Counted from the first letter of the whole stretch, positions 1-62,910 are shown. The stretch: 62,910 bases of DNA, filler included, from a bacterium (GCA_037439705.1; 3 parts of 3 records of this genome joined end to end with filler, not necessarily neighbours in it); one strand, 5' to 3'. Notes: generated by a model from the letters alone, not told the origin. A program made the numbers and translations.

Positions 1-98
1 AAGGGTCTTTTTGAACAAGGGATTTGTTTTGTCTCTCCCTCTCACTCCTTAATATCGCGCATATCTTAAATTTTCCAAAAAAAAATTTAAAAGATGTG

Positions 99-500
99 CT
101 AATCCGTTACACTTTTCCAGGCTTCATAAAGTCCCGGGACAGTTGGCAGGTTTTTCATCTCTTCAGGATATATCCACCTTATTTCTGTGTGCTCCCAGTC
201 AATTTTTATTTCCGGGTTTTTTACATAAAAGAGAAATGGATGAACAATCCATTTCCTGCCGAGGTTTTCATCAATTACCTCTACTGGTTTTCCCTCTTTT
301 AGAAGTTCAACCTCTTCTTTTTTTAGACCAGTTTCCTCCTCAATTTCCTTAAATGCCTGTGTTAATGGTTCACTTTCAAGATACCCTGCAACGCCTCCCC
401 ATTTTCCTTTATAGGTTCCAACCCTTTCACTTCTTTTCATAATCAGAATTTTTCCGTCATCCCTTTTTAAAAAGCATGTAACCACATGTTTTACATCCAT
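99..500 (-). CDS. NUDIX hydrolase
   Basis: Nudix-box variant GYLE..PLTQAFKEIEEETGL; N-terminal VVTCFL...ILIMKRS..VGTYKGKW and C-terminal IDWEHTEIRW. Confidence 0.85.
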   Translation of the reverse strand: MDVKHVVTCFLKRDDGKILIMKRSERVGTYKGKWGGVAGYLESEPLTQAFKEIEEETGLKKEEVELLKEGKPVEVIDENLGRKWIVHPFLFYVKNPEIKIDWEHTEIRWIYPEEMKNLPTVPGLYEAWKSVTD

Positions 501-602
501 AAATCAAGTATAAAAAAAATTATGTAAAATTTAAAGATCCGCCCTTAGGCATTTTTGAAATAGTAGTAGTGAATAAAAGAAATATACATTTTTTTATTTT
601 CC

Positions 603-630
603 TTGATTATTTTTGAAAAAATTATATTCT
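603..630 (+). promoter_or_regulatory. Putative sigma70-type promoter of hypCDE
   Basis: TTGATT (603-608), 16-bp spacer, TATTCT (625-630), followed by RBS GAGAGGTG before the ATG at 650. Confidence 0.45.
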
Positions 631-649
631 GATACTGAGAGGTGTAAAG

Positions 650-871
650 ATGTGTCTCGCAGTGCCCCTGAGATTGATAGAGGTTGAGGGAGAATATGGT
701 ATTGTTGAATCAGGAGGGGTAAAGATGAAGGTAAATCTCAGCTTGGTTGAAGGTGCGAAGGTTGGAGATTATGTGATAGTTCATGCAGGATTTGCAATAA
801 CCTTGATGGATGAAAAAGAAGCAATGGAATCCCTTAAAATACTGAGTGAATATGAAAAAAACCTATTATGA
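650..871 (+). CDS. hypC: [NiFe]-hydrogenase maturation chaperone HypC/HupF
   Basis: MCLAVP N-terminus and GDYVIVHAGFAI motif; 73 aa. Confidence 0.97.
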   Translation: MCLAVPLRLIEVEGEYGIVESGGVKMKVNLSLVEGAKVGDYVIVHAGFAITLMDEKEAMESLKILSEYEKNLL

Positions 872-1983
872 TTGATATAACTCCTCTTAGAAGAGAAAAA
901 GGTGTAAAAGCCCTTTTGAACTTAATAAAGAATGAAGTTTCAAGTTTTGATGGAAAAATCAACATAATGGAGGTATGTGGCACCCACACAATGACAGCAT
1001 ATAGAAGCGGATTGGGATGGGCATTAAGAAAGATGGGAATAAATTTGATTTCTGGTCCAGGGTGTCCGGTTTGTGTTACCCCTGACAGCATAATCTCATC
1101 AGCCAGTTATTTAGTGAGAAACTATTCAAATGTTATCCTCACATCCTTTGGGGATATGCTCAAAGTTCCTGCAAGTGATGGAATTCCTTTGATGAAGCTT
1201 GTTCCAGCAGAAAATTCAGCAGTAAGAATAATATACTCCCCCGAAGAGGTTTTGAAACTGGCATTAGAAAATCCGCAAAAAGAAGTAGTTTTTTTGGCAG
1301 CTGGATTTGAAACAACTATTCCATCAATTGCATGGCTTTTGAAAACTGCAAAGGAAAATGGAATAAAAAATTTTTCAATATTTCCTGCTATGAAACTCGT
1401 TCCACCTCCTTTGAAAGCAATTCTTGAGAGCGGGGAGATAAAACTGGATGGTTTCATTTACCCCGGACATGTGAGCGTGATAATTGGTTCAGAACCATAC
1501 CAGTTTATTCCAGAAAAATATGGAGTAGCAGGAGCAATTACAGGATTTGAACCCGCAGACCTCCTTTTTGGAATTTTGAGTGTCATAAGACAGATAAAAT
1601 CGGGAAAACCGATTGTTGACATAGTATATAAAAGGGCTGTGAAACCCGAGGGTAATCCTGTAGCAAAGAATCTTATGAAGCAAGTTCTCCATGTGGAAGA
1701 TGCAGAATGGAGGGGTTTTGGAGTAATTCCAGAAAGTGGTTTATTCCCTGAAAAAGAATTTTCCGTTTTTGAAAAATTTGATCTGAAACCGGACAAGATA
1801 TGGGAATCAAAAGGATGCAGATGCGGAGATGTGGTAAAAGGAGTTGCTCAACCTGAAGAATGTCCTCTTTTCATAAAAGTTTGCACACCCGATTCTCCGA
1901 GGGGAGCATGTATGGTTTCCATAGAAGGCGCATGCCTTATCCATTTTAAATACGGAGAGGAGATTTTCTTTGAAGGTGATTGA
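868..1983 (+). CDS. hypD: Hydrogenase maturation protein HypD
   Basis: MEVCGTHT, GPGCPVC, GFETT and PGHVS motifs; C-terminal Fe-S Cys cluster ending GACMVSIEGAC. Confidence 0.97.
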   Translation: MIDITPLRREKGVKALLNLIKNEVSSFDGKINIMEVCGTHTMTAYRSGLGWALRKMGINLISGPGCPVCVTPDSIISSASYLVRNYSNVILTSFGDMLKVPASDGIPLMKLVPAENSAVRIIYSPEEVLKLALENPQKEVVFLAAGFETTIPSIAWLLKTAKENGIKNFSIFPAMKLVPPPLKAILESGEIKLDGFIYPGHVSVIIGSEPYQFIPEKYGVAGAITGFEPADLLFGILSVIRQIKSGKPIVDIVYKRAVKPEGNPVAKNLMKQVLHVEDAEWRGFGVIPESGLFPEKEFSVFEKFDLKPDKIWESKGCRCGDVVKGVAQPEECPLFIKVCTPDSPRGACMVSIEGACLIHFKYGEEIFFEGD

Positions 1984-2964
1984 TTTAAGTGTAGGCTCCG
2001 GCGGAAAGAGCATGAGGGAATTCATAGAAAACCTTGTGATGAAGTACATAAATTCGGAAGAACTTAAGGCTCTCGGAGATAGTGCCCATCTCAATATAGA
2101 TGGGAAAATCGCATTTACCACGGATAATTTTGTTGTAAACCCCATATTTTTTCCCGGTGGAGATATAGGAAAGCTTTCTGTTGCTGGAACCGTGAATGAC
2201 CTTGTTGTATCAGGAGCAAAACCATTTTTTCTTTCTTTATCATTAATAATAGAAGAAGGATTTCCTTTAGAAAGTATGGAGAAAATTCTTAAGTCTATAA
2301 GGGNNNNNNNNNNACCAGTATTTCAGCAGGAGTTAAAATTGTAACAGGTGATACAAAGGTTGTAAAAAAAGGAGAGGCAGATGGGATTTACATTAACACA
2401 TCAGGAATAGGCAAGGTGATAAAAAATGAGGAAGAGAAAGTAAAAGAAGGAGACCTTGTAGTCATAACAGGTTCACCTGGAGAACACGGGGTTGCAATTA
2501 TGATTGCAAGAGGAGAATTTGAGTTTGAAGGTGAGGTTTTGAGTGATTGTGCTCCGCTTACTAACCTTCTGACTCTATGGGAAATGAAAGGGGTAAAGTG
2601 GATGAGGGATATAACAAGAGGTGGACTTGCTTCTGTTCTCTGTGAGTTTGGAATGGAGAACAATTTTACGGTCTTCATAAATGAAGAAAAGATACCATTT
2701 TCTCCTCCTGTTAAAGGAGTTTCAGAGATACTCGGCATAGACCCGCTTTACCTTCCAAGCGAAGGGAAGGCGGTTATTGTGATTTCTCCTGATGTAAAGG
2801 AAAAGGTTATTGAATATCTGAGAAAAAAGGTTGACCCCTCAGCAGATGTTATAGGGGAAATAAGAAAAAAAGAAAAGAATTTTTACACAGTCCTGAAGAC
2901 TCTTTCTGGAGGTTACAGGATTCTTGAACTTCTAACAGGTGAACTCCTTCCGAGAATATGCTGA
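1970..2964 (+). CDS. hypE: Carbamoyl dehydratase HypE (spans the 10-N gap at 2304-2313; frame changes only at the gap)
   Basis: FTTDNFVVNPIFFPGGDIGKLSVAGTVNDL, VTGDTKVV, MRDITRGG and the diagnostic C-terminal LPRIC. Confidence 0.95.
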
Positions 2965-3548
2965 TGAGGTTGAGGTCACCAGAAAGGGTGTTGATTTTTT
3001 TCGTTTTTTTATCCTTTGGAGCGCATGGAATTGTCCTTCTCTTTCCCATCATAATAAATCATTCTTATAGTTCATCTTCCGAAATAAGTGTTTTTCTATA
3101 CGAACCTATGAAGAAAGGAAAACCTTTAACTCAAAATAAATTGAGGAAAGAATCCATTTTAAAAAAGGATGTTAGAGAAATACCTGAGCCGCAAGTTTCT
3201 GAAGAAGGAAGGTTTATGAAAGAAGAAAGCGGACCTTCTGAGATAGGAACTGGAAGCTTTCAGGAGAGCGAGGGCAACATTTCTTTTGATGAATTTTATG
3301 AACTTTTGAAAAAAATAGAAAAAAACAAATTTTATCCTCGGGAAGCATTAAGAGAAATGATTGAAGGGGATGTAATTTTAAGCTTTGAAGTTTCAGAAAA
3401 TGGTAGTGTCAAAGAATTGATGATTGAAAAAGGTTCTGGAAACATTTACCTTGACAGGGCAGCAATTGATTGTGTGAAAAGGTCTGAACCCTTACCCTAT
3501 GTTTCTCATCGGGTTGAGGTGCTTTTGAGATACAGGATTAAACGCTAA
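2958..3548 (+). CDS. tonB: TonB family energy transducer
   Basis: N-terminal TM with S...H (SFGAHG), charged linker, TonB_C domain YPREA...EGDVILSFEV...GSG...LDRAA. Confidence 0.8.
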   Translation: MLMRLRSPERVLIFFVFLSFGAHGIVLLFPIIINHSYSSSSEISVFLYEPMKKGKPLTQNKLRKESILKKDVREIPEPQVSEEGRFMKEESGPSEIGTGSFQESEGNISFDEFYELLKKIEKNKFYPREALREMIEGDVILSFEVSENGSVKELMIEKGSGNIYLDRAAIDCVKRSEPLPYVSHRVEVLLRYRIKR

Positions 3549-3572
3549 AATCTTTTGATTTCATGCTCTCAA

Positions 3573-4775
3573 TCAACTCTCATCAAGAAGCCTTTTTTCA
3601 CCTTCTATTTTTTTAATGTTTGTGATGTCCTGAGTTACCTCAATACAGCCTAAGTAATTTCCCTTTTTATCTCTAACAGGAAAGTATCTAATGTGAACAA
3701 GTCTTCCTCTATACTCTATCCAGAACTCTGCAACCTCCCTTTTGCCTTTTTTAAAATCATCCAGTATCCTGGTCACTATGTGCAAACTTTTTTGAGGGTG
3801 GCATTGCTGAACCTTTCTTCCTATTACAGCTTTTGTCCTTACAAATATCCTTCCCTGAGGACCTTCGCTGTAAAACCTCACAGTATCATCTTTGTCCACA
3901 AAACTTATATCCACAGGTAAAGCCCTAAAAATTCCCTCTATTTCTTCTGGAGAAAGAGAACCGGTTTCAAACTCAATTTTTCCTGTTTCTCGTATCTCTT
4001 CTTTCTTTTTCTCTTCCGCTTTCCATCTCCTTTGCGGAGTAAAACAACAATATCCCACATCATCAAAGCCATTCATTACTTCGTTCCATTCTTCATCCGA
4101 GAATATACGAAGGGAAAGTGGGAATAAGATATTATTTTCCTTGTAAAAATGGGATGAAAGCATATCAAACAGTTCAGAAGAGCCTTTTAGTAGATTTTCC
4201 ACAAATTCCTTAAAACCGCTTTTTTCTTTATTGTCAAAAACAGCGTAGATTCCTTTTTTTATTTCCCTTATTTTATCATGTTCCATCCACATTATTGCTG
4301 GCGGTTGGGTGACTCCGTGTTTTTCAAGGATTGGAAAAAGCACATTTTCTTCCCTTAAATAATGGCTTTCTGAATCTTTCAGATGTAAAATTATGTGTTC
4401 GATCACTGCGATGGATTCTTTTACTTCATCAAAATCTTTAAAGTTTTTTAACTTTTCCATAACCTCTTTCAGTTCTCTTGAAAATTTTAAAAGGAGCCTA
4501 TGTTCTTCCATCAGGATATATATTGGATGACCTTCAGGAGCTATATGTTCTTTAGTTTCAAGTCCTTCTTTAAAAAGTTGAAGATGAACCTCACAGAGTT
4601 TGTGAATCTCCTCTCTTGGAATTCCTTCCTTTATGAGTTCCTCTTCCACCCTAACTATTTCCTCTTCACTTACATTTTCAAGAAGTTCTTTGAATTCTTC
4701 TTTTATCTTTTCAGGATTTTCTCCCTCATGAATTCTTTTCAATATGTTTTTTAAAATTTCCTTCCGTTCCATCAT
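3573..4775 (-). CDS. DUF438 + hemerythrin + PAS_10 domain protein
   Basis: LCEVH, HPIYILMEEH, HYLREENVLFP, MWMEHD, HFYKENNILFP; C-terminal PAS-like FVDKDD...CHPQKS...EVTQDI. Confidence 0.88.
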   Translation of the reverse strand: MMERKEILKNILKRIHEGENPEKIKEEFKELLENVSEEEIVRVEEELIKEGIPREEIHKLCEVHLQLFKEGLETKEHIAPEGHPIYILMEEHRLLLKFSRELKEVMEKLKNFKDFDEVKESIAVIEHIILHLKDSESHYLREENVLFPILEKHGVTQPPAIMWMEHDKIREIKKGIYAVFDNKEKSGFKEFVENLLKGSSELFDMLSSHFYKENNILFPLSLRIFSDEEWNEVMNGFDDVGYCCFTPQRRWKAEEKKKEEIRETGKIEFETGSLSPEEIEGIFRALPVDISFVDKDDTVRFYSEGPQGRIFVRTKAVIGRKVQQCHPQKSLHIVTRILDDFKKGKREVAEFWIEYRGRLVHIRYFPVRDKKGNYLGCIEVTQDITNIKKIEGEKRLLDES

Positions 4776-4922
4776 TTTTTCTTTTTAGTTTTCCTCATAT
4801 TTTCTGCCATTTCTTTTATTTCTGCCAGGTCTCTTACCATTTCACTCCATCCGTACCCCCTGTTTCAGTAAAATTCTAACTCCATCTTTTTTCATTTCAC
4901 ACAGCCTTAATCGTTTTCAAAA

Positions 4923-4950
4923 ATTATACTTTTCATATATATAAAGTCAA
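4923..4950 (-). promoter_or_regulatory. Putative sigma70 promoter for the DUF438 gene
   Basis: Minus strand TTGACT, 16-bp spacer, TATAAT. Confidence 0.6.
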
Positions 4951-4988
4951 GAAAAATTAAAATTTTGATGGATATAAATATTTCAGGC

Positions 4989-5017
4989 TTGAAAAAAATT
5001 TTTAAAACAGATATTCT
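4989..5017 (+). promoter_or_regulatory. Putative sigma70 promoter for the ARPP-1/kinase-helicase operon
   Basis: TTGAAA (4989-4994), 17-bp spacer, TATTCT (5012-5017); purine-rich RBS AAGGGGG before the ATG at 5039. Confidence 0.55.
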
Positions 5018-5038
5018 AAACAAAAAGGGGGATAAAAA

Positions 5039-5938
5039 ATGAAACTGGGAGAATGGACGGGAAAAATAAATGTGGAAGATGGGATGGTGTTGAGAAACTG
5101 TCTTCTTTTTCCATTAAAGGTTGAAAAAGAACCAGTTTTTTCTTTCGCAACGGTAGAGGAACTGGTAAATGAAAAAGCTGTCAGGATAGAAGAGTTGAAA
5201 AACCCATCCATAGATTCAGTGAGAATAAAAAATTTTTCTTCAACTCCTGTATTTCTCCTTGACGGGGAGATTCTTGCAGAAGCCTTTCAGACAAGGGTGG
5301 TAAATACTTCACTTATAATAGATGGAATGGAAGAGGTTGTTATTCCTGTAAGCTGTGTGGAAGAGCACAGGTGGAGCGGGAATAACGAATTTGTGGCTTC
5401 AGGAATGGCTTCAACCATTTCTTTGAGAAAGGAATTGATGAAAAGCATTATAAAAAATAAGAGATTCAAAACTGACCAGAGTAAAATATGGAAGACAGTT
5501 AAATCAACCATTAAGGCAACAGGCGTTAATTCTCCGACTTCCTCACTTTACGATGTTTATAAAGCCTATGAATCCAGGGGTTTCATTCCAGAGGACGAGG
5601 AAATAGCACCACTTCTTCATTCTTCAGGGGTGATATGTGCAATTGATGGAAAAGTTGCTGTTATGGATCTATTCCCACCAAAAGAACTTTTTAAGAAGGT
5701 TGCTAAAAAACTAATTGCAGGTTATTTGATTGAAGCCATTTCGTCAAAAAAGGGAAAACTGGATGTAAAAATGAGTGAAATTTCAGCATTTGTGGATTTT
5801 ATAATGAATACTGATGTGAAAAAGGTGTATACGCCAGCAAAAAGTTCCTTTGAATTGAGGTTTTCTCAAGATAAAGTCTTTGGAAGGGCAGTTATATATA
5901 GAGATTCAGCAGTTCACATAACTGGTTTTCCGAATTGA
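5039..5938 (+). CDS. ARPP-1 (DUF6569) family protein
   Basis: Signature IKNxSxxPVFLLDGEILxxAFQTRVVNTSLII...IPVSCVEEHRW, then QSKIW and a C-terminal GVICAIDGKVAVMDLF segment. Confidence 0.8.
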   Translation: MKLGEWTGKINVEDGMVLRNCLLFPLKVEKEPVFSFATVEELVNEKAVRIEELKNPSIDSVRIKNFSSTPVFLLDGEILAEAFQTRVVNTSLIIDGMEEVVIPVSCVEEHRWSGNNEFVASGMASTISLRKELMKSIIKNKRFKTDQSKIWKTVKSTIKATGVNSPTSSLYDVYKAYESRGFIPEDEEIAPLLHSSGVICAIDGKVAVMDLFPPKELFKKVAKKLIAGYLIEAISSKKGKLDVKMSEISAFVDFIMNTDVKKVYTPAKSSFELRFSQDKVFGRAVIYRDSAVHITGFPN

Positions 5939-8550
5939 TAACTTCATCTTTTGGAAAATATCGCATAAAAAAATGGCTCGGAGGAGGGGCATTCGGGGAT
6001 GTATATCTGGCTACTGATACAATTATAGAAAAGGATTTTGCATTAAAGGTTTCAAGGGTAAGAAAGAAGGATATTCAGATATTGAAGGAAGAGGCAAGGC
6101 TTCTTTCCGGATTAAATCATCCAAATATAGTCAGGTTCTACAATGTTGATGAGATAGACGGAAGACTTGTTCTGATTATGGAGTATGTTCCAGGAAGTTC
6201 TTTAAGAGAAATCCTTGACAGAGGAAGGCTTGAGATTTTTAGGGCAGTTGATATTATACTTAAGGTTCTTTCAGGGCTGGATTATGCACATTCATGTGGT
6301 GTTATTCACAGGGATTTAAAACCGGAAAACATCCTTGTTGAGGGCGAAAATGTAAAAATTACAGATTTTGGTCTTGCAAAATTTATAAAAGAGGGTTCAC
6401 TTTCAGCATCAATGGCAGGAACACCTGTTTATATGGCTCCTGAAGCCTGGAGTGGAAAGTATACAGCACTTTCAGATATATACAGCGCTGGTGTAATTCT
6501 CTACGAAGCCTTGACAGGAATAAATCCATTTCTTGACGAAAGCATGGAAAAAGTGAGGGAGAAGATAATGAGGGGAATAAGCACTCCTCCTCCTTCACAT
6601 AATCCGTCAATACCAAAGGAACTGGATGATGTGATTATGAGGGCAATTAGTCCAGAACCATCAAAGCGTCCCCCCAGTGCTTCTTATTTTTCAAATTTGC
6701 TTACATCTTTTTCTGCATCCCGTCCATTTGTTCCTGTTCAGCCGATGGTTTCAGGAACACCCGAAAGAATAGTTTTGACACCGGCTCAGGAAGAAGTAGT
6801 AAAAAGTCCAGAGAAGAGGATTTTTTTGCTTGGAAGTGCTGGAACCGGCAAGACCACTGTGTTACTTCACAGAGCGGTATGGCTTTTAAAAGAGGGTTCA
6901 AAACCTCAGGATTTTCTCATATTGTGTTTCACGAGGAAAGGTGTTAACGACATTTCTTCAAGACTGGAGTTTTTGCTTGGAGCGGAAGGAAGAGATGTTA
7001 TTGTAGATACAGTACACGGATTTTGTGAGAAGATACTCAGGGCGGAGGGAGAAAAAATTGGAATTTCTTCGGATTTCAAGATTATAGACCCATTAAAGGA
7101 AAGGGCAATATATTTTCCTTTAAAAGTAAAGTTTGGAGAAAAGGTAAATTACCTTCTTGAACAGTTGAGTCTTGTAAGAGCCTCCGGTATGACGCCTCAC
7201 CATCCTGAAATGAAAAGCTATTTAAGGGATTTTTACCTTTTCTATTCAGACCTTCTGAGAAAAGAAAATGCTATGGATTTTGATGAACTTCTTATAAATG
7301 CCCGTTTACTTCTCAGAGATAACTTAATGGAGAACTACAGGGAAAGGTTTGAACACATATTTGTTGATGAATTTCAGGATTTATGCCCTGTGCAGTACGA
7401 AATTGTAAAAGAGTTGATAAGTGAGAGAACAGGAGTTTTTATAACCGGTGATGACCTTCAGAGCATATATGGATGGCGTGGTGCAAAGAAGGAACTCATG
7501 AGAAGGGCAATCTCAGAAATTTCCGGAATGAAGGTTTTTAAACTTACAGCCAGTTTCAGACTCAGCGAGAGACACATAAGGATTGCAAGAAATCTTATGA
7601 GCAGAGCAAAAAAAGCTGATGAATTTCTTTCCGAATTTCCTTCCTCATCAATGAAAGAAACAGATGGAAGGGTGGAGATTTACAAGGCAGGTTCAGTTAA
7701 AGAAGAAGCAGATTTTGTATGTATGAAGATAAGAGAAGGTGTGGAAAGGCGCAAAAGAAATTTTTCCGATTTTGCGGTACTCATGAGAACTGCTCATTAT
7801 TCAAGAGAGTTTGAAGAAAAATTTCATTCCAAGGGAATTCCCTATACTTTTATAGGTATGAGGGGATTCTATGAGCGTGAGGAAGTAAAAAATGTAGTAG
7901 AGTTTTTGCATGCCATTTATAGAAGAGACCTTTTAACTTTATCAGAAATTCTTAACTGGATGGTTCGTTCAAGAAAATCTCGTTTTACAGTTCATGAGGG
8001 CGAACTGATGATTAGTGAGGAGACATCTCAATCCCATTTAAAGAAAACGCTGGAATTTGTAAAGGAGGTTATGAAATTGCCGGAGGAGTGGGCACCATCT
8101 GATTTGATAGAATCCATCATAAAAATAACAAAATTTGAAGAAAGGATGAAGAAAAGCGGACCAAAGGGCTTTCATGTTCTTGAGAACATAAAAGAGCTTA
8201 TCTCTTCGGCAAAAAGATTTGGAAAAGGAGAAATTGAACCTTTTGTTCAACATGCAAAACTGCTTGAGGACCTTGAGGTTATTGACTGGAAAAAGAATTC
8301 AGTGAAGATGTTAACAGTTCATTCTGCCAAGGGCTTGGAATTTCCTGTGGTTTTTGTGGTTGGACTTTTTGAGAACATGTTTCCACTTGTTAGAAGTTTC
8401 AGGAGTTCAGAAGAAATGGAAGAAGAGAGAAGGCTTTTGTATGTTGCGATTACCCGTTCAACCGAAGAACTCTATCTTTCCTTTCCAATGACCTACAGGT
8501 TTGGTTCTGTGAAACCATCAAGGTATCTTCTGGATATGGCAGGGATGTAG
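5935..8550 (+). CDS. Hanks-type Ser/Thr protein kinase fused to a UvrD/PcrA/Rep-family SF1A helicase
   Basis: Kinase (aa 1-260): GGGAFG, ALK, HRDLKPEN, DFG, APE. Helicase (aa ~280-871): LTPAQ, GSAGTGKT, FTRK, TVHGFC, DEFQD, GDDLQSIYGWRGA, TVHSAKGLEF, EERRLLYVAITR, PSRYL. The TTG start overlaps the upstream stop. Confidence 0.93.
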   Translation: MITSSFGKYRIKKWLGGGAFGDVYLATDTIIEKDFALKVSRVRKKDIQILKEEARLLSGLNHPNIVRFYNVDEIDGRLVLIMEYVPGSSLREILDRGRLEIFRAVDIILKVLSGLDYAHSCGVIHRDLKPENILVEGENVKITDFGLAKFIKEGSLSASMAGTPVYMAPEAWSGKYTALSDIYSAGVILYEALTGINPFLDESMEKVREKIMRGISTPPPSHNPSIPKELDDVIMRAISPEPSKRPPSASYFSNLLTSFSASRPFVPVQPMVSGTPERIVLTPAQEEVVKSPEKRIFLLGSAGTGKTTVLLHRAVWLLKEGSKPQDFLILCFTRKGVNDISSRLEFLLGAEGRDVIVDTVHGFCEKILRAEGEKIGISSDFKIIDPLKERAIYFPLKVKFGEKVNYLLEQLSLVRASGMTPHHPEMKSYLRDFYLFYSDLLRKENAMDFDELLINARLLLRDNLMENYRERFEHIFVDEFQDLCPVQYEIVKELISERTGVFITGDDLQSIYGWRGAKKELMRRAISEISGMKVFKLTASFRLSERHIRIARNLMSRAKKADEFLSEFPSSSMKETDGRVEIYKAGSVKEEADFVCMKIREGVERRKRNFSDFAVLMRTAHYSREFEEKFHSKGIPYTFIGMRGFYEREEVKNVVEFLHAIYRRDLLTLSEILNWMVRSRKSRFTVHEGELMISEETSQSHLKKTLEFVKEVMKLPEEWAPSDLIESIIKITKFEERMKKSGPKGFHVLENIKELISSAKRFGKGEIEPFVQHAKLLEDLEVIDWKKNSVKMLTVHSAKGLEFPVVFVVGLFENMFPLVRSFRSSEEMEEERRLLYVAITRSTEELYLSFPMTYRFGSVKPSRYLLDMAGM

Positions 8551-8611
8551 GATTTTTGCCGTTTCCTGTGGAAATAATGATGCCCATATTGTTTACATTT
8601 TTTACTTTTAC

Positions 8612-8639
8612 TTGCTTATTTCATGTCGTATGGTAAAAT
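8612..8639 (+). promoter_or_regulatory. Putative promoter (extended -10) for the lapAB-like gene
   Basis: TTGCTT (8612-8617), 16-bp spacer containing TG at 8631-8632, TAAAAT (8634-8639). Confidence 0.45.
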
Positions 8640-8644
8640 AAAAA

Positions 8645-9907
8645 ATGATGAGAAACTTCATTATAATTTTAATTGTCCTGTTTATTGCAGTGTTTTATCT
8701 TTTGTATCACAATCCCGACCCTGTCTCTTTCAAATTTGGTGGAAAAGAGATAAAAACCTATATACCGATTCTTACAGGAGTTTCTTTTCTTATTGGTGTT
8801 ATTTTTTCTTTTCTCCTTCAACTTTTTTCCATGATTTCTGATTGGGCACGCGATACTTTTATAAAATTTAAAACCTTAAAGGAAAGAAAGGTGATGCGAC
8901 TTCTTTCTTCAGCAAAAGAAGCATTTGAAGTGGGAGATATTGAAGAGGCTTTAAAGATAGCTGAGCAATGTATAGAAATGAAAGCCAGTTCCTCTGATGT
9001 AAATGTTTTTCTCGCAAAACTAAAAATTGCAATAAATTCAGTTGATGATGCTATAAGGATATTGAGGGAAGAGGTCTCAAAAGAAAATCCTCCACTTGAG
9101 ACTGTGCTTATGTATCTTAATCTTTCTCTGAAAAAAGAACTACCAGATGCCATAGAAATTGGAAAAAAGAAATTAGAAAACGATGGAAAGTATCCTATGC
9201 TTTTGAGGGTTATGGCAAGGGCATGTGATCATGATGAGGATCTTGAGTACCAGAGGAGATTACTAAAGATAAACGGATGGGACAGAGAGACAGAGAGGAG
9301 GTATTATGCCTACCTTCTTTTCAGAAGCGGTGAGGAAAAAATGGCAAGGGAAGATGAGGATGGGATAAAGCTCATTAAAAAATCAATGGAACTTTTTCCG
9401 TTTTTTACTCCAGCTGTTAGTGAACTTATAAAACTTCATGTGAAAAAGGGAGAGATAAAAAGGGCGAAGGAACTGACTTATGAGGCTTTTACCAGAAACC
9501 AGTCCCATTCCGTTCTCATTTCACTTGAAAAAGAACTTCTTGATGCAAACCAGCCTGCTGAAGCAATTGAATTTTATAATGAACTTTATGAAAAAATAGA
9601 CGATATTGATATTAAATTTCTCATGGTGAAACTTTTTTTGAAACTTGAAATGATTGAGTCCGCTGAAGAGATTATGAAAGAATTCCCGCAGGAAGTAATT
9701 GATTTAAGACCATTCAAATACCTTTCAGCAATTCTTTTGGCAAAGAAGAAAGATTTTCCCCCCGCTTATAAAATAGTGGAGAACATAATGGAAAGCGGAT
9801 GTTTTAATTTATGGAGGTGCTCTGTATGTAAATGGGACGGTAGCGCTTATTTTATGATATGCCCCAGTTGTGGAAGCGTTGATACGATAAGAATGAATTT
9901 TCAATGA
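8645..9907 (+). CDS. LapA-domain/TPR/rubredoxin-like LPS assembly protein (LapA-LapB fusion)
   Basis: Two N-terminal TMs around NPDPVSFKF (LapA-like), TPR helices, C-terminal WRCSVC...CPSCG as in LapB. Confidence 0.75.
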   Translation: MMRNFIIILIVLFIAVFYLLYHNPDPVSFKFGGKEIKTYIPILTGVSFLIGVIFSFLLQLFSMISDWARDTFIKFKTLKERKVMRLLSSAKEAFEVGDIEEALKIAEQCIEMKASSSDVNVFLAKLKIAINSVDDAIRILREEVSKENPPLETVLMYLNLSLKKELPDAIEIGKKKLENDGKYPMLLRVMARACDHDEDLEYQRRLLKINGWDRETERRYYAYLLFRSGEEKMAREDEDGIKLIKKSMELFPFFTPAVSELIKLHVKKGEIKRAKELTYEAFTRNQSHSVLISLEKELLDANQPAEAIEFYNELYEKIDDIDIKFLMVKLFLKLEMIESAEEIMKEFPQEVIDLRPFKYLSAILLAKKKDFPPAYKIVENIMESGCFNLWRCSVCKWDGSAYFMICPSCGSVDTIRMNFQ

Positions 9908-10200
9908 TAAGGTTCATATTAAAAGTCATCTTATTTTTCATACTTGCTGTTTTCATACTCTATTTATTTGAATCTGGAATGGTAAAAAAGGGAAAGGATT
10001 ACCTTTTCAAAAAGACACAGGTTCAGAAGATAATAGATGAAAAGGAGAAAAAAATTAAGGAGGGAATAAAGAGGAAAATTGATGAGAAACTCTCAGATGA
10101 AAAAATTTATGAAAAACTCCCGAAGCAGAAAGAGGTGGAGAAATATACCGAAGAAGAAAAGAAGGAGTTGGAAGAAATAATTAAAAAAAGTTCACCTTAA
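9904..10200 (+). CDS. Hypothetical protein with N-terminal membrane anchor and Lys/Glu-rich tail
   Basis: ATGA overlap with the upstream gene; hydrophobic N-terminus. Confidence 0.65.
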   Translation: MIRFILKVILFFILAVFILYLFESGMVKKGKDYLFKKTQVQKIIDEKEKKIKEGIKRKIDEKLSDEKIYEKLPKQKEVEKYTEEEKKELEEIIKKSSP

Positions 10201-10230
10201 AATTATTTTAAGTCCCGAAAAAAACCAAAC

Positions 10231-11469
10231 TCATTCGTAAACCTTCTCTTCCTCGGCGTTGGATTCTGCTGCATCTTCTTCTACATTTCTTGAGGGGGGC
10301 TTTTCCATTTCAAGAACTTCTTTGTAGTATTCGTGTTGAATTATAAGGTTCATTACTTCACTCGTTCCTGTCCATATTATTCCAAGTCTTGCATCCCTTA
10401 AAGCCCTTTCAATTGGATATACATTCGTATATCCGATACCGCCCATTATTTGCATAGTATTGTTTATAACTTCCCATGCTGTTTCAGTAGCAAACTTTTT
10501 GGCTTCTGAAACCAGCCTTCTCGTATAACCTGTGTTTCCAAATTTATCCACTGCTGAAGCTGCAAAATAAACAAGTCCCCTTGCTGCATCAAGTTTTGTA
10601 ATGCTCTCCGCCACTTTGAAACTTACTCCTTGAAATTCGCGAATTTTTTTCCCGAAAGCCTTTCTTTTATCGCTGTACCTGGTTGCTATCTCAAGGGCAC
10701 TTCTTGCTCCTCCGATTGCTCCAGCTGCTGAGGTCATCCTTTCAGGTATCATCATCTGATAAAATATCTCTGCTCCTCTGGTTTCTCCGTAAAGGATATT
10801 TTCCTGCGGGACCTTTGTATTTCTGAAAATTATTCTTCCTGCACCACCTCCTCTTGTTCCGAGAAGTCCATAAAGATATTTTACTTCTACTCCCATTTCC
10901 CTTTCCACTATAAAAGCACTCAAAGATTTATGAGGCAGGGAAGGGTCTCCAGTTCTGGCGTAAACAAGAAATATATCTGCTCCTTCTGCTCCTACCACAA
11001 ATCTCTTCTGTCCGTTTAGAATGTAATAATTTCCCTCTTTCTTTGCTACAGTTGTTGTTCCAAAAAAGTCAGAACCACCTCTCGGTTCGGTAAGGGCTTC
11101 TGCGCAGAAAATTTCTCCTTTAAGGAGGGGTTTTAGATATCTTTCCTTCTGTTCTTCTGTTCCAAAAACATTTATTGCTTCTCCCACAATACTTACAAGG
11201 GAATAGAGGCACGCAAGGGATGAGCCGAGAACTCCAACTTCTTCAAGAGCGATTATTTCATCCACCCATTTTAACTCCCTTCCACCGTATTTTTTAGGAA
11301 ATCTCAGTCCAAGGAGATTTCTCTGGGCTACTGAAACTACATATTCTCTTGGATACCGAACTTTATCAGCATCCATATCTATCAATAGTTGTTTTGGGAC
11401 TGACTTTACGAAATCCCTTACTTCATTTCGCAGTCTTTTTTGTTCTTCATTCAAAACTGGTTCAAGCAT
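10231..11469 (-). CDS. Acyl-CoA dehydrogenase
   Basis: [48 protein letters not shown]. Confidence 0.95.
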
Positions 11470-11490
11470 ATATTCATTTTAGCAATTATT

Positions 11491-12066
11491 TTAATAATTT
11501 TCTACCAGAACTTCAAAATAATCCCTTGGATGGTTACAGGAAGGACAGGTTTCAGGGACTTCTTTTCCTTCGTGGACATATCCACAGTTTCTGCACCTCC
11601 ATTTTACCTCTTTATCCTTCTTAAAAACCCTATCCTTCTCCACATTTTCAAGAAGGGCGAGATATCTTTTCTCGTGATATTTTTCAGCTACTGCAATTGC
11701 TCTGAATACTTTCGCAATTTCCGAAAATCCCTCCTCTTCAGCGATTTTTGCAAACTCAGGATACATCTTTGTATGTTCATAGTTTTCTCCTTCAGCAGAT
11801 GCTTTTAAATTTTGGGCTGTGTTCCCAATAACTCCGGCAGGAAAAGATGCCTGAATTTCTACTACTCCACCTTCAAGAAATTTGAACAATCTTTTCGCGT
11901 GTTCCTTTTCGTTATCAGCAGTTTCAAGAAAAATTGCAGATATCTGTTCAAATCCTTCTTTCTTTGCCTGTGAGGCAAAATAAGTGTACCTGTTTCTTGC
12001 CTGCGATTCACCAGCAAAGGCTGTCAAAAGATTTTTCTCCGTCCTTGTTCCTTTCAAACTCTTCAT
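11491..12066 (-). CDS. rbr: Rubrerythrin
   Basis: [23 protein letters not shown]-terminal rubredoxin WRCRNCG...CPSCNHP. Confidence 0.97.
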
Positions 12067-12095
12067 AGTTCAACCTCCTTTTTTAATTTCAATCT

Positions 12096-12124
12096 ATTTT
12101 AATAATTTTTTTAAATTTTGTCAA
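12096..12124 (-). promoter_or_regulatory. Near-consensus sigma70 promoter for rbr-ACAD
   Basis: Minus strand TTGACA, 17-bp spacer, TAAAAT; RBS AAGGAGG. Confidence 0.7.
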
Positions 12125-12372
12125 GTTATTGTGTGAGTTATTAGAGATAATTCTGGGGTTCTGAATGAGAAAAATACCTATCAATTTTAAATAAAAATTT
12201 GTGGGAGGGAAGATAAATTTTTTCCATTTTCAAATTCCTCGTGTATCCTCTGTACACTGAAAATACCCCACTTAACCCCATTTAAAATTGTTAAAATCTT
12301 GACTGTGTAGTGTACTTTATTTGCTTGAAAAATAAAATTTTTTAAAATATATTGTCATTAAGGTATATTTTA

Positions 12373-15300
12373 ATGAAAGGGATAAGGCTAAAAGCCATAG
12401 AAATTTCAGGTTTTAAGTCTTTTCCAGAGAAGACAATTATTGAAATTCCTGATGAGATTACATCTATAATAGGTCCGAATGGATGTGGAAAGAGCAACAT
12501 TTTTGATGCTATAAAATGGTGTATAGGTGAACATTCCCTAAAATCCCTCAGAATAAAATCTTCTGATGAGGTTTTATTCGCCGGAAACGAAAAAAGAAAG
12601 CCTGCAAATATGTGCGAGGTTGCTATTATACTGGAAGGAGAGATTGTCAAAAAACTGGAGAGGGTTCCTGAAATAAGAGTAGAAAGGAGGTTATACAGAG
12701 GAGGAGAAAGCGAATATTTTGTGAACGAAAGAAATGTAAAATTAAAAGATATTTATGATTTTCTTCTTGAAATAGGGTTTTCTTCTGACAGCATTGCTAT
12801 TGTTGAACAGGGGGAGATAACAAACATTGCAACTGCAAAGCCTGAGGACCTTAGATTATACTTAGATGAAGCCAGCGGGATAACGAAATATAAATTGAGA
12901 TATAGGGAAGCTTTAAAGAAACTGGAATTTACGAAGAGTGAACTTCAGAGGGTTGATGATGTGCTTTCAGAGGTAAAGAGGCAGATGAATCTTGTTCAGA
13001 AATATGCAAAAAAAGCGGAAAAGGCAAAGCTCTTAAAAGAAAGGATAAAAGAACTTGAGTTGATGGTTTACGGTAACGAATTCAGGGAAAAGGATAAAAA
13101 ACTTACCTCATTAAATTCCATTCTTTCAGAAATAAACGAAAAAATAATGTTGAACAAAACAGAAATTTCTGAACTGGAAAGAAATCTTGAGGAGATTTCA
13201 TCTTCTATGAGGGACGAAGAGTCATTTATTGCTCAAAAAGAGGAAGAACTTAAAACAATGCTGGAGAAAGAATCAAAACTTCAAAAGGAGATATCATTTC
13301 TTTATTCCTCAATGATTGTAAAAGAACAGAAGTTTCAATCCCTGTGCAGGTCAATCGGAGAGATTGTTGAAAGAATGGAGATGTTGAGGAAGAAAAAACA
13401 GGAACTTGAAAAATTAAAACTGGAAACCGAACTGCTCGTGAAAAAGGCAGATGAAGAAAGAAACAGAGTTAGAGAGAGGATAGATTCTTTGAGGACTAAA
13501 ATTGAAATGTTATCAAAAGATGCATTGGCGATGAGAGAACTTGTTTTTGAACTTTCAAGTTCTGCTCTCAAGATAAAAGGAGAAATGATAGACAAAAAGA
13601 GGGAGAGGGATTTGAGGATGAGGGAATTGGAGAAAAGGCTTAAAGAAAAAGAGTCCATCCTGAATTCCCTTTCCATTCTTGGAGAAATTCAGGAATCACT
13701 GAAAAAGGGAAAAGAGGAAGTGGAGTCTGTTGTTTCATCATCACTTGCTAAAAAAGAAGAATTGAAAAATGAAATGATTTCCACAGGACAAAAAATTAAA
13801 GAAATTGAAACTGCTCTTTCAAAACTTAAAGAAGAAAGAGAAGAGGTTCTTACAAAATATGAAGCCATTGAAAAATTGAAAATGGAATACGGATTTTATG
13901 AGGATGGTGTGAAATTCCTTTTAAAAAATATGGGAGAAAATGGATTCAGGGGAACACTTGCAGATTCAATTGAGGTGGAGACAGGATACGAAAGGGCATT
14001 TGAATCTGCTGTCAGAGGATATGTAAGTGCAATAATTGTCAAAGATATAAAAATTGCTCTGGAAGGGATAAAAGAGTTAAAGGAAAAAGGAGCAGGTGAA
14101 GCTGGATTTTTTGTTTTGAACGGAAGGATAAATAGTTCCAGAAATGAACTGAATCATCCTGAAATCATTGGAAGGGTTTCTGAATTTATAAGGGCAAAAA
14201 ATGAGGATGGAGAAAAAATAAGGGAAATTATGGACAATGTTTTTATAGTTAAAGGTGCTACTTCCTTTGAGAAAATTCCAGCCGAGTATGTAGAGAAAGG
14301 AGTGTTTGTTACGATGGATGGAGATATATTTGAAAAGGGATTTCTTCTACACGGTGGAAAAGGAAGTGGCGGAGTTTTTTCGAAAGAAAGAGAATTAAAG
14401 GAACTTTCAGAAAGAGAAAAACGAATTTCCACGGGCATTTCTTCAATCTCTACTGAACTTTCAGAACTTGAGGAAAAGAGAGTAAATCTTGAGAAGGAGA
14501 TATTAAACCTTGAGGAAAAAATAAAAGAGTATGAAAAAAGAGCTTTTGAGATAAATCATAACTTTTCCTATAACGAAAAGGAAATGGGGCGTCTTCGGGC
14601 AGGATTGAATGTTGTGGAAGAAGAGATAAAGAGGTTCAATGATGAAATAAATAGACTGGAAGAAGAAGAGAGAAATCTTGAGAAAAAACTTGAAGAAGCA
14701 GAAACTGCAGGCAGAGAGATAAAAACAAGGGAAGAAAATGTAGAAGGAACCACGGACGAGCTGGAAAAGCAACTCCGGGAAGAAACTTCTTCCCTTGCTG
14801 AAAAAGAGGGTTTCTTTTCAAGGGTGCAAACCGATTTTAAAAATTTATTAAAAGAAATTGAAAATATAGAAACCGAACTTTCAAATCTCCAGAAAAGGGG
14901 ATTGGAAATATATTCAGAAGTTTTGAAGTTATCTTTTGAGAGAATTTATGATGAGGCGAAACTTAGAAGTCTAAGGGAAGAACTTAAGAGAATTCAGACT
15001 CATCTTGAAGATATACACCAGGAAATTGAAAGCAGAAGAGGTGGTATTTCAAGGCTTCTTGAAAGAAGAGAGGAGATACACAGAAAGATAATTGAAAAAA
15101 GGGAGGAGATGGAAAATATCATAAACGAAAAGACATCTGTTTCCGAAGAAAGGGCACAGATGGAGACTTCAATTTCTTATATAAAGGATGAAATCCAGAA
15201 AAAATATGGACTGGATGTTGAAAAGGTTGATGTTCCGGAGGTGCTGGAGCCGTCGTTAAAACAGGAATTAAAAGAAAAAATTGAAGAACTTGAGAAACTT

Positions 15301-15894
15301 GGTGATTTATCAATGCATGCACTTGATGAGTATGAGGAACTGTCCGGCAGATATTCGTTTTTATCCACCCAGAAAGAAGACCTGCTCAATGCTATAAAAG
15401 ATATTGAAAACCTCATAAAAAAAATAAGAGAAGAAACAAAGGATATTTTCCGCGAGTCCTTTCAACAGGTTGAAAAAAGGTTTAATGAACTGATACCACT
15501 TCTTATGGATGGTGGGAAAGGCGAAATAAAGATAGTAAATCCTGATGACCTTTTTGATTCAGGAATAGAACTCTTCGTTCAGCCATCCGGAAAAAAGTTG
15601 AAACACATGGGACTTCTTTCTGGAGGTGAAAAAGCCCTTGTGGCACTGGGTTTTATATTTTCCATCCTTTCCATCAAAAATGTTCCCTTCGCATTTTTTG
15701 ACGAGATAGATGCTCCCCTTGATGATATCAACATCCATAGGTTTTTATCCGTGTTGAAAAAGATGGCAGAAAGCTCCCAGATAATCATCATAACCCACAA
15801 TAAATTGACAATGAGTAATGCAAATGCTCTCTACGGAGTTTCTATGGAAGAACCCGGAGTATCAAAACTTATCTCTGTGAGACTTAAAACTTGA
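12373..15894 (+). CDS. smc: Chromosome segregation ATPase SMC (ATG at 12373 preferred over the upstream TTG at 12352)
   Basis: Walker A GPNGCGKSN, long coiled coils with a hinge (GFRGTLADSIEV), LSGGEK signature, DEIDAPLD, ITH, YGVSMEEPGVS. Confidence 0.96.
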   Translation: MKGIRLKAIEISGFKSFPEKTIIEIPDEITSIIGPNGCGKSNIFDAIKWCIGEHSLKSLRIKSSDEVLFAGNEKRKPANMCEVAIILEGEIVKKLERVPEIRVERRLYRGGESEYFVNERNVKLKDIYDFLLEIGFSSDSIAIVEQGEITNIATAKPEDLRLYLDEASGITKYKLRYREALKKLEFTKSELQRVDDVLSEVKRQMNLVQKYAKKAEKAKLLKERIKELELMVYGNEFREKDKKLTSLNSILSEINEKIMLNKTEISELERNLEEISSSMRDEESFIAQKEEELKTMLEKESKLQKEISFLYSSMIVKEQKFQSLCRSIGEIVERMEMLRKKKQELEKLKLETELLVKKADEERNRVRERIDSLRTKIEMLSKDALAMRELVFELSSSALKIKGEMIDKKRERDLRMRELEKRLKEKESILNSLSILGEIQESLKKGKEEVESVVSSSLAKKEELKNEMISTGQKIKEIETALSKLKEEREEVLTKYEAIEKLKMEYGFYEDGVKFLLKNMGENGFRGTLADSIEVETGYERAFESAVRGYVSAIIVKDIKIALEGIKELKEKGAGEAGFFVLNGRINSSRNELNHPEIIGRVSEFIRAKNEDGEKIREIMDNVFIVKGATSFEKIPAEYVEKGVFVTMDGDIFEKGFLLHGGKGSGGVFSKERELKELSEREKRISTGISSISTELSELEEKRVNLEKEILNLEEKIKEYEKRAFEINHNFSYNEKEMGRLRAGLNVVEEEIKRFNDEINRLEEEERNLEKKLEEAETAGREIKTREENVEGTTDELEKQLREETSSLAEKEGFFSRVQTDFKNLLKEIENIETELSNLQKRGLEIYSEVLKLSFERIYDEAKLRSLREELKRIQTHLEDIHQEIESRRGGISRLLERREEIHRKIIEKREEMENIINEKTSVSEERAQMETSISYIKDEIQKKYGLDVEKVDVPEVLEPSLKQELKEKIEELEKLGDLSMHALDEYEELSGRYSFLSTQKEDLLNAIKDIENLIKKIREETKDIFRESFQQVEKRFNELIPLLMDGGKGEIKIVNPDDLFDSGIELFVQPSGKKLKHMGLLSGGEKALVALGFIFSILSIKNVPFAFFDEIDAPLDDINIHRFLSVLKKMAESSQIIIITHNKLTMSNANALYGVSMEEPGVSKLISVRLKT

Positions 15895-17372
15895 AATTCC
15901 GAATAAGAAAATTAGGAATTGATACATATAATGAGGCTGTCGTATATATAAGGAGAGAAAATTTACTCCTTCCATCTCTCGGACGCCACATATTTGAAAA
16001 AGTAAGAATATGGAGAGGTAATAAGGAAATTTTTGCCACCCTTCATACACTGGATGGAATTATAGGAATAAATGAGGTGGGATTGAGCAGATATGCTTTT
16101 GAGAAACTTGGATTAAAAGAGGGAAAATATGTTTATTTTGAGCCTGCACCACCACTTGAAAGCATTGATTTTATTAAGAAAAGGATTTACGGAGAAAAAT
16201 GCACTGAAGAAGAACTTGAAAAAATCGCAAGAGATATATCAGCAGGAAGGTATTCTTCAGCAGAGATTTCTACATTTGTCATATCCGTTCATCTAAATCC
16301 ATTTTCCGACGACGAACTCTTCTGGTTCATAAGATCTGTCGTGAATAACGGAAAAAGGTTGAAACACGAAGTTTCACCGGTTCTCGACAAACACTGCATC
16401 GGTGGTGTCCCTGGGAACAGGACTTCAATGATAGTCGTTTCCATTATTGCTTCTTTGGGATTGAGGATTCCCAAAACTTCGTCCAGAGCCATTACATCTC
16501 CAGCAGGGACAGCAGATACAATGGAAGTTCTTGCAGAGGTGAAAAAGTCATCGGACGAGATAATGAAAATTCTGAAAAAGGAAAACGGGTGCATAGTGTG
16601 GGGAGGATATGTTCAACTTGCTCCAGCGGACGACATAATAATCTCGGTTGAAAGACCATTATCACTTGATGTTCAAAGTTTGATGGTATCTTCCATACTT
16701 GCCAAAAAAATTGCTGCCGGTTCGGAATACATAATTATTGACATTCCGATTGGAAAATGGACAAAGGTAAAGGATGTGAAAGACGGAACGGTTTTGAAGA
16801 AGAGACTGAAAAAGATGGCAGAAAAATTTGGGATTCATTGTGAAGTTGTATTTACCGATGGAAATTCGCCTGTAGGAAAAGGTGTTGGTCCTGTTTATGA
16901 AGCCATGGATGTTCTTTCCGTATTGAAAAACGAAAACCCTCCAATTGACCTGAAAGAAAAATCTATCAAACTTGCCGGGATTCTTCTTGAGATGTGCGGA
17001 TATGCTGAGAAGGGAACCGGAAGCGAGATTGCGAGAAAAGAACTTGAAAGCGGAAGGGCTTATGAAAAGTTTGAAAGGATAAGGACTGCTCAGGGCAGGA
17101 GAAATGTTCCTCTGAAAAGGGGAATTGGTGTTGAGGTAAAAGCAAGGGAGAGTGGAATAATAGAGGAAATTAACAATTCTGCTATTGCAAAAGTGGCAAA
17201 ATTTGCAGGTGCGCCAATGGATATATACGGGGGAGCCGAGATTTTTTGTAAACCCGGAGATAAGGTAAAAAAAGGAGATGTCCTCGCAGTTTTCTATTCT
17301 TCAAATAAAGATTCCCTTGATTTTGTAAAAAAGGCATTGAGAAAGACAGAGATATTTTCTGTTGAAAATTGA
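15891..17372 (+). CDS. AMP/NMP phosphorylase (archaeal-type thymidine phosphorylase family)
   Basis: Extra ~90-aa N-terminal domain; DKHCIGGVPGNRT, PKTSSRAITSPAGTADTMEVL, LAPADD, SILAKK, GVGPVYEA. Confidence 0.9.
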   Translation: MKFRIRKLGIDTYNEAVVYIRRENLLLPSLGRHIFEKVRIWRGNKEIFATLHTLDGIIGINEVGLSRYAFEKLGLKEGKYVYFEPAPPLESIDFIKKRIYGEKCTEEELEKIARDISAGRYSSAEISTFVISVHLNPFSDDELFWFIRSVVNNGKRLKHEVSPVLDKHCIGGVPGNRTSMIVVSIIASLGLRIPKTSSRAITSPAGTADTMEVLAEVKKSSDEIMKILKKENGCIVWGGYVQLAPADDIIISVERPLSLDVQSLMVSSILAKKIAAGSEYIIIDIPIGKWTKVKDVKDGTVLKKRLKKMAEKFGIHCEVVFTDGNSPVGKGVGPVYEAMDVLSVLKNENPPIDLKEKSIKLAGILLEMCGYAEKGTGSEIARKELESGRAYEKFERIRTAQGRRNVPLKRGIGVEVKARESGIIEEINNSAIAKVAKFAGAPMDIYGGAEIFCKPGDKVKKGDVLAVFYSSNKDSLDFVKKALRKTEIFSVEN

Positions 17373-17534
17373 TTTGGGGTAGTTAAAATTATTTTATGAT
17401 TTTTGAGAAATTAAACCTTTGAATGGGGGTGAAACGATGAAAGAAAAGGTCTTATCAAGATTGGATACCCAATGGATATTGGAAAAACATATATGTAGCA
17501 GTTATGTAGGCATCTCAACTGGAAGAAATAAATA

Positions 17535-17633
17535 ATGCCTATTCGTCTTGCAGAAATATTTGAAGATGAAAAGTTGGTAGAAAGGATAAAAAGGCGATTG
17601 CCTAAAACCAGGAACAAATCCAAGAGGTGTTGA
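17535..17633 (+). pseudogene. N-terminal remnant of a ThaI-like type II restriction endonuclease
   Basis: Translates to MPIRLAEIFEDEKLVERIKRRLP, which resembles the ThaI-family N-terminus as I recall it, then diverges and stops after 32 aa. Confidence 0.45.
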
Positions 17634-17650
17634 AATCACCAAGGTCTGCT

Positions 17651-18484
17651 ATGACAACGTTTGAAATAGGTTCTACTACTGCTAAAGGTGGTTTTGCAAA
17701 CGAGAAAGCGATATGTAATAAATTCAATAATTGGAAAAGAGATAATGAAGCCCAAATCTGGCTTCAGATTATGGGTTATAACCTAAAAGAGATAGATTCT
17801 GTAGAAGCAATTCAGATACCTACGAGAATGAAAAAAGAGGATGTTATAAAATTAGGCCTCAAAGAAACCTTTGAAGAACTTATGAAATTTAAAAAAGCAG
17901 ACGCCCAGATAAGAATTTTGATTACAATTGGAAAGATACTAAAAGTTGAAAATTCATCTTTAAAAAAGGCAAACTCTGATGCTGATTATAACCAAGTTGA
18001 TAAAAGATGGGTAGATTCATACAAAGAGATGTGGGGGTGTGATGACCAAATAGCTTTTGGTCTGAAATTATTTGCTGGCGAAATCAATCCTTATTCTTAT
18101 CCTGAAATTGTGGGGAATAAAATTTTAAGGGATAAAAGAAGAATTTTTCTTGATGAACTCCCAGAAGAACTCAAAGACAAAATTATAAGGTTCTTCATGG
18201 ATAATAAAATTCTTGTGGTTTCTGATATATTAAAAGGTAGAGGAGCTTTATCTGCAAACTGGATGCTGGTTACAAGATATAATAAAAACGATAATACAAC
18301 TACATGGATATTGAAAGACATTAATACAGCAATGAATTTTTTTGGTTCAGGTTAAGTTAAGATATCGCCAAGGGGTAGTTTATATATTGGCAGAATTACC
18401 GTGCAAAGAAAAGGCGGCACACCAGATCCAACAAAATTACAATTCAAAATAAAACCGTGTGAATTGTTTATGGTAGGGAAATGA
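17651..18484 (+). pseudogene. HinP1I-like type II restriction endonuclease with a premature TAA at 18353-18355
   Basis: GSTTAKGGFANE, NQVDKRWV..YKEMW, DILKGRG..SANWMLV; the frame continues past TAA as VKISPRGSLYIGRITVQRKGG...LQFKIKPCELF to TGA at 18484. Confidence 0.85.
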
Positions 18485-20379
18485 AAATGCTTTGTCTTGC
18501 AAAAGTAAAATTTGATCTGAGAGATCCTGATGAACTTTATTTTTCGCAAAGGGAAATTGATAAATTGTTGGGTATAAAAACAAAGTCTGTAAGGACCATC
18601 GCTTCCCTCACCAAAGAGAGGCGATTTAACTTACTTGATGATGAAGTTATTCATTTGATTAATCGGTTAGTGTATCTGGGCGAGGGACAAGGGTTTTTAG
18701 CAGAAATGCCTGTGAGGGAAATGATAAACACAATAAAGAGGGCAACCTTCTTCAGGGAAATTTATGTGATTTTCGAAAGCAGTAATAATGAGGTGCTAAG
18801 TTGGCTAACTAAAATTGGAGTGCCGATCAGCTCAGAACAATTAGAGAACAGGGTAATAGAACCAAATCCTTACACTCAGATTTTTTTTAAAAGATTTAGG
18901 AAAAGAAAACAAATTAGTAGCGATTAGATTCCTGCCATTTCAAACGCTATTTGAATATGTAACCGAAGTAAAGAAACTTCCCGCGGTTGTTTTCCGTCCA
19001 AAAAACATCAAAAATTGGGAAGAATATTTTAAAGAAAAAGAGACCGGGATTGAGAAAGGGATAAACGAACTTCTTAAACATCTAAAGATGGGGTATTATC
19101 GCTCTCCTCACTTTGGATTGGGAAAAGAACATATTGGAGATTTTATAGATTGGGCCTCCACTGACCTGAGGAAACCTTTTCTTCATTACCTCCATAAATA
19201 TAAAGGAAAAGGTGATCCGAGAATATCTCGCGCCCTAATAAATCTGCTTGATGTTAAGGAAGGGGATATTATCCTTGATCCCTTTGTTGGTTCTGGTGCG
19301 TTTGTTGCTGACGCCCCGACTATGGGAATAAATGCTATTGGAATAGAGATATTAAATATAGGTAAGATGATAGCGGAGGTAAAATGTAATCTGGGAATAA
19401 ATATTGGAAAACTTCGCCAAGCTATAATTAAGCTATTTGAATACATTGATAATAACCGTCATCTCTCTCAACAGAACGGAAAAAACGAATTGACTCAGTT
19501 AAAGGAGAGGATAAGAAAACATACTGCTAATAGCGGTGCGTATAAAAGGATTGAACCTCATTTAGAGAAGATATTTTTGCTAAAGAAATTTATAATAGAG
19601 GAAATAGAAGATGATGAGATAAGAAAGTTTCTTTTAATTCTTTTGAGTCAACAGATCGTTGAATACTCAGAGAAAAATAGGGCTTGGGATTTCGTAAATT
19701 CTTTCAAATCGTATATAGAGGATAGGTATTTGGTTTTATACTCAACCCAGAAATTGGCCGAGATACTTGGTGTGAATTTGGATAGTGGCAAGGTGAAAAT
19801 AATTAGAGGGGATTCCACAAATATGTCAATGTTGAAGGACAATTCTATTGATGGCATACTTACTTCCCCACCCTATTTTGACGCCTTGAATTACATTGGG
19901 AACAACAAAATATCAATTCTAGTCCTCGGTCTAGAGGAAGACCTTATGTGGGGCTCCACAAAAGACTTCTACGAGGCAAAACATAGAAATGAACCCAAAT
20001 ATGATACTTTGCCTCTATTTGTCAGTGATAAATATTTTTCAATAGAACTTCCTTCTTCAAGTTTATATCTTATAGAATTACTTCAAAAATCCCAAAGAAC
20101 ATATAAAGCAGAAGTAGTTGAAAATTATCTCAAGATGATGAAACTTTCATTTGAAGAATGTTACCGAGTATTAAAAGTTAGCAAATATTATCTTATGGTG
20201 ATTAGTAAGTATCATTCTTGGACAATAAATGGTAAAAAAAAGTTATTGAAACCTCGCCTATATTAGCAGACTTGGGAAAATCAGTTGGATTTAGAATAGT
20301 TGATGTTATAGAGCACGGTTTATCAAAAGCAGATGAAGGTAAAATTGTGGTGGAAGATATATTAGTTTTTCAAAAATGA
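18481..20379 (+). pseudogene. Site-specific DNA amino-methyltransferase (TSPPY, likely m4C) with two frameshifts
   Basis: DPFVGSG motif I and TSPPY motif IV; frames join at T8 (18881-18888) and A8 (20234-20241); the last frame reads VIETSPILADLGKSVGF...EDILVFQK*. Confidence 0.85.
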
Positions 20380-20705
20380 AACGCAAAATTGAATGTAACC
20401 CAAGAAAAATTGGGACAAGAACAAGTGCGTTTGGCTCTCCGGGAAGGATTAATTATGATTCTACTCCTCCTTCATCATTCACTTCTTTACCATCTTTTTA
20501 AATCACTAAAAACCTTTAATTCCCATTCCTATTAACGTACTCTCAATCACCAAAAATACAACCTCCTCATTCAATTTTACCCCCTTCAACTTAAACTTCC
20601 AACCTTCTTCCCCATAGTGATCATGTATATGTGTGTCTACAAAAAATTTGTTGAGTTTCAAGTATGGGATTATTATAATAACATCAAAAAATAAGGAGGT
20701 GTAGC

Positions 20706-21269
20706 AGGGGGAATGCAGATGATGTAATTAAAAAGGTAAAGGAAGCAGCTAAAAGTGTCTGGAATGATCTCAAGGGGAGTTGGCCGGAATCAATTTATCA
20801 GAAAGCAATGGAAGTAGCGTTAAGGGAGTGCGGTATAATTTTTGAAACGCAGAGAATTATACCTGTGTTTTACAGAGAGAATAACAGGGAATATTGTGTT
20901 GGTGAAGCAATTCCTGACCTGATTGTCTGGGTTGAATCAGAGACGAAAAGAACAGCGATAGTAGTTGACCTGAAGGCTGACCAAAATATAAAAGAAGAAC
21001 ATGCAAGGCAGGTTCAGAAATATATTGAATCACTGGAAAAACGCTTGAAGAGAAATGAAGAGGTTCATACTAAAGGACTTATAATTAATTTTGCTAAAGG
21101 AAGCGGTAGGCAAATACCGAAAAAACTTTTTGAAGAAAAGGAGGGACCTGAAATCTTCTCCGTTGAAAAATCCCAAAATATTTCAGAAATGCTCAAAAAA
21201 AGTGAGGAAAAAGGGAGGAGCAATAAAAAACCAGTGAAAAAAACAGGGAGCGAGGAAGATAGGAGGTGA
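20706..21269 (+). CDS. GxxExxY family PD-(D/E)xK nuclease-like protein; native start codon apparently lost
   Basis: The frame upstream of ATG 20808 reads NADDVIKKVKEAAKSVWNDLKGSWPESIYQKA; then ETQ, PDLIV, DLKA, QVQKY, GLIINF. Confidence 0.75.
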   Translation, partial: RGNADDVIKKVKEAAKSVWNDLKGSWPESIYQKAMEVALRECGIIFETQRIIPVFYRENNREYCVGEAIPDLIVWVESETKRTAIVVDLKADQNIKEEHARQVQKYIESLEKRLKRNEEVHTKGLIINFAKGSGRQIPKKLFEEKEGPEIFSVEKSQNISEMLKKSEEKGRSNKKPVKKTGSEEDRR

Positions 21270-21444
21270 TATTAAAGAAGGAGGATAAAGACGGGATTGA
21301 TTGTAGAATCTGATTTTAGGGATAGAGGGATAACAGGGGTATATTGTAGAGCAAAATTGAATTCCATCCTTAAGGAGAAGGTTCAAAAATAGATAACAAC
21401 TTTACAGAAAGTCCTGCCAACAGATTTAACATGATTTGAGATTT

Positions 21445-21543
21445 NNNNNNNNNNNNNNNNNNNNNNNNNNNNNNNNNNNNNNNNNNNNTTAATTAATTAA
21501 NNNNNNNNNNNNNNNNNNNNNNNNNNNNNNNNNNNNNNNNNNN
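21445..21543. other. Artificial contig linker (N run, TTAATTAATTAA, N run)
   Basis: All-frame stop linker at 21489-21500 embedded in Ns; same design as 42215-42314. Confidence 0.97.
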
Positions 21544-21562
21544 NAGATTATAAAATTTAGTT

Positions 21563-22276
21563 ATGAAGCCAGTTGAGGAAATAAAAGAGGAGATAAAGAG
21601 GAGATTTGGAAAGAAGCAGGCTGAAATTCTTGTGAAAATCGTGGATATAGTGGATGAGACTGTCAAAGCGAAGGATTTTAACGAATTAAAGGCTATAGTT
21701 GCAGAAATAGCAAAAACCCAGAAGGAACTCGCTGAGGCACAAAAAAGAACTGAACAAAGAGTTGAAGAACTCGCTCAAGCTCAAAAAGGGCTCGCTGAGG
21801 CTCAAAAAAGAACCGAAGACGAAATAAGGGAACTTACCAAAGCAATCCACTTAACAAGAAGAGAACTCGGCGGATTGTCAAGGTCCATAAGTTATGCCTT
21901 TGAAAATGAGGCATACAGGATGCTTCCTAAGGTTTTGAAAGAAAAGTTCGGGATAGAAGTAGTGGAGAGGTTCGTAAGAAAGGAAATAGGAGGTAAAGAG
22001 GTGAATGTGTTTGGAAAAGGAAAAAAGAATGGAAAAGATGTGATAATTGTAGGTGAGGTAAAGATGAGGCTTGAGGAGAAGGGAATTGATGAAGAGAAGA
22101 GGAAAGAATGGGTCAAGGAAGTTTTTGATGAGCTTGAGGACAAAGTAAGAGCAGTTGAGGAGGAATTTAAGGGGGTTGAGATTGTGAAAATTTTTGTTAC
22201 CCATTTCGCTGCGGACGAATTTATGAAAAATGCTATGGAAAAGGGAGTAATTGTGGTTCAGAGTTTTGAATGGTAG
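21563..22276 (+). CDS. Heptad-repeat coiled-coil protein with a C-terminal PD-(D/E)xK-like domain (DUF3782/'chordopoxvirus fusion protein'-like)
   Basis: Repeated LAEAQKRTE heptads; ELGGLS, EVNVFG, VGEVK, and terminal QSFEW. Confidence 0.75.
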   Translation: MKPVEEIKEEIKRRFGKKQAEILVKIVDIVDETVKAKDFNELKAIVAEIAKTQKELAEAQKRTEQRVEELAQAQKGLAEAQKRTEDEIRELTKAIHLTRRELGGLSRSISYAFENEAYRMLPKVLKEKFGIEVVERFVRKEIGGKEVNVFGKGKKNGKDVIIVGEVKMRLEEKGIDEEKRKEWVKEVFDELEDKVRAVEEEFKGVEIVKIFVTHFAADEFMKNAMEKGVIVVQSFEW

Positions 22277-22439
22277 TAGCAGATAAGTTTCCAGAAAGTC
22301 TTAAAAATTTTTCCTTTAAAGATTTTATGTCATTCCACCTTTATGAGCAAAATTATGGAATTAACATCGGATGGAAAATTCTTTATGTAATCACTATTCC
22401 ATTAATACCTTTCCTTCGTAGAGTCATATTAAAAAAGTG

Positions 22440-22850
22440 TCAAAAGAGATTAAACTTCCTCAATACCTCCCTCACCTCCTCATTCCTCCCGGCAAGTTCC
22501 CTCATTGCCTCAAGGAGCGAATAGAATTTTGTCCTCTTGCCTGCAATCTCTTCCTCCATCTTCTTCACATTTGTCTCAAAAGGTCTTATCATCGTGCACC
22601 TATCCCAGATGGCAAAGGCTATCGTGACCGCCACAATACTTGCAAAGGCGAGAACTTAAGCTGAGCTTCTGTTAAACTGTGCATCAATGGATTCAAATCG
22701 TTTCTCAATGGAATCAAAACGCCTGTAAGTAGCCTTAAATCCCTCCTCCATCCTAGTTTCAACCCTTATGAGTCTCTCTCTGTCTTCCTCTGTGAAAGGT
22801 ATTTCTTTAACATGGGAGAATGAGAAAAAACGAACAAAAGAAAAATAATA
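22440..22850 (-). pseudogene. Disrupted membrane-anchored coiled-coil protein
   Basis: Frame KEIPFTEEDRERLIRVETRMEEGFK...FESIDAQF, in-frame TAA at 22658-22656, then VLAFASIVAVTIAFAIWDR...VLRKFNLF*; the 5' end is degenerate. Confidence 0.65.
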
Positions 22851-23006
22851 AAATGCACTATTTTAATTTTTCCAAAATTATAGAATGAGTATACAACTCC
22901 AAGAATTCATTTTCAAGAGAAAAATTTTAATTTGGCATTTCTTTATTAAAAAACGAAGTTCCATTATTAAATTGGAATTTGAATTGAAGAGGGTTAAAAT
23001 TATTAA

Positions 23007-23816
23007 ATGAACAGATTTCTGTCAGAACTCCAGTGGGAGTTGAGGGATTTAATTAAAATAAAATTCCTCGGGAAAACCATAACTACGGATGAAGTAAGCG
23101 TTCTGACAGGCCTTGTTTTGACGATGGTTTTCAGCTTTTTGATGTGGAAAAGGTGGAGAAAGGAAATAGAAATACTCATTGACTTTTACATATCATTGCT
23201 CTCAGGATTGCTTCTATTTGGAATAGGTTATTCATTATTTTTTCTATATATGGCAGAAAACAAAAAAGAGATTCCTGAATTCCTCCAGGGCGCAATGAGC
23301 ATAATCTGGACATTCTCTCTGACATTATCCTTTTCCTTTGTCCTCTTCAGACATCCAAAAAAATTCCTTGATTTTCTTGACCATATTTTTCCATTTCTCG
23401 CTTTTCTCTTGGGATGGTCAAAGGGTTTACACTGTTTCGTTTACGGGTGTTGCTACGGAAAACCTACCGAACTTCCATGGGGCGTTGTTTTTCATCCTGA
23501 AAGTCCTGCTGGAAAGGCATTTCCAGGGATACCCCTTCACCCTGTTCAGTTATACAACACAATTGGTGCGTGGATAATAATCCCGCCAGCGCTCTGGCTT
23601 CTCAAAAGAAAAAAATTTGACGGAGAGATCCTTTTCTGGATGCTCTTCTATTTCGGACTGACAAAGACTTTTGAGTATCCCTACTTCAGGGGTGATTTGA
23701 AATCTCCTTTGAGAACATGGTTCGCCTCCTTTCCCCTTCTTCTAATTTTTACCATTCTTTTGATAATCTCCTATTACAGATATCTATCAAAAAATGAAAA
23801 GAAGGATTTCAATTAA
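23007..23816 (+). CDS. Divergent prolipoprotein diacylglyceryl transferase (Lgt) family membrane protein
   Basis: Multi-TM; GCCYGKPTELPWGVVF, PLHPVQLY, KKFDGEI, FRGD. Confidence 0.75.
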   Translation: MNRFLSELQWELRDLIKIKFLGKTITTDEVSVLTGLVLTMVFSFLMWKRWRKEIEILIDFYISLLSGLLLFGIGYSLFFLYMAENKKEIPEFLQGAMSIIWTFSLTLSFSFVLFRHPKKFLDFLDHIFPFLAFLLGWSKGLHCFVYGCCYGKPTELPWGVVFHPESPAGKAFPGIPLHPVQLYNTIGAWIIIPPALWLLKRKKFDGEILFWMLFYFGLTKTFEYPYFRGDLKSPLRTWFASFPLLLIFTILLIISYYRYLSKNEKKDFN

Positions 23817-26800
23817 AACCCTTTTCCATTTCTTTCAGAAGTTTCTCCCGGTTTTTCCTGTATGCATCATTGGAAGGAGAAATCTCTATTGCCTTTTCTA
23901 TTGCTTCATAAGCCTTCTTTAAATCTCCTTTAATATAATAAACGAGTGAAAGCCCGTAATAGGCTCTATCCCTCTTTGGGTCAAGAATTACTGCAGAAAG
24001 GAAAGCTTTGAACGCTAAATCAATATCTCCCTCAAAAAGAAGGGCAAAGCCCTCCTTTTCCATCATCTCTGCCCATTTTTTTGCATACCTTTTGAGTTCC
24101 ATCTCCATCTTTTTTACTTTATCCTCATAGCCAAGTTCTTTATAAAGGGAAGTGAGTGCTATGAATACTTCAAAGGAAAATGGATAATACCTCCTTGCAT
24201 TTTCATAAGCCTTAACTGCTTCTTCCTTTTTTCCAATTTTTTTTAAAAGCTCACCCATATATCTATAAGAATGAAGCATTGGCATCTTAAAGGAAAGAGC
24301 CCTTTTAAGATAATCAATCCCTTCCTCAACCCTGTTTATCTGTGATAGCAAAATTCCCCTGTAAAAATACCACCTTGAATTCTTGAATCCTTTAAATAAA
24401 CTCCACCAGAAGATTGTAAGGGAAATAATTGTAATGGTTAGAAAGGAAAGAGGAAAAAGGAACTTTTTTTGAATTTTGAAATCAATATCTTCTTCCTTTT
24501 CCTCAACGGAAATCATACTTGAAGACTTTATAAAAAATAATGGAATGAGAAGAAGAAAAGAAATAAAGGTTATAATTTTACCAATTTTATAGAGAGAAGG
24601 GGAAAATACAAAAAGGACCTCATGGAGCCCTTTTTTGAGGAATACAGCCCTCAAAAATGAATAACCTTTATAAATCTCCACCTCCTCTCCGTCCACATAA
24701 GCCTTCCATCCAGGATAATAGGTATCAGTTAAAACAAGAAAACCATCGGTTTCCATCTTTGCCTCAATTAAAACCTTATGGGGTTCATAGGATAAAATTC
24801 GGGCACTTCCATTCATTCCCTGCGAGGGAAATTCTTTGGGGATTTCCGTTAAGAGAAGAAACTCCTGGGGATTAAATTCCTCTTGATGGAGAAATTTTAT
24901 GCATTCATCTTCGTTCAGTATGGCATACCTTTGAGGAACATAAACCCTGGGGAGAGGATTTTCAACTTCATATACCATCAATCCATCTATGTTTTTTGAA
25001 AATTTTAATCCCTCTGTATTTAATGGATTGTTGAGTGGCTGAAGTTCTCCATTGGGAATCTGATATTTAACACCAAGAAGCCTTCTGATAGAAGGAACGT
25101 CGTCCATTTCAACCTGCCATCTCATCTCCTTTCTCGTGGCTCTCGGATATATTGCCCTGAAGTACCAGTCAGGATAAACGCTGTCATATCCATCAGGGGA
25201 TGGAATTTTTAAAAGAACGGATAAATTTGGTCTTATTCCAGAAATTCTATCAGGGCTTTTAACCCCTAAATCATTTTTTATCTTATCAAGAACCTTCAAG
25301 GGAGTGGGAGGGTCGCAGTTGTTTGAAATCATTCCAAGCGGAATGAGGTCAAGAAGTGTTAATATGAAGCTGAAGATGACAAAATAACCTTTTCCCATTC
25401 CCCTGATTCTTCCAGAAAAAAGAAGGCAGGATGAAACGAGAAAAAGAAAGGGAAGATTGAGCGCTGTGTTCAGGGGAGAAAACCAGGAAAGAGGAATTAT
25501 ATCCCTTAAGGTTATAAACATAGAAAGGACAAGAGCTAAATAAGAGACTGGAAATAAAATGAGGATTAAAATTTTTGCCCTTTTTTTCTCATCGTTCAGA
25601 AGTTCATTAAATCCTTCAACAGAAAGGAGCATTCCGAAAAATGAGGAAATAAAAAGAATTCTGTCGTGAAACAATCTGTTTAAAAAGGGAATTTTCACAA
25701 GGATATATCCGAGGGGTGTTCTTATTGCTATGAGCCAGGTGAACAAAAATAAAAGAGCGTAAAACTTAACTTCCCTTTTTTTCCATGAAAGGACAGTCCC
25801 TGCTATGAGAAAAAGGAGAGGAAGAATGCCGAGGTATCCATTTATGAGATAATAGGTTGTAATGTTGGATGAACGAAGGTTTATCTGGTCAAATGGCGTC
25901 CCGATGAGTCTTGGATGAAGAAGTGAGGTAATAAAAATTGAATATGAAGTTATGAAATCCCATCTGTATTCATCGTATGTAATCACAAACCTCTGCTCTG
26001 ATGAATACCTCAAAAACTCAATTGTTGGGATTATTTCTATGGATATCAGAAAAAATCCGAAAAGGAAAGCACCTGAAAAGATATAGGTGAGCATCTTCGC
26101 TTTTTTGAAATCCTTTTCCCTCAGAAATTGATAAAGATAAAAAAGATAAAAAGAAAACCATATAATGAATATGTAAAGAGACCACTGCAAATTTCCGCAG
26201 GTTAGGGAAAGAGCAAAAGCCACCGAGGTTAAAAAGAACCAGTAAAATTTTCCCGTTTTCAAAAGTTTTGTGAAGAAATATAGGAGCATAACTAAGTATG
26301 CGGGTGCCATCGCTCCCCAGAGCCATTCAATCAAAGCGGTGTTATGGGTAGCAAATTCCCATACAGTTCCCCCGAACAGGGATGGAAAGAATGAAAAGCC
26401 TAATTCCCTCAAAAACAGAAAGGTAAAAATTCCCGTTAAGAGCATGTGAAAGAAAATTGTTAAATCCCTCGCAAAAACCGGAGAAAAGAAAAGATTAAAA
26501 AGGATTCTAAATGGATTGTAAAATGAACTGTGCCCGTTTGCATATATGGGATAACCCGAAAAAATGTATGGATTCCATTTCAAAACCTCACCCTTCTTGA
26601 GCATCTCATTGTAGAGAGAATCGTTTGCATAGAATATGACGAGTCCATCCATCTGTGCGAGTATTCCGTATTCTTTTTGAGGAGGGTTTTCATCCCATAC
26701 ATTCAGAAGGCTGAATGGTGCATAGGACTTACCATGGATTATATTTCTTGAGAAGAAAATAAGGGTTAGAAATAGAAAATAAAAAAATGCCTTTACAAAC

Positions 26801-26820
26801 TCCATTCCCCCTTCTTTCAT
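23809..26820 (-). CDS. YfhO-family GT-C membrane glycosyltransferase-like protein with C-terminal TPRs (alternative start 26805)
   Basis: WNPYIFSGYP, many TMs, DGYDS, NPLPRVY, LVLTDTYYPGWKAYVDG, then TPR repeats. Confidence 0.85.
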   Translation of the reverse strand: MKEGGMEFVKAFFYFLFLTLIFFSRNIIHGKSYAPFSLLNVWDENPPQKEYGILAQMDGLVIFYANDSLYNEMLKKGEVLKWNPYIFSGYPIYANGHSSFYNPFRILFNLFFSPVFARDLTIFFHMLLTGIFTFLFLRELGFSFFPSLFGGTVWEFATHNTALIEWLWGAMAPAYLVMLLYFFTKLLKTGKFYWFFLTSVAFALSLTCGNLQWSLYIFIIWFSFYLFYLYQFLREKDFKKAKMLTYIFSGAFLFGFFLISIEIIPTIEFLRYSSEQRFVITYDEYRWDFITSYSIFITSLLHPRLIGTPFDQINLRSSNITTYYLINGYLGILPLLFLIAGTVLSWKKREVKFYALLFLFTWLIAIRTPLGYILVKIPFLNRLFHDRILFISSFFGMLLSVEGFNELLNDEKKRAKILILILFPVSYLALVLSMFITLRDIIPLSWFSPLNTALNLPFLFLVSSCLLFSGRIRGMGKGYFVIFSFILTLLDLIPLGMISNNCDPPTPLKVLDKIKNDLGVKSPDRISGIRPNLSVLLKIPSPDGYDSVYPDWYFRAIYPRATRKEMRWQVEMDDVPSIRRLLGVKYQIPNGELQPLNNPLNTEGLKFSKNIDGLMVYEVENPLPRVYVPQRYAILNEDECIKFLHQEEFNPQEFLLLTEIPKEFPSQGMNGSARILSYEPHKVLIEAKMETDGFLVLTDTYYPGWKAYVDGEEVEIYKGYSFLRAVFLKKGLHEVLFVFSPSLYKIGKIITFISFLLLIPLFFIKSSSMISVEEKEEDIDFKIQKKFLFPLSFLTITIISLTIFWWSLFKGFKNSRWYFYRGILLSQINRVEEGIDYLKRALSFKMPMLHSYRYMGELLKKIGKKEEAVKAYENARRYYPFSFEVFIALTSLYKELGYEDKVKKMEMELKRYAKKWAEMMEKEGFALLFEGDIDLAFKAFLSAVILDPKRDRAYYGLSLVYYIKGDLKKAYEAIEKAIEISPSNDAYRKNREKLLKEMEKGFN

Positions 26821-28082
26821 ATCTTTTTCAACGGACAGAATTCACCGCACATTGTACAGGTATCTGAAGAGGGAGGTCTCTCCTTTCTCATCTTTCTTGG
26901 TTTTTCAGGGTCTATGGCGAGGGAAAACTGCTTTTCCCAGTCAAGTCTTTTTCTGAAAAATGAAAGTTCTTTGTCCCACTCCTTTGCCCCCTTTATTCCC
27001 TTCGCTATGTCTCCTGCATGCGCTGCTATCCTCGCGGCAATCAATCCTTCTTTCAGGTCTTCAAGTGTTGGAAGCCTCAAGTGTTCCGCAGGGGTTACAT
27101 AACACAAAAAATCAACCCCGTGCATTGCTGCAATGGCTCCTCCAATTGCTGATGTAATGTGGTCATATCCAGGTGCGATATCCGTTACAATCGGTCCAAG
27201 AACATAGAATGGGGCTTCTCTGCATTTTTCCTTTTCCATTCTAACATTCATCTCTATTTCATGTAATGGAATGTGTCCTGGACCTTCTATAATTACCTGA
27301 ATCCCCTTTTCTAAAGCCCTGGGGACGAGTTCTCCAAGAATTTCAAGTTCTGAAAACTGGGCTGAATCGGAAGCATCTTCTATGGCACCTGGTCTCAATC
27401 CGTCTCCGAGGGAAAGCGTTATATCATATTCCTTTGCTATATTTAATAGTTCATCAAAATTTTCGTAAAATGGATTCTCCTTATTGTTGTAAGCCATCCA
27501 TTCAATCATCATGCTCCCTCCCCTGCTCACCACACCGACAAGCCTTTTTGATTCTTTAAGCTTTTCAAGGGTTTTCCTCGTCACTCCGCAGTGAATTGTC
27601 ATGAAGTCAACACCCTTTTCTGCATGGGAGATTACCACATCAAAGAACTCACTCGCTCTTAGGTCAATGAGGGATTTTCTTTTATTCTTCGCTCTAACAG
27701 CAGCAGTATAAACTGGAACCGTCCCAACAGGAATTGAAGACCTTCCAATAACTAATTCAAGCATATAGTCAACATCTCCTCCAACGCTCAAATCCATAAT
27801 TGTGTCTGCACCGAATTTTTCTGCAATCTCCAGTTTTTTTAACTCGTATTCATAATCTACAAACTCTGGAGATGTTCCTATGTTAACATTTACCTTTGTC
27901 CTCAATTTCTTACCTATTCCTATTGGCTTTATTCTTTTTTTTCTTTTTGAGTTCAAAGGAATAACTCCCTTTCCATCCTTTAAGAAATTTAAAAGTTCTT
28001 CAAGTTCAATTCCCTCTTCCTCTGCTACAATAAGTGCTTCTTCAGGAATTTCTCCCCTTCTTATCCTTTCAATTCTTGTCAT
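26817..28082 (-). CDS. thiC: Phosphomethylpyrimidine synthase
   Basis: TKVNVNIGTS, DTIMDLS, SRGGS, LGDGLRPG, EGPGH, CYVTPAEHL, CTMCGEFC. Confidence 0.97.
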   Translation of the reverse strand: MTRIERIRRGEIPEEALIVAEEEGIELEELLNFLKDGKGVIPLNSKRKKRIKPIGIGKKLRTKVNVNIGTSPEFVDYEYELKKLEIAEKFGADTIMDLSVGGDVDYMLELVIGRSSIPVGTVPVYTAAVRAKNKRKSLIDLRASEFFDVVISHAEKGVDFMTIHCGVTRKTLEKLKESKRLVGVVSRGGSMMIEWMAYNNKENPFYENFDELLNIAKEYDITLSLGDGLRPGAIEDASDSAQFSELEILGELVPRALEKGIQVIIEGPGHIPLHEIEMNVRMEKEKCREAPFYVLGPIVTDIAPGYDHITSAIGGAIAAMHGVDFLCYVTPAEHLRLPTLEDLKEGLIAARIAAHAGDIAKGIKGAKEWDKELSFFRKRLDWEKQFSLAIDPEKPRKMRKERPPSSDTCTMCGEFCPLKKI

Positions 28083-28857
28083 TTTTTAACCTATAAAACA
28101 TCTCTTTGTGTTTCTCACAGAGCCCAAGTTCTCCCCTCTTTTTTACAAGGGAATTTATCACCTCCTCCTGCCAGTGAGGATTGAAGAGCCTGCAATCCTT
28201 ATCTGAACAGAATCCCTCTCCAAACCCTGAATAGAAAAAAGCCTGAAGGAGCAAGGATTTTAAAACCTCAAAAATTCTCGGATCATTTTCTCTCAAGAAC
28301 CTGTCCCCGAGAACTTCCTCTATTTCTCTAATGGCAACCTCATCCATTTTTTCTCCCAGAAGCCTCCTTGCAAAATAAAATTCCTTGGGACGGGCAGGGG
28401 CATGGATAAGTCCATTCGTTGAAACTATGTTCCATCCGCCACCGAGTATACAGGTTCTAAGATGATACCTCATATCTGTATCAAATGTAGCGAGGAGTCT
28501 ATCCGTGATGAGCACCCTTATTTCCTCTCCCCTCTTAAAGGGGAAAAAATTTAAAAGAACCTGAGAAAGCATAAATCCATCGTAAATTACTCCGTAGCCG
28601 GCTTCACCGTTTATCTTTTTTTCCTCATATGCTATCTCCATCGGGAGTGGAACCGCTTCTTTTTCCTTATATATCTCCTTTACCCTCGTCTTTGCTATTT
28701 CTAAAGCCAGGTTTCTTTTCTCATTCTCTTTCAAGTCCTTAAAAATAAAACCCATGAATTTACACCTTATTCCAAAATCCTCTTCTATTTCCACCGCAAT
28801 CCTCTCTCCCTCCACCGGATAAATCTTCCCTTCTTCATATATTATTAACTCTTTCAA
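28069..28857 (-). CDS. DUF6775-like putative zinc-binding/metallopeptidase-fold protein (TTG start overlapping the thi4 stop)
   Basis: [45 protein letters not shown]...LCEKH. Confidence 0.7.
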
Positions 28858-29663
28858 GCCCTCTTCTGTAAGAGTCCCTTTAGAATTTTCAATGTTTCCT
28901 CTGCAGCCTTCTTTCCTGAAAGAAGCATGCCACCGAAAGTGGGACCCATTCGGGGTAAACCATAAGTTGTTGAAACCGCCATTCCGCATACTACAAGTCC
29001 AGGATGAACCTCTCCGGTGTGCTCAACAATCAGGTCTTCGGAAAGATCAACCCACATGCCACCCATTCCACCTGTCTTAAGGATTCCTCTTTCCTCAAGT
29101 TTTTTTACAACAAATGCATCATGTCCTGTCGCATCAATGACAATTTTTGATTCAAGAGCAATTGGATCAACACATGTTATTTCCCTTGGGAGCGCTGTTA
29201 CAGGCGTCCAGTTCACAACAACTCCTGCCACCCTGTTTCCTTCCCTCAAAACAACATCGTCAAAAACTGTCATATTTGCAAATTTCACACCTGCATCGCA
29301 GGCAGAAGCAATGAGTTTTGAGCAGGCATGAGGACCATCCGCGGTATATAAACCTTCTGTGTATTTCTGATAGGGGACATTTAATTCATCAAGAATCCTC
29401 TCAGCCGGACTCCTCACCGTGATTTTATTCATAAGATATCCTCCTATCCAGAATCCACCACCGAGGTAGTTGTTTCTTTCCACAATAAGAACCTTCAAAC
29501 CCTTTTCAGCCAGTTCCTTTCCTGCCATCAATCCGCTCGGACCCGCTCCAACGATTATTACATCGCTTTCCACATACTCACTGAACTGGGTGGCAAATCC
29601 GTTTATAATAGCCCTTGTTACATCTTTCTCTCCAACCATTGAAAAAATTTTCTTCTTTTCCAT
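28854..29663 (-). CDS. thi4: Thi4-family thiazole synthase (Cys-containing type)
   Basis: [42 protein letters not shown]. Confidence 0.95.
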
Positions 29664-29687
29664 CTTTTCTTCTCCTTTTTATAAAAA

Positions 29688-29715
29688 ATTATACTCCTTT
29701 CCCCCTTTAAATCAA
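29688..29715 (-). promoter_or_regulatory. Putative sigma70 promoter for thi4-thiC
   Basis: Minus strand TTGATT, 16-bp spacer, TATAAT, ~25 nt upstream of the ATG. Confidence 0.55.
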
Positions 29716-29811
29716 ATGACCCCCGAATCTAAAATTGCTCCTCTGATAAAAAATTTGCTAAAGTATAAAGAATTTTTGGAAAATTAATTATATGAAGTGT
29801 AAAATTATTTT

Positions 29812-31429
29812 GTGGCTGGGAAAGCTAAAATATTAATGAGTAAGAGGTTACAATATGAATGCCCTGTATGCGGAAAATCACTTGATGGTTCTTTAGGAGA
29901 GCATATTCGTTCTCTACACGGGGAAGAGGAATTCAAACAAGCATTATTAAAAGCAAAAGAAAAAGGACTTCCTGACCATGAAATTGGTGTATTATTTGGA
30001 ATTACATTCAGACAACTGGAAGAAATTATAACTAGCACATACGGAATAAACATCTCAGTTCTTAAAAAACCTAAAAAAATAAAATACTGGGAACCCAAAA
30101 ATTTTAAAGAAGAAACAACGACTGTCTGGAGCTATAAACAACGAGGAAACTGGGCAACCCATGATGGAAGGTACAGAGGAAATTGGTCACCTTATATCCC
30201 TCGGAATGTAATTCTGAAATACTCTAAACCCGGTGATGTTGTTTTAGATTACTTTGTGGGAGGAGGAACTACTGCGGTTGAAGCAAAATTACTTGGCAGA
30301 AAATGTATAGGTATAGACATCAATCCCGCATGTGTGCGTTTAACTATGGAAAATTTAAATTTCACACCTCCGCAGACACTCTTTCCCTATCCTATATACG
30401 AACCCGATATAAGAGTAGGAGAATGCGAGGTTCTTATCAGGCATACCTAACAATAGCATAGACCTGATCTGTGCACATCCTCCTTATGCAGGGATTATTA
30501 ATTACAGTTCCGGTGTTGATGGAGACCTGTCAAAGCTCAGCGTTGAAGATTTTTTAAATGAAATGAAAAAAGTAGCGGCTGAAAGTTATCGTGTTCTTAA
30601 GCCCGGCAAAAAATGTGCGATACTTATTGGAGATACCAGAAAGCATAAGCATGTGGTTCCAATTGGATTTCAAATAATCAATATCTTTTTAGAAGCTGGC
30701 TTCAAATTAAAAGAGCTGGTGATTAAACGCCAGCATAACTGTAAAACCACAGGGTTCTGGTATGAAAAAAGCATAAAATATAATTTTCTTCTTCTTGCTC
30801 ATGAATATTTGCCAATTTTTGAAAAACCTGAATTCTCAGCCCCTTTTTCAGGAAGAGAAGATAGTGGAGGTTATAGTGGGAGTATGGTTTCTATCCATGA
30901 AAAACCTGTATTAAAAAAGTTAAATAAATTTGAAACCACTACAGTATGGATATTTCCTGAAAAAGAGTTTGAAGAAAGACTAAACACAAATGTAATTGAG
31001 AGATATTCTGGTGGAAGGGAATATTCAACCATTGTTTTAACTACCCACTCCAATAATAAAACAATCTCTTACAAGAATAATGGAAAAAAGAAATTGCAAT
31101 TACTTTTTATTAAGTTACCATTTTTAAAATCAGCTTCCTCCCATTGGGACATTGAACATTATTTAATGGAAACAAAAGGAATTGTGGAAAGAAATTTACA
31201 GAATATCAACAAAGGAGGATTCTTGGTCATTCAAACTCAAGATGTAAGGATGAATGAGTATATCCAGCCACTTGCTAAACGAATAATAGATATATTGCGA
31301 TTTGATAATTTGTGGCTTAAAGAGATCATAGTGGCTATAAAAGAAGGAACGAATTTACATATCCAACACTTTGAAAAAGAACTAAGAATAGTTCATCAAT
31401 ATCTTCTTGTTTATGAGGTAAAAAAGTGA
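29812..31429 (+). pseudogene. DNA amino-methyltransferase (HPPY) with an N-terminal zinc finger; frameshifted at ~30422
   Basis: CPVC...H..H; TTVW, YRGNWSP, DYFVGGGT; removing one A from GGAGAATGCG restores VGDARFLSGIPNNSIDLICAHPPY, in frame with 30563-31429. Confidence 0.85.
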
Positions 31430-32006
31430 TAGAGCCTAAAATTGGTGAAGAATAGGGAAAGGGCAGATATCGGAAGAAAATTAGAGAAGTGTTTAAATTA
31501 TCAAATGGTTGGTATTTAATAAAAACAGATAATTCAAAATCTAAAGATGATTTTAAAGTGAAAGTAATTTTCTCATTACAACCATTACGGTCTATGACTC
31601 CTAAACACGCACATTTCGCCATCGATTTTTATGGAAAAGTATGCGCAAACAAAAAAAATCTAAAAAAGTCCTTCAAGCGATTATAAAAATGTGGAAAGGA
31701 GAAGATATAAAACAAATCTTATCGGAGTATAACCGGTTTACTCTTGACCTTCCAGGGTATTCGCCGGAATATATTCTCTATACCCTTAATTGGATTCTGG
31801 AACAAGAAGATCTCAATTTTTCAACCCGGCCTATAAAGAAACAAGAACAATTAAATGAAATTTGTAAGCAACAAAATATCCAATTGCTTCCTCAGAGAAA
31901 AGGAAATCACCTCGCAATTGCTTTATTATGCGACATTATGAACGGCACTCATCCTGTGGAAGCTCTCCTTAAAGCGAATTTGGACATAAAACCACGGGGG
32001 AAATAA
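31426..32006 (+). pseudogene. Disrupted ~190-aa partner gene of the methyltransferase (putative restriction endonuclease)
   Basis: GTG start overlaps the MTase stop; in-frame TAG at 31453-31455; frameshift at A8 (31651-31658) joins ORFs 31489-31686 and 31641-32006. The function is inferred from context only. Confidence 0.55.
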
Positions 32007-32069
32007 GGAATTATAGTATTCCCTCCTTCATCATAAAAGGCTTGTCCAAAACCTGAAAGGGAAATTTGC

Positions 32070-32097
32070 TTGACCAATAAAAAAAGTTTATTATTAT
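32070..32097 (+). promoter_or_regulatory. Putative promoter of the rpsF operon
   Basis: TTGACC, 16-bp spacer, TATTAT; RBS AGAGGTGA. Confidence 0.5.
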
Positions 32098-32123
32098 TTT
32101 ATCATTTAAAAAAGAGGTGATAA

Positions 32124-32411
32124 ATGAGAAGATATGAAACGATATATATAATCGACCCGGATGTGGGAGAGGATGTAATCCTTTCCACTGTTGAAAAATT
32201 TAACCAGATGATAAAAAATAGCGGTGGAGAGGTTTTTACTGTGGAAAGGCAGAGAAGAAAACTGGCTTATAAAATAAGGCACAAAACACAGGGAGAATAT
32301 GTTCGTATTGAATACATGGCTCCTCCCTCTTTCCCCAAAATTCTTGAAAACGCGATGAGACTTGATGAAAATGTGATGAGATTTATGACAACTCTGCTCA
32401 AAAAAAGATAG
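32124..32411 (+). CDS. rpsF: 30S ribosomal protein S6
   Basis: MRRYETIYIIDP, RKLAYKI, VMRFM. Confidence 0.95.
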   Translation: MRRYETIYIIDPDVGEDVILSTVEKFNQMIKNSGGEVFTVERQRRKLAYKIRHKTQGEYVRIEYMAPPSFPKILENAMRLDENVMRFMTTLLKKR

Positions 32412-32428
32412 GTAAAAGGAGGTAATTT

Positions 32429-32692
32429 ATGGAAGTGAAAACAAGGGTATTTACAAGAAAAAAGAAGGAATGCAGATTTTGCAAGGAGAATATACCTTTG
32501 TCATCACTCAACTATAAAGAAAAAGAAAGAATGTTGATGGAGTTCATAAGCGAAAGGGCGAAAATTCTCTCAAGAAGGTTTACAGGAACATGTGCAAAAC
32601 ACCAGAGGCAGTTGAAAAGGGAAATAAAGAAGGCAAGAATCCTCGCTCTCCTTCCATTCACAACCCTTGGTAAAAAATATATAGAGGAGTAA
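32429..32692 (+). CDS. rpsR: 30S ribosomal protein S18 (Zn-ribbon form)
   Basis: [29 protein letters not shown]. Confidence 0.95.
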
Positions 32693-32693
32693 A

Positions 32694-33137
32694 ATGGAAG
32701 TCATTCTTCTGGAAGATGTAGAAGGACTGGGAAAGGCAGGGGAATTGAAAACGGTTAATGATGGATATGCCAGGAATTATCTTATACCAAGAGGACTTGC
32801 AGTAATAGCGGACAAAAAGAAGAAAAAGGACTTAGAACATAAAAAGAGAATGGTTGAGGAAATGCAGAAAAGGAAGCTGAAAACTGCGGAGGCTATCAAA
32901 AAAAGGCTTGAAGAACTTTCAATTACCATTACAGCGGTGGCAGGAGAAGAAGATAAACTTCACGGAGCCATAACCAAGGAAAAAATTGCTGAAGCAATAG
33001 CTGCTCAGGGAATTTCTATAAATAAGGACCAGGTCCTCCTTGATGAGCCCATAAAAACCCTTGGAATTTTTAATGTGAGGACCAAAATCCTGAAAGATGT
33101 TGAAGCCAATGTAAAGGTCTGGGTGGTAAGAAAATAG
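32694..33137 (+). CDS. rplI: 50S ribosomal protein L9
   Basis: MEVILLEDVEGLGKAG, GYARNYLIP, PIKTLG. Confidence 0.97.
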   Translation: MEVILLEDVEGLGKAGELKTVNDGYARNYLIPRGLAVIADKKKKKDLEHKKRMVEEMQKRKLKTAEAIKKRLEELSITITAVAGEEDKLHGAITKEKIAEAIAAQGISINKDQVLLDEPIKTLGIFNVRTKILKDVEANVKVWVVRK

Positions 33138-33141
33138 GGTT

Positions 33142-34563
33142 ATGGGTAATAAGAAGAAAAACCCTTTACCCGCAGATAAAATTCCTCCTCACAGCAATGA
33201 ACTTGAAAAATCCCTACTCGCATGCATGATGATTGACAATTCTGTTATTCCTGGGATACTGGATTTTATTCCAAAGGATTCCGAAGAAATATTCTACGAT
33301 GAAGCACACAGAAAAATTTTCAAAGCAATTTTAGAACTTTACGAAAAAAAGGCGCCTGTTGATACCCTTACTGTATCAGAACTTCTGAAAAGCAGAAACG
33401 AACTTGAAGAGGTGGGCGGAATTCCCTATATAACAGGACTGCTTGATGTGGCACCATCGGTCTCAAGCGCTGAAAGCTATGCATCCATGCTTAAAGAAAA
33501 GTTCCTTTTAAGAAAACTTATTGAAACTTCTTATGAGGTAATCTCGGAAGCCTACTCTGACCCACAGGATGTTCAGAGCTTTTTTGATAAGGTAGAACAC
33601 GAAGTTTTTTCGCTCACCCAGCAAACATACATTCCTCATTACTACAGCTCAAAACAGGTAATTGAAGAAACAATTGAGGGAATTGAGAAAAAATTCAGGG
33701 GGGAGGCTGTTCCCTACGGGATACCAACAGGTTTTATTGACCTTGACAATTACATAGCAGGATTTCATCCCGCAGAATTCATCATAATTGCTGGAAGGGC
33801 TTCAATGGGAAAAACCAGTTTCTGCTTGAATCTTATACAAAACATCAGTCTGAAGCAGAGAATTCCTGCAGGACTCTTTTCCCTTGAGATGTCAAGGCAT
33901 GAAATAATGCTCAGAATGCTCTGTTCAGAAGCAAAAGTAAATTCCATAAATGTAAAGAAGGGGATAATAAGTCAAAGGGACCTCACCGCCCTTTTGAGGG
34001 CTGCAAATGCACTCTCTCAAGCACCAATATACATAAACGATTCTTCAATAATCAACATAAATGAAATAAAAGCAATCTCAAGAAGGTTAAAAAAAGATAA
34101 AAATGTTGGAATAATTTTTATAGATTTTATCCAGAGCATAACGCCTGTGAGAAGGTATGATAGAAAGGACAGAGAGCTTGGAGATATATCAGGAGCATTA
34201 AAAGCGTTAGCAAAAGAACTCAATATACCGATAGTTGCCCTTTCCCAGCTTTCAAGGAGACCCGAAGAAAGGGAAGATGACCATCGCCCGAGACTTTCAG
34301 ATTTGAGGGAATCAGGAACCTTAGAGCAGGATGCTGACCTTGTCCTCTTTATATACAGGGAGGAATACTACAATCCCTGCGAGTGCCCTCAGGAAGAACC
34401 CTGTGTTTGCGGAAGAAGAGGGATAGCAGAAATAATCATAGGAAAACAGAGAAGTGGACCGGGTGGAAGGATAAAACTTATTTTTGATAGAAGGTTTACA
34501 AAATTTGAAAACCTTGCTCTTGAAGAGAGTGTGGAAGAAATGGACACGGATGTTCCATTTTAA
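33142..34563 (+). CDS. dnaB: Replicative DNA helicase
   Basis: [57 protein letters not shown]. Confidence 0.97.
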
Positions 34564-34580
34564 TTGAAAAAAGTGGAAAA

Positions 34581-35459
34581 ATGATAGAGGCAAAACTTGA
34601 AGGAATTAAACTTCTTTTCAGGGGAAAGGTGAGAGATATCTATAAGGTGGAAGGGGGACTCCTTATGGTTGCAACGGACAGAATTTCAGCCTTTGATGTT
34701 GTAATGCCTAACCCAATTCCTGATAAGGGAAAAATACTTACCCTCATGTCCTTATGGTGGTTCAGAAAAACAGAAAACATTATAAAAAACCATGTAATCA
34801 CAGATGATGTGGAAAAATTTCCAGAAGAGGTAAGAAAATACAAAGAACTCTTAAAGGGAAGAGCCATTTATGTTAAAGAAGCCAAAACAATTCCTGTTGA
34901 ATGTGTGGTTAGAGGGTACTTATCCGGTTCTGGATGGAAGGATTATAAAAAAACAGGAGAGGTATGCGGAATAAAACTTCCCCCAGGGCTCCTTGAATCT
35001 CAAAAATTACCCGAACCGATATTTACTCCGGCCACAAAAGCAGAAAGAGGAGAACACGATATTAACATAACATTTAAAGAAGTAATTGATCTGGTGGGAA
35101 AAGAAACTGCGGAAAAATTGAGGGATGTATCATTAAAAATTTATAAGATGGCACATAACCTCGCTTATGAAAAAGGAATAATAATTGCTGATACAAAGTT
35201 TGAATTCGGAGTATATGACGGAGAAATAATCCTCATAGACGAACTCCTTACTCCCGATTCTTCAAGATTCTGGCCCCTTGAAGATTATGAACCCGGAAGA
35301 CCTCAGAAAAGTTATGATAAACAGTTCTTGAGGGACTATCTTGAAAGCATAGGCTGGAACAAAAAACCGCCTGCTCCAGAACTTCCTGATTATGTTATTG
35401 AAAAAACGAGAGAAAAATACATAACTGCATTGAAAAAAATCACAGGAATGGAAATGTGA
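34581..35459 (+). CDS. purC: SAICAR synthetase
   Basis: [45 protein letters not shown]. Confidence 0.97.
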
Positions 35460-36076
35460 AGCTCTGGTATTTCATAGAAAAGGGAGGGATTTTCATGTAT
35501 CCAATTCTTGTCTGCTCAATTCTCTCCCTTGCCATATTTCTTGAAAAACTCTGGAGCACAAGAAAAAGAAGGATTGCTCCGAAAAACCTCATCAAAAGTC
35601 TTCGTTCCCTCATAAAAGATGGAAAAATTGATGAGGCAAAGGCAGTATGCGAAAATTCTGAAAATATTCTCTCAAAAATTCTTCTTTCCATTCTTCAGAG
35701 TGCAGAAAAACCCGAAGAGGTTTTGAAAGGGATAGCAGAGGATACTGGCAGGAGGGCTTTTCAAGAAATTGAAAGGTTCCTTGAAGGTATGGCAACAATT
35801 GCTTCGGTTAGCACCCTTTTAGGGCTCCTTGGAACAATCTCAGGAATGATAAAAATTTTTTCAGTGATTTCCTATCAGCAGGTTGTTGACCCGCCAAGTC
35901 TTGCAGGTGGAATTTCTGAGGCTCTTTACACCACCGCTGCTGGATTGAGCGTGGCAATTCCAACGATTGTAGGATACAAATTTCTTTCGGGAAGAATCTC
36001 AAGGCTTTCTCACAATCTTGAGACAACAGTGGAAGATTTTATAAAACTTCTGAAAAATGCCGAAAAAAAAGCATGA
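35456..36076 (+). CDS. MotA/TolQ/ExbB proton channel protein
   Basis: [41 protein letters not shown]. Confidence 0.92.
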
Positions 36077-36440
36077 ACTGATTTTTCTTTTTTTATTTTC
36101 CTCCTGCGCCACATTAAACCAGAAAGAACTCTTCCAGAATGTGGAACAATTCAACCTCCTTATGAGGTGGAGAAGATTTGAGGATGCGTCCGCTTTTGTG
36201 GTGAAGGAAAAAAGAAATGAATTTCTTGAGCATTATGGAAAACTTGCTGAAAGGCTTTATTTTAACGAAATATCGGTGGTCTCAGCAGATATCAATGATA
36301 AAGAAAAATCTGCTTTAATAAAGGTCTCCGTCCTTTATTACATATATCCCGACATAGTTGAGAAAAGAAGTTTGATTGAACAGAAATGGGTATGGAAGGA
36401 TAAGGGTTGGTTCCTTACCGAAGGAATTTTCGTGAAGTGA
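36057..36440 (+). CDS. Hypothetical lipoprotein (NTF2-like fold possible)
   Basis: Lipobox-like LFSSC after a hydrophobic stretch; QKWVWKDKGW C-terminus. Confidence 0.65.
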   Translation: MPKKKHELIFLFLFSSCATLNQKELFQNVEQFNLLMRWRRFEDASAFVVKEKRNEFLEHYGKLAERLYFNEISVVSADINDKEKSALIKVSVLYYIYPDIVEKRSLIEQKWVWKDKGWFLTEGIFVK

Positions 36441-37204
36441 AGGGAGTAATTACGCTCACCACCGATTTTGGCACAAAAGATGAATATGTAGGAGTGATGA
36501 AGGGGGTGATTCTTTCAAGAAATTCTGATGCAAAAATAATTGATATAACGCATGAAATAGAGCCCTTCAATGTGGAGGAAGCTGCGATGATAATTGAAAG
36601 GGCATACAGATATTTCCATGAAAGAAGCGTTCACATTGCAGTTGTTGATCCTGGAGTGGGTGGAAAGAGAAAGGAGATAATAGTTTTTGCAAACGGACAT
36701 TTTTTTGTGGGGCCGGATAATGGAATTTTTTCGTTTCCATTAAAAAAGGCAAAAGGCGCGAAGGTCTGGGAAATAGAAAGGGAGAAACTCAATGTAAGTG
36801 AAATCTCATCCACCTTTCACGGAAGGGACATATTCGCTCCTTCTGCTGCCCTTTTAAGCCTCGGAGTTCATCCATCAAAAATAGGACGCCCCACCAACGA
36901 ATTCGTAATCATAAAGAGCCTCTTCCCCAAAGAAGAAGAAAATGAATTAAAAGGAAAAATAGTTTATTTTGACAAGTTTGGAAATGCTGTAACAAACATT
37001 CCAAATTCGTATGTGGAAGGAGATTTTATTGAATTGGAAGGAATCACTCTAAAATTCTCAGATTGCTATGAAGAAGGAGAAGGGGTTTTTGCAGTAAAGG
37101 GAAGCGGAGGTTTCGTTGAGATTTCATCAAAAATGAAGGATGTGAGAGAGGTTTTAGAAATTAAGAAAGGAAGTGAGGTCAGATGTCCGATGAAAAGAAA
37201 TTGA
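36437..37204 (+). CDS. SAM hydrolase/chlorinase-fluorinase (DUF62) family protein
   Basis: ITLTTDFG, VVDPGVG, GPDNG, STFHGRDIFAP, DKFGNAVTN; GTG at 36437 overlaps the upstream stop. Confidence 0.92.
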   Translation: MKGVITLTTDFGTKDEYVGVMKGVILSRNSDAKIIDITHEIEPFNVEEAAMIIERAYRYFHERSVHIAVVDPGVGGKRKEIIVFANGHFFVGPDNGIFSFPLKKAKGAKVWEIEREKLNVSEISSTFHGRDIFAPSAALLSLGVHPSKIGRPTNEFVIIKSLFPKEEENELKGKIVYFDKFGNAVTNIPNSYVEGDFIELEGITLKFSDCYEEGEGVFAVKGSGGFVEISSKMKDVREVLEIKKGSEVRCPMKRN

Positions 37205-37686
37205 GAGTTGGAATAGGATATGACATCCACCCTTTCGTTCCTGGAAGAAGGCTCATAATAGGAGGAATTGAAATAGACCATCCATTGGGACTTGAAGGAG
37301 TTTCGGATGCAGATGTCGTAATACATGCCCTCATTGACGCAATTCTTGGAGCAACTGCTCTCGGTGATATTGGAAAATTTTTTCCACCGGATGACCCTTC
37401 GTATAAGAACATCTCAAGCATTGAGCTGTTGAAAAGGGTTGCTGGAATAATAAAGGATAAAGGATTTAAGGTCTTGAATGCTGACATTATCCTAATCACA
37501 GAAGCACCGAAGATGACTGAGCACTCCGAAAAAATAAGAAACAAACTTTCAGAAATCCTCGGCATTTCCATTGAAGAAATTGGTTTCAAGGCAAAAACTT
37601 CTGAGGGAATAGGTCCACCAGGAAAGGGAATCTGTGCAGAGGCTTTTGCTGTGGTGCTTGTAGAAAAGGAGGTTCCATCCCTTTAA
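37183..37686 (+). CDS. ispF: 2-C-methyl-D-erythritol 2,4-cyclodiphosphate synthase
   Basis: RVGIGYDIH, SDADVVIHALIDAILGA, GDIGKFFP, KAKTSE. Confidence 0.93.
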   Translation: MSDEKKLRVGIGYDIHPFVPGRRLIIGGIEIDHPLGLEGVSDADVVIHALIDAILGATALGDIGKFFPPDDPSYKNISSIELLKRVAGIIKDKGFKVLNADIILITEAPKMTEHSEKIRNKLSEILGISIEEIGFKAKTSEGIGPPGKGICAEAFAVVLVEKEVPSL

Positions 37687-37717
37687 AAATCTTCATCTTT
37701 GTGCTATAAATTTTTTT

Positions 37718-38293
37718 ATGATTCTTCTCATTGACAATTACGACTCGTTTACCTATAACCTCTACCAGTATATTGCGGAAGAAGGAGAGGAAGTTTTTGT
37801 AAGGAGAAACGATGAGATAGAAATGGAAGAGGTTAAAAAACTCAATCCTGAAGGAATTGTGATTTCCCCGGGTCCATGTGGTCCCTCTCAGGCTGGAAAC
37901 TCTGTGAAACTGATCCAGACCTTCTACAAAGATTTCCCGATTCTTGGCGTCTGTCTCGGCCATCAATGCATTGCTTACGCCTTTGGTGGAAATGTGGTGA
38001 GAGCAAGAAGGATTCTTCACGGAAAAACATCCCTCATTACCCACGATGGAAATGGAGTTTTTGAGGGGGTTAAAAATCCGTTCGTTGCTACAAGATACCA
38101 TTCCCTCATAGTGGATGAAAAAACGCTTCCTGATGATTTCATCGTAACCGCACGGGCTGAACCGGATGAAGTGATGGGAATGAGGCACAGGATTTATCCT
38201 CTGGAGGGAGTTCAGTTTCATCCAGAATCCATCCTTACAGAAGAGGGGAAGAAAATTATAAGAAACTTTTTGAAAATATGTAAAAGGAAATGA
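37718..38293 (+). CDS. trpG: Anthranilate/aminodeoxychorismate synthase component II (glutamine amidotransferase)
   Basis: IDNYDSFTYNL, SPGP, GVCLGHQ, RYHSL, QFHPES; adjacent to trpD. Confidence 0.93.
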   Translation: MILLIDNYDSFTYNLYQYIAEEGEEVFVRRNDEIEMEEVKKLNPEGIVISPGPCGPSQAGNSVKLIQTFYKDFPILGVCLGHQCIAYAFGGNVVRARRILHGKTSLITHDGNGVFEGVKNPFVATRYHSLIVDEKTLPDDFIVTARAEPDEVMGMRHRIYPLEGVQFHPESILTEEGKKIIRNFLKICKRK

Positions 38294-39297
38294 AAGAGAT
38301 TCTGAAGAAAATTTCAGCCGGGAATTCATTGAGTGAAGAAGAAATGAGGGTGCTCATGGAAAAAATAATGGAAGGAGAGCTCTCTCCAGTCCTTACATCG
38401 GGAATCCTTGTGGCTTTAGCAATGAAAGGCGAATCGGTTGATGAGATAGTGGGGGCTGTTAGGGTTATTAGGGAAAAGGCTTTTAAGTTAAATGTAGAAC
38501 TTCCAATCCTGATGGATACCTGTGGAACCGGGGGAGATGGAAAGGGAAGCTTCAATTTTTCAACTACCATTGCTTTTATTCTTGCAAGCGGAGGAATTCC
38601 GGTTGCAAAACACGGCAACAGGTCTCAGTCTTCAAAATGTGGAAGCGCGGATCTGATTGAGGAACTCGGAGTTGACATCCTTTCTCCACCCGAGAAGACA
38701 AAGGAGGGAATAGAAAAAATAAAAATTGGCTTTCTCTTTGCCCCACTCTATCATAAGGCGATGAAAAATGTTGCTGAAATAAGAAAAGAACTCGGTATAA
38801 GAACAATTTTCAACCTCATTGGACCACTTTCAAATCCTGCTTCCCCCTCCCATCAGCTCATAGGAATTTTTTCTGAAAACTTTATGGAAAAATATGCCCT
38901 GGCAATGAATAAACTGGGAATAGAAGGAATGGTGGTCCATTCTAACGGTTATGACGAATTGACAACAACAGGCGTAAACAGGTTCATCCTTGTGAAAGGT
39001 GGAAAAATTGAAGAAGGGAAAATCTCACCGGAAGAATTGGGGTTTAAAAGGGCTTCTTCAGAAGAACTCGGTGGTGGCGATGTAAAGAAAAATTTTGAGA
39101 TTTTCAGGAAAATTTTGAAGGGGGAAAAGCCCGGAGCAATCTATGAAACAACGATTTTGAATGCAGGTGCCGGATTTTTTGTTGCGGGTGTAACTTCTTC
39201 AATAGAAAAAGGGATGGAAATGACCGAAGAGCTTATTAAATCAGGAGCAGTTGAGAAAAAGGTTCTGGAATTTGTTCAGTTTTTCAAAAAAGAATAA
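38290..39297 (+). CDS. trpD: Anthranilate phosphoribosyltransferase
   Basis: DTCGTGGDG, KHGNRS, GSADL, RTIFNLIGPLSNP, GYDE. Confidence 0.97.
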   Translation: MKEILKKISAGNSLSEEEMRVLMEKIMEGELSPVLTSGILVALAMKGESVDEIVGAVRVIREKAFKLNVELPILMDTCGTGGDGKGSFNFSTTIAFILASGGIPVAKHGNRSQSSKCGSADLIEELGVDILSPPEKTKEGIEKIKIGFLFAPLYHKAMKNVAEIRKELGIRTIFNLIGPLSNPASPSHQLIGIFSENFMEKYALAMNKLGIEGMVVHSNGYDELTTTGVNRFILVKGGKIEEGKISPEELGFKRASSEELGGGDVKKNFEIFRKILKGEKPGAIYETTILNAGAGFFVAGVTSSIEKGMEMTEELIKSGAVEKKVLEFVQFFKKE

Positions 39298-40094
39298 TGA
39301 GTGAACTCTCTAAAAGGTTTTTAACAGCAGGAATTGGGATTCCTCTCCTTATCCTTTTTCTTGAACTCGGCGGTATATTTTTTACAATGCTTATGCTTTT
39401 ATTTTCCATACTTTCACTTCACGAATTTTTCAAACTTGTTGATAAAAAGGGATTCAGTGGTTTGAAAGTCCCTGCTTTCTTCATTGGAGGCTCTCTTGTC
39501 TTAATAGCCCATTTTGGAGGCTTATATCTGTTGAACCTCTCTCTGCCCATTTCATTTCTCCTTCTTTTTTTCATTTATGAAGTGAGGTCAATGGTAAGCG
39601 GTTCAATCACAAATCTTTCATTTACATTCTTTGGAATTTTTTACCTCTCTTACCTTCTGAGTTATGCAGTGCTTTTGAGAAAATATGAAACGGATGGGAA
39701 GTTTTTTCTTTATTTTTCACTTGCCATAACAATGCTCAATGATACAGGTGCATATTTTTTAGGAAAATTTTTAGGAAAACACAAACTCGCCCCATCTATA
39801 AGTCCTTCAAAAACAATTGAAGGCGTTTTTGGCGGGTTTCTTTTTGGAATTCCTTCCGGATTCCTCATAAATTATCTTTTCGGGAATTACGAAAATTTTC
39901 ACATTCTCACCCTTTCCTTTTTGATATGCTTTTTCGCCATAATAGGAGACCTTGCTGAATCCCTTCTTAAAAGGGATGCGAATTTAAAAGACAGTGGTTC
40001 TTTTTTCCCGGGTCATGGAGGGGTCCTTGACCGAATAGACAGCCTTCTTTTCACCATTCCCGTAACCTATTATTATCTCATCCTTAAAAGTTAA
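39297..40094 (+). CDS. cdsA: Phosphatidate cytidylyltransferase
   Basis: DTGAYF.G, ISPSKTIEG, GDLAESLLKR, KDSG..PGHGGVLDRIDS. Confidence 0.96.
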   Translation: MSELSKRFLTAGIGIPLLILFLELGGIFFTMLMLLFSILSLHEFFKLVDKKGFSGLKVPAFFIGGSLVLIAHFGGLYLLNLSLPISFLLLFFIYEVRSMVSGSITNLSFTFFGIFYLSYLLSYAVLLRKYETDGKFFLYFSLAITMLNDTGAYFLGKFLGKHKLAPSISPSKTIEGVFGGFLFGIPSGFLINYLFGNYENFHILTLSFLICFFAIIGDLAESLLKRDANLKDSGSFFPGHGGVLDRIDSLLFTIPVTYYYLILKS

Positions 40095-40120
40095 AAATTG
40101 CTTGAAATTTGTTTTTTACT

Positions 40121-40139
40121 TTAATAAAAATTTTATTAA
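40121..40139. promoter_or_regulatory. Perfect 9-1-9 inverted repeat, candidate operator
   Basis: TTAATAAAA-A-TTTTATTAA, located ~30 bp upstream of the DUF35 gene start. Confidence 0.35.
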
Positions 40140-40171
40140 CTATAGTATGAAAATAAAAATGGAGGTGGAAG

Positions 40172-40618
40172 ATGGCATATAAGGTTATAGAGGCAGTGGT
40201 TCCTATCTCATTTATGTACAAAAACAGGGTAGGCAGATACCTCCAGCATTATCTCAACGGGCTCAAGGAGAAAAAAATCCTCGGCTCAAAATGCTCTGGA
40301 TGCGGAAGGGTTGTAGTTCCACCCAGAAGTGCATGTGGAAGGTGTTATGGAGTTATGGATGAACTCGTTGAACTTCCTCAAGAAGGAACCCTTGTCAACT
40401 GGACTGTTGCTTATGTGAAGCAAGAGGGTGGTGAGTTTAAGAGAGGAGACCCATACATCCTTGGCATGATTAAAATTGATGGATGCGACTCCCTTCTTTC
40501 AGCAAAAATTCTTGAAGTAGACCCTCAAAAAGTAAAGAGTGAAATAAAGGTAAAAGCTATATGGAAGGAAGAGACCACAGGCGATTACACCGACCTTGTC
40601 GGTTTTGTTCCTTTATAA
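40172..40618 (+). CDS. DUF35 Zn-ribbon/OB-fold acyl-CoA-binding protein
   Basis: CSGC...PPRSACGRC, GTLVNWTV, VKAIW. Confidence 0.9.
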   Translation: MAYKVIEAVVPISFMYKNRVGRYLQHYLNGLKEKKILGSKCSGCGRVVVPPRSACGRCYGVMDELVELPQEGTLVNWTVAYVKQEGGEFKRGDPYILGMIKIDGCDSLLSAKILEVDPQKVKSEIKVKAIWKEETTGDYTDLVGFVPL

Positions 40619-40628
40619 GGAGGAAAAG

Positions 40629-41789
40629 ATGAAGAGAAGGGTGGCAATTGTAGGTTATAAACTAATTAAGAACACAAAAGCAAGTGAATGGACGAGGGAG
40701 AGAATTTATTATGAACTCTCAAAAACTCTTCTTGAGGAACTTGAAATAACAAGGGATAAAGTGGATACATTCATCTTCGCAAGCAATGACTTTTCTGATG
40801 GAAGAACAATTTCAGAGGTCTATCTCGTCCAGAGAATTGGGGCTTATATGAAGGACGAATCAAAGGTGGAGCAGGAGGCACTGAATGCCTGCCTTTATGC
40901 GTGGTTGAGAATTCAATCCGGAGAATATGATACTGCAATGGTTGGAATGGCGTCTTTGGCATCCTCTCAATTCAAACCCCTTCTCGTTCAAGCTCATGAG
41001 CTTGACCCGGTTTATGAAAGACCAAGAGGTCTTATAAACTTTTATTCAGCAGCTGCCCTTCAGGCAAGGGCATACATGGAAAGGTATAAAAACTTTCAGG
41101 AATCCCACATAGCAAAATATGCGGAAAAGGGATACAGAAATGCCCTCAAAAATCAGTTCTCCCTTCAAATTATCCCCCCTTCAGTTGAGAAGATTGAAAA
41201 CTCAGATCCGCTTTACCTTCCAATAAGGGAACTTGAGGTCGCTCCTTATGCTGATGGAAGAGGGGCTGTTCTGCTCGCCTCCGAGGAAAAAGCAAAAAAA
41301 CTTACAGATAAACCTGTATGGATTGAAGGGGTTGGCTCAATACAGGATACATACTGGATAGGAGAAAGGGATCTGGTCAAACTTGATGGTGTGAGGGAGG
41401 CAGGAAAAAGGGCGTATAAGATGGCTGGAATAAAAAATCCCATGAAGGAAATCTCTTTTGCTGAGATCCAGACCTTCTTTGCATCAGAGGAACCGGTCAT
41501 TCAGGAAGCACTCGGTCTTTTTGAAGAAGGAAGTGGAGCAGAAGTAATTGAAAAAGGTCTTTCCGAGATTAATGGTAAACTTCCCGTGAATCCATCGGGC
41601 GGGTCATTTGCTGGAAATCCAATGGGCGGAACAAGTCTCATAGGTTTAATAAATGCGGTTAAACAGCTTAGAGGGGAAGCGGATGATTTTCAGGTGAAGA
41701 AGGCAAAGAAGGCTCTTGTCCATTCGCAGGACGGAGTTTGTGCACAACACAATACAGTTATTATATTAAGCACAGGAGGAAAAAAATGA
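40629..41789 (+). CDS. SCP2-thiolase-fold protein lacking the catalytic Cys (Ltp4-like)
   Basis: ASNDFSDGRTIS, DESKVE, DGRGAVLLASE, PVNPSGG, QLRGEA; ATG at 40629 follows AAGGAGG. Confidence 0.85.
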   Translation: MKRRVAIVGYKLIKNTKASEWTRERIYYELSKTLLEELEITRDKVDTFIFASNDFSDGRTISEVYLVQRIGAYMKDESKVEQEALNACLYAWLRIQSGEYDTAMVGMASLASSQFKPLLVQAHELDPVYERPRGLINFYSAAALQARAYMERYKNFQESHIAKYAEKGYRNALKNQFSLQIIPPSVEKIENSDPLYLPIRELEVAPYADGRGAVLLASEEKAKKLTDKPVWIEGVGSIQDTYWIGERDLVKLDGVREAGKRAYKMAGIKNPMKEISFAEIQTFFASEEPVIQEALGLFEEGSGAEVIEKGLSEINGKLPVNPSGGSFAGNPMGGTSLIGLINAVKQLRGEADDFQVKKAKKALVHSQDGVCAQHNTVIILSTGGKK

Positions 41790-42214
41790 GGAGGAATGTA
41801 GCAATAATAAGCGTTGGATACAACGGAAGATTTGTTAGCAAGAGACCCGACATAAGCATCGTTGAGATGCTTGAAGCAGCAGTTAGAAATGCAATATCAA
41901 AAACGAAACTCAAACCCAATGAGATAGATGCCTTTGTTGTTGGAAACATGCACACCTTTGAAGGAGTGAACATGGGAAATCTCTGGGCATCTGAACACAT
42001 ACTTGCCTTAAACAAACCAGTTATGAGGATTGCTACAGGCGGAACAACTGGAATGTCTGTATTTCACTGCGCCTATTATCATGTGGCTTCAGGGCTCTAC
42101 GATGTTGTATGCGCAATAGGATGGGAAAAGCACGATGAAGGAGATGCACAGATTGGTCTGGGTGGAATACTTCTTCCGGAAGTATTTTCCCTCGCTCATT
42201 TCGGTCCCGACTTC
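41786..42214 (+). CDS. SCP2-thiolase-fold protein (Ltp3-like), truncated at the contig end
   Basis: SKRPDISIVEM, FEGV, KPVMRIATGGTTG, VASGLYDVV..GWEK. Confidence 0.85.
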
Positions 42215-42314
42215 NNNNNNNNNNNNNNNNNNNNNNNNNNNNNNNNNNNNNNNNNNNNTTAATTAATTAANNNNNNNNNNNNNNNNNNNNNNNNNNNNNN
42301 NNNNNNNNNNNNNN
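42215..42314. other. Artificial contig linker
   Basis: N run with TTAATTAATTAA at 42259-42270. Confidence 0.97.
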
Positions 42315-44609
42315 GCCATTCAACTCTCTTCTTTCAAGAAATTTTCTTTCATCGCCTGTCAAAAGCTTCTGCCTCAGGGATTTGTTTTCCTTCTCCAGTT
42401 CTTTGAGCCTTTTTGACATTTCCTCAATTTTCAATAATACCTCCTCACTGTGACAATGAAGTTCACTTTGAAGTTTTTTCAGGATTTTTTCAATAGAATG
42501 AAAATAGGAAATTGCACCCTCCCCTCCAACAGCCTCCACTCTCCGTACACCTGCCTGAACGCTTGATTGCGAAAGAATTTTAAATGCCTGAGCCTCAACT
42601 GTATTCTTCAAATGAGTCCCCCCGCATAGCTCTTTGCTTATTTCATCTATCTTTATGACCCTCACCACACTTCCATATTTTTCCTCAAAAAGAGCAATAG
42701 CCCCCTCCTTTATAGCGAACTCATAATCCTTTTCTTCAACAATTACCGGATGACCTTCCCCTATCCATTCATTAACAAGACTTTCAATTTTTTCTATCTC
42801 CTCCTCAGAAAGAGGTCTGTGATGACTGAAGTCAAATCTTAACCTTTCGGGAGAAACAAGAGAGCCCATCTGTCGAACATGTTTTCCCAGAACCATCCTC
42901 AAACCCGCATGAAGGAGATGCGTGAGGGTATGATGGATTGCTGTAGCTTTTCGCCTTTTTTTGTCAACCATAGCTATTACTTTCTGCCCTTTTTTCAGGA
43001 TTCCCTTTTTAATTCTAACATTGAGGTATATGAGGTCAATTACCGGTTTTTTGGCGTCCTCAACCTCTGCCTCTCCCTCTTCCCATAAAAGAATTCCTCT
43101 GTCTCCAACCTGCCCTCCTGCTTCTCCGTAAAATGGAGTGGGATTTATTATCACCTCTACCTCCTCTCCCTCAGCCAGAAATTCCTTTTCTCTTCCATTT
43201 GCACTTATGAATACCACATCGGACTCTTCCCTGAGAGAAGAGTAGCCCGTAAAAAGCGTCTTCTTTCCCCTTTCCTTTAACCTCAAATAAATATCCTTTT
43301 CTTCCTTCCAGGAAACCTTTCCGAGGCTTCTCTGTCTTTCCATAAGATGGTTAAATTTTTCTAAATCCAGAACCTTTCCATGCTCCTGAAGGAGTTCAAC
43401 TGTAACCTCTAACGGAAAACCGTATGTATCATAAAGAGTAAATGCAGTTTCTGCAGGAAATTCTTCTTCTTTCACATTCTCCATCTGTTCATAGAAAATT
43501 TTTAAGCCCCTTTCAAATGTGTCTCTGAACCTTTCTTCTTCAGCCCTTATTGACTCCTTTATAATGTCTCTTGACTCAAGAAGTTCGGGATAAGTATTAC
43601 CCATAACCTTTAAAACTTCTTCCGCCACAATCCATATAAAAGGCTCTTTTATCCCGAGAACCCTCCCGAAACGAACTGCTCGCCTCAACATCTTCCTCAA
43701 CACATATCCCCTTCCCTCATTGGAAGGAAGAATTCCATCCGCTATGAGAAAAGCGGATGCTCTTGAATGGTCAACTATTACCCTCATTGCTACATCCGAC
43801 TTTTCTTCCTCTCCGTATTTCTTTCCAGATATTTCTTCAACACTTTTCATAATATCCCTCATTATGTCTATCTCATAATTTCCATTTACTCCCTGAAGAA
43901 CTGAAGCAATCCTTTCAAGTCCCATTCCAGTATCCACACATTTTCTTGGAAGAGGTTCAAGTTTGCCAGAAGGAGTTCTGTTGAATTCCATAAATACCAG
44001 ATTCCATATTTCAAGATATCTGTCACAATCGCAGGTAGGACCGCAGGTAGGTTTTCCGCATCCTGCTGATTCACCCCTGTCCACAATTATCTCTGTGCAG
44101 GGGCCACACGGTCCTGTTTCTCCCATTGACCAGAAATTATCCTCTTCTCCGAGTTTCAGTATCCTTTCCTCTTTTACTCCTATCTCCCTTTTCCATATCC
44201 TGTAAGCCTCGTCATCATCTTTGTAAACGCTGACCCATAGGACCTCAGGAGAAATTCCACAATGTAAGGTTATCAGTTCCCACGCTAACTCAATGGCTGT
44301 TTTTTTGAAGTAATCTCCAAAGGAAAAATTGCCGAGCATCTCAAAAAATGTATGATGTCGGGCGGTTCTTCCAACCCTTTCAAAGTCGTTATGCTTTCCA
44401 CCGGCTCTCACGCACTTTTGAACCGTTGTAACCCTCTTGTGTGGAAATTCTATCTCTCCAAGAAAAATCTTTTTAAACTGGACCATTCCTGCATTTGTAA
44501 AAAGGAGGGTTGGGTCATCTGTGGGGATGAGCGAAGAACTTGGAAGTCTCTTGTGCCCCTTTTCCTCAAAAAATTTTAAAAATCTCTCCCTTATTTCATC
44601 GGTTCTCAT
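42315..44609 (-). CDS. alaS: Alanine--tRNA ligase (C-terminus cut by the contig end)
   Basis: DPTLLFTNAGMVQFK, HHTFFEMLGNFSFGDYFK, EIWNLVFM, HHTLTHLLH, ELCGGTH. Confidence 0.97.
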
Positions 44610-44645
44610 AGGAAAATTATAGAGAAAAATGAAAAATTCCTCAAA

Positions 44646-45320
44646 TTATATCTCATTCTTTAATAAATTTTCCGCAATTTTCCTGCAAAAATTTCTGGAA
44701 GGTGGACTTTTCAAAAATGGAATTTCTCCGAGAAATGGACTTTTCATAAATTCTTTGAGAAGGAATAAATTCGTTTTCTGAGCGAGGTCCCTCTTTTTTG
44801 TAAAATTATTCAGGAGCCAGCCTTTTATTTTGATTTTCCTCTGAATTATTGCATTTTCGGTAAGTATTGCATGGTTTATTGCTCCCAGTTTATTACCAAT
44901 CACTATAACCACATTTCCATTCACACTCTTAACAACATCAAGCCAATCAAATTCAAAGGAAATTGGTGAAAAAACTCCTCCCGCTCCTTCAACAATCAAA
45001 ATATCTCCTTTCTTAGCCATTTCTTTTATCAGCAAAATTAGTTCTTCTTTCTCTATTTTTTTTCCTTCCGTCTGAGAAGCGAGAACAGGGGCAAGTGGTT
45101 TTTTGAACAAAAAAGGGCATATTTCCTCTGGAGATAAAAAAGATACCTTTGAAAGCCTGTAAGCATCAGAGTTTTTATCGTATCCTGAATGCCCTGTTTC
45201 AACAGGCTTGAAAGGAATCGCTTTTATTCCAAGTTCCTTAAACCCTCTTAAAAGTATTTCACCTCCTTTTGTTTTCCCAACCCCTGTATCCGTTCCGAAA
45301 AGGAAAAAAATTCTCTCAGG
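44646..45320 (-). CDS. bioD: Dethiobiotin synthase (start codon uncertain)
   Basis: GTDTGVGKT, FKPVETG, VEGAGG, KLGAINH. Confidence 0.9.
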   Translation of the reverse strand, partial: PERIFFLFGTDTGVGKTKGGEILLRGFKELGIKAIPFKPVETGHSGYDKNSDAYRLSKVSFLSPEEICPFLFKKPLAPVLASQTEGKKIEKEELILLIKEMAKKGDILIVEGAGGVFSPISFEFDWLDVVKSVNGNVVIVIGNKLGAINHAILTENAIIQRKIKIKGWLLNNFTKKRDLAQKTNLFLLKEFMKSPFLGEIPFLKSPPSRNFCRKIAENLLKNEI

Positions 45321-46008
45321 AGGAGAACTTTTTTCTGATGAACTCCTGAAGGGCCTTCTTCCCAAGTGCTGAAATCCTCTTGAAGGCAATGCCTACGCCT
45401 GTAATAATCTGTCCCTTCAAATCCTCCTTTTCTTCTCTCACAACTTCACCAGAGACCTTTATCCTTTCCACCTTTGGTTCCAAAGGAATTTCCATTTCTA
45501 TCTCTACCTCACTTCCCAGTGGAATAGAGTCCCTTATTATCACAAAGGTTCCTGCAAGTGATATATCTCTCGTAAAACCATCAATTGTTTTTTTGGCAGT
45601 TTTTATCTTTAGGGGTAGAGACACCCCTACCCTTTCTTCTTTTCTTTCAGCTATGCCCACATATTTTTTCACCATATTGAGGATGTCCTTTTCATATACG
45701 GGTTTCTTAAGAAACTCCGTTGCTCCTGCTTTAATTGCCTCCTCTTCCTTGTTTTCAAGGGCAGTGACTATAACAACAGGAATATTCTTTAAATCGGGGT
45801 CATTTCTCATTATTCTCAACACCTCAATTCCTGTCATTCTTGGCATCTCTATGTCAAGAAAAACGAGGTCGGGCTTTTCTCTCTTTGCCTGTTTCAAAGC
45901 TTCCAACCCATCCATTGCAGAGATTATTTCGCATTCCGCCCTTTTTAAAAATGAAATTTCAAGGTCAAGAAATGCCCTTACATCATCTACTATGAGAATT
46001 TTGGGCAT
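45316..46008 (-). CDS. Response regulator receiver-PilZ domain protein
   Basis: REC: ILIVDD, FLDIEMP, VTA, KKP. PilZ: RKEER and DISLAG. Confidence 0.9.
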   Translation of the reverse strand: MPKILIVDDVRAFLDLEISFLKRAECEIISAMDGLEALKQAKREKPDLVFLDIEMPRMTGIEVLRIMRNDPDLKNIPVVIVTALENKEEEAIKAGATEFLKKPVYEKDILNMVKKYVGIAERKEERVGVSLPLKIKTAKKTIDGFTRDISLAGTFVIIRDSIPLGSEVEIEMEIPLEPKVERIKVSGEVVREEKEDLKGQIITGVGIAFKRISALGKKALQEFIRKKFSS

Positions 46009-46011
46009 CTT

Positions 46012-46422
46012 TTATTGAGCAGATACTGTTAGTTTCGTGCTATCAGAAGAACCGTTTTCAAGTGAACCCGAAACATATGCCTCAACGCCCACTTTCACCC
46101 TAACACTAACACTTGCAGTCCCATACGAATCCGTTCTTTTTTCAATATCAGTGGGATTGAACTCACCAATAAGATTTTCATTTGTAACATCATCGTTTTC
46201 AAATTCGCAATTCGTACATAAAAATCTCACCTTGAAATTATTATACCTTATTGTCTCGTCTTCGCTGTCAGCCACTATGGCGGTGACTGGAAATAACATA
46301 TCTGCAGTGGATTTTACACTTTCATCATCGGACATCTCTATTTTTGCTGTGGTTGGTGGATTGTCTGTGCAGGTGAGAAGGAAAAGTAGCCCAGAAATAG
46401 CACCAAAAAACATCTTCTTCAT
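46012..46422 (-). CDS. Hypothetical lipoprotein with a beta-rich (Ig-like) domain
   Basis: RBS AGGAG before the ATG at 46422; signal MKKMFFGAISGLLFLLTC; TDSYGTASVSV resembles Big/invasin-type repeats. Confidence 0.65.
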   Translation of the reverse strand: MKKMFFGAISGLLFLLTCTDNPPTTAKIEMSDDESVKSTADMLFPVTAIVADSEDETIRYNNFKVRFLCTNCEFENDDVTNENLIGEFNPTDIEKRTDSYGTASVSVRVKVGVEAYVSGSLENGSSDSTKLTVSAQ

Positions 46423-46435
46423 CTTTTCTCCTCCT

Positions 46436-47644
46436 TTAAAATTTTTCAATATCTTTGAGATAACTCTTATATGCATTTTTTATCTCCTCCATGGTATCAC
46501 CACCGAATTTTTCAAGAAAGGCATTACAGAGCTCATAAGCCACACAGGCACTTCCTATCACAGCACCTGCTGGAACTACAGTTACATCCGCTCTTTCAAA
46601 ATGGGCCGGTGAAGAGCTTTTTGTTTTGAGGTCAACGCCCATCAATGGCTTCCTCATGGTGGGTATCGGTTTCATATAACCTCTCACAATCACATTTTCT
46701 CCATTGGTAACTCCTCCCTCTATCCCTCCCGCATTGTTTGTCATCCTGTAAAATTTTTTCACATCCGAATATGAAAGGAAATCCCTCTTCCTTTTGACCT
46801 TCTTGAAATAAATGGTATCGTGAAATTCATGCCCCTTTAGACTGCTTCCCTTTATTCCATTTCCTATTTCAACGCCCTTCACCGAGGGAATGCTCATAAC
46901 TGCCATACTTATCCTGGCATCCATCCTTCTGTCCCACTCGGTATAACTTCCAAGTCCAGGTGGGACATTTTTTGCTCTTACTTCAAAAACTCCACCAAGG
47001 GAATATCCTTCTTTTTTTGCCCTGTCCACCTCTTCCTTCATTTTTTCTTCAGCCTCTCTGTCAAGGCAGTAAAAAAATGTGGATTCAAGCCTTTTGAGCA
47101 ATTCTTCATAACTGATGTTTTCAACATAGGGTTTGGAGGCAGTAATTCCACCTATGGAAAGAACATGAAAATGGCATTCAATTCCAAAGTTCATAAGAAA
47201 AACTTTTGAAAGAGCTCCTGCTACAACCCTCGCAACAGTTGTTCTTGCGGATGCCCTTTCAAGGATATCCCTCATATCCTTTGTAAGGAACTTCATCGCT
47301 CCTGCAAAATCAGCGTGCCCTGGACGGGGAGAAGTAAATTCTTTTCCACTTTTTATATCTTCAAAAGGAGAGAGAGAATCCTTGAAATTTTCCCACTCAG
47401 AATTTCGAACAATAAAGGATATGGGAGAACCCATTGTCACTCCGCCCCTTATTCCAGAAAGAAATTCTACCTCGTCTTTTTCCCTTTTCATTCTTTCACT
47501 TCTCCCGTAACCACCTCTTCTCAACAAAAGTTCCCTCCTTATAAAATCATAGGATATCTTTACCCCTCTCGGAAAATTTTCAATGATTCCAACGATTGCC
47601 TTTCCATGCGATTCACCAGCAGTAAGAAACCTCAGCCTACTCAC
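46436..47644 (-). CDS. aroC: Chorismate synthase
   Basis: TAGESHG, PRPGHAD, ERASAR, NNAGGIEGG, MKPIPT, ERAD. Confidence 0.97.
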   Translation of the reverse strand: MSRLRFLTAGESHGKAIVGIIENFPRGVKISYDFIRRELLLRRGGYGRSERMKREKDEVEFLSGIRGGVTMGSPISFIVRNSEWENFKDSLSPFEDIKSGKEFTSPRPGHADFAGAMKFLTKDMRDILERASARTTVARVVAGALSKVFLMNFGIECHFHVLSIGGITASKPYVENISYEELLKRLESTFFYCLDREAEEKMKEEVDRAKKEGYSLGGVFEVRAKNVPPGLGSYTEWDRRMDARISMAVMSIPSVKGVEIGNGIKGSSLKGHEFHDTIYFKKVKRKRDFLSYSDVKKFYRMTNNAGGIEGGVTNGENVIVRGYMKPIPTMRKPLMGVDLKTKSSSPAHFERADVTVVPAGAVIGSACVAYELCNAFLEKFGGDTMEEIKNAYKSYLKDIEKF

Positions 47645-50201
47645 GAATTATAACCCTTGGAGTTATGAAGACGACCAATTCTTTTGTCTCGTCTGTATAT
47701 GTGGTTTTTCTGAAAAGCCATCCTATAACGGGAATTTTTGAAAACCATGGAACACCCGCCATCGTTTTCGCTTTTGTAATTGTGTAAATACCTCCTATAA
47801 CAGCTGTTTCTCCATCCCTTATCAGAATTTCTGTAGATGCCTCCTTCTTGTCTATGCTTGGAACTCCTCCTGCACTGCGGATGGCTGTATTCGGAGCATT
47901 TTTCTCCGCTTTTATCTTCATAATAACTGTTCTGTCTGCTGTAACATGAGGGGTCACCTTCAAACTTAGGGTAGCATCTATGAACTGGGTCTGGGTTCCT
48001 GCCTGTGAAACAGTCTCAAATGGAATTGAAATTCCCTGTTTTATCTCTGCTTCTCTGTTATCAAGGGTTACAACCCTCGGACTTGATATCACCTTTCCTT
48101 CTCCTACAGCCTCCATTGCGCTCAATCTCAGGTCAAGAATGGCAGAATTGTTTAAACTTCCAAAGGTAAAACCTATACCACCACCGGTTCCGATTCCAAC
48201 GCTGGCTGGAAGGTTGACCACAAAATTTGGAACCTCTGCGCTTCCGACTTCTCTTGTTGGTCTTCCGGAGAGATCAGTAAATCCAGATACTCCTATGGTA
48301 TTCGGGAAATAAAGACCTGTTGGAGTTCCATAGCTTGGAGAGGCAGAAAACCTTCCTCCCCACTGCACGCCGATTTCCTTCGTGAAGTTTGTATTTGCCT
48401 CTACTATCCTTGCTTCTATAAGAACCTGAGGAGTCTGGAGGTCAAGGGTTCTGACGAGTTTTTCTGACTCATCAACGATTTTCCTCACATCCTTTACAAT
48501 TATAGTATTGGTCCTTGCATCAACCTGAATTGTTCCTCTTTCTGTAAGGAGTGGCTTAATCTGAGCACTTATTTCGCTGGCGGACGCATAGTTAACAGGA
48601 ATGAGCCTCGTTATAAGGGGCTCCTTCTTCTTCGTCTCTTCTATAAACTCAAGCCTCTCTTTTTCCTCTTTTCTCAATCTATCAAGAGGAGAGATTCTCA
48701 CCACATTTCCAACCCTAACCATTCCAAGGTTATTCGTTTGCAAAATGACATCAAGAGCCTGATCCCATGGAATGTTCTTCATTCTTACCGTCACATTTCC
48801 CTTTACATCGTCTGTTACAATTATGTTTAGTTTGCTGACCTCTGCTATGAGCCTGAAAACATCCCTTATATCCGCTTCCTTGAACTCAAGAGAAATTCTC
48901 ATTCCAGTATATCTTTTCTTCGCAATCATCTCAGGCGCCACCCCAACCTCAGGGGGGACTTCCTCTTCAACTTTCGGAGGAGGGGGAGCAACCGGTGGAG
49001 GAGTTGGAGTTGGGGTTGGGATTGGAGTAGGAGGTGGAGGGGAAGGAGGTACAACTTCAGGTGGTTTTTCCTCAACTTTTCTCACCTCGGCGATTACAGG
49101 TGGAACAATGATAGGACTCAAGGTTACCACGAGTTTATTTTCTTTCTTTTCAATCTCATATGGTGGAACATCTTCTGTTGGAACATCAAGAACGAATCTC
49201 ACCTTATCAGGATGTTGACCGAGCCTTACTTTTGAAATGAGTGGCGAACCAACATCTACAGTGGTGCTCGGATATAGATTTCCTACATCCATAATGTCCA
49301 CCACCAATCTCGGTGGATTTTGAAGCTTAAAAGCTGTGTAATCACCAATAGGACCGTTTCCGATGAATTCTATTGTTGTTTTTTCTCCCACTACGGAGGA
49401 TTTTATGTCAATTATCTTTGATGCCCTTTCAAGAACTGGAGGTGGAACAACCTCTGGGGCAGGAGGTGGAACTGCTTCAGTAACTTCTTCAGGCGCAGAA
49501 GGTGGGACCTCTTCCGCAACCTCCTCACGAGCAGGTGGGATTTCCTCTGGCTTAGGTCCTTGAGGAGGCGCTACTTCCTTAGTAACCTCTTCTGGCGCCT
49601 CTTCTGGCGCCTCTTCTGGCACCTCTTCTGGCGCCTCTTCTGGCACCTCTTCAACAACCTCTTCAACAACCTCTTCTGGGGCTTCCTCCACTACCTCCTT
49701 CTCGGGCTCTTCAGCCTCAACCTCCTCCTCCGCAGGTGCTTCCTCTTCTTCCAGTTCCTCTATTATTTCCTCTTCAGCCTGTGCGAACTTCTTCTTCAGT
49801 TTGGTAGGTGCAATCCACATTTTTATCTCATTCCCTTCCCTTTTAACCTCAAAGGATGGTGGAAGATTGGTTTTTATTTCAATCCTTCCCGATTTTCCAA
49901 GTTTTTGAATTTTAAGAGAATTTATGATACCACTTGATACATCTATAGCCGGTTTGATATAACGAACATCTGTATCTGTGAGGTCAAGAATTATTCTCCA
50001 TGGTTCAATCAACCTGAAAGCAGTGTAATTAGTGGGCTGTGTTCCTGAAACTAAAATCCTTGCTCCATTCTTATAGACCTGAACCTTAACCTTTTTTATG
50101 ATATTCCTTTTGAAGGTTATTTCTTTTTTCACAGTATGAGTAGCACATGAAAATCCCCCCACTATAAGAAAGGAAATAAGTGCTGTTCTCAATCTTCTCA
50201 T
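47637..50201 (-). CDS. pilQ: Type IV pilus secretin with two AMIN domains and Glu/Pro-rich linkers
   Basis: AMIN domains (NPPRLVVD), YTGMRISLEF, PWDQALD, QVLIEARIVE, GETAVIGG, ELVVFITPRV. Confidence 0.96.
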   Translation of the reverse strand: MRRLRTALISFLIVGGFSCATHTVKKEITFKRNIIKKVKVQVYKNGARILVSGTQPTNYTAFRLIEPWRIILDLTDTDVRYIKPAIDVSSGIINSLKIQKLGKSGRIEIKTNLPPSFEVKREGNEIKMWIAPTKLKKKFAQAEEEIIEELEEEEAPAEEEVEAEEPEKEVVEEAPEEVVEEVVEEVPEEAPEEVPEEAPEEAPEEVTKEVAPPQGPKPEEIPPAREEVAEEVPPSAPEEVTEAVPPPAPEVVPPPVLERASKIIDIKSSVVGEKTTIEFIGNGPIGDYTAFKLQNPPRLVVDIMDVGNLYPSTTVDVGSPLISKVRLGQHPDKVRFVLDVPTEDVPPYEIEKKENKLVVTLSPIIVPPVIAEVRKVEEKPPEVVPPSPPPPTPIPTPTPTPPPVAPPPPKVEEEVPPEVGVAPEMIAKKRYTGMRISLEFKEADIRDVFRLIAEVSKLNIIVTDDVKGNVTVRMKNIPWDQALDVILQTNNLGMVRVGNVVRISPLDRLRKEEKERLEFIEETKKKEPLITRLIPVNYASASEISAQIKPLLTERGTIQVDARTNTIIVKDVRKIVDESEKLVRTLDLQTPQVLIEARIVEANTNFTKEIGVQWGGRFSASPSYGTPTGLYFPNTIGVSGFTDLSGRPTREVGSAEVPNFVVNLPASVGIGTGGGIGFTFGSLNNSAILDLRLSAMEAVGEGKVISSPRVVTLDNREAEIKQGISIPFETVSQAGTQTQFIDATLSLKVTPHVTADRTVIMKIKAEKNAPNTAIRSAGGVPSIDKKEASTEILIRDGETAVIGGIYTITKAKTMAGVPWFSKIPVIGWLFRKTTYTDETKELVVFITPRVIIRE
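49586..49681. repeat. In-frame 12-bp tandem repeat (8 units) in the pilQ linker
   Basis: CCTCTTCTGGC(G/A) x5, CCTCTTCAACAA x2, CCTCTTCTGGGG; encodes PEEA/PEEV/VEEV. Confidence 0.9.
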
Positions 50202-50219
50202 CTCTTTACCTCCTTAAAA

Positions 50220-50711
50220 TTATTCTTTCATCTCTAAAACCACCTCGCCGGTGGTTATCTGTCCGTAGATGTCCTCATACTCTTCAACAATGTAAACTTT
50301 CTTTTCTGTTATTTTTGTTATTTTCCCATTATTTCTTCCTATTCTTGTTCCCTTTCCCACAATATATGTCTCCCCCTTGGGGTCTTTCACAATCGCCTTT
50401 GGCTCTTTCACATCCCATATTATTCCTACAAGTTCAAACTGAGCAACATTGTATTCCTCAAGTGGCGTTCTCAGCTCAGGACCACCTTCCTTCACACCCT
50501 TGAACAGAGGTTCAAATGGGTCTGTTTTTCCGAATGGTTCATAACGATATACACTCCGGACATCCGCAACTTCTTCCTTCTTTTCTTCCACTGCTACTTG
50601 AGTTTCTGTAACTAGTTTTCCTTTCTGAACAGCAGCGCCTTTTGTTTTTCCCTTACAGGAAATAACCACAAGAAAAGAAAATAACATTATCACCAAAACT
50701 GTTTTTTTCAT
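50220..50711 (-). CDS. pilP: Type IV pilus lipoprotein PilP
   Basis: Lipobox VISC, DPFEP, PLEEY, LVGIIW, IGRNNGKI. Confidence 0.93.
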   Translation of the reverse strand: MKKTVLVIMLFSFLVVISCKGKTKGAAVQKGKLVTETQVAVEEKKEEVADVRSVYRYEPFGKTDPFEPLFKGVKEGGPELRTPLEEYNVAQFELVGIIWDVKEPKAIVKDPKGETYIVGKGTRIGRNNGKITKITEKKVYIVEEYEDIYGQITTGEVVLEMKE

Positions 50712-51340
50712 CTCTTCCCCCCTTTTGGTGTGGGTCCGGTGGGTGCCGGGGATGGTTTGTATTTATAGGTCTCAAGCGAAATTTTCAAATTTAAAGTTAC
50801 ATTTCCCATCTTATCTTCTACAGGGGTTATTGAAAAGTCCACAGGTCTAACAATTCTTTCCATCTTCGCAACTTTATCAAGAAATAGTGCAACACTGTGA
50901 AATTTTCCGCTTATTTCTGCTTCAATTGGAACAGTGGAATAAAGCCCACCGCTCCCCGGAACTTCGTCTTTTGGTGCGAATTTTAGAAACTCCACATTTA
51001 CCTCTTTGCCTATGCTGGAGATACCAACAAACACCTTTTCAACCTCCGCTTCAGAAGGAAGTTTCTTTATGTATTCAGAAAGTTTGTTCTCCAGCTTTTC
51101 ATATTCCTGTTTTACCTTCTCAAGATTTGCGAGGGTCTGTTTTGCAGCCGTTAAATCACGGTCCAATTTATTTAGGCTCGCTTCCTTTGCAGCTATTTCT
51201 TTATTGGCAGGAAGATAAAGAAAAAAGATAGCAAAAATAATTACCACAAGAATTATGAAACCTGTAATCAACCACCTCTGGACAGGTGTCAACTTTTTAA
51301 TTGAATCCTTACTTATACCCAGTTCAAATTTAGGAGCCAT
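50708..51340 (-). CDS. pilO: Type IV pilus inner-membrane protein PilO
   Basis: TM plus coiled coil, LPSEAEV, GKFHSVALF, MERIV; operon position. Confidence 0.92.
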   Translation of the reverse strand: MAPKFELGISKDSIKKLTPVQRWLITGFIILVVIIFAIFFLYLPANKEIAAKEASLNKLDRDLTAAKQTLANLEKVKQEYEKLENKLSEYIKKLPSEAEVEKVFVGISSIGKEVNVEFLKFAPKDEVPGSGGLYSTVPIEAEISGKFHSVALFLDKVAKMERIVRPVDFSITPVEDKMGNVTLNLKISLETYKYKPSPAPTGPTPKGGKR

Positions 51341-51341
51341 C

Positions 51342-51929
51342 TTACCCTCCTGTCTTTGGTTTTTGAGGTTCCTCCACGCTTACATTCAGGTCAAATTCAA
51401 AATAGGAAAGCCCTTTTTCCTTTTTTGCGGTCACTCCGCGTAGGGAAACACTTTTGTAATAATTTGATTTCTCAAGGTTTTCAATAAAAAGGGCTATACT
51501 CTCCTGGTCCATAGAAACTCCCTTGATTGATATAAGACCTCCCTTTTTTGAAAAGGATTTCAGCTGAATTCTCTTTTTTATCCTTGATTCTGGATTGTAA
51601 GGAACGCTCTTCGCAAGTTCGTCAAGAAGAATGACATCCAGTTCTCTTCCCTGTGCAAGTGCTTCAATAATACCGAGTTTTTGTTCCACCTCCTTCTTCT
51701 TGTTTTCAAAGTCTTTGACATCTTTTATCTTTTTATCTAACTCCGCTATTTCCCTTTTTATTGTGTTTTCCTTTTCTGCCAATTCTTTGATTTTGCCTCT
51801 GAAATGAAGATATATGAGGGAAAGCGCAACTACCTCCACAGCGACTAATACAATGGTCAAAATTAACCATAACCTTATCTCCTCTTCCTTTCTCTTTTCT
51901 TTTACAGGAAGAAAATTAATCCTTATCAT
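51342..51929 (-). CDS. pilN: Type IV pilus protein PilN
   Basis: MIRINFLP PilM-binding motif, TM, coiled coil. Confidence 0.93.
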   Translation of the reverse strand: MIRINFLPVKEKRKEEEIRLWLILTIVLVAVEVVALSLIYLHFRGKIKELAEKENTIKREIAELDKKIKDVKDFENKKKEVEQKLGIIEALAQGRELDVILLDELAKSVPYNPESRIKKRIQLKSFSKKGGLISIKGVSMDQESIALFIENLEKSNYYKSVSLRGVTAKKEKGLSYFEFDLNVSVEEPQKPKTGG

Positions 51930-51944
51930 TTTTCACCCCATATT

Positions 51945-53015
51945 TTATTCATAAGGTTTTCTCATTGCCAGACCAACAGCAATGGAGAAAACTGAAGGAG
52001 TTTGTTCTATAAGAGTTGTATCAATCCCTTTAGATGGAACTATTATCTGAGCAAAGGGGTTAATTAGCTCAACCTCCAGTTCCGTTGCTTCTTTTATTGC
52101 CTCAACAAAACCTTTAAGAAGCGCTGTTCCACCCGAAATGGAAATTCTTGAAACATGAGTACCTTCAGGAAGTGTTCCAAAAATTCTTTTGAGGTCTTTA
52201 ACTATGCTATCTATAATTGCGCCTGTTGCTTCTTTGATGATTTTTTCAGCCTCTGGTGAAATTTCTTCTCCCTCTTTTCCATATTTCCTCTTTATTTCGT
52301 CTGCGTCTTCGTAATCAAACCCTAAATTCTTCTGAAGCTCTTCTGTTATTTGATTTCCCGCGTTTTTCGGCACATCTCTTACATAAAGGCTCTTGTCTCC
52401 CTTTATTATGTTCAGAAGATACATTGACGCACCTATGTCAAGTAGAGCGACAGTCTCGTCTTCAGAAGTTGAATAATTCAATCTGAAACAATTTTGCAAA
52501 GAAAACACATTATAATCAACTACAACCGGTTCATACCCTAATTCTTTTATGAGAGCCACATAGTTATTTACAAGGTCTTTCTTTGCAAATATAAGGGATA
52601 CCTCCATCTGTCCTTCTTCATGGATGGTATCAAGAATGACAAAATCCATATAAACTTCGTCTAACGTAAGTCCAGATGGGATATGCTGTTCTGCTTCCCA
52701 CTTTATGTGATTTTCGAACTCCTCCCTTGTCATGATCGGCACCTTTATTTTTTTGTGCATTACACCTGCATGTCCTCCAATACCTATAACCACATTTTTT
52801 GTCTTTGCCCTTTTTTCTTTCAACAATGTCCTTATTGCTTCTCCCACTCCAGCTGTGTTTATTATCTCTCCATCAACAATGGATTCAGGGGGTGTTCTTA
52901 TAATTCCGATGTTCTCCAATTTATAACCCTTGGATGTCTCGGAGAGTTCAACAAATTTTATTGAGTATGCACCTATATCAAGTCCGAATGCCCTGTTACT
53001 TTTAAATGGCCACAT
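51945..53015 (-). CDS. pilM: Type IV pilus actin-like protein PilM
   Basis: GLDIGAYSIK, WEAEQHIP, LLDIGA, SGGTA, INPF, AVGLAMR. Confidence 0.95.
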   Translation of the reverse strand: MWPFKSNRAFGLDIGAYSIKFVELSETSKGYKLENIGIIRTPPESIVDGEIINTAGVGEAIRTLLKEKRAKTKNVVIGIGGHAGVMHKKIKVPIMTREEFENHIKWEAEQHIPSGLTLDEVYMDFVILDTIHEEGQMEVSLIFAKKDLVNNYVALIKELGYEPVVVDYNVFSLQNCFRLNYSTSEDETVALLDIGASMYLLNIIKGDKSLYVRDVPKNAGNQITEELQKNLGFDYEDADEIKRKYGKEGEEISPEAEKIIKEATGAIIDSIVKDLKRIFGTLPEGTHVSRISISGGTALLKGFVEAIKEATELEVELINPFAQIIVPSKGIDTTLIEQTPSVFSIAVGLAMRKPYE

Positions 53016-53061
53016 TTATTCCCCCATTCTTTCTTTTCTTCCATAACCCCATTTTGCTATT

Positions 53062-53090
53062 ATTATAAGAAGTTTTTTTTTATTTGTCAA
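53062..53090 (-). promoter_or_regulatory. Consensus sigma70 promoter of the pilMNOPQ operon
   Basis: Minus strand TTGACA, 17-bp spacer, TATAAT (perfect consensus). Confidence 0.8.
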
Positions 53091-53157
53091 GTAGTTTTTT
53101 AAAATTTAGTTTTAACCTCCTATAAACTTGCATAGAAATTTAAATCTCCACAATTGT

Positions 53158-53186
53158 TTGAAAAAAAGAAGTTTGTTTACTATAAC
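53158..53186 (+). promoter_or_regulatory. Putative promoter of hemL
   Basis: TTGAAA, 17-bp spacer, TATAAC. Confidence 0.55.
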
Positions 53187-53209
53187 AAAGACAAAAAAGG
53201 GGTGAGATT

Positions 53210-54484
53210 ATGAAGAACCTTTCTCTTTTTGAAAGGGCTAAAAAAGTTATCCCGGGCGGTGTAAACAGTCCTGTCAGGGCTTTTGGAGCAGTAGGAGGAA
53301 ATCCTCCGTTTATAAAATGGGGATGTGGTTCAAAAATATACGATGAGGAAGGAAATGAATACATAGACCTTTTTATGTCATGGGGTCCCTTGATACTTGG
53401 ACATGGTAGAAAGGAAGTAATTCAGAAATTGACAGAGGCAGTGCTGAACGGAACTTCTTATGGTGCACCCACTGAGCTTGAGATATTGCTGGCAGAAGAA
53501 ATCATTGATTCCTTACCGTCCATAGAACTCATCAGATTCGTAAACTCTGGAACAGAAGCGGTCATGAGTGCGGTCCGGCTTGCAAGGGCATTCACAAAAA
53601 GGAAGTTTTTAGTAAAATTTGATGGATGCTATCACGGACATTCTGATTCCATGCTTGTAAGTGCGGGCTCAGGAGCATTAACATTTGGAATTCCATCAAG
53701 CCCGGGCGTACCCGAAGAAATAGCGGGATTAACCATTGTGCTTCCATACAACTCTTCCGAAGGAGTGAAGGAGTTATTTTCTAAAAGGGGTGAAGAAATT
53801 GCCTGTGTGATTGTTGAACCTGTGGCAGGAAATATGGGAGTGGTTCTTCCCGAAAAAGGTTTTCTTGAAACATTGAGAGATGAAACAAAAAAGTATGGAG
53901 CAATTCTTATCTTCGATGAAGTAATAACAGGCTTCAGAATTTCTGAAGGAGGAGCCCAAGGAGCTTTCAAGATAAGTCCCGATTTAACATGTCTCGGAAA
54001 AATAATAGGTGGAGGGCTTCCTGTCGGAGCCTATGGTGGAAAAAGAGAAATAATGGAAATGGTTTCACCATCAGGCCCCGTGTATCAGGCAGGGACTCTC
54101 TCCGGCAATCCCCTTGCAATGACAGCAGGGCTTGAAACAATTAGAATTCTAAAAAAGGAAAAGCTGTATGACATCCTTGAAGAAAGAACCAGAAAACTCG
54201 CAGGAGCGATAGGAAAAATTTTGAAAGAAAAAGGGATACCTCACTGGCTCAATCAAATTGCTTCTATGTTCACTATATTTTTCACAAATGAACAGGTCAA
54301 AGACCTGACCACCGCAAAAAAATCGGACATCACTCTTTTTAAGAAATTCTTCCATGCCCTTTTAAAAAGGGGAATATATCTCCCGCCATCTCAATTTGAA
54401 GCAATTTTTCTTTCTACTGCCCATACAGATGAGGATTTAGAAAAAATAATAAGCGCAGTTGAAGAGGCAGTGAAAGAGATTTAA
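53210..54484 (+). CDS. hemL: Glutamate-1-semialdehyde 2,1-aminomutase
   Basis: PGGVNSPVRAF, NSGTEA, GCYHGH, FDEVITGFR, GKIIGGGLPVGAYGG, YQAGTLSGNP. Confidence 0.97.
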   Translation: MKNLSLFERAKKVIPGGVNSPVRAFGAVGGNPPFIKWGCGSKIYDEEGNEYIDLFMSWGPLILGHGRKEVIQKLTEAVLNGTSYGAPTELEILLAEEIIDSLPSIELIRFVNSGTEAVMSAVRLARAFTKRKFLVKFDGCYHGHSDSMLVSAGSGALTFGIPSSPGVPEEIAGLTIVLPYNSSEGVKELFSKRGEEIACVIVEPVAGNMGVVLPEKGFLETLRDETKKYGAILIFDEVITGFRISEGGAQGAFKISPDLTCLGKIIGGGLPVGAYGGKREIMEMVSPSGPVYQAGTLSGNPLAMTAGLETIRILKKEKLYDILEERTRKLAGAIGKILKEKGIPHWLNQIASMFTIFFTNEQVKDLTTAKKSDITLFKKFFHALLKRGIYLPPSQFEAIFLSTAHTDEDLEKIISAVEEAVKEI

Positions 54485-54496
54485 AATAAATAAACA

Positions 54497-55800
54497 ATGA
54501 GGTATTTTGAAGCAGATTATATTGTTGTTGGAAGTGGTGCGGGTGGAGCAACTGTTGCGAGGGAACTGGTAAGGGGCAGAAAAAATGTCCTTATCCTTGA
54601 AAAAGGAAAATACCACAAAAGGGTCGGAAATCATTTTTCAGCCCTTCTCTATACTGACAGAATGAGTTTTTACTTCACGAAAGAGGGATTAAACATAATA
54701 AGGGGAATCACTGTAGGAGGCTCTACAATTCTTTACTGCGGGTCCTCCGCAGACCCTCCTGACTGGCTTGAAAAGAAGTACAATATAAACCTTAAAACAT
54801 ACGCTGAAGAAATAAAGAAGGAATTAAAGATCAAACCCCTCCCTGAAAGCCTTCTCGGAGAAGGAAGCATAAGAATTATGCAATCTGCTGAAAGGCTCGG
54901 ATTCAAATGGGAAGCAATTCCGAAGTTTATGAATCCTGAAAGGTGCAAAAGGAGATTCAGATGCTCTTCTTCGTGCATGGTAGGATGCTCGTGCGGTGCC
55001 AAGTGGACTGCAAGAGAGTTCATTGATGAATGTGTAAATAACGGTGCCAGACTTGTAACAAATTCAGATGTTTATTCTTTAATTATTAAGAACGGAAAGT
55101 GCATAGGAGTAAAGGGCACAATTGGAAAGGACGGATTTGAGGCAAGGGGAAAGGTGATTCTGTGTGCCGGCGGGATAGGAACAGCCATGATTCTGAGAAA
55201 TTCAGGAATAAGGGAAGCAGGTGACGGTTTTTCCCTTGACCCAACGCTCATAGTATATGGAATTCTTAAATCAGGAAATGGAAACTTCTACGACCCTCCA
55301 ATGACAGTTGGAAGCTATGAGTTTGAAAAAGAAGGATTTATGCTTTCAACACTTACCGATACATGGATGAGTTTTCCAATTCAATTGTTTCTAAAGAAAA
55401 AGAGAATGGTCTTTAAAGCGTTTAAAAAAAGAAAAATACTGGGAATAATGGTAAAAACAAAAGATGAACTTGCAGGAAGCATAGATATTGAAGGAAATAT
55501 CTCAAAACCATTGACGGATAATGATATGAAAAAAATTAACAGGGGTTNNNNNNNNNNNNNNNNNNNNNNGTGGAAGCCGGATGCGATCCCAGAAGTATTT
55601 TTCTTTCCCCTGTCCGTGGAACCCATCCTCAGGGAACAGCAAGAATTGGAGAGGTGGTGGATGAATGGGGCAAAGTTAAGGAAATTGACGACCTTTACCT
55701 TTCTGATGCTTCCTGGATTCCAGAAGCCCTTGACAGACCCATGGTTTTAACAATTATGTCGTTTTCAAAAAAATTGTCCGAAAAATTACTCGCAAAATAA
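54497..55800 (+). CDS. GMC-family FAD oxidoreductase (spans the N gap at 55548-55569)
   Basis: VGSGAGG, LEKG, GITVGGST, Cys cluster, CAGGIGT; after the gap THPQGTARIG, SDAS..P, P..LTIM. Confidence 0.88.
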
Positions 55801-55804
55801 TGTA

Positions 55805-56290
55805 ATGGTAATATATCGCTATCCAATCATTTTTCTTTTCTTCCTTTCCTGTGGATATGAACTCAGAAATTTTAAAAAGGTGGAAGAACTGGAAAACTTC
55901 AAACTTACTGTGGTAAACAGAACCCCTGAACCTGAACTGGAAATACTCATGGAAAAGGAAAGCCTTCGCCTTTTTGAAAGAGGAGGAATTAAAATAACTG
56001 ATGACGGAAAAAATTCAATATCCATTTACATCCTGTCATACGATGTCTCTCCATCACCCTTTTTCTCCGCAATAAGACCTGCCTACAGGGTTACCATGAA
56101 AGTAAGAGTTGCATTTGAAAGAAAAGAGAAAAAAAGGGAAAAGACCATTTCTCAGTATGAAGAGTATCTGAAAAGCGGAATTATCTCTTTTGACAGAGAA
56201 AATGAGGAGGACGCAAAGAATTCTATCGTAAAGTTCATCGCAGATGAGGTTTATGAGGAACTCATCAATTTTTTGAATGAAGAGAATTAA
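55805..56290 (+). CDS. lptE: LptE-like LPS assembly lipoprotein
   Basis: Lipobox LSCGY, NRTPEPELE; upstream of holA as is typical. Confidence 0.7.
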   Translation: MVIYRYPIIFLFFLSCGYELRNFKKVEELENFKLTVVNRTPEPELEILMEKESLRLFERGGIKITDDGKNSISIYILSYDVSPSPFFSAIRPAYRVTMKVRVAFERKEKKREKTISQYEEYLKSGIISFDRENEEDAKNSIVKFIADEVYEELINFLNEEN

Positions 56291-57221
56291 AGAAATAATT
56301 AATGAACTGAAAAGCGGTGAGATCCCGAGGATATGCCTCATTTCAACGGATGATAAAGGGCTTTTGACCTTTTTGATTGAAAGGTTCAAAACAGCAATAT
56401 CCTCAAAGCACGGAAATATGGAAATAATAGGATATGAATCCCCCTTTTTAGCCATTGATTCCGCAAGGAGTTTTTCACTTCTATCAAAGCCAAGACTGCT
56501 CATATCTGAGATAAAAACGAAGGAGATTGAAATTTTGAAAAAGAAACTGGAACTGGCAGGCAATACATATCTCATTTTTTCATCCGATTTTATACCTCAA
56601 AAAGAACTTTCAGATATTAAAAATTTAGCGATTTTCAACCTTAAAGAACTCTATGAAATTGAGATAAGGGAGATAATTGAAGAAATTATTTCCTTGTCAG
56701 GATATAAAATAACAGAAGAAGCGTTAAACCTTTTACTTTCCTTTTACAGCGGAAATTTTGGAGAAATTCTTAATGAGTGCGAGAAACTTATGAATTATGT
56801 AGGAGAAAGGAGGAATATAGAACAAAAGGATGTGCTTGAGGCAATTGTAGGAACATCAAGGGAGATAAATCCTGGGGAGGTTTTTCAAGTACTTATGAAT
56901 GGAGATAAAAAAATTTTCAAACTGACAACCTACTTGAAGGAACAGGCAAAAAAGAATGAAAACCTGTGGGTACTCCTTATCGGATACATAAACTCAAAAA
57001 TGAGAACCCTTCTTGAACTCAAAGAGCGTCTGAAAACGGAGAAATTGAAAACTGACCCCTTTCTTCTCACCCTTGCAAGAACATTAAAGTATCAAAAAAT
57101 TTATGAGATTTTTGACATATTGAGGGAATATGACATTCCAATAAAGTATGGATACATCCCGAGACACATACTTTTTGACAGACTCGTTCTCTCCATATTT
57201 TTAACCCTGGGATACATCTAA
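56277..57221 (+). CDS. holA: DNA polymerase III delta subunit (divergent)
   Basis: SFSLLSKPRL, ITEEALNLL, NECEKLMNYVG...IEQKDV; synteny with lptE. Confidence 0.75.
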   Translation: MKRIKEIINELKSGEIPRICLISTDDKGLLTFLIERFKTAISSKHGNMEIIGYESPFLAIDSARSFSLLSKPRLLISEIKTKEIEILKKKLELAGNTYLIFSSDFIPQKELSDIKNLAIFNLKELYEIEIREIIEEIISLSGYKITEEALNLLLSFYSGNFGEILNECEKLMNYVGERRNIEQKDVLEAIVGTSREINPGEVFQVLMNGDKKIFKLTTYLKEQAKKNENLWVLLIGYINSKMRTLLELKERLKTEKLKTDPFLLTLARTLKYQKIYEIFDILREYDIPIKYGYIPRHILFDRLVLSIFLTLGYI

Positions 57222-57230
57222 GCGCTCTTC

Positions 57231-57524
57231 TTACTTTTCAATTTCTACAAATTTCAAAATAATCTCCTTCTTTCTCAAAAGGTCGTAGTCCCTTCTTGCT
57301 ATCTTCTCAATATAGGAGTCATCTGAACTCAACTTATATACCTCTATTTCAAGTTTTTTCTTTTGAACCCTAAGGTTTTCAATCTCTGCATTAAGAGATT
57401 TTATTTGATGTTTCAATGTCCTGAACGCCCTTATACCATCCTTGGAAAAAAAACATTCAAGAATCAATATCGCGGAAAGGATGAAGGAAATGAAAATAAT
57501 AAATCTGGCAGTTTTTTTCTTCAT
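57231..57524 (-). CDS. ftsB: Septum formation initiator FtsB/DivIC family
   Basis: TM, leucine-zipper coil, YIEKIARRDYDL. Confidence 0.85.
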   Translation of the reverse strand: MKKKTARFIIFISFILSAILILECFFSKDGIRAFRTLKHQIKSLNAEIENLRVQKKKLEIEVYKLSSDDSYIEKIARRDYDLLRKKEIILKFVEIEK

Positions 57525-57925
57525 TCCTCTTTTGGAAGTGTGGCTATGGCGAGCTGAGAAAAACCGCTTCTCTTTGCAGCATCAAGAACCTCAACCACAA
57601 TTCCATGTTTGGCATCCGAATCAGCCTTTACTATGACCTTTTCGTATCCGTTACCTTTCAGAGAAGAAAAAATAGAATAGAGATTCTCGAGAGAAACTCT
57701 ATCCTTTTCTAAAAATATCTCTCCGTCTCTGGTTACAGAAACCTCTACCGATTTTGGGGTACTCAAAACCTCCCTTACACTTCCCTTAGGAAGATTTATT
57801 TTCAGCCCCGAAAGAGCGAGAAAATTTAAAGAAAGGGCAAAGAAAATCATAAGATTGAATACCGTGTCAACTACCGGGGTTATATCAATGGATATATCTC
57901 CCTTTCTTTCATTTCTAAATCTCAT
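57521..57925 (-). CDS. exbD: ExbD/TolR biopolymer transport protein
   Basis: DITPVVDTVFNLMIFF, INLP, VKADSDAKHG.VVEVLD. Confidence 0.92.
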   Translation of the reverse strand: MRFRNERKGDISIDITPVVDTVFNLMIFFALSLNFLALSGLKINLPKGSVREVLSTPKSVEVSVTRDGEIFLEKDRVSLENLYSIFSSLKGNGYEKVIVKADSDAKHGIVVEVLDAAKRSGFSQLAIATLPKEE

Positions 57926-57937
57926 TTTTAAATTATA

Positions 57938-60013
57938 TCAATTTTTACTTTTCAAAGCACTTCTATCAATAATTCTCTGGATAGCAGTTTTTGCTTCCTC
58001 TTTATATTCCCTTTTATCTTCAAGGCTTCTTAAAAATTGAATTGATTTAGCGGTACCAATCTCTCCAAGAATTTTTATCGCATATTTTTTTAATTCAGGA
58101 CTTTCTTCCTTTTTAAAAATAAAAACCCTCTTTTTCTTTTCAATAAAATCAATGAGAAGTTCTTCTATTGTCCTTCCATCCGGAAGTTTCAGATTGCCAA
58201 CCGAGGAAAAGTAAGATAAAACACAGTTCTTCACCTTTTCAGTTTCGTTCTCATCCATAAGCATTGAAATGGCTTTCAAAACGATTTCTTTCTTCCTCGT
58301 CTTCAAACTGGCAAGAGCAAGTAAAATTTTTTTTCTTATCCTCTCATCTCCATCACTCATAAGGTTTTCTGCTTCATCAAGAAGAACTTTTTCATTCGCT
58401 TTTAAAAGGTAATCAATCGCCTCCTCCTTTACCCTGTAATGGGGATGATTGAGAAACCTTGCCACAATGTGAAATGATCCCTTATCTTCCATCTCTCTCA
58501 AAAGGAATATAAGATTTCTTATGTAGAACCATTCTCCCTCTCCACTTTCCAGATCCTGAAGAATGTAGCTGATGGCATGCTCCTTATGCCTCAGTATAGC
58601 ATCAATAACCCTCCTTCTCACCGTCCTGTTTTCAGATGTCTTTAAAACTTCAAGGAGGTAATAAATTCCATGGGCTCCGGAAAGTTCAAAAACTTTTATC
58701 CCCCTTTCAACTTCCTTTCCCTGGAGGAGAAGTCCTGCTGTAAGCCCGAGAACATTATCGTCTGAACAGATTTTTAAAAGAAATTCCTCCGCAAGTTTTT
58801 TCTTCCACTCAATGGTCTCGTTTTCCTTTATTGCTTCAAGAACCTCTATTATTTCCATTGCAAGGGATTCCTTATCTTTTTTTATAAGTTCCTCAAAGAG
58901 GCTCGCTAAAATGAAAAGCTTATTTTCGTACTTCTTTTTGTTCACCTCAACGAACAGTTCCCTTGCCAGCTTCCTTGAACTCAAAAATTCAATCATTTCG
59001 TGCTGAAGGCGAACAAAATTTCTCACCTCCTGAGGCAGGTCTTCAATTTTTAAAAATCCCATTCTGTAAATGCCTGCTAAGGTTTCAATATCCTTCTGCT
59101 CATCCCTCTTTGTAAGCCTTTCACACAGAAAATAGAGAGCTATTAAGAGATTGTTCTTTACAGTAAGGTCTTCAACCTCTCCAATTTTTTCTGCAATCCT
59201 CTTTGCAAGTGGAGCAAGGATATCATCCTGACTATTATTAACTATCTCCCTCTCCACCTCCTTTTCGTCAATAAGTTTTACATCAACCTTTATCAGGTCC
59301 GTATGCTCAAGAAACTCTGAAAGGAGGTCAATCCTTCTCAGCGATCGGACAATCTCTTTAAAAACCTGCCTTTTTATTTCTGAAATTTTTTCTTCTGTAA
59401 GGTTCCTGTAAAGGGGAAGGAGTTTCAGGTCTTTTTTTAAACGGGAAAAGGCAATCCTTACCATCCAGGAAAGTTTTCTTTCCCTTCCAATAATGTCCTC
59501 TTCAAATACAGGAAGAACATCTGAAAGCCCTTTCTCAACAAATAGCATTGTAATCCTTCTTGAATCCTCTTCGGTATAGACCTGCTGGGGAGCCTCTGCG
59601 AGTATGTTGAGAAATCTGTCAAATTGATCATAATCTATGGATGGCTTTATTGAAAGGCTTATGAGTCTTTTTCTCATCATAAAATCCCAGAGTTTTGGAA
59701 CATATAGACTTCCCTTTTCCTGCCCCGTAAGGTCCATTAAAGAAACAGAACCATCAAAAATTCCATCTATCAGGACATCCTTCTGCTTCTCCTCTATTTC
59801 CCTTGAGAATGTCAGTGTAAATCTATCCTCCACAATTTTTCCAAGTTTTTCAAACAAACCTTCTTTTGCCTTCCGGGAAGATGGGTGCTCCGGAGTATAA
59901 TAACTTGTCTTTAGCAATGCTTTTATGAACTCGGATAAAAACTCCTCAAGAAGTGCCCATTTCTTCCTTTCCTCTGTGGTCAGGTCTTTGAACTTTTTCC
60001 GTAGTTCTTTCAC
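57938..60013 (-). CDS. HEAT-repeat domain protein
   Basis: N-terminal YTPEHP motif; C-terminal HEAT units (WFYIRNL, HPHYRVKEEAI, LGEIGT). Confidence 0.75.
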   Translation of the reverse strand: MKELRKKFKDLTTEERKKWALLEEFLSEFIKALLKTSYYTPEHPSSRKAKEGLFEKLGKIVEDRFTLTFSREIEEKQKDVLIDGIFDGSVSLMDLTGQEKGSLYVPKLWDFMMRKRLISLSIKPSIDYDQFDRFLNILAEAPQQVYTEEDSRRITMLFVEKGLSDVLPVFEEDIIGRERKLSWMVRIAFSRLKKDLKLLPLYRNLTEEKISEIKRQVFKEIVRSLRRIDLLSEFLEHTDLIKVDVKLIDEKEVEREIVNNSQDDILAPLAKRIAEKIGEVEDLTVKNNLLIALYFLCERLTKRDEQKDIETLAGIYRMGFLKIEDLPQEVRNFVRLQHEMIEFLSSRKLARELFVEVNKKKYENKLFILASLFEELIKKDKESLAMEIIEVLEAIKENETIEWKKKLAEEFLLKICSDDNVLGLTAGLLLQGKEVERGIKVFELSGAHGIYYLLEVLKTSENRTVRRRVIDAILRHKEHAISYILQDLESGEGEWFYIRNLIFLLREMEDKGSFHIVARFLNHPHYRVKEEAIDYLLKANEKVLLDEAENLMSDGDERIRKKILLALASLKTRKKEIVLKAISMLMDENETEKVKNCVLSYFSSVGNLKLPDGRTIEELLIDFIEKKKRVFIFKKEESPELKKYAIKILGEIGTAKSIQFLRSLEDKREYKEEAKTAIQRIIDRSALKSKN

Positions 60014-60043
60014 ATTTTGATTATACCATTAAAATGAGGTAAA

Positions 60044-62494
60044 TTGAAAATACAGGATAAAATGGAAAGAAATTTGGGAAAATGGACAGAATTTGTGGTG
60101 AAAAATCACATAATAATAATTTTGTTTTTTTTGAGCCTTGCCTTTATAAGCTGGTTCGGAATAAAAAACTTTGAATTACAGAGCGATTTCTCCGCAATAC
60201 TTCCTCAGGACTATGAAAGCGTAAAACTCTTAAAAGAAATATCAAAAAGGGTGGGCGGACTCGGAATGTTGAACATAGGAATTGAAACTGATGACCTAAA
60301 TTCTGGAAAAAGATTTGTTGAAGACCTGAACTTTCTTATCAAAAAAATACTTTCGGGAGAGATAAAATTTATTGAAAGCAATGCGAAAGAAGTAAAAAGG
60401 CATTATGAAAAATTTGGACTACTTTATCTTTCAAAAGAGGACCTCATAAGACTTAAAAACGAATTGAGAGACTGGATAAACAGAAAGAAGCTTGAACTCT
60501 CACCATTTTATTTTTCTCTTGAAGAAGAGGAGGAATTTAGGTTTGAAGACCTCAAACAGCGATATACAAAATTTCTATCCAGATTTGAAAACTACATAGA
60601 TGGATATTATACCGGAGAAGGTGGAAGGCTCTTTGCAATTTTCATACAGCCCAGATACACTCCAACCGATATCTCAAACACGAGAAAATTCATAAAAAAG
60701 GTGGAGGACATAATAAATGAACTGAATCCCCGTTCTTACCACGCTTCCATGAAGGCAGGGCTTGCGGGAAATCACAAAATTGCAGTGGAGGAATATGACG
60801 CGGTAAGAAGGGATATTGCGAGCACATTCCTTCTCTGCGTCCTTCTTATCGGAGGAATTATTTTTTTCTTCTTCAGGAGGTTGAGGGTCTTATTTCTTCT
60901 CACAATCACGCTGGTAAGCGGAATTTTCATATCATTCGGCATACTCTCAATTTTTATAAAAAAAATAGTGGTAATGACGGGTTTTCTCGGTTCAATCGTA
61001 ATGGGAACGGGCATAAACTACGGAATAATCCAGCTGGCAAGATATTTTGAAGAAAGACTTGATGGAAAAAAAGTTGTTGAAGCAATTGATATAGCAATTA
61101 ACAAAACATTTCTACAAACCTTAGCAAGCGCTCTTACAACCGCAGGAGGCTTTTTTGTTCTATCCTTCGCCCTGACGAGAAGTTTTAAGGAATTTGGAAT
61201 AATGGGAAGTCTGGGTATAGTCCTGTGCTGGATGCTCACATATTCCTTCCTTCCAGCTCTCCTTTACCTTTTTGAAAAAATAAAACCTTTTGATTTCTCA
61301 ACCTCTGGCTGGAGAAAACCGGTGTTTTTCATTCCCTCAGCAATCGCCGATAGAATTGCCTACTATTACCGACCCTTCCTCCTTTTAATTCCAATAAGCA
61401 TTCTTTCCAGCCTATACTTCATTAAGTTCTTGCCAGATTGCTTAGAGTACAATTTTGAGAACCTGAGAAGCAAGATGAGTCTGCGAAGTGGAACCGCGGT
61501 AATTGATGAAAGAATATCCCGAATTTTAAAAAAATCATCAACCCCCGCTATTATTCCTGTTGAAAGTATGGAGGAAGGAAAGGAAGTATGTGAAGTATTA
61601 AGGGAAGATTCCGAAAAATATAAGGGAAAAATTGGAAAATGTGTGAACATCTATTCCCTCCTTCCTGATGATCAGAAAAGCAAAATTAAAATCGTAGAGG
61701 AAATTTACAATCTCATAAAGGACATTGATGAAAAATGGCTTGACGAAAAAAAAGCGGAAGAACTTAGAAAATTTAAAAAATTGTTTGAGGAAGTAAGACC
61801 TTTCGGAATAAATGAAATTCCTGATATTCTTCGCAGGCAGTTTTCTGATGCGTATGGAAACATAGGAACACTTGTTTATGTTAATCCCCCACCCGGAAAG
61901 AACCTCTGGAATGCAAATAATCTTTTTAACTTTACCGAAAGTCTGAGAGAAATAAATCTTCCGAACGGAAAAATTATAAAGACATCTGGAGAGGCAATTA
62001 TATTTGCAGATATTTTAAAAAGCATAGAGAGGGATGCTCCATTTCTTTCAATTCTCGCCTTCATAGCAATAACCATTTTTGTTTTTCTTATTTTCAGGAG
62101 CATAAAAGATACATTCTACATAATCACATCCCTCGTATGTGCTCTATCATGGATGTTCGGACTTATTGCCCTTTTTGACCTGAAATTTAACTTCCTCAAT
62201 TTCGTGGCCATTCCAACAGCCATGGGAACAGGTGTAGATTATGCAATAAATATCTATCAGAGGGCAAAAATTGATGGAAGAAAAGGAACGGGATATGTCC
62301 TTCACAAAACAGGAAGTGCTGTTCTCCTCTGCTCACTTACCACAATAATAGGATACCTTGTCCTCATAACGGCAGATACACAGATCCTTGCATCATACGG
62401 TGAGCTAGCTATCATAGCGGAACTCACATGCTTATTTTCCGCTCTGTTCCTTTTAAACGCCCTTTTAAGATTACTGAAAAAACTTCCACCATAA
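60044..62494 (+). CDS. MMPL/RND-family transporter
   Basis: Two membrane repeats with GTGINYGI and GTGVDYAI, SALTTAGGF and CSLTTIIGY, and large periplasmic loops. Confidence 0.92.
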   Translation: MKIQDKMERNLGKWTEFVVKNHIIIILFFLSLAFISWFGIKNFELQSDFSAILPQDYESVKLLKEISKRVGGLGMLNIGIETDDLNSGKRFVEDLNFLIKKILSGEIKFIESNAKEVKRHYEKFGLLYLSKEDLIRLKNELRDWINRKKLELSPFYFSLEEEEEFRFEDLKQRYTKFLSRFENYIDGYYTGEGGRLFAIFIQPRYTPTDISNTRKFIKKVEDIINELNPRSYHASMKAGLAGNHKIAVEEYDAVRRDIASTFLLCVLLIGGIIFFFFRRLRVLFLLTITLVSGIFISFGILSIFIKKIVVMTGFLGSIVMGTGINYGIIQLARYFEERLDGKKVVEAIDIAINKTFLQTLASALTTAGGFFVLSFALTRSFKEFGIMGSLGIVLCWMLTYSFLPALLYLFEKIKPFDFSTSGWRKPVFFIPSAIADRIAYYYRPFLLLIPISILSSLYFIKFLPDCLEYNFENLRSKMSLRSGTAVIDERISRILKKSSTPAIIPVESMEEGKEVCEVLREDSEKYKGKIGKCVNIYSLLPDDQKSKIKIVEEIYNLIKDIDEKWLDEKKAEELRKFKKLFEEVRPFGINEIPDILRRQFSDAYGNIGTLVYVNPPPGKNLWNANNLFNFTESLREINLPNGKIIKTSGEAIIFADILKSIERDAPFLSILAFIAITIFVFLIFRSIKDTFYIITSLVCALSWMFGLIALFDLKFNFLNFVAIPTAMGTGVDYAINIYQRAKIDGRKGTGYVLHKTGSAVLLCSLTTIIGYLVLITADTQILASYGELAIIAELTCLFSALFLLNALLRLLKKLPP

Positions 62495-62578
62495 ATGCTT
62501 TACCTGGATATCCTCAGAGAAACTGAGAAAAAAGGAGTGAAGTACCTGGTGGTAGGAGGAGTGGCTGTAAATTTTTAA
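62495..62578 (+). pseudogene. N-terminal remnant of a nucleotidyltransferase (AbiEii/DUF6036-like)
   Basis: MLYLDILRETEKKGVKYLVVGGVAVNF*, matching the YxxxGGxA motif, ends after 27 aa. Confidence 0.55.
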
Positions 62579-62731
62579 TGAAGTTTCCTGAACCAAAAGT
62601 ATGCGTGGATTAAAGAATCAATTTTACAGACCTCTATCAGGATGAATGGCTGACTGGAGGAAGGATTAAAATTTATACAGGAAATAAAAGTCAGTAAAAG
62701 ACTGTGTAAAAAATCGTAAATACCATCTGGA

Positions 62732-62910
62732 TTAAGGTTTATTTTTTAATTTTTTTAAAGTTATAAAGAGCACACCAAGGATAAACCCTAAGAAAAACAC
62801 AATGGAGAAATGAAATCCAAGAGGTAAAGAGTAGGATTCTACTCCCCAGAATTTCAGGTCAAATTCAAACTTCACGGGCTGGGAAAGTGTGCGGAAGTTT
62901 TCCAGAATAA
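62732..62910 (-). CDS. 3' part of a small LapA (DUF1049)-like membrane protein running off the window
   Basis: Open frame ...ILENFRTLSQPVKFEFDLKFWGVESYSLPLGFHFSIVFFLGFILGVLF...KNKP*. Confidence 0.55.
   Translation of the reverse strand, partial: ILENFRTLSQPVKFEFDLKFWGVESYSLPLGFHFSIVFFLGFILGVLFITLKKLKNKP

Follow-up and report, generated by a model that had tools for sequence, protein, structure and literature searches.

A kinase-helicase fusion gene and an ARPP-1 family gene co-inherited in WOR-3 bacteria: a possible DNA-tracking signalling module

Results

Two genes on the + strand make up the locus studied here, which lies in a window of 62,910 nt (the whole stretch of DNA analyzed, filler included; GCA_037439705.1). 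The first gene (5039..5938) is an ORF with an ATG start and encodes a full-length ARPP-1 protein of 299 aa. An AAGGGGG Shine-Dalgarno-like run is found 7 nt upstream of this ATG. The second gene (5935..8550) starts with TTG and encodes KH, our name for an 871-aa protein in which a Hanks Ser/Thr kinase is fused to a PcrA/UvrD-type helicase. This TTG start agrees with the N-termini of relatives (consensus MIxxxLGKY...). Both ORFs are present as given in a preliminary description of this DNA, with the KH start sharing bases with the ARPP-1 TGA stop in a TTGA overlap (5935..5938, + strand). An identical 4-nt overlap was found among the ORF calls of six other loci. The overlap suggests, as far as sequence can tell, that the two genes are translationally coupled.

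Upstream of the ARPP-1 gene is a promoter-like element, TTGAAA-17-TATTCT (4989..5017, + strand), with 9/12 matches and unproven function. Promoter-like sites between 4600 and 10400 were not enriched over shuffled sequence (16 vs. 13.8 ± 3.2), and no terminator-like site was found between KH and the gene that follows it. Due to these two results, the earlier proposals that the pair has its own promoter and is a closed unit are not established by the sequence. The case against a chance pairing is made by its recurrence in other genomes; promoter and terminator signals do not contribute to it.

The domain calls for ARPP-1, Pkinase, and UvrD were confirmed by Pfam profile search. Residues 9-247 of KH (5959..6675, + strand) form a Hanks-type Ser/Thr kinase domain (Pkinase, 9.1e-57; 192.9 bits vs. 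a cut-off of 31.7). The Lys, alpha-C Glu, HRD, DFG, and APE elements that define this family are all present, and K38, E53, H125/D127, N132, D144-F-G146, and E170 are invariant in 50/50 aligned KH relatives. The nearest solved chains are StkP and PknB, at about 1e-41, and residues 7-262 align to these kinases at about 1e-39 to 1e-41. Unlike them, KH lacks both a transmembrane segment and a sensor domain of the PASTA or any other kind; a DNA motor stands in the place of the sensor. KH also falls short of the Stk1/PknB equivalog cut-off (226 vs. 450). The kinase is joined to the helicase by a linker predicted to be flexible (residues 260-278; 6712..6768, + strand; AF2 pLDDT below 50). The AF2 model of whole KH has a pTM of 0.60 and does not predict that kinase and helicase dock on each other in a fixed way.

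The PcrA/UvrD-type SF1A helicase core covers residues 281-871 and the stop codon (6775..8550, + strand; Pfam). It contains UvrD-helicase (residues 281-526, 9.3e-55, 186.6 bits vs. a cut-off of 23) and UvrD_C (residues 537-850, 2.2e-47, 162.6 bits vs. a cut-off of 25.6). These matches over the Pfam cut-offs, together with the motifs, place KH in the UvrD/PcrA-like SF1A superfamily. Walker A (G300..K306 T307), DExQ (D478 E479 Q481 D482), and motifs III, V, and VI are invariant in 50/50 KH relatives. When compared with solved PcrA, UvrD, and Rep (1pjr, 2is1, and 1uaa), KH has all of the SF1A motifs and aligns end to end with the PcrA core (residues 281-866 vs. 12-639 of the 724 in 1pjr; 1e-76). 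It differs from these helicases by the extra N-terminal Hanks kinase and by lacking about 85 residues that PcrA has at its C-terminus. KH is not an equivalog of any of the three by the NCBIfam cut-offs (pcrA, 346.7 vs. 911.2; uvrD, 294 vs. 1144.45; rep, 285.3 vs. 951.45).

The 299-aa protein matches ARPP-1/PF20208 (DUF6569) over profile positions 2-297 of 297 (E = 2.6e-58; 198.1 bits vs. a cut-off of 27). This full-length match, along with the conserved Cys (C106) and Gln (Q84, also Q147), makes it a member of the ARPP-1 family. Its conserved pocket is intact (G76, Q84, R86, C106, E108, R111, R130, Q147, W151, and G197), and none of the 10 columns invariant in 59/59 family members is altered in it, Q84 and C106 included. 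With these columns and the KH catalytic motifs retained, both genes are intact, as had been claimed. In the ARPP tree, the protein falls in clade B, here called ARPP-B. It does not have the N-terminal hydrophobic leader seen in clade A, and ARPP-B is the cytoplasmic paralogue of this family. The AF2 model shows a confident fold (pLDDT 96.1, pTM 0.93), for which no solved relative was found. Three Arg and two Trp are among the invariant residues, a composition that would suit the binding of phosphate together with a base or sugar. More generally, the Cys/Gln/Arg/Trp pocket suggests binding of, or chemistry on, a sugar-phosphate ligand. The main text of Iyer, Burroughs, Anantharaman and Aravind (2022, Viruses 14:1977, PMC9503650) proposes sugar moieties as the ARPP target, with SRAP-like covalent chemistry through the conserved Cys as a possibility, and ribose or ADP-ribose as substrates.

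The distribution of both genes was surveyed in 151 WOR-3 genomes, which are MAGs in which gene absences are soft. KH is present in 47/151 genomes, as a single copy in each. A clade-B ARPP-1 was found in 45/47 genomes with KH vs. 1/104 genomes without it, though both genes are clade-restricted and the raw 45/47 overstates the number of independent events. There are 8 phylogenetically independent contrasts in KH presence, and ARPP-B changes in the same direction in 6-7 of these and in the opposite direction in 0 (median p = 0.016 by sign test). The same subclades also appear in the trees of KH and of ARPP-B. KH and ARPP-B are co-inherited and co-lost across the uncultured WOR-3 bacteria. The two genes are adjacent in 16/47 sampled genomes and unlinked in 31/47; they are also adjacent in the window and in one further genome (G001). 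ARPP is upstream of KH in 14 of the 16 adjacent pairs and downstream in 2, and the gaps or overlaps are 3-8 nt in both orders. The pair described from the window is real and recurrent, with ARPP-B in 45/47 KH genomes, but its description as a self-contained unit is not supported, since it is unlinked in most of them and has housekeeping surroundings.

It could be argued that KH and ARPP-B have independent functions, that they co-occur through shared ancestry only, and that their adjacency is due to chance. Clade restriction, the small number of contrasts, and the 31/47 unlinked genomes would agree with this. However, none of the contrasts disagree with joint gain and loss, and close adjacency is kept in two gene orders. 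We consider independence the least probable of the explanations weighed here.

The descent of KH was compared with a species tree of RpoB (145 genomes, single-gene FastTree). KH requires 8 gains or losses on this tree vs. a shuffled mean of 39.8, and 0/500 shuffles were as low. Cas1, a defence gene, requires 35 changes on the same tree. Patristic distances of KH and RpoB correlate with r = 0.83, a value reached by 0/999 permutations, and the KH genomes fall into the same two sets (26 and 21) at the deepest split of either tree. KH is retained across whole clades. The descent of KH in WOR-3 is vertical, an outcome that the preliminary description had named as evidence against its own reading if the fusion were also the sole PcrA/UvrD of the lineage. 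This second part does not hold in 41/47 KH genomes and may hold in 6/47.

Vertical descent also raises the possibility that KH is the PcrA/UvrD repair and replication helicase of the lineage with an added regulatory kinase, and that ARPP-1 is an unrelated neighbor in some genomes. No other PcrA/UvrD-sized helicase was found in 6/47 KH genomes, several of which are the nearest KH relatives of the window; four of these 6 have an AddA-like protein besides KH. However, KH coexists with a separate PcrA/UvrD-like gene in the other 41/47, most of which score 620-860 bits, and KH itself is far below the PcrA equivalog cut-off. At least 13/23 KH-lacking genomes of the same 31-genome RpoB clade also have no TIGR01073 match at 1e-60. 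Thus, loss of canonical PcrA is a trait of this clade, for which KH is no specific compensation. Independent contrasts also show ARPP-B following the gains and losses of KH. This explanation seems very unlikely.

The preliminary description had proposed a candidate defence or damage-signalling system. For an anti-phage or abortive infection role, the UvrD-like motor would detect the ends or replication intermediates of phage DNA, the kinase would shut the cell down by mass phosphorylation, and ARPP-1 would be a sensor, inhibitor, or effector. Shutdown by phosphorylation has reportedly been proposed for Stk2-like kinases. KH matches defence-library models domain by domain, the best PADLOC matches being GajB of Gabija (3.7e-80, 268 bits), mad6 (4.8e-76, 255 bits), and PD-T4-6 (3.8e-72, 241 bits). 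However, housekeeping PcrA and PknB models match the same domains equally well, and no curated cut-off was reached (MADS6, 205.9 vs. 460; PglW, 89.8 vs. 990). PADLOC gave 0 matches for ARPP-1 and 0 for the 7 flanking window proteins, with none within 9 kb. The earlier statement that no named system corresponds to this pair agrees with the PADLOC results, in which the fusion gave only single-domain matches. We also found no published description of an ARPP-1 and kinase-UvrD pair in literature searches. Gabija was rejected since there is no adjacent GajA; the GajA model matched only SMC, 6 kb away, through a P-loop and in a weak and generic way. MADS (MAD6) and BREX (PglW) were rejected by the cut-offs above and by the lack of companion genes in the flanks.

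Other observations are compatible with a defence role. The two genes form a tight operon in the window, and a few relatives have suggestive neighbors: a PLD-like (PLDc_2) gene immediately follows ARPP-B in L025 and L095, with a Cas6 gene near that of L095, and a DNA methylase gene adjoins KH in L017. The main text of PMC9503650 defines ARPP within predicted ADP-ribose-centred conflict systems, and a vertically inherited gene may still have a role in immunity. Against this, being unlinked in 31/47 genomes is unusual for a cassette that moves as a unit. KH is kept at one copy per genome by whole clades, with 8 changes compared to 35 for Cas1, its tree follows RpoB (r = 0.83), and its flanks are housekeeping genes. 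These results reject a mobile defence cassette and leave the defence system framing unsupported. We find the anti-phage explanation improbable. An unstudied, chromosomal, DNA-linked signalling device fits better than a mobile anti-phage system.

The surroundings of the genes are those of a core chromosome. The window contains DnaB, AlaRS, SMC, and pilMNOPQ, and the flanks in relatives contain TIM, pantothenate genes, ExbBD, GNAT, TsaD, peptidases, radical-SAM genes, and similar. Six LexA-box consensus patterns, which may not be those of WOR-3, gave 1 match among the upstream regions of 17 operon-form loci and 0 among those of 25 unlinked KH genes, and none of them recurs. In an 8-genome RpoB clade, a CdaA/DAC (c-di-AMP synthase) gene directly follows ARPP-B on the same strand, separated from it or overlapping it by 1-4 nt. 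This was confirmed by Pfam in 6 loci, and an ORF of the same size is in this position in L091 and L096. A NUDIX gene flanks ARPP-B in all of the 3 scanned loci of a 7-genome clade, and a RelA/SpoT gene comes next after ARPP-B in L045.

These neighbors could mean that ARPP-B responds to nucleotide signalling rather than to DNA lesions. In such a stress or second-messenger pathway, ARPP-B would bind or process c-di-AMP, ADP-ribose, or a (p)ppGpp-related molecule and thereby control the kinase or be controlled by it, with the helicase mainly a nucleic acid-binding platform. The invariant Arg and Trp residues would fit a phosphate and base/sugar site, and the ribose or ADP-ribose substrates proposed in the main text of PMC9503650 would be in agreement. 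However, the neighbors are ordinary housekeeping genes that vary by clade. All helicase motifs are invariant in 50/50 relatives, which argues for a working motor over a passive platform. As a separate explanation this pathway is rather doubtful, and it overlaps with the reading we prefer, signalling on DNA state, more than it excludes it.

A complex model of ARPP-B with the kinase domain of KH gave an ipSAE of 0.44 (runs of 0.41, 0.44, and 0.44) vs. 0.00 for the best of 3 controls, a range in which, according to the tool, wrong models outnumber right ones, save for guesses that were probable beforehand. The partner pLDDT was 85, the runs share at least 75% of contacts, and the tool's verdict was weak support. 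The mark for this score is passed by 58/80 solved complexes and 2/110 mismatched pairs, but at 0.60 or less only 7 of the 80 solved complexes and both of the passing mismatches are found. The earlier idea of ARPP-1 as a kinase partner is weakly supported by this model, which likewise speaks weakly against independent functions.

Discussion

We put the probability at roughly 0.5 that this locus is an operon version of a two-protein module for DNA-tracking phospho-signalling that is ancient in WOR-3 and has descended vertically. KH would be a PcrA/UvrD-type 3'-5' ssDNA motor that carries an active Hanks kinase at its N-terminus on a disordered linker of ~20 residues. The domains and their intact motifs, the joint inheritance and loss, the vertical descent, and the housekeeping surroundings are results of the analysis; the DNA-dependent action of the kinase, the ligand of ARPP-B, and the direction of signalling are what we infer. 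The helicase may load on ssDNA such as gaps, 3' tails, or stalled forks and then translocate, so that the tethered kinase reaches the proteins that have assembled there. ARPP-B may bind the kinase domain as a regulator, a substrate, or a ligand-recognizing unit; candidate ligands are a nucleotide-derived signal and a DNA sugar or end that is damaged. In this way, chromosome state would be converted to protein phosphorylation, with a role in chromosomal maintenance and signalling rather than as a mobile immune cassette. The damage-signalling half of the preliminary description is thus kept as the best available idea, while its defence half is not.

DNA-bound sensors coupled to signalling enzymes are known in the DNA-scanning protein DisA and in eukaryotic ATM/ATR/DNA-PK. 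These resemble the proposed action of KH in concept, with no sequence relationship, and we use them as an analogy only.

A bolder and unlikely version is that KH and ARPP-B are a checkpoint-like pathway that predates the WOR-3 radiation. A kinase-bearing PcrA-type motor would patrol DNA, and ARPP-B, as an enzyme whose fold lacks a solved relative, would recognize a damaged DNA sugar or end or a nucleotide alarm molecule and gate the kinase. The output might feed c-di-AMP signalling in the one clade where ARPP-B appears translationally coupled to CdaA. If true, a bacterial protein kinase tethered to a helicase would signal on DNA state, and the ARPP family would have its first assigned function.

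The ARPP systems in the main text of PMC9503650 are predicted conflict systems centred on ARG and rhodanese-type phosphatases, along with two-gene pairs of ARPP with HIRAN, WYL, or a PF01522 deacetylase. An ARG-centred system was rejected for this locus since no ADP-ribosylglycohydrolase or rhodanese-type phosphatase was found beside ARPP by Pfam in the window flanks or in 100 flanking ORFs of 29 related loci. This main text uses "UvrD" 0 times and has no "kinase" passage on ARPP. In contrast to those systems, the partner here is a kinase-UvrD fusion, and the inheritance is vertical and not like that of a conflict system. The protein is of the same family, with the conserved Cys and Gln, and is again one half of a conserved two-gene pair. 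In the HIRAN pairs of PMC9503650, as would be the case here, the partner of ARPP handles DNA 3' ends or ssDNA.

The Gene Pair and Its Expression Signals

Two open reading frames on the same strand fill positions 5039-8550. The first (5039-5938, +) encodes a 299-aa protein that matches the ARPP-1 model PF20208 over its full length (2.6e-58; profile positions 2-297 of 297). The second (5935-8550, +) encodes an 871-aa kinase-helicase fusion, referred to here as KH. Its TTG start codon overlaps the TGA stop of the ARPP-1 gene (TTGA). Pfam places a Hanks-type kinase domain at KH residues 9-247, a UvrD-helicase domain at residues 281-526, and a UvrD_C domain at residues 537-850. All three domains named in the preliminary description were thus matched by Pfam. 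The pair is real and both genes look intact: the catalytic motifs and the invariant ARPP-1 columns are kept.

The pair had also been described as a self-contained operon with its own promoter. The promoter-like sequence TTGAAA-17-TATTCT was indeed found by motif scan at 4989-5017, but such sites are no commoner than in shuffled sequence (16 vs 13.8 +/- 3.2), and no terminator-like site lies between the pair and the next gene. Therefore, these signals do not establish that the pair is transcriptionally autonomous. None of six LexA-box consensus patterns recurs upstream, and no shared palindrome was found there. Neither the downstream TPR gene (8645-9907) nor a 98-aa ORF was accepted as a third member, because no counterpart is present downstream in any related locus.

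Conservation and Architecture of KH

The alignment of KH relatives comprised 50 fusion proteins that share 33-81% identity with the window's KH. The kinase catalytic residues K38, E53, H125/D127, K129, N132, DFG (144-146), and E170 are invariant in this alignment, as are all SF1A motifs of the helicase: Walker A (300-307), DExQ (478-482), and motifs III, V, and VI. AlphaFold2 modeled KH with a pLDDT of 85.5 and a pTM of 0.60, with residues 260-278 forming a disordered linker, and the kinase appears in this model to be tethered rather than docked onto the helicase. In the helicase half, the match to PcrA (1pjr) spans residues 12-639 of that 724-residue chain. Since the alignment ends at residue 639, KH is without PcrA's C-terminal tail. 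At one related locus (L107, on contig C1 of G143), the KH gene is broken by a TAA stop into 542-aa and 350-aa pieces, which may reflect a pseudogene or an assembly error.

ARPP-1 Is Conserved and Has No Solved Relative Among Those Searched

The window's ARPP-1 retains all 10 columns that are invariant among 59 family members (G76, Q84, R86, C106, E108, R111, R130, Q147, W151, and G197). Judged by their conserved residues, both KH and ARPP-1 look functional. The predicted fold of ARPP-1 is confident (pLDDT 96.1, pTM 0.93). Foldseek with this model against the PDB returned no matches at E <= 1e-3, and the best hits of an exhaustive VIA-align structural scan were phage baseplate barrel fragments (Z 4.5 over 61-71 residues). 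The ARPP profile found nothing under E 0.6 among PDB sequences, and a search of the ESM Atlas gave no usable match. The model, then, is without a solved relative in these searches, which does not by itself make it a new fold. A single-sequence query found no ARPP-1 fused into a longer protein, though evidence of this kind is weak.

PF20208 is present in 61 of the 151 sampled WOR-3 genomes. In the ARPP tree (77 rows, after removal of four duplicate loci), the family divides into two clades. Clade B proteins, ARPP-B here, are leaderless and about 300 aa long, and include the window's ARPP-1. Residues 164-171 are a candidate region for phosphorylation of ARPP-B; S169 within it is conserved in 98% of clade B, and only in that clade. 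Clade A proteins are longer, carry a hydrophobic leader, occur with or without KH, and often follow a TonB_C gene. The clade A leader is signal-peptide-like, and the gene is directly 3' of a TonB_C-domain gene at five loci (L049, L052, L056, L068, L069) and near a PTS EIIA gene at four others (L053, L057, L061, L062). This suggests that clade A ARPP is exported and has a different, envelope-related partner.

KH and ARPP-B Occur in the Same Genomes

All of the best 120 protein clusters listed for KH combine Pkinase and UvrD domains in 815-904 aa, and the named ones come from MAGs assigned to WOR-3, 'Stahlbacteria', or 'Synergistetes'. In two species-representative genomes, an ARPP-1 gene is immediately upstream of KH while every other neighbor is different. 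A locus search with the KH alignment, which used generic kinase and helicase motifs, listed at least 78 kinase-part-only and at least two helicase-part-only matches from many phyla. No full-length fusion was among the matches listed, and this search is uninformative on the spread of KH outside WOR-3.

KH was found in 47 of the 151 WOR-3 genomes, with a single match in each. Of the 46 genomes with ARPP-B, all but G129 also carry KH (45 genomes). The two KH genomes without ARPP-B are G117, where KH is on a 2.6-kb contig fragment, and G152. ARPP-B lies inside the 1.5-2 kb flank of KH in only 16 of the 47 genomes, upstream in 14 and downstream in two, with gaps or overlaps that are often 3-8 nt. 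Among eight phylogenetically independent contrasts in the presence of KH, ARPP-B changed in the same direction in six to seven and in the opposite direction in none (median p 0.016). These concordant contrasts indicate that KH and ARPP-B are acquired and lost jointly, also in genomes where the two genes lie apart.

The Pair Is Inherited Vertically

The pair had been put forward as a candidate defense system, and KH does resemble known defense proteins in its parts. PADLOC gave single-domain matches for KH (GajB, mad6, PD-T4-6) and none for ARPP-1. KH misses the NCBIfam equivalog cut-offs for PcrA, UvrD, Rep, PknB, MADS6, and PglW, all by wide margins.

The distribution of KH disfavors a defense role. 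On an RpoB tree of the 145 of 151 genomes with an RpoB match (the six left out all lack KH), KH occupies entire clades and requires eight gains or losses, compared to a mean of 39.8 for shuffled presence (0/500 shuffles as low). On that tree, Cas1, a defense gene found in 70 of the 145 genomes and used as a control, requires 35 changes. One deep group of the KH tree holds 26 sequences, which come from precisely the KH genomes of one deep RpoB clade; the 21 sampled sequences in the other group likewise match the KH genomes of the other clade one for one. Patristic distances on the KH and RpoB trees are correlated (r = 0.83), a value reached by 0/999 permutations. The operon form is restricted to the second clade (16/21), and the genes are unlinked throughout the first (26/26). 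In the relatives, KH is flanked by housekeeping genes that are conserved within subclades only.

The most likely reading, to which we give a probability of roughly one half, is a vertically inherited signaling module that would be built on a DNA-tracking kinase, KH, with ARPP-B as the partner of the kinase. Its ligand, targets, and physiological role we can only infer. This is also a caution: a pair whose domains all match defense-system models acts here, by distribution, synteny, and the Cas1 control, much as a stable chromosomal function would.

KH Is Distinct From the Cellular PcrA in Most Genomes

An alternative explanation would be that KH serves as the cell's PcrA. A separate PcrA/UvrD-like gene was found at E <= 1e-60 in 41 of the 47 KH genomes, mostly with PcrA-model scores of 620-860 bits. 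The other six (G063, G098, G108, G143, G147, G152), several of which are the nearest KH relatives of the window, yielded only KH in a domain-level search, plus an AddA-like protein in four. In the 31-genome RpoB clade that contains G147, G063, and their relatives, the canonical match at E <= 1e-60 is absent from 5 of 8 KH-bearing genomes and also from at least 13 of 23 KH-lacking ones. Since KH-lacking members lack the match too, the absence of canonical PcrA is a trait of this clade that shows no link to KH. In a tree of helicase cores, which left out four KH rows of under 800 aa, a branch with a support of only 55 separates 45 KH cores from 30 WOR-3 PcrA cores.

Genomic Context of the Pair and of Unlinked ARPP-B

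The window is core chromosome. The pair is preceded by hypCDE, a TonB-like gene, and a hemerythrin-PAS gene, and followed by genes for a membrane TPR protein, acyl-CoA dehydrogenase, rubrerythrin, and SMC, with DnaB, AlaRS, and pilMNOPQ farther on. PADLOC found no match among seven proteins flanking the pair. The nearest restriction-modification genes are at least 9 kb away; the Type II genes are at 17627-18355, 19088-20266, 29812-30450, and 30563-31429 (all +). An R.HinP1I-like endonuclease, which matches profile positions 19-166 of 208 only, occurs in the window along with a methyltransferase. A second methyltransferase is broken, as two ORFs match separate parts (positions 4-101 and 162-249) of one 249-position model. 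hypE also seems split: AIRS N-terminal (1970-2344, +) and AIRS_C (2416-2964, +) domains are not in the same frame and lie about 70 nt from each other, which appears to reflect either a frameshift in the gene or a mistake in sequencing.

Where ARPP-B is unlinked from KH, its location is clade-specific. Throughout an eight-genome WOR-3 clade, ARPP-B is directly 5' of the gene for CdaA, the c-di-AMP synthase, the two genes lying 1-4 nt apart or overlapping by 1-4 nt. This was confirmed by Pfam at six loci (L047, L054, L079, L081, L090, L094) and inferred from ORF size and position at two (L091, L096). ARPP-B may be a CdaA regulator in this clade. It has a TPR gene on one side and a NUDIX gene on the other at the three scanned loci of a seven-genome clade, and is 5' of a RelA/SpoT gene in one genome. 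In two genomes, the gene immediately 3' of ARPP-B is PLD-like (PLDc_2; L025, 4703-5311; L095, 686-1492). One of these loci is ordered KH-ARPP-PLD, and a Cas6 gene is near in L095. The PLD-like gene is a possible third component within this small clade.

A Complex Model of the Kinase Domain and ARPP-1

The kinase domain (KH residues 1-275) and ARPP-1 were modeled as a complex, both entered as alignments. The ipSAE was 0.44 (runs of 0.41, 0.44, and 0.44), compared to 0.00 in three of three controls. The partner pLDDT was 85, and at least 75% of contacts agreed between runs. Of the 80 solved complexes in the benchmark, 58 reach the mark, as do two of the 110 mismatched pairs; at scores of 0.60 or less, it is reached by only 7 of the 80 solved complexes and by both passing mismatches. 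The result was rated as weak support for the pair. Because independent genomic evidence stands alongside, we count the score as a modest push toward direct contact between the kinase domain and ARPP-B.

Relation to Described Systems

Iyer, Burroughs, Anantharaman and Aravind (2022; PMC9503650) defined ARPP and described its fold as unknown, with one Cys and one Gln conserved. In the main text of that paper, ARPP is found in predicted conflict systems centered on ARG and a phosphatase, as well as in two-gene pairs with a HIRAN, WYL, or PF01522 deacetylase partner, and is proposed to act on sugar moieties, perhaps via SRAP-like covalent chemistry. The term 'UvrD' does not occur in that main text. 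We found no description of an ARPP and kinase-UvrD pair in the main texts searched. The earlier claim of an undescribed system stands.

Each of the three domains is well known, but no paper was found for their combination: a predicted working DNA motor that carries a protein kinase, and an obligately co-inherited partner whose chemistry is unassigned. If the kinase is activated by DNA, the module would offer a simple bacterial model for turning DNA state into phospho-signaling, and the orphan ARPP family would gain a testable partner and context.

Lineage of the Window

The window's AlaRS is 45-51% identical both to WOR-3 and to Desulfobacterota-type MAGs and reaches no more than about 51% identity to any sequence found. 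DnaB is at most 48% identical to any named sequence. In a single-gene AlaRS tree, which used every second of 80 non-WOR-3 loci and left out one mistranslated WOR-3 row, the window is sister to 19 WOR-3 sequences (SH-aLRT 98%). Going by these sequences, the organism seems to be a deep relative of WOR-3. The window's alanyl-tRNA synthetase (42267-44609, -) is 780 aa long, compared to 837-985 aa for the WOR-3 open frames.
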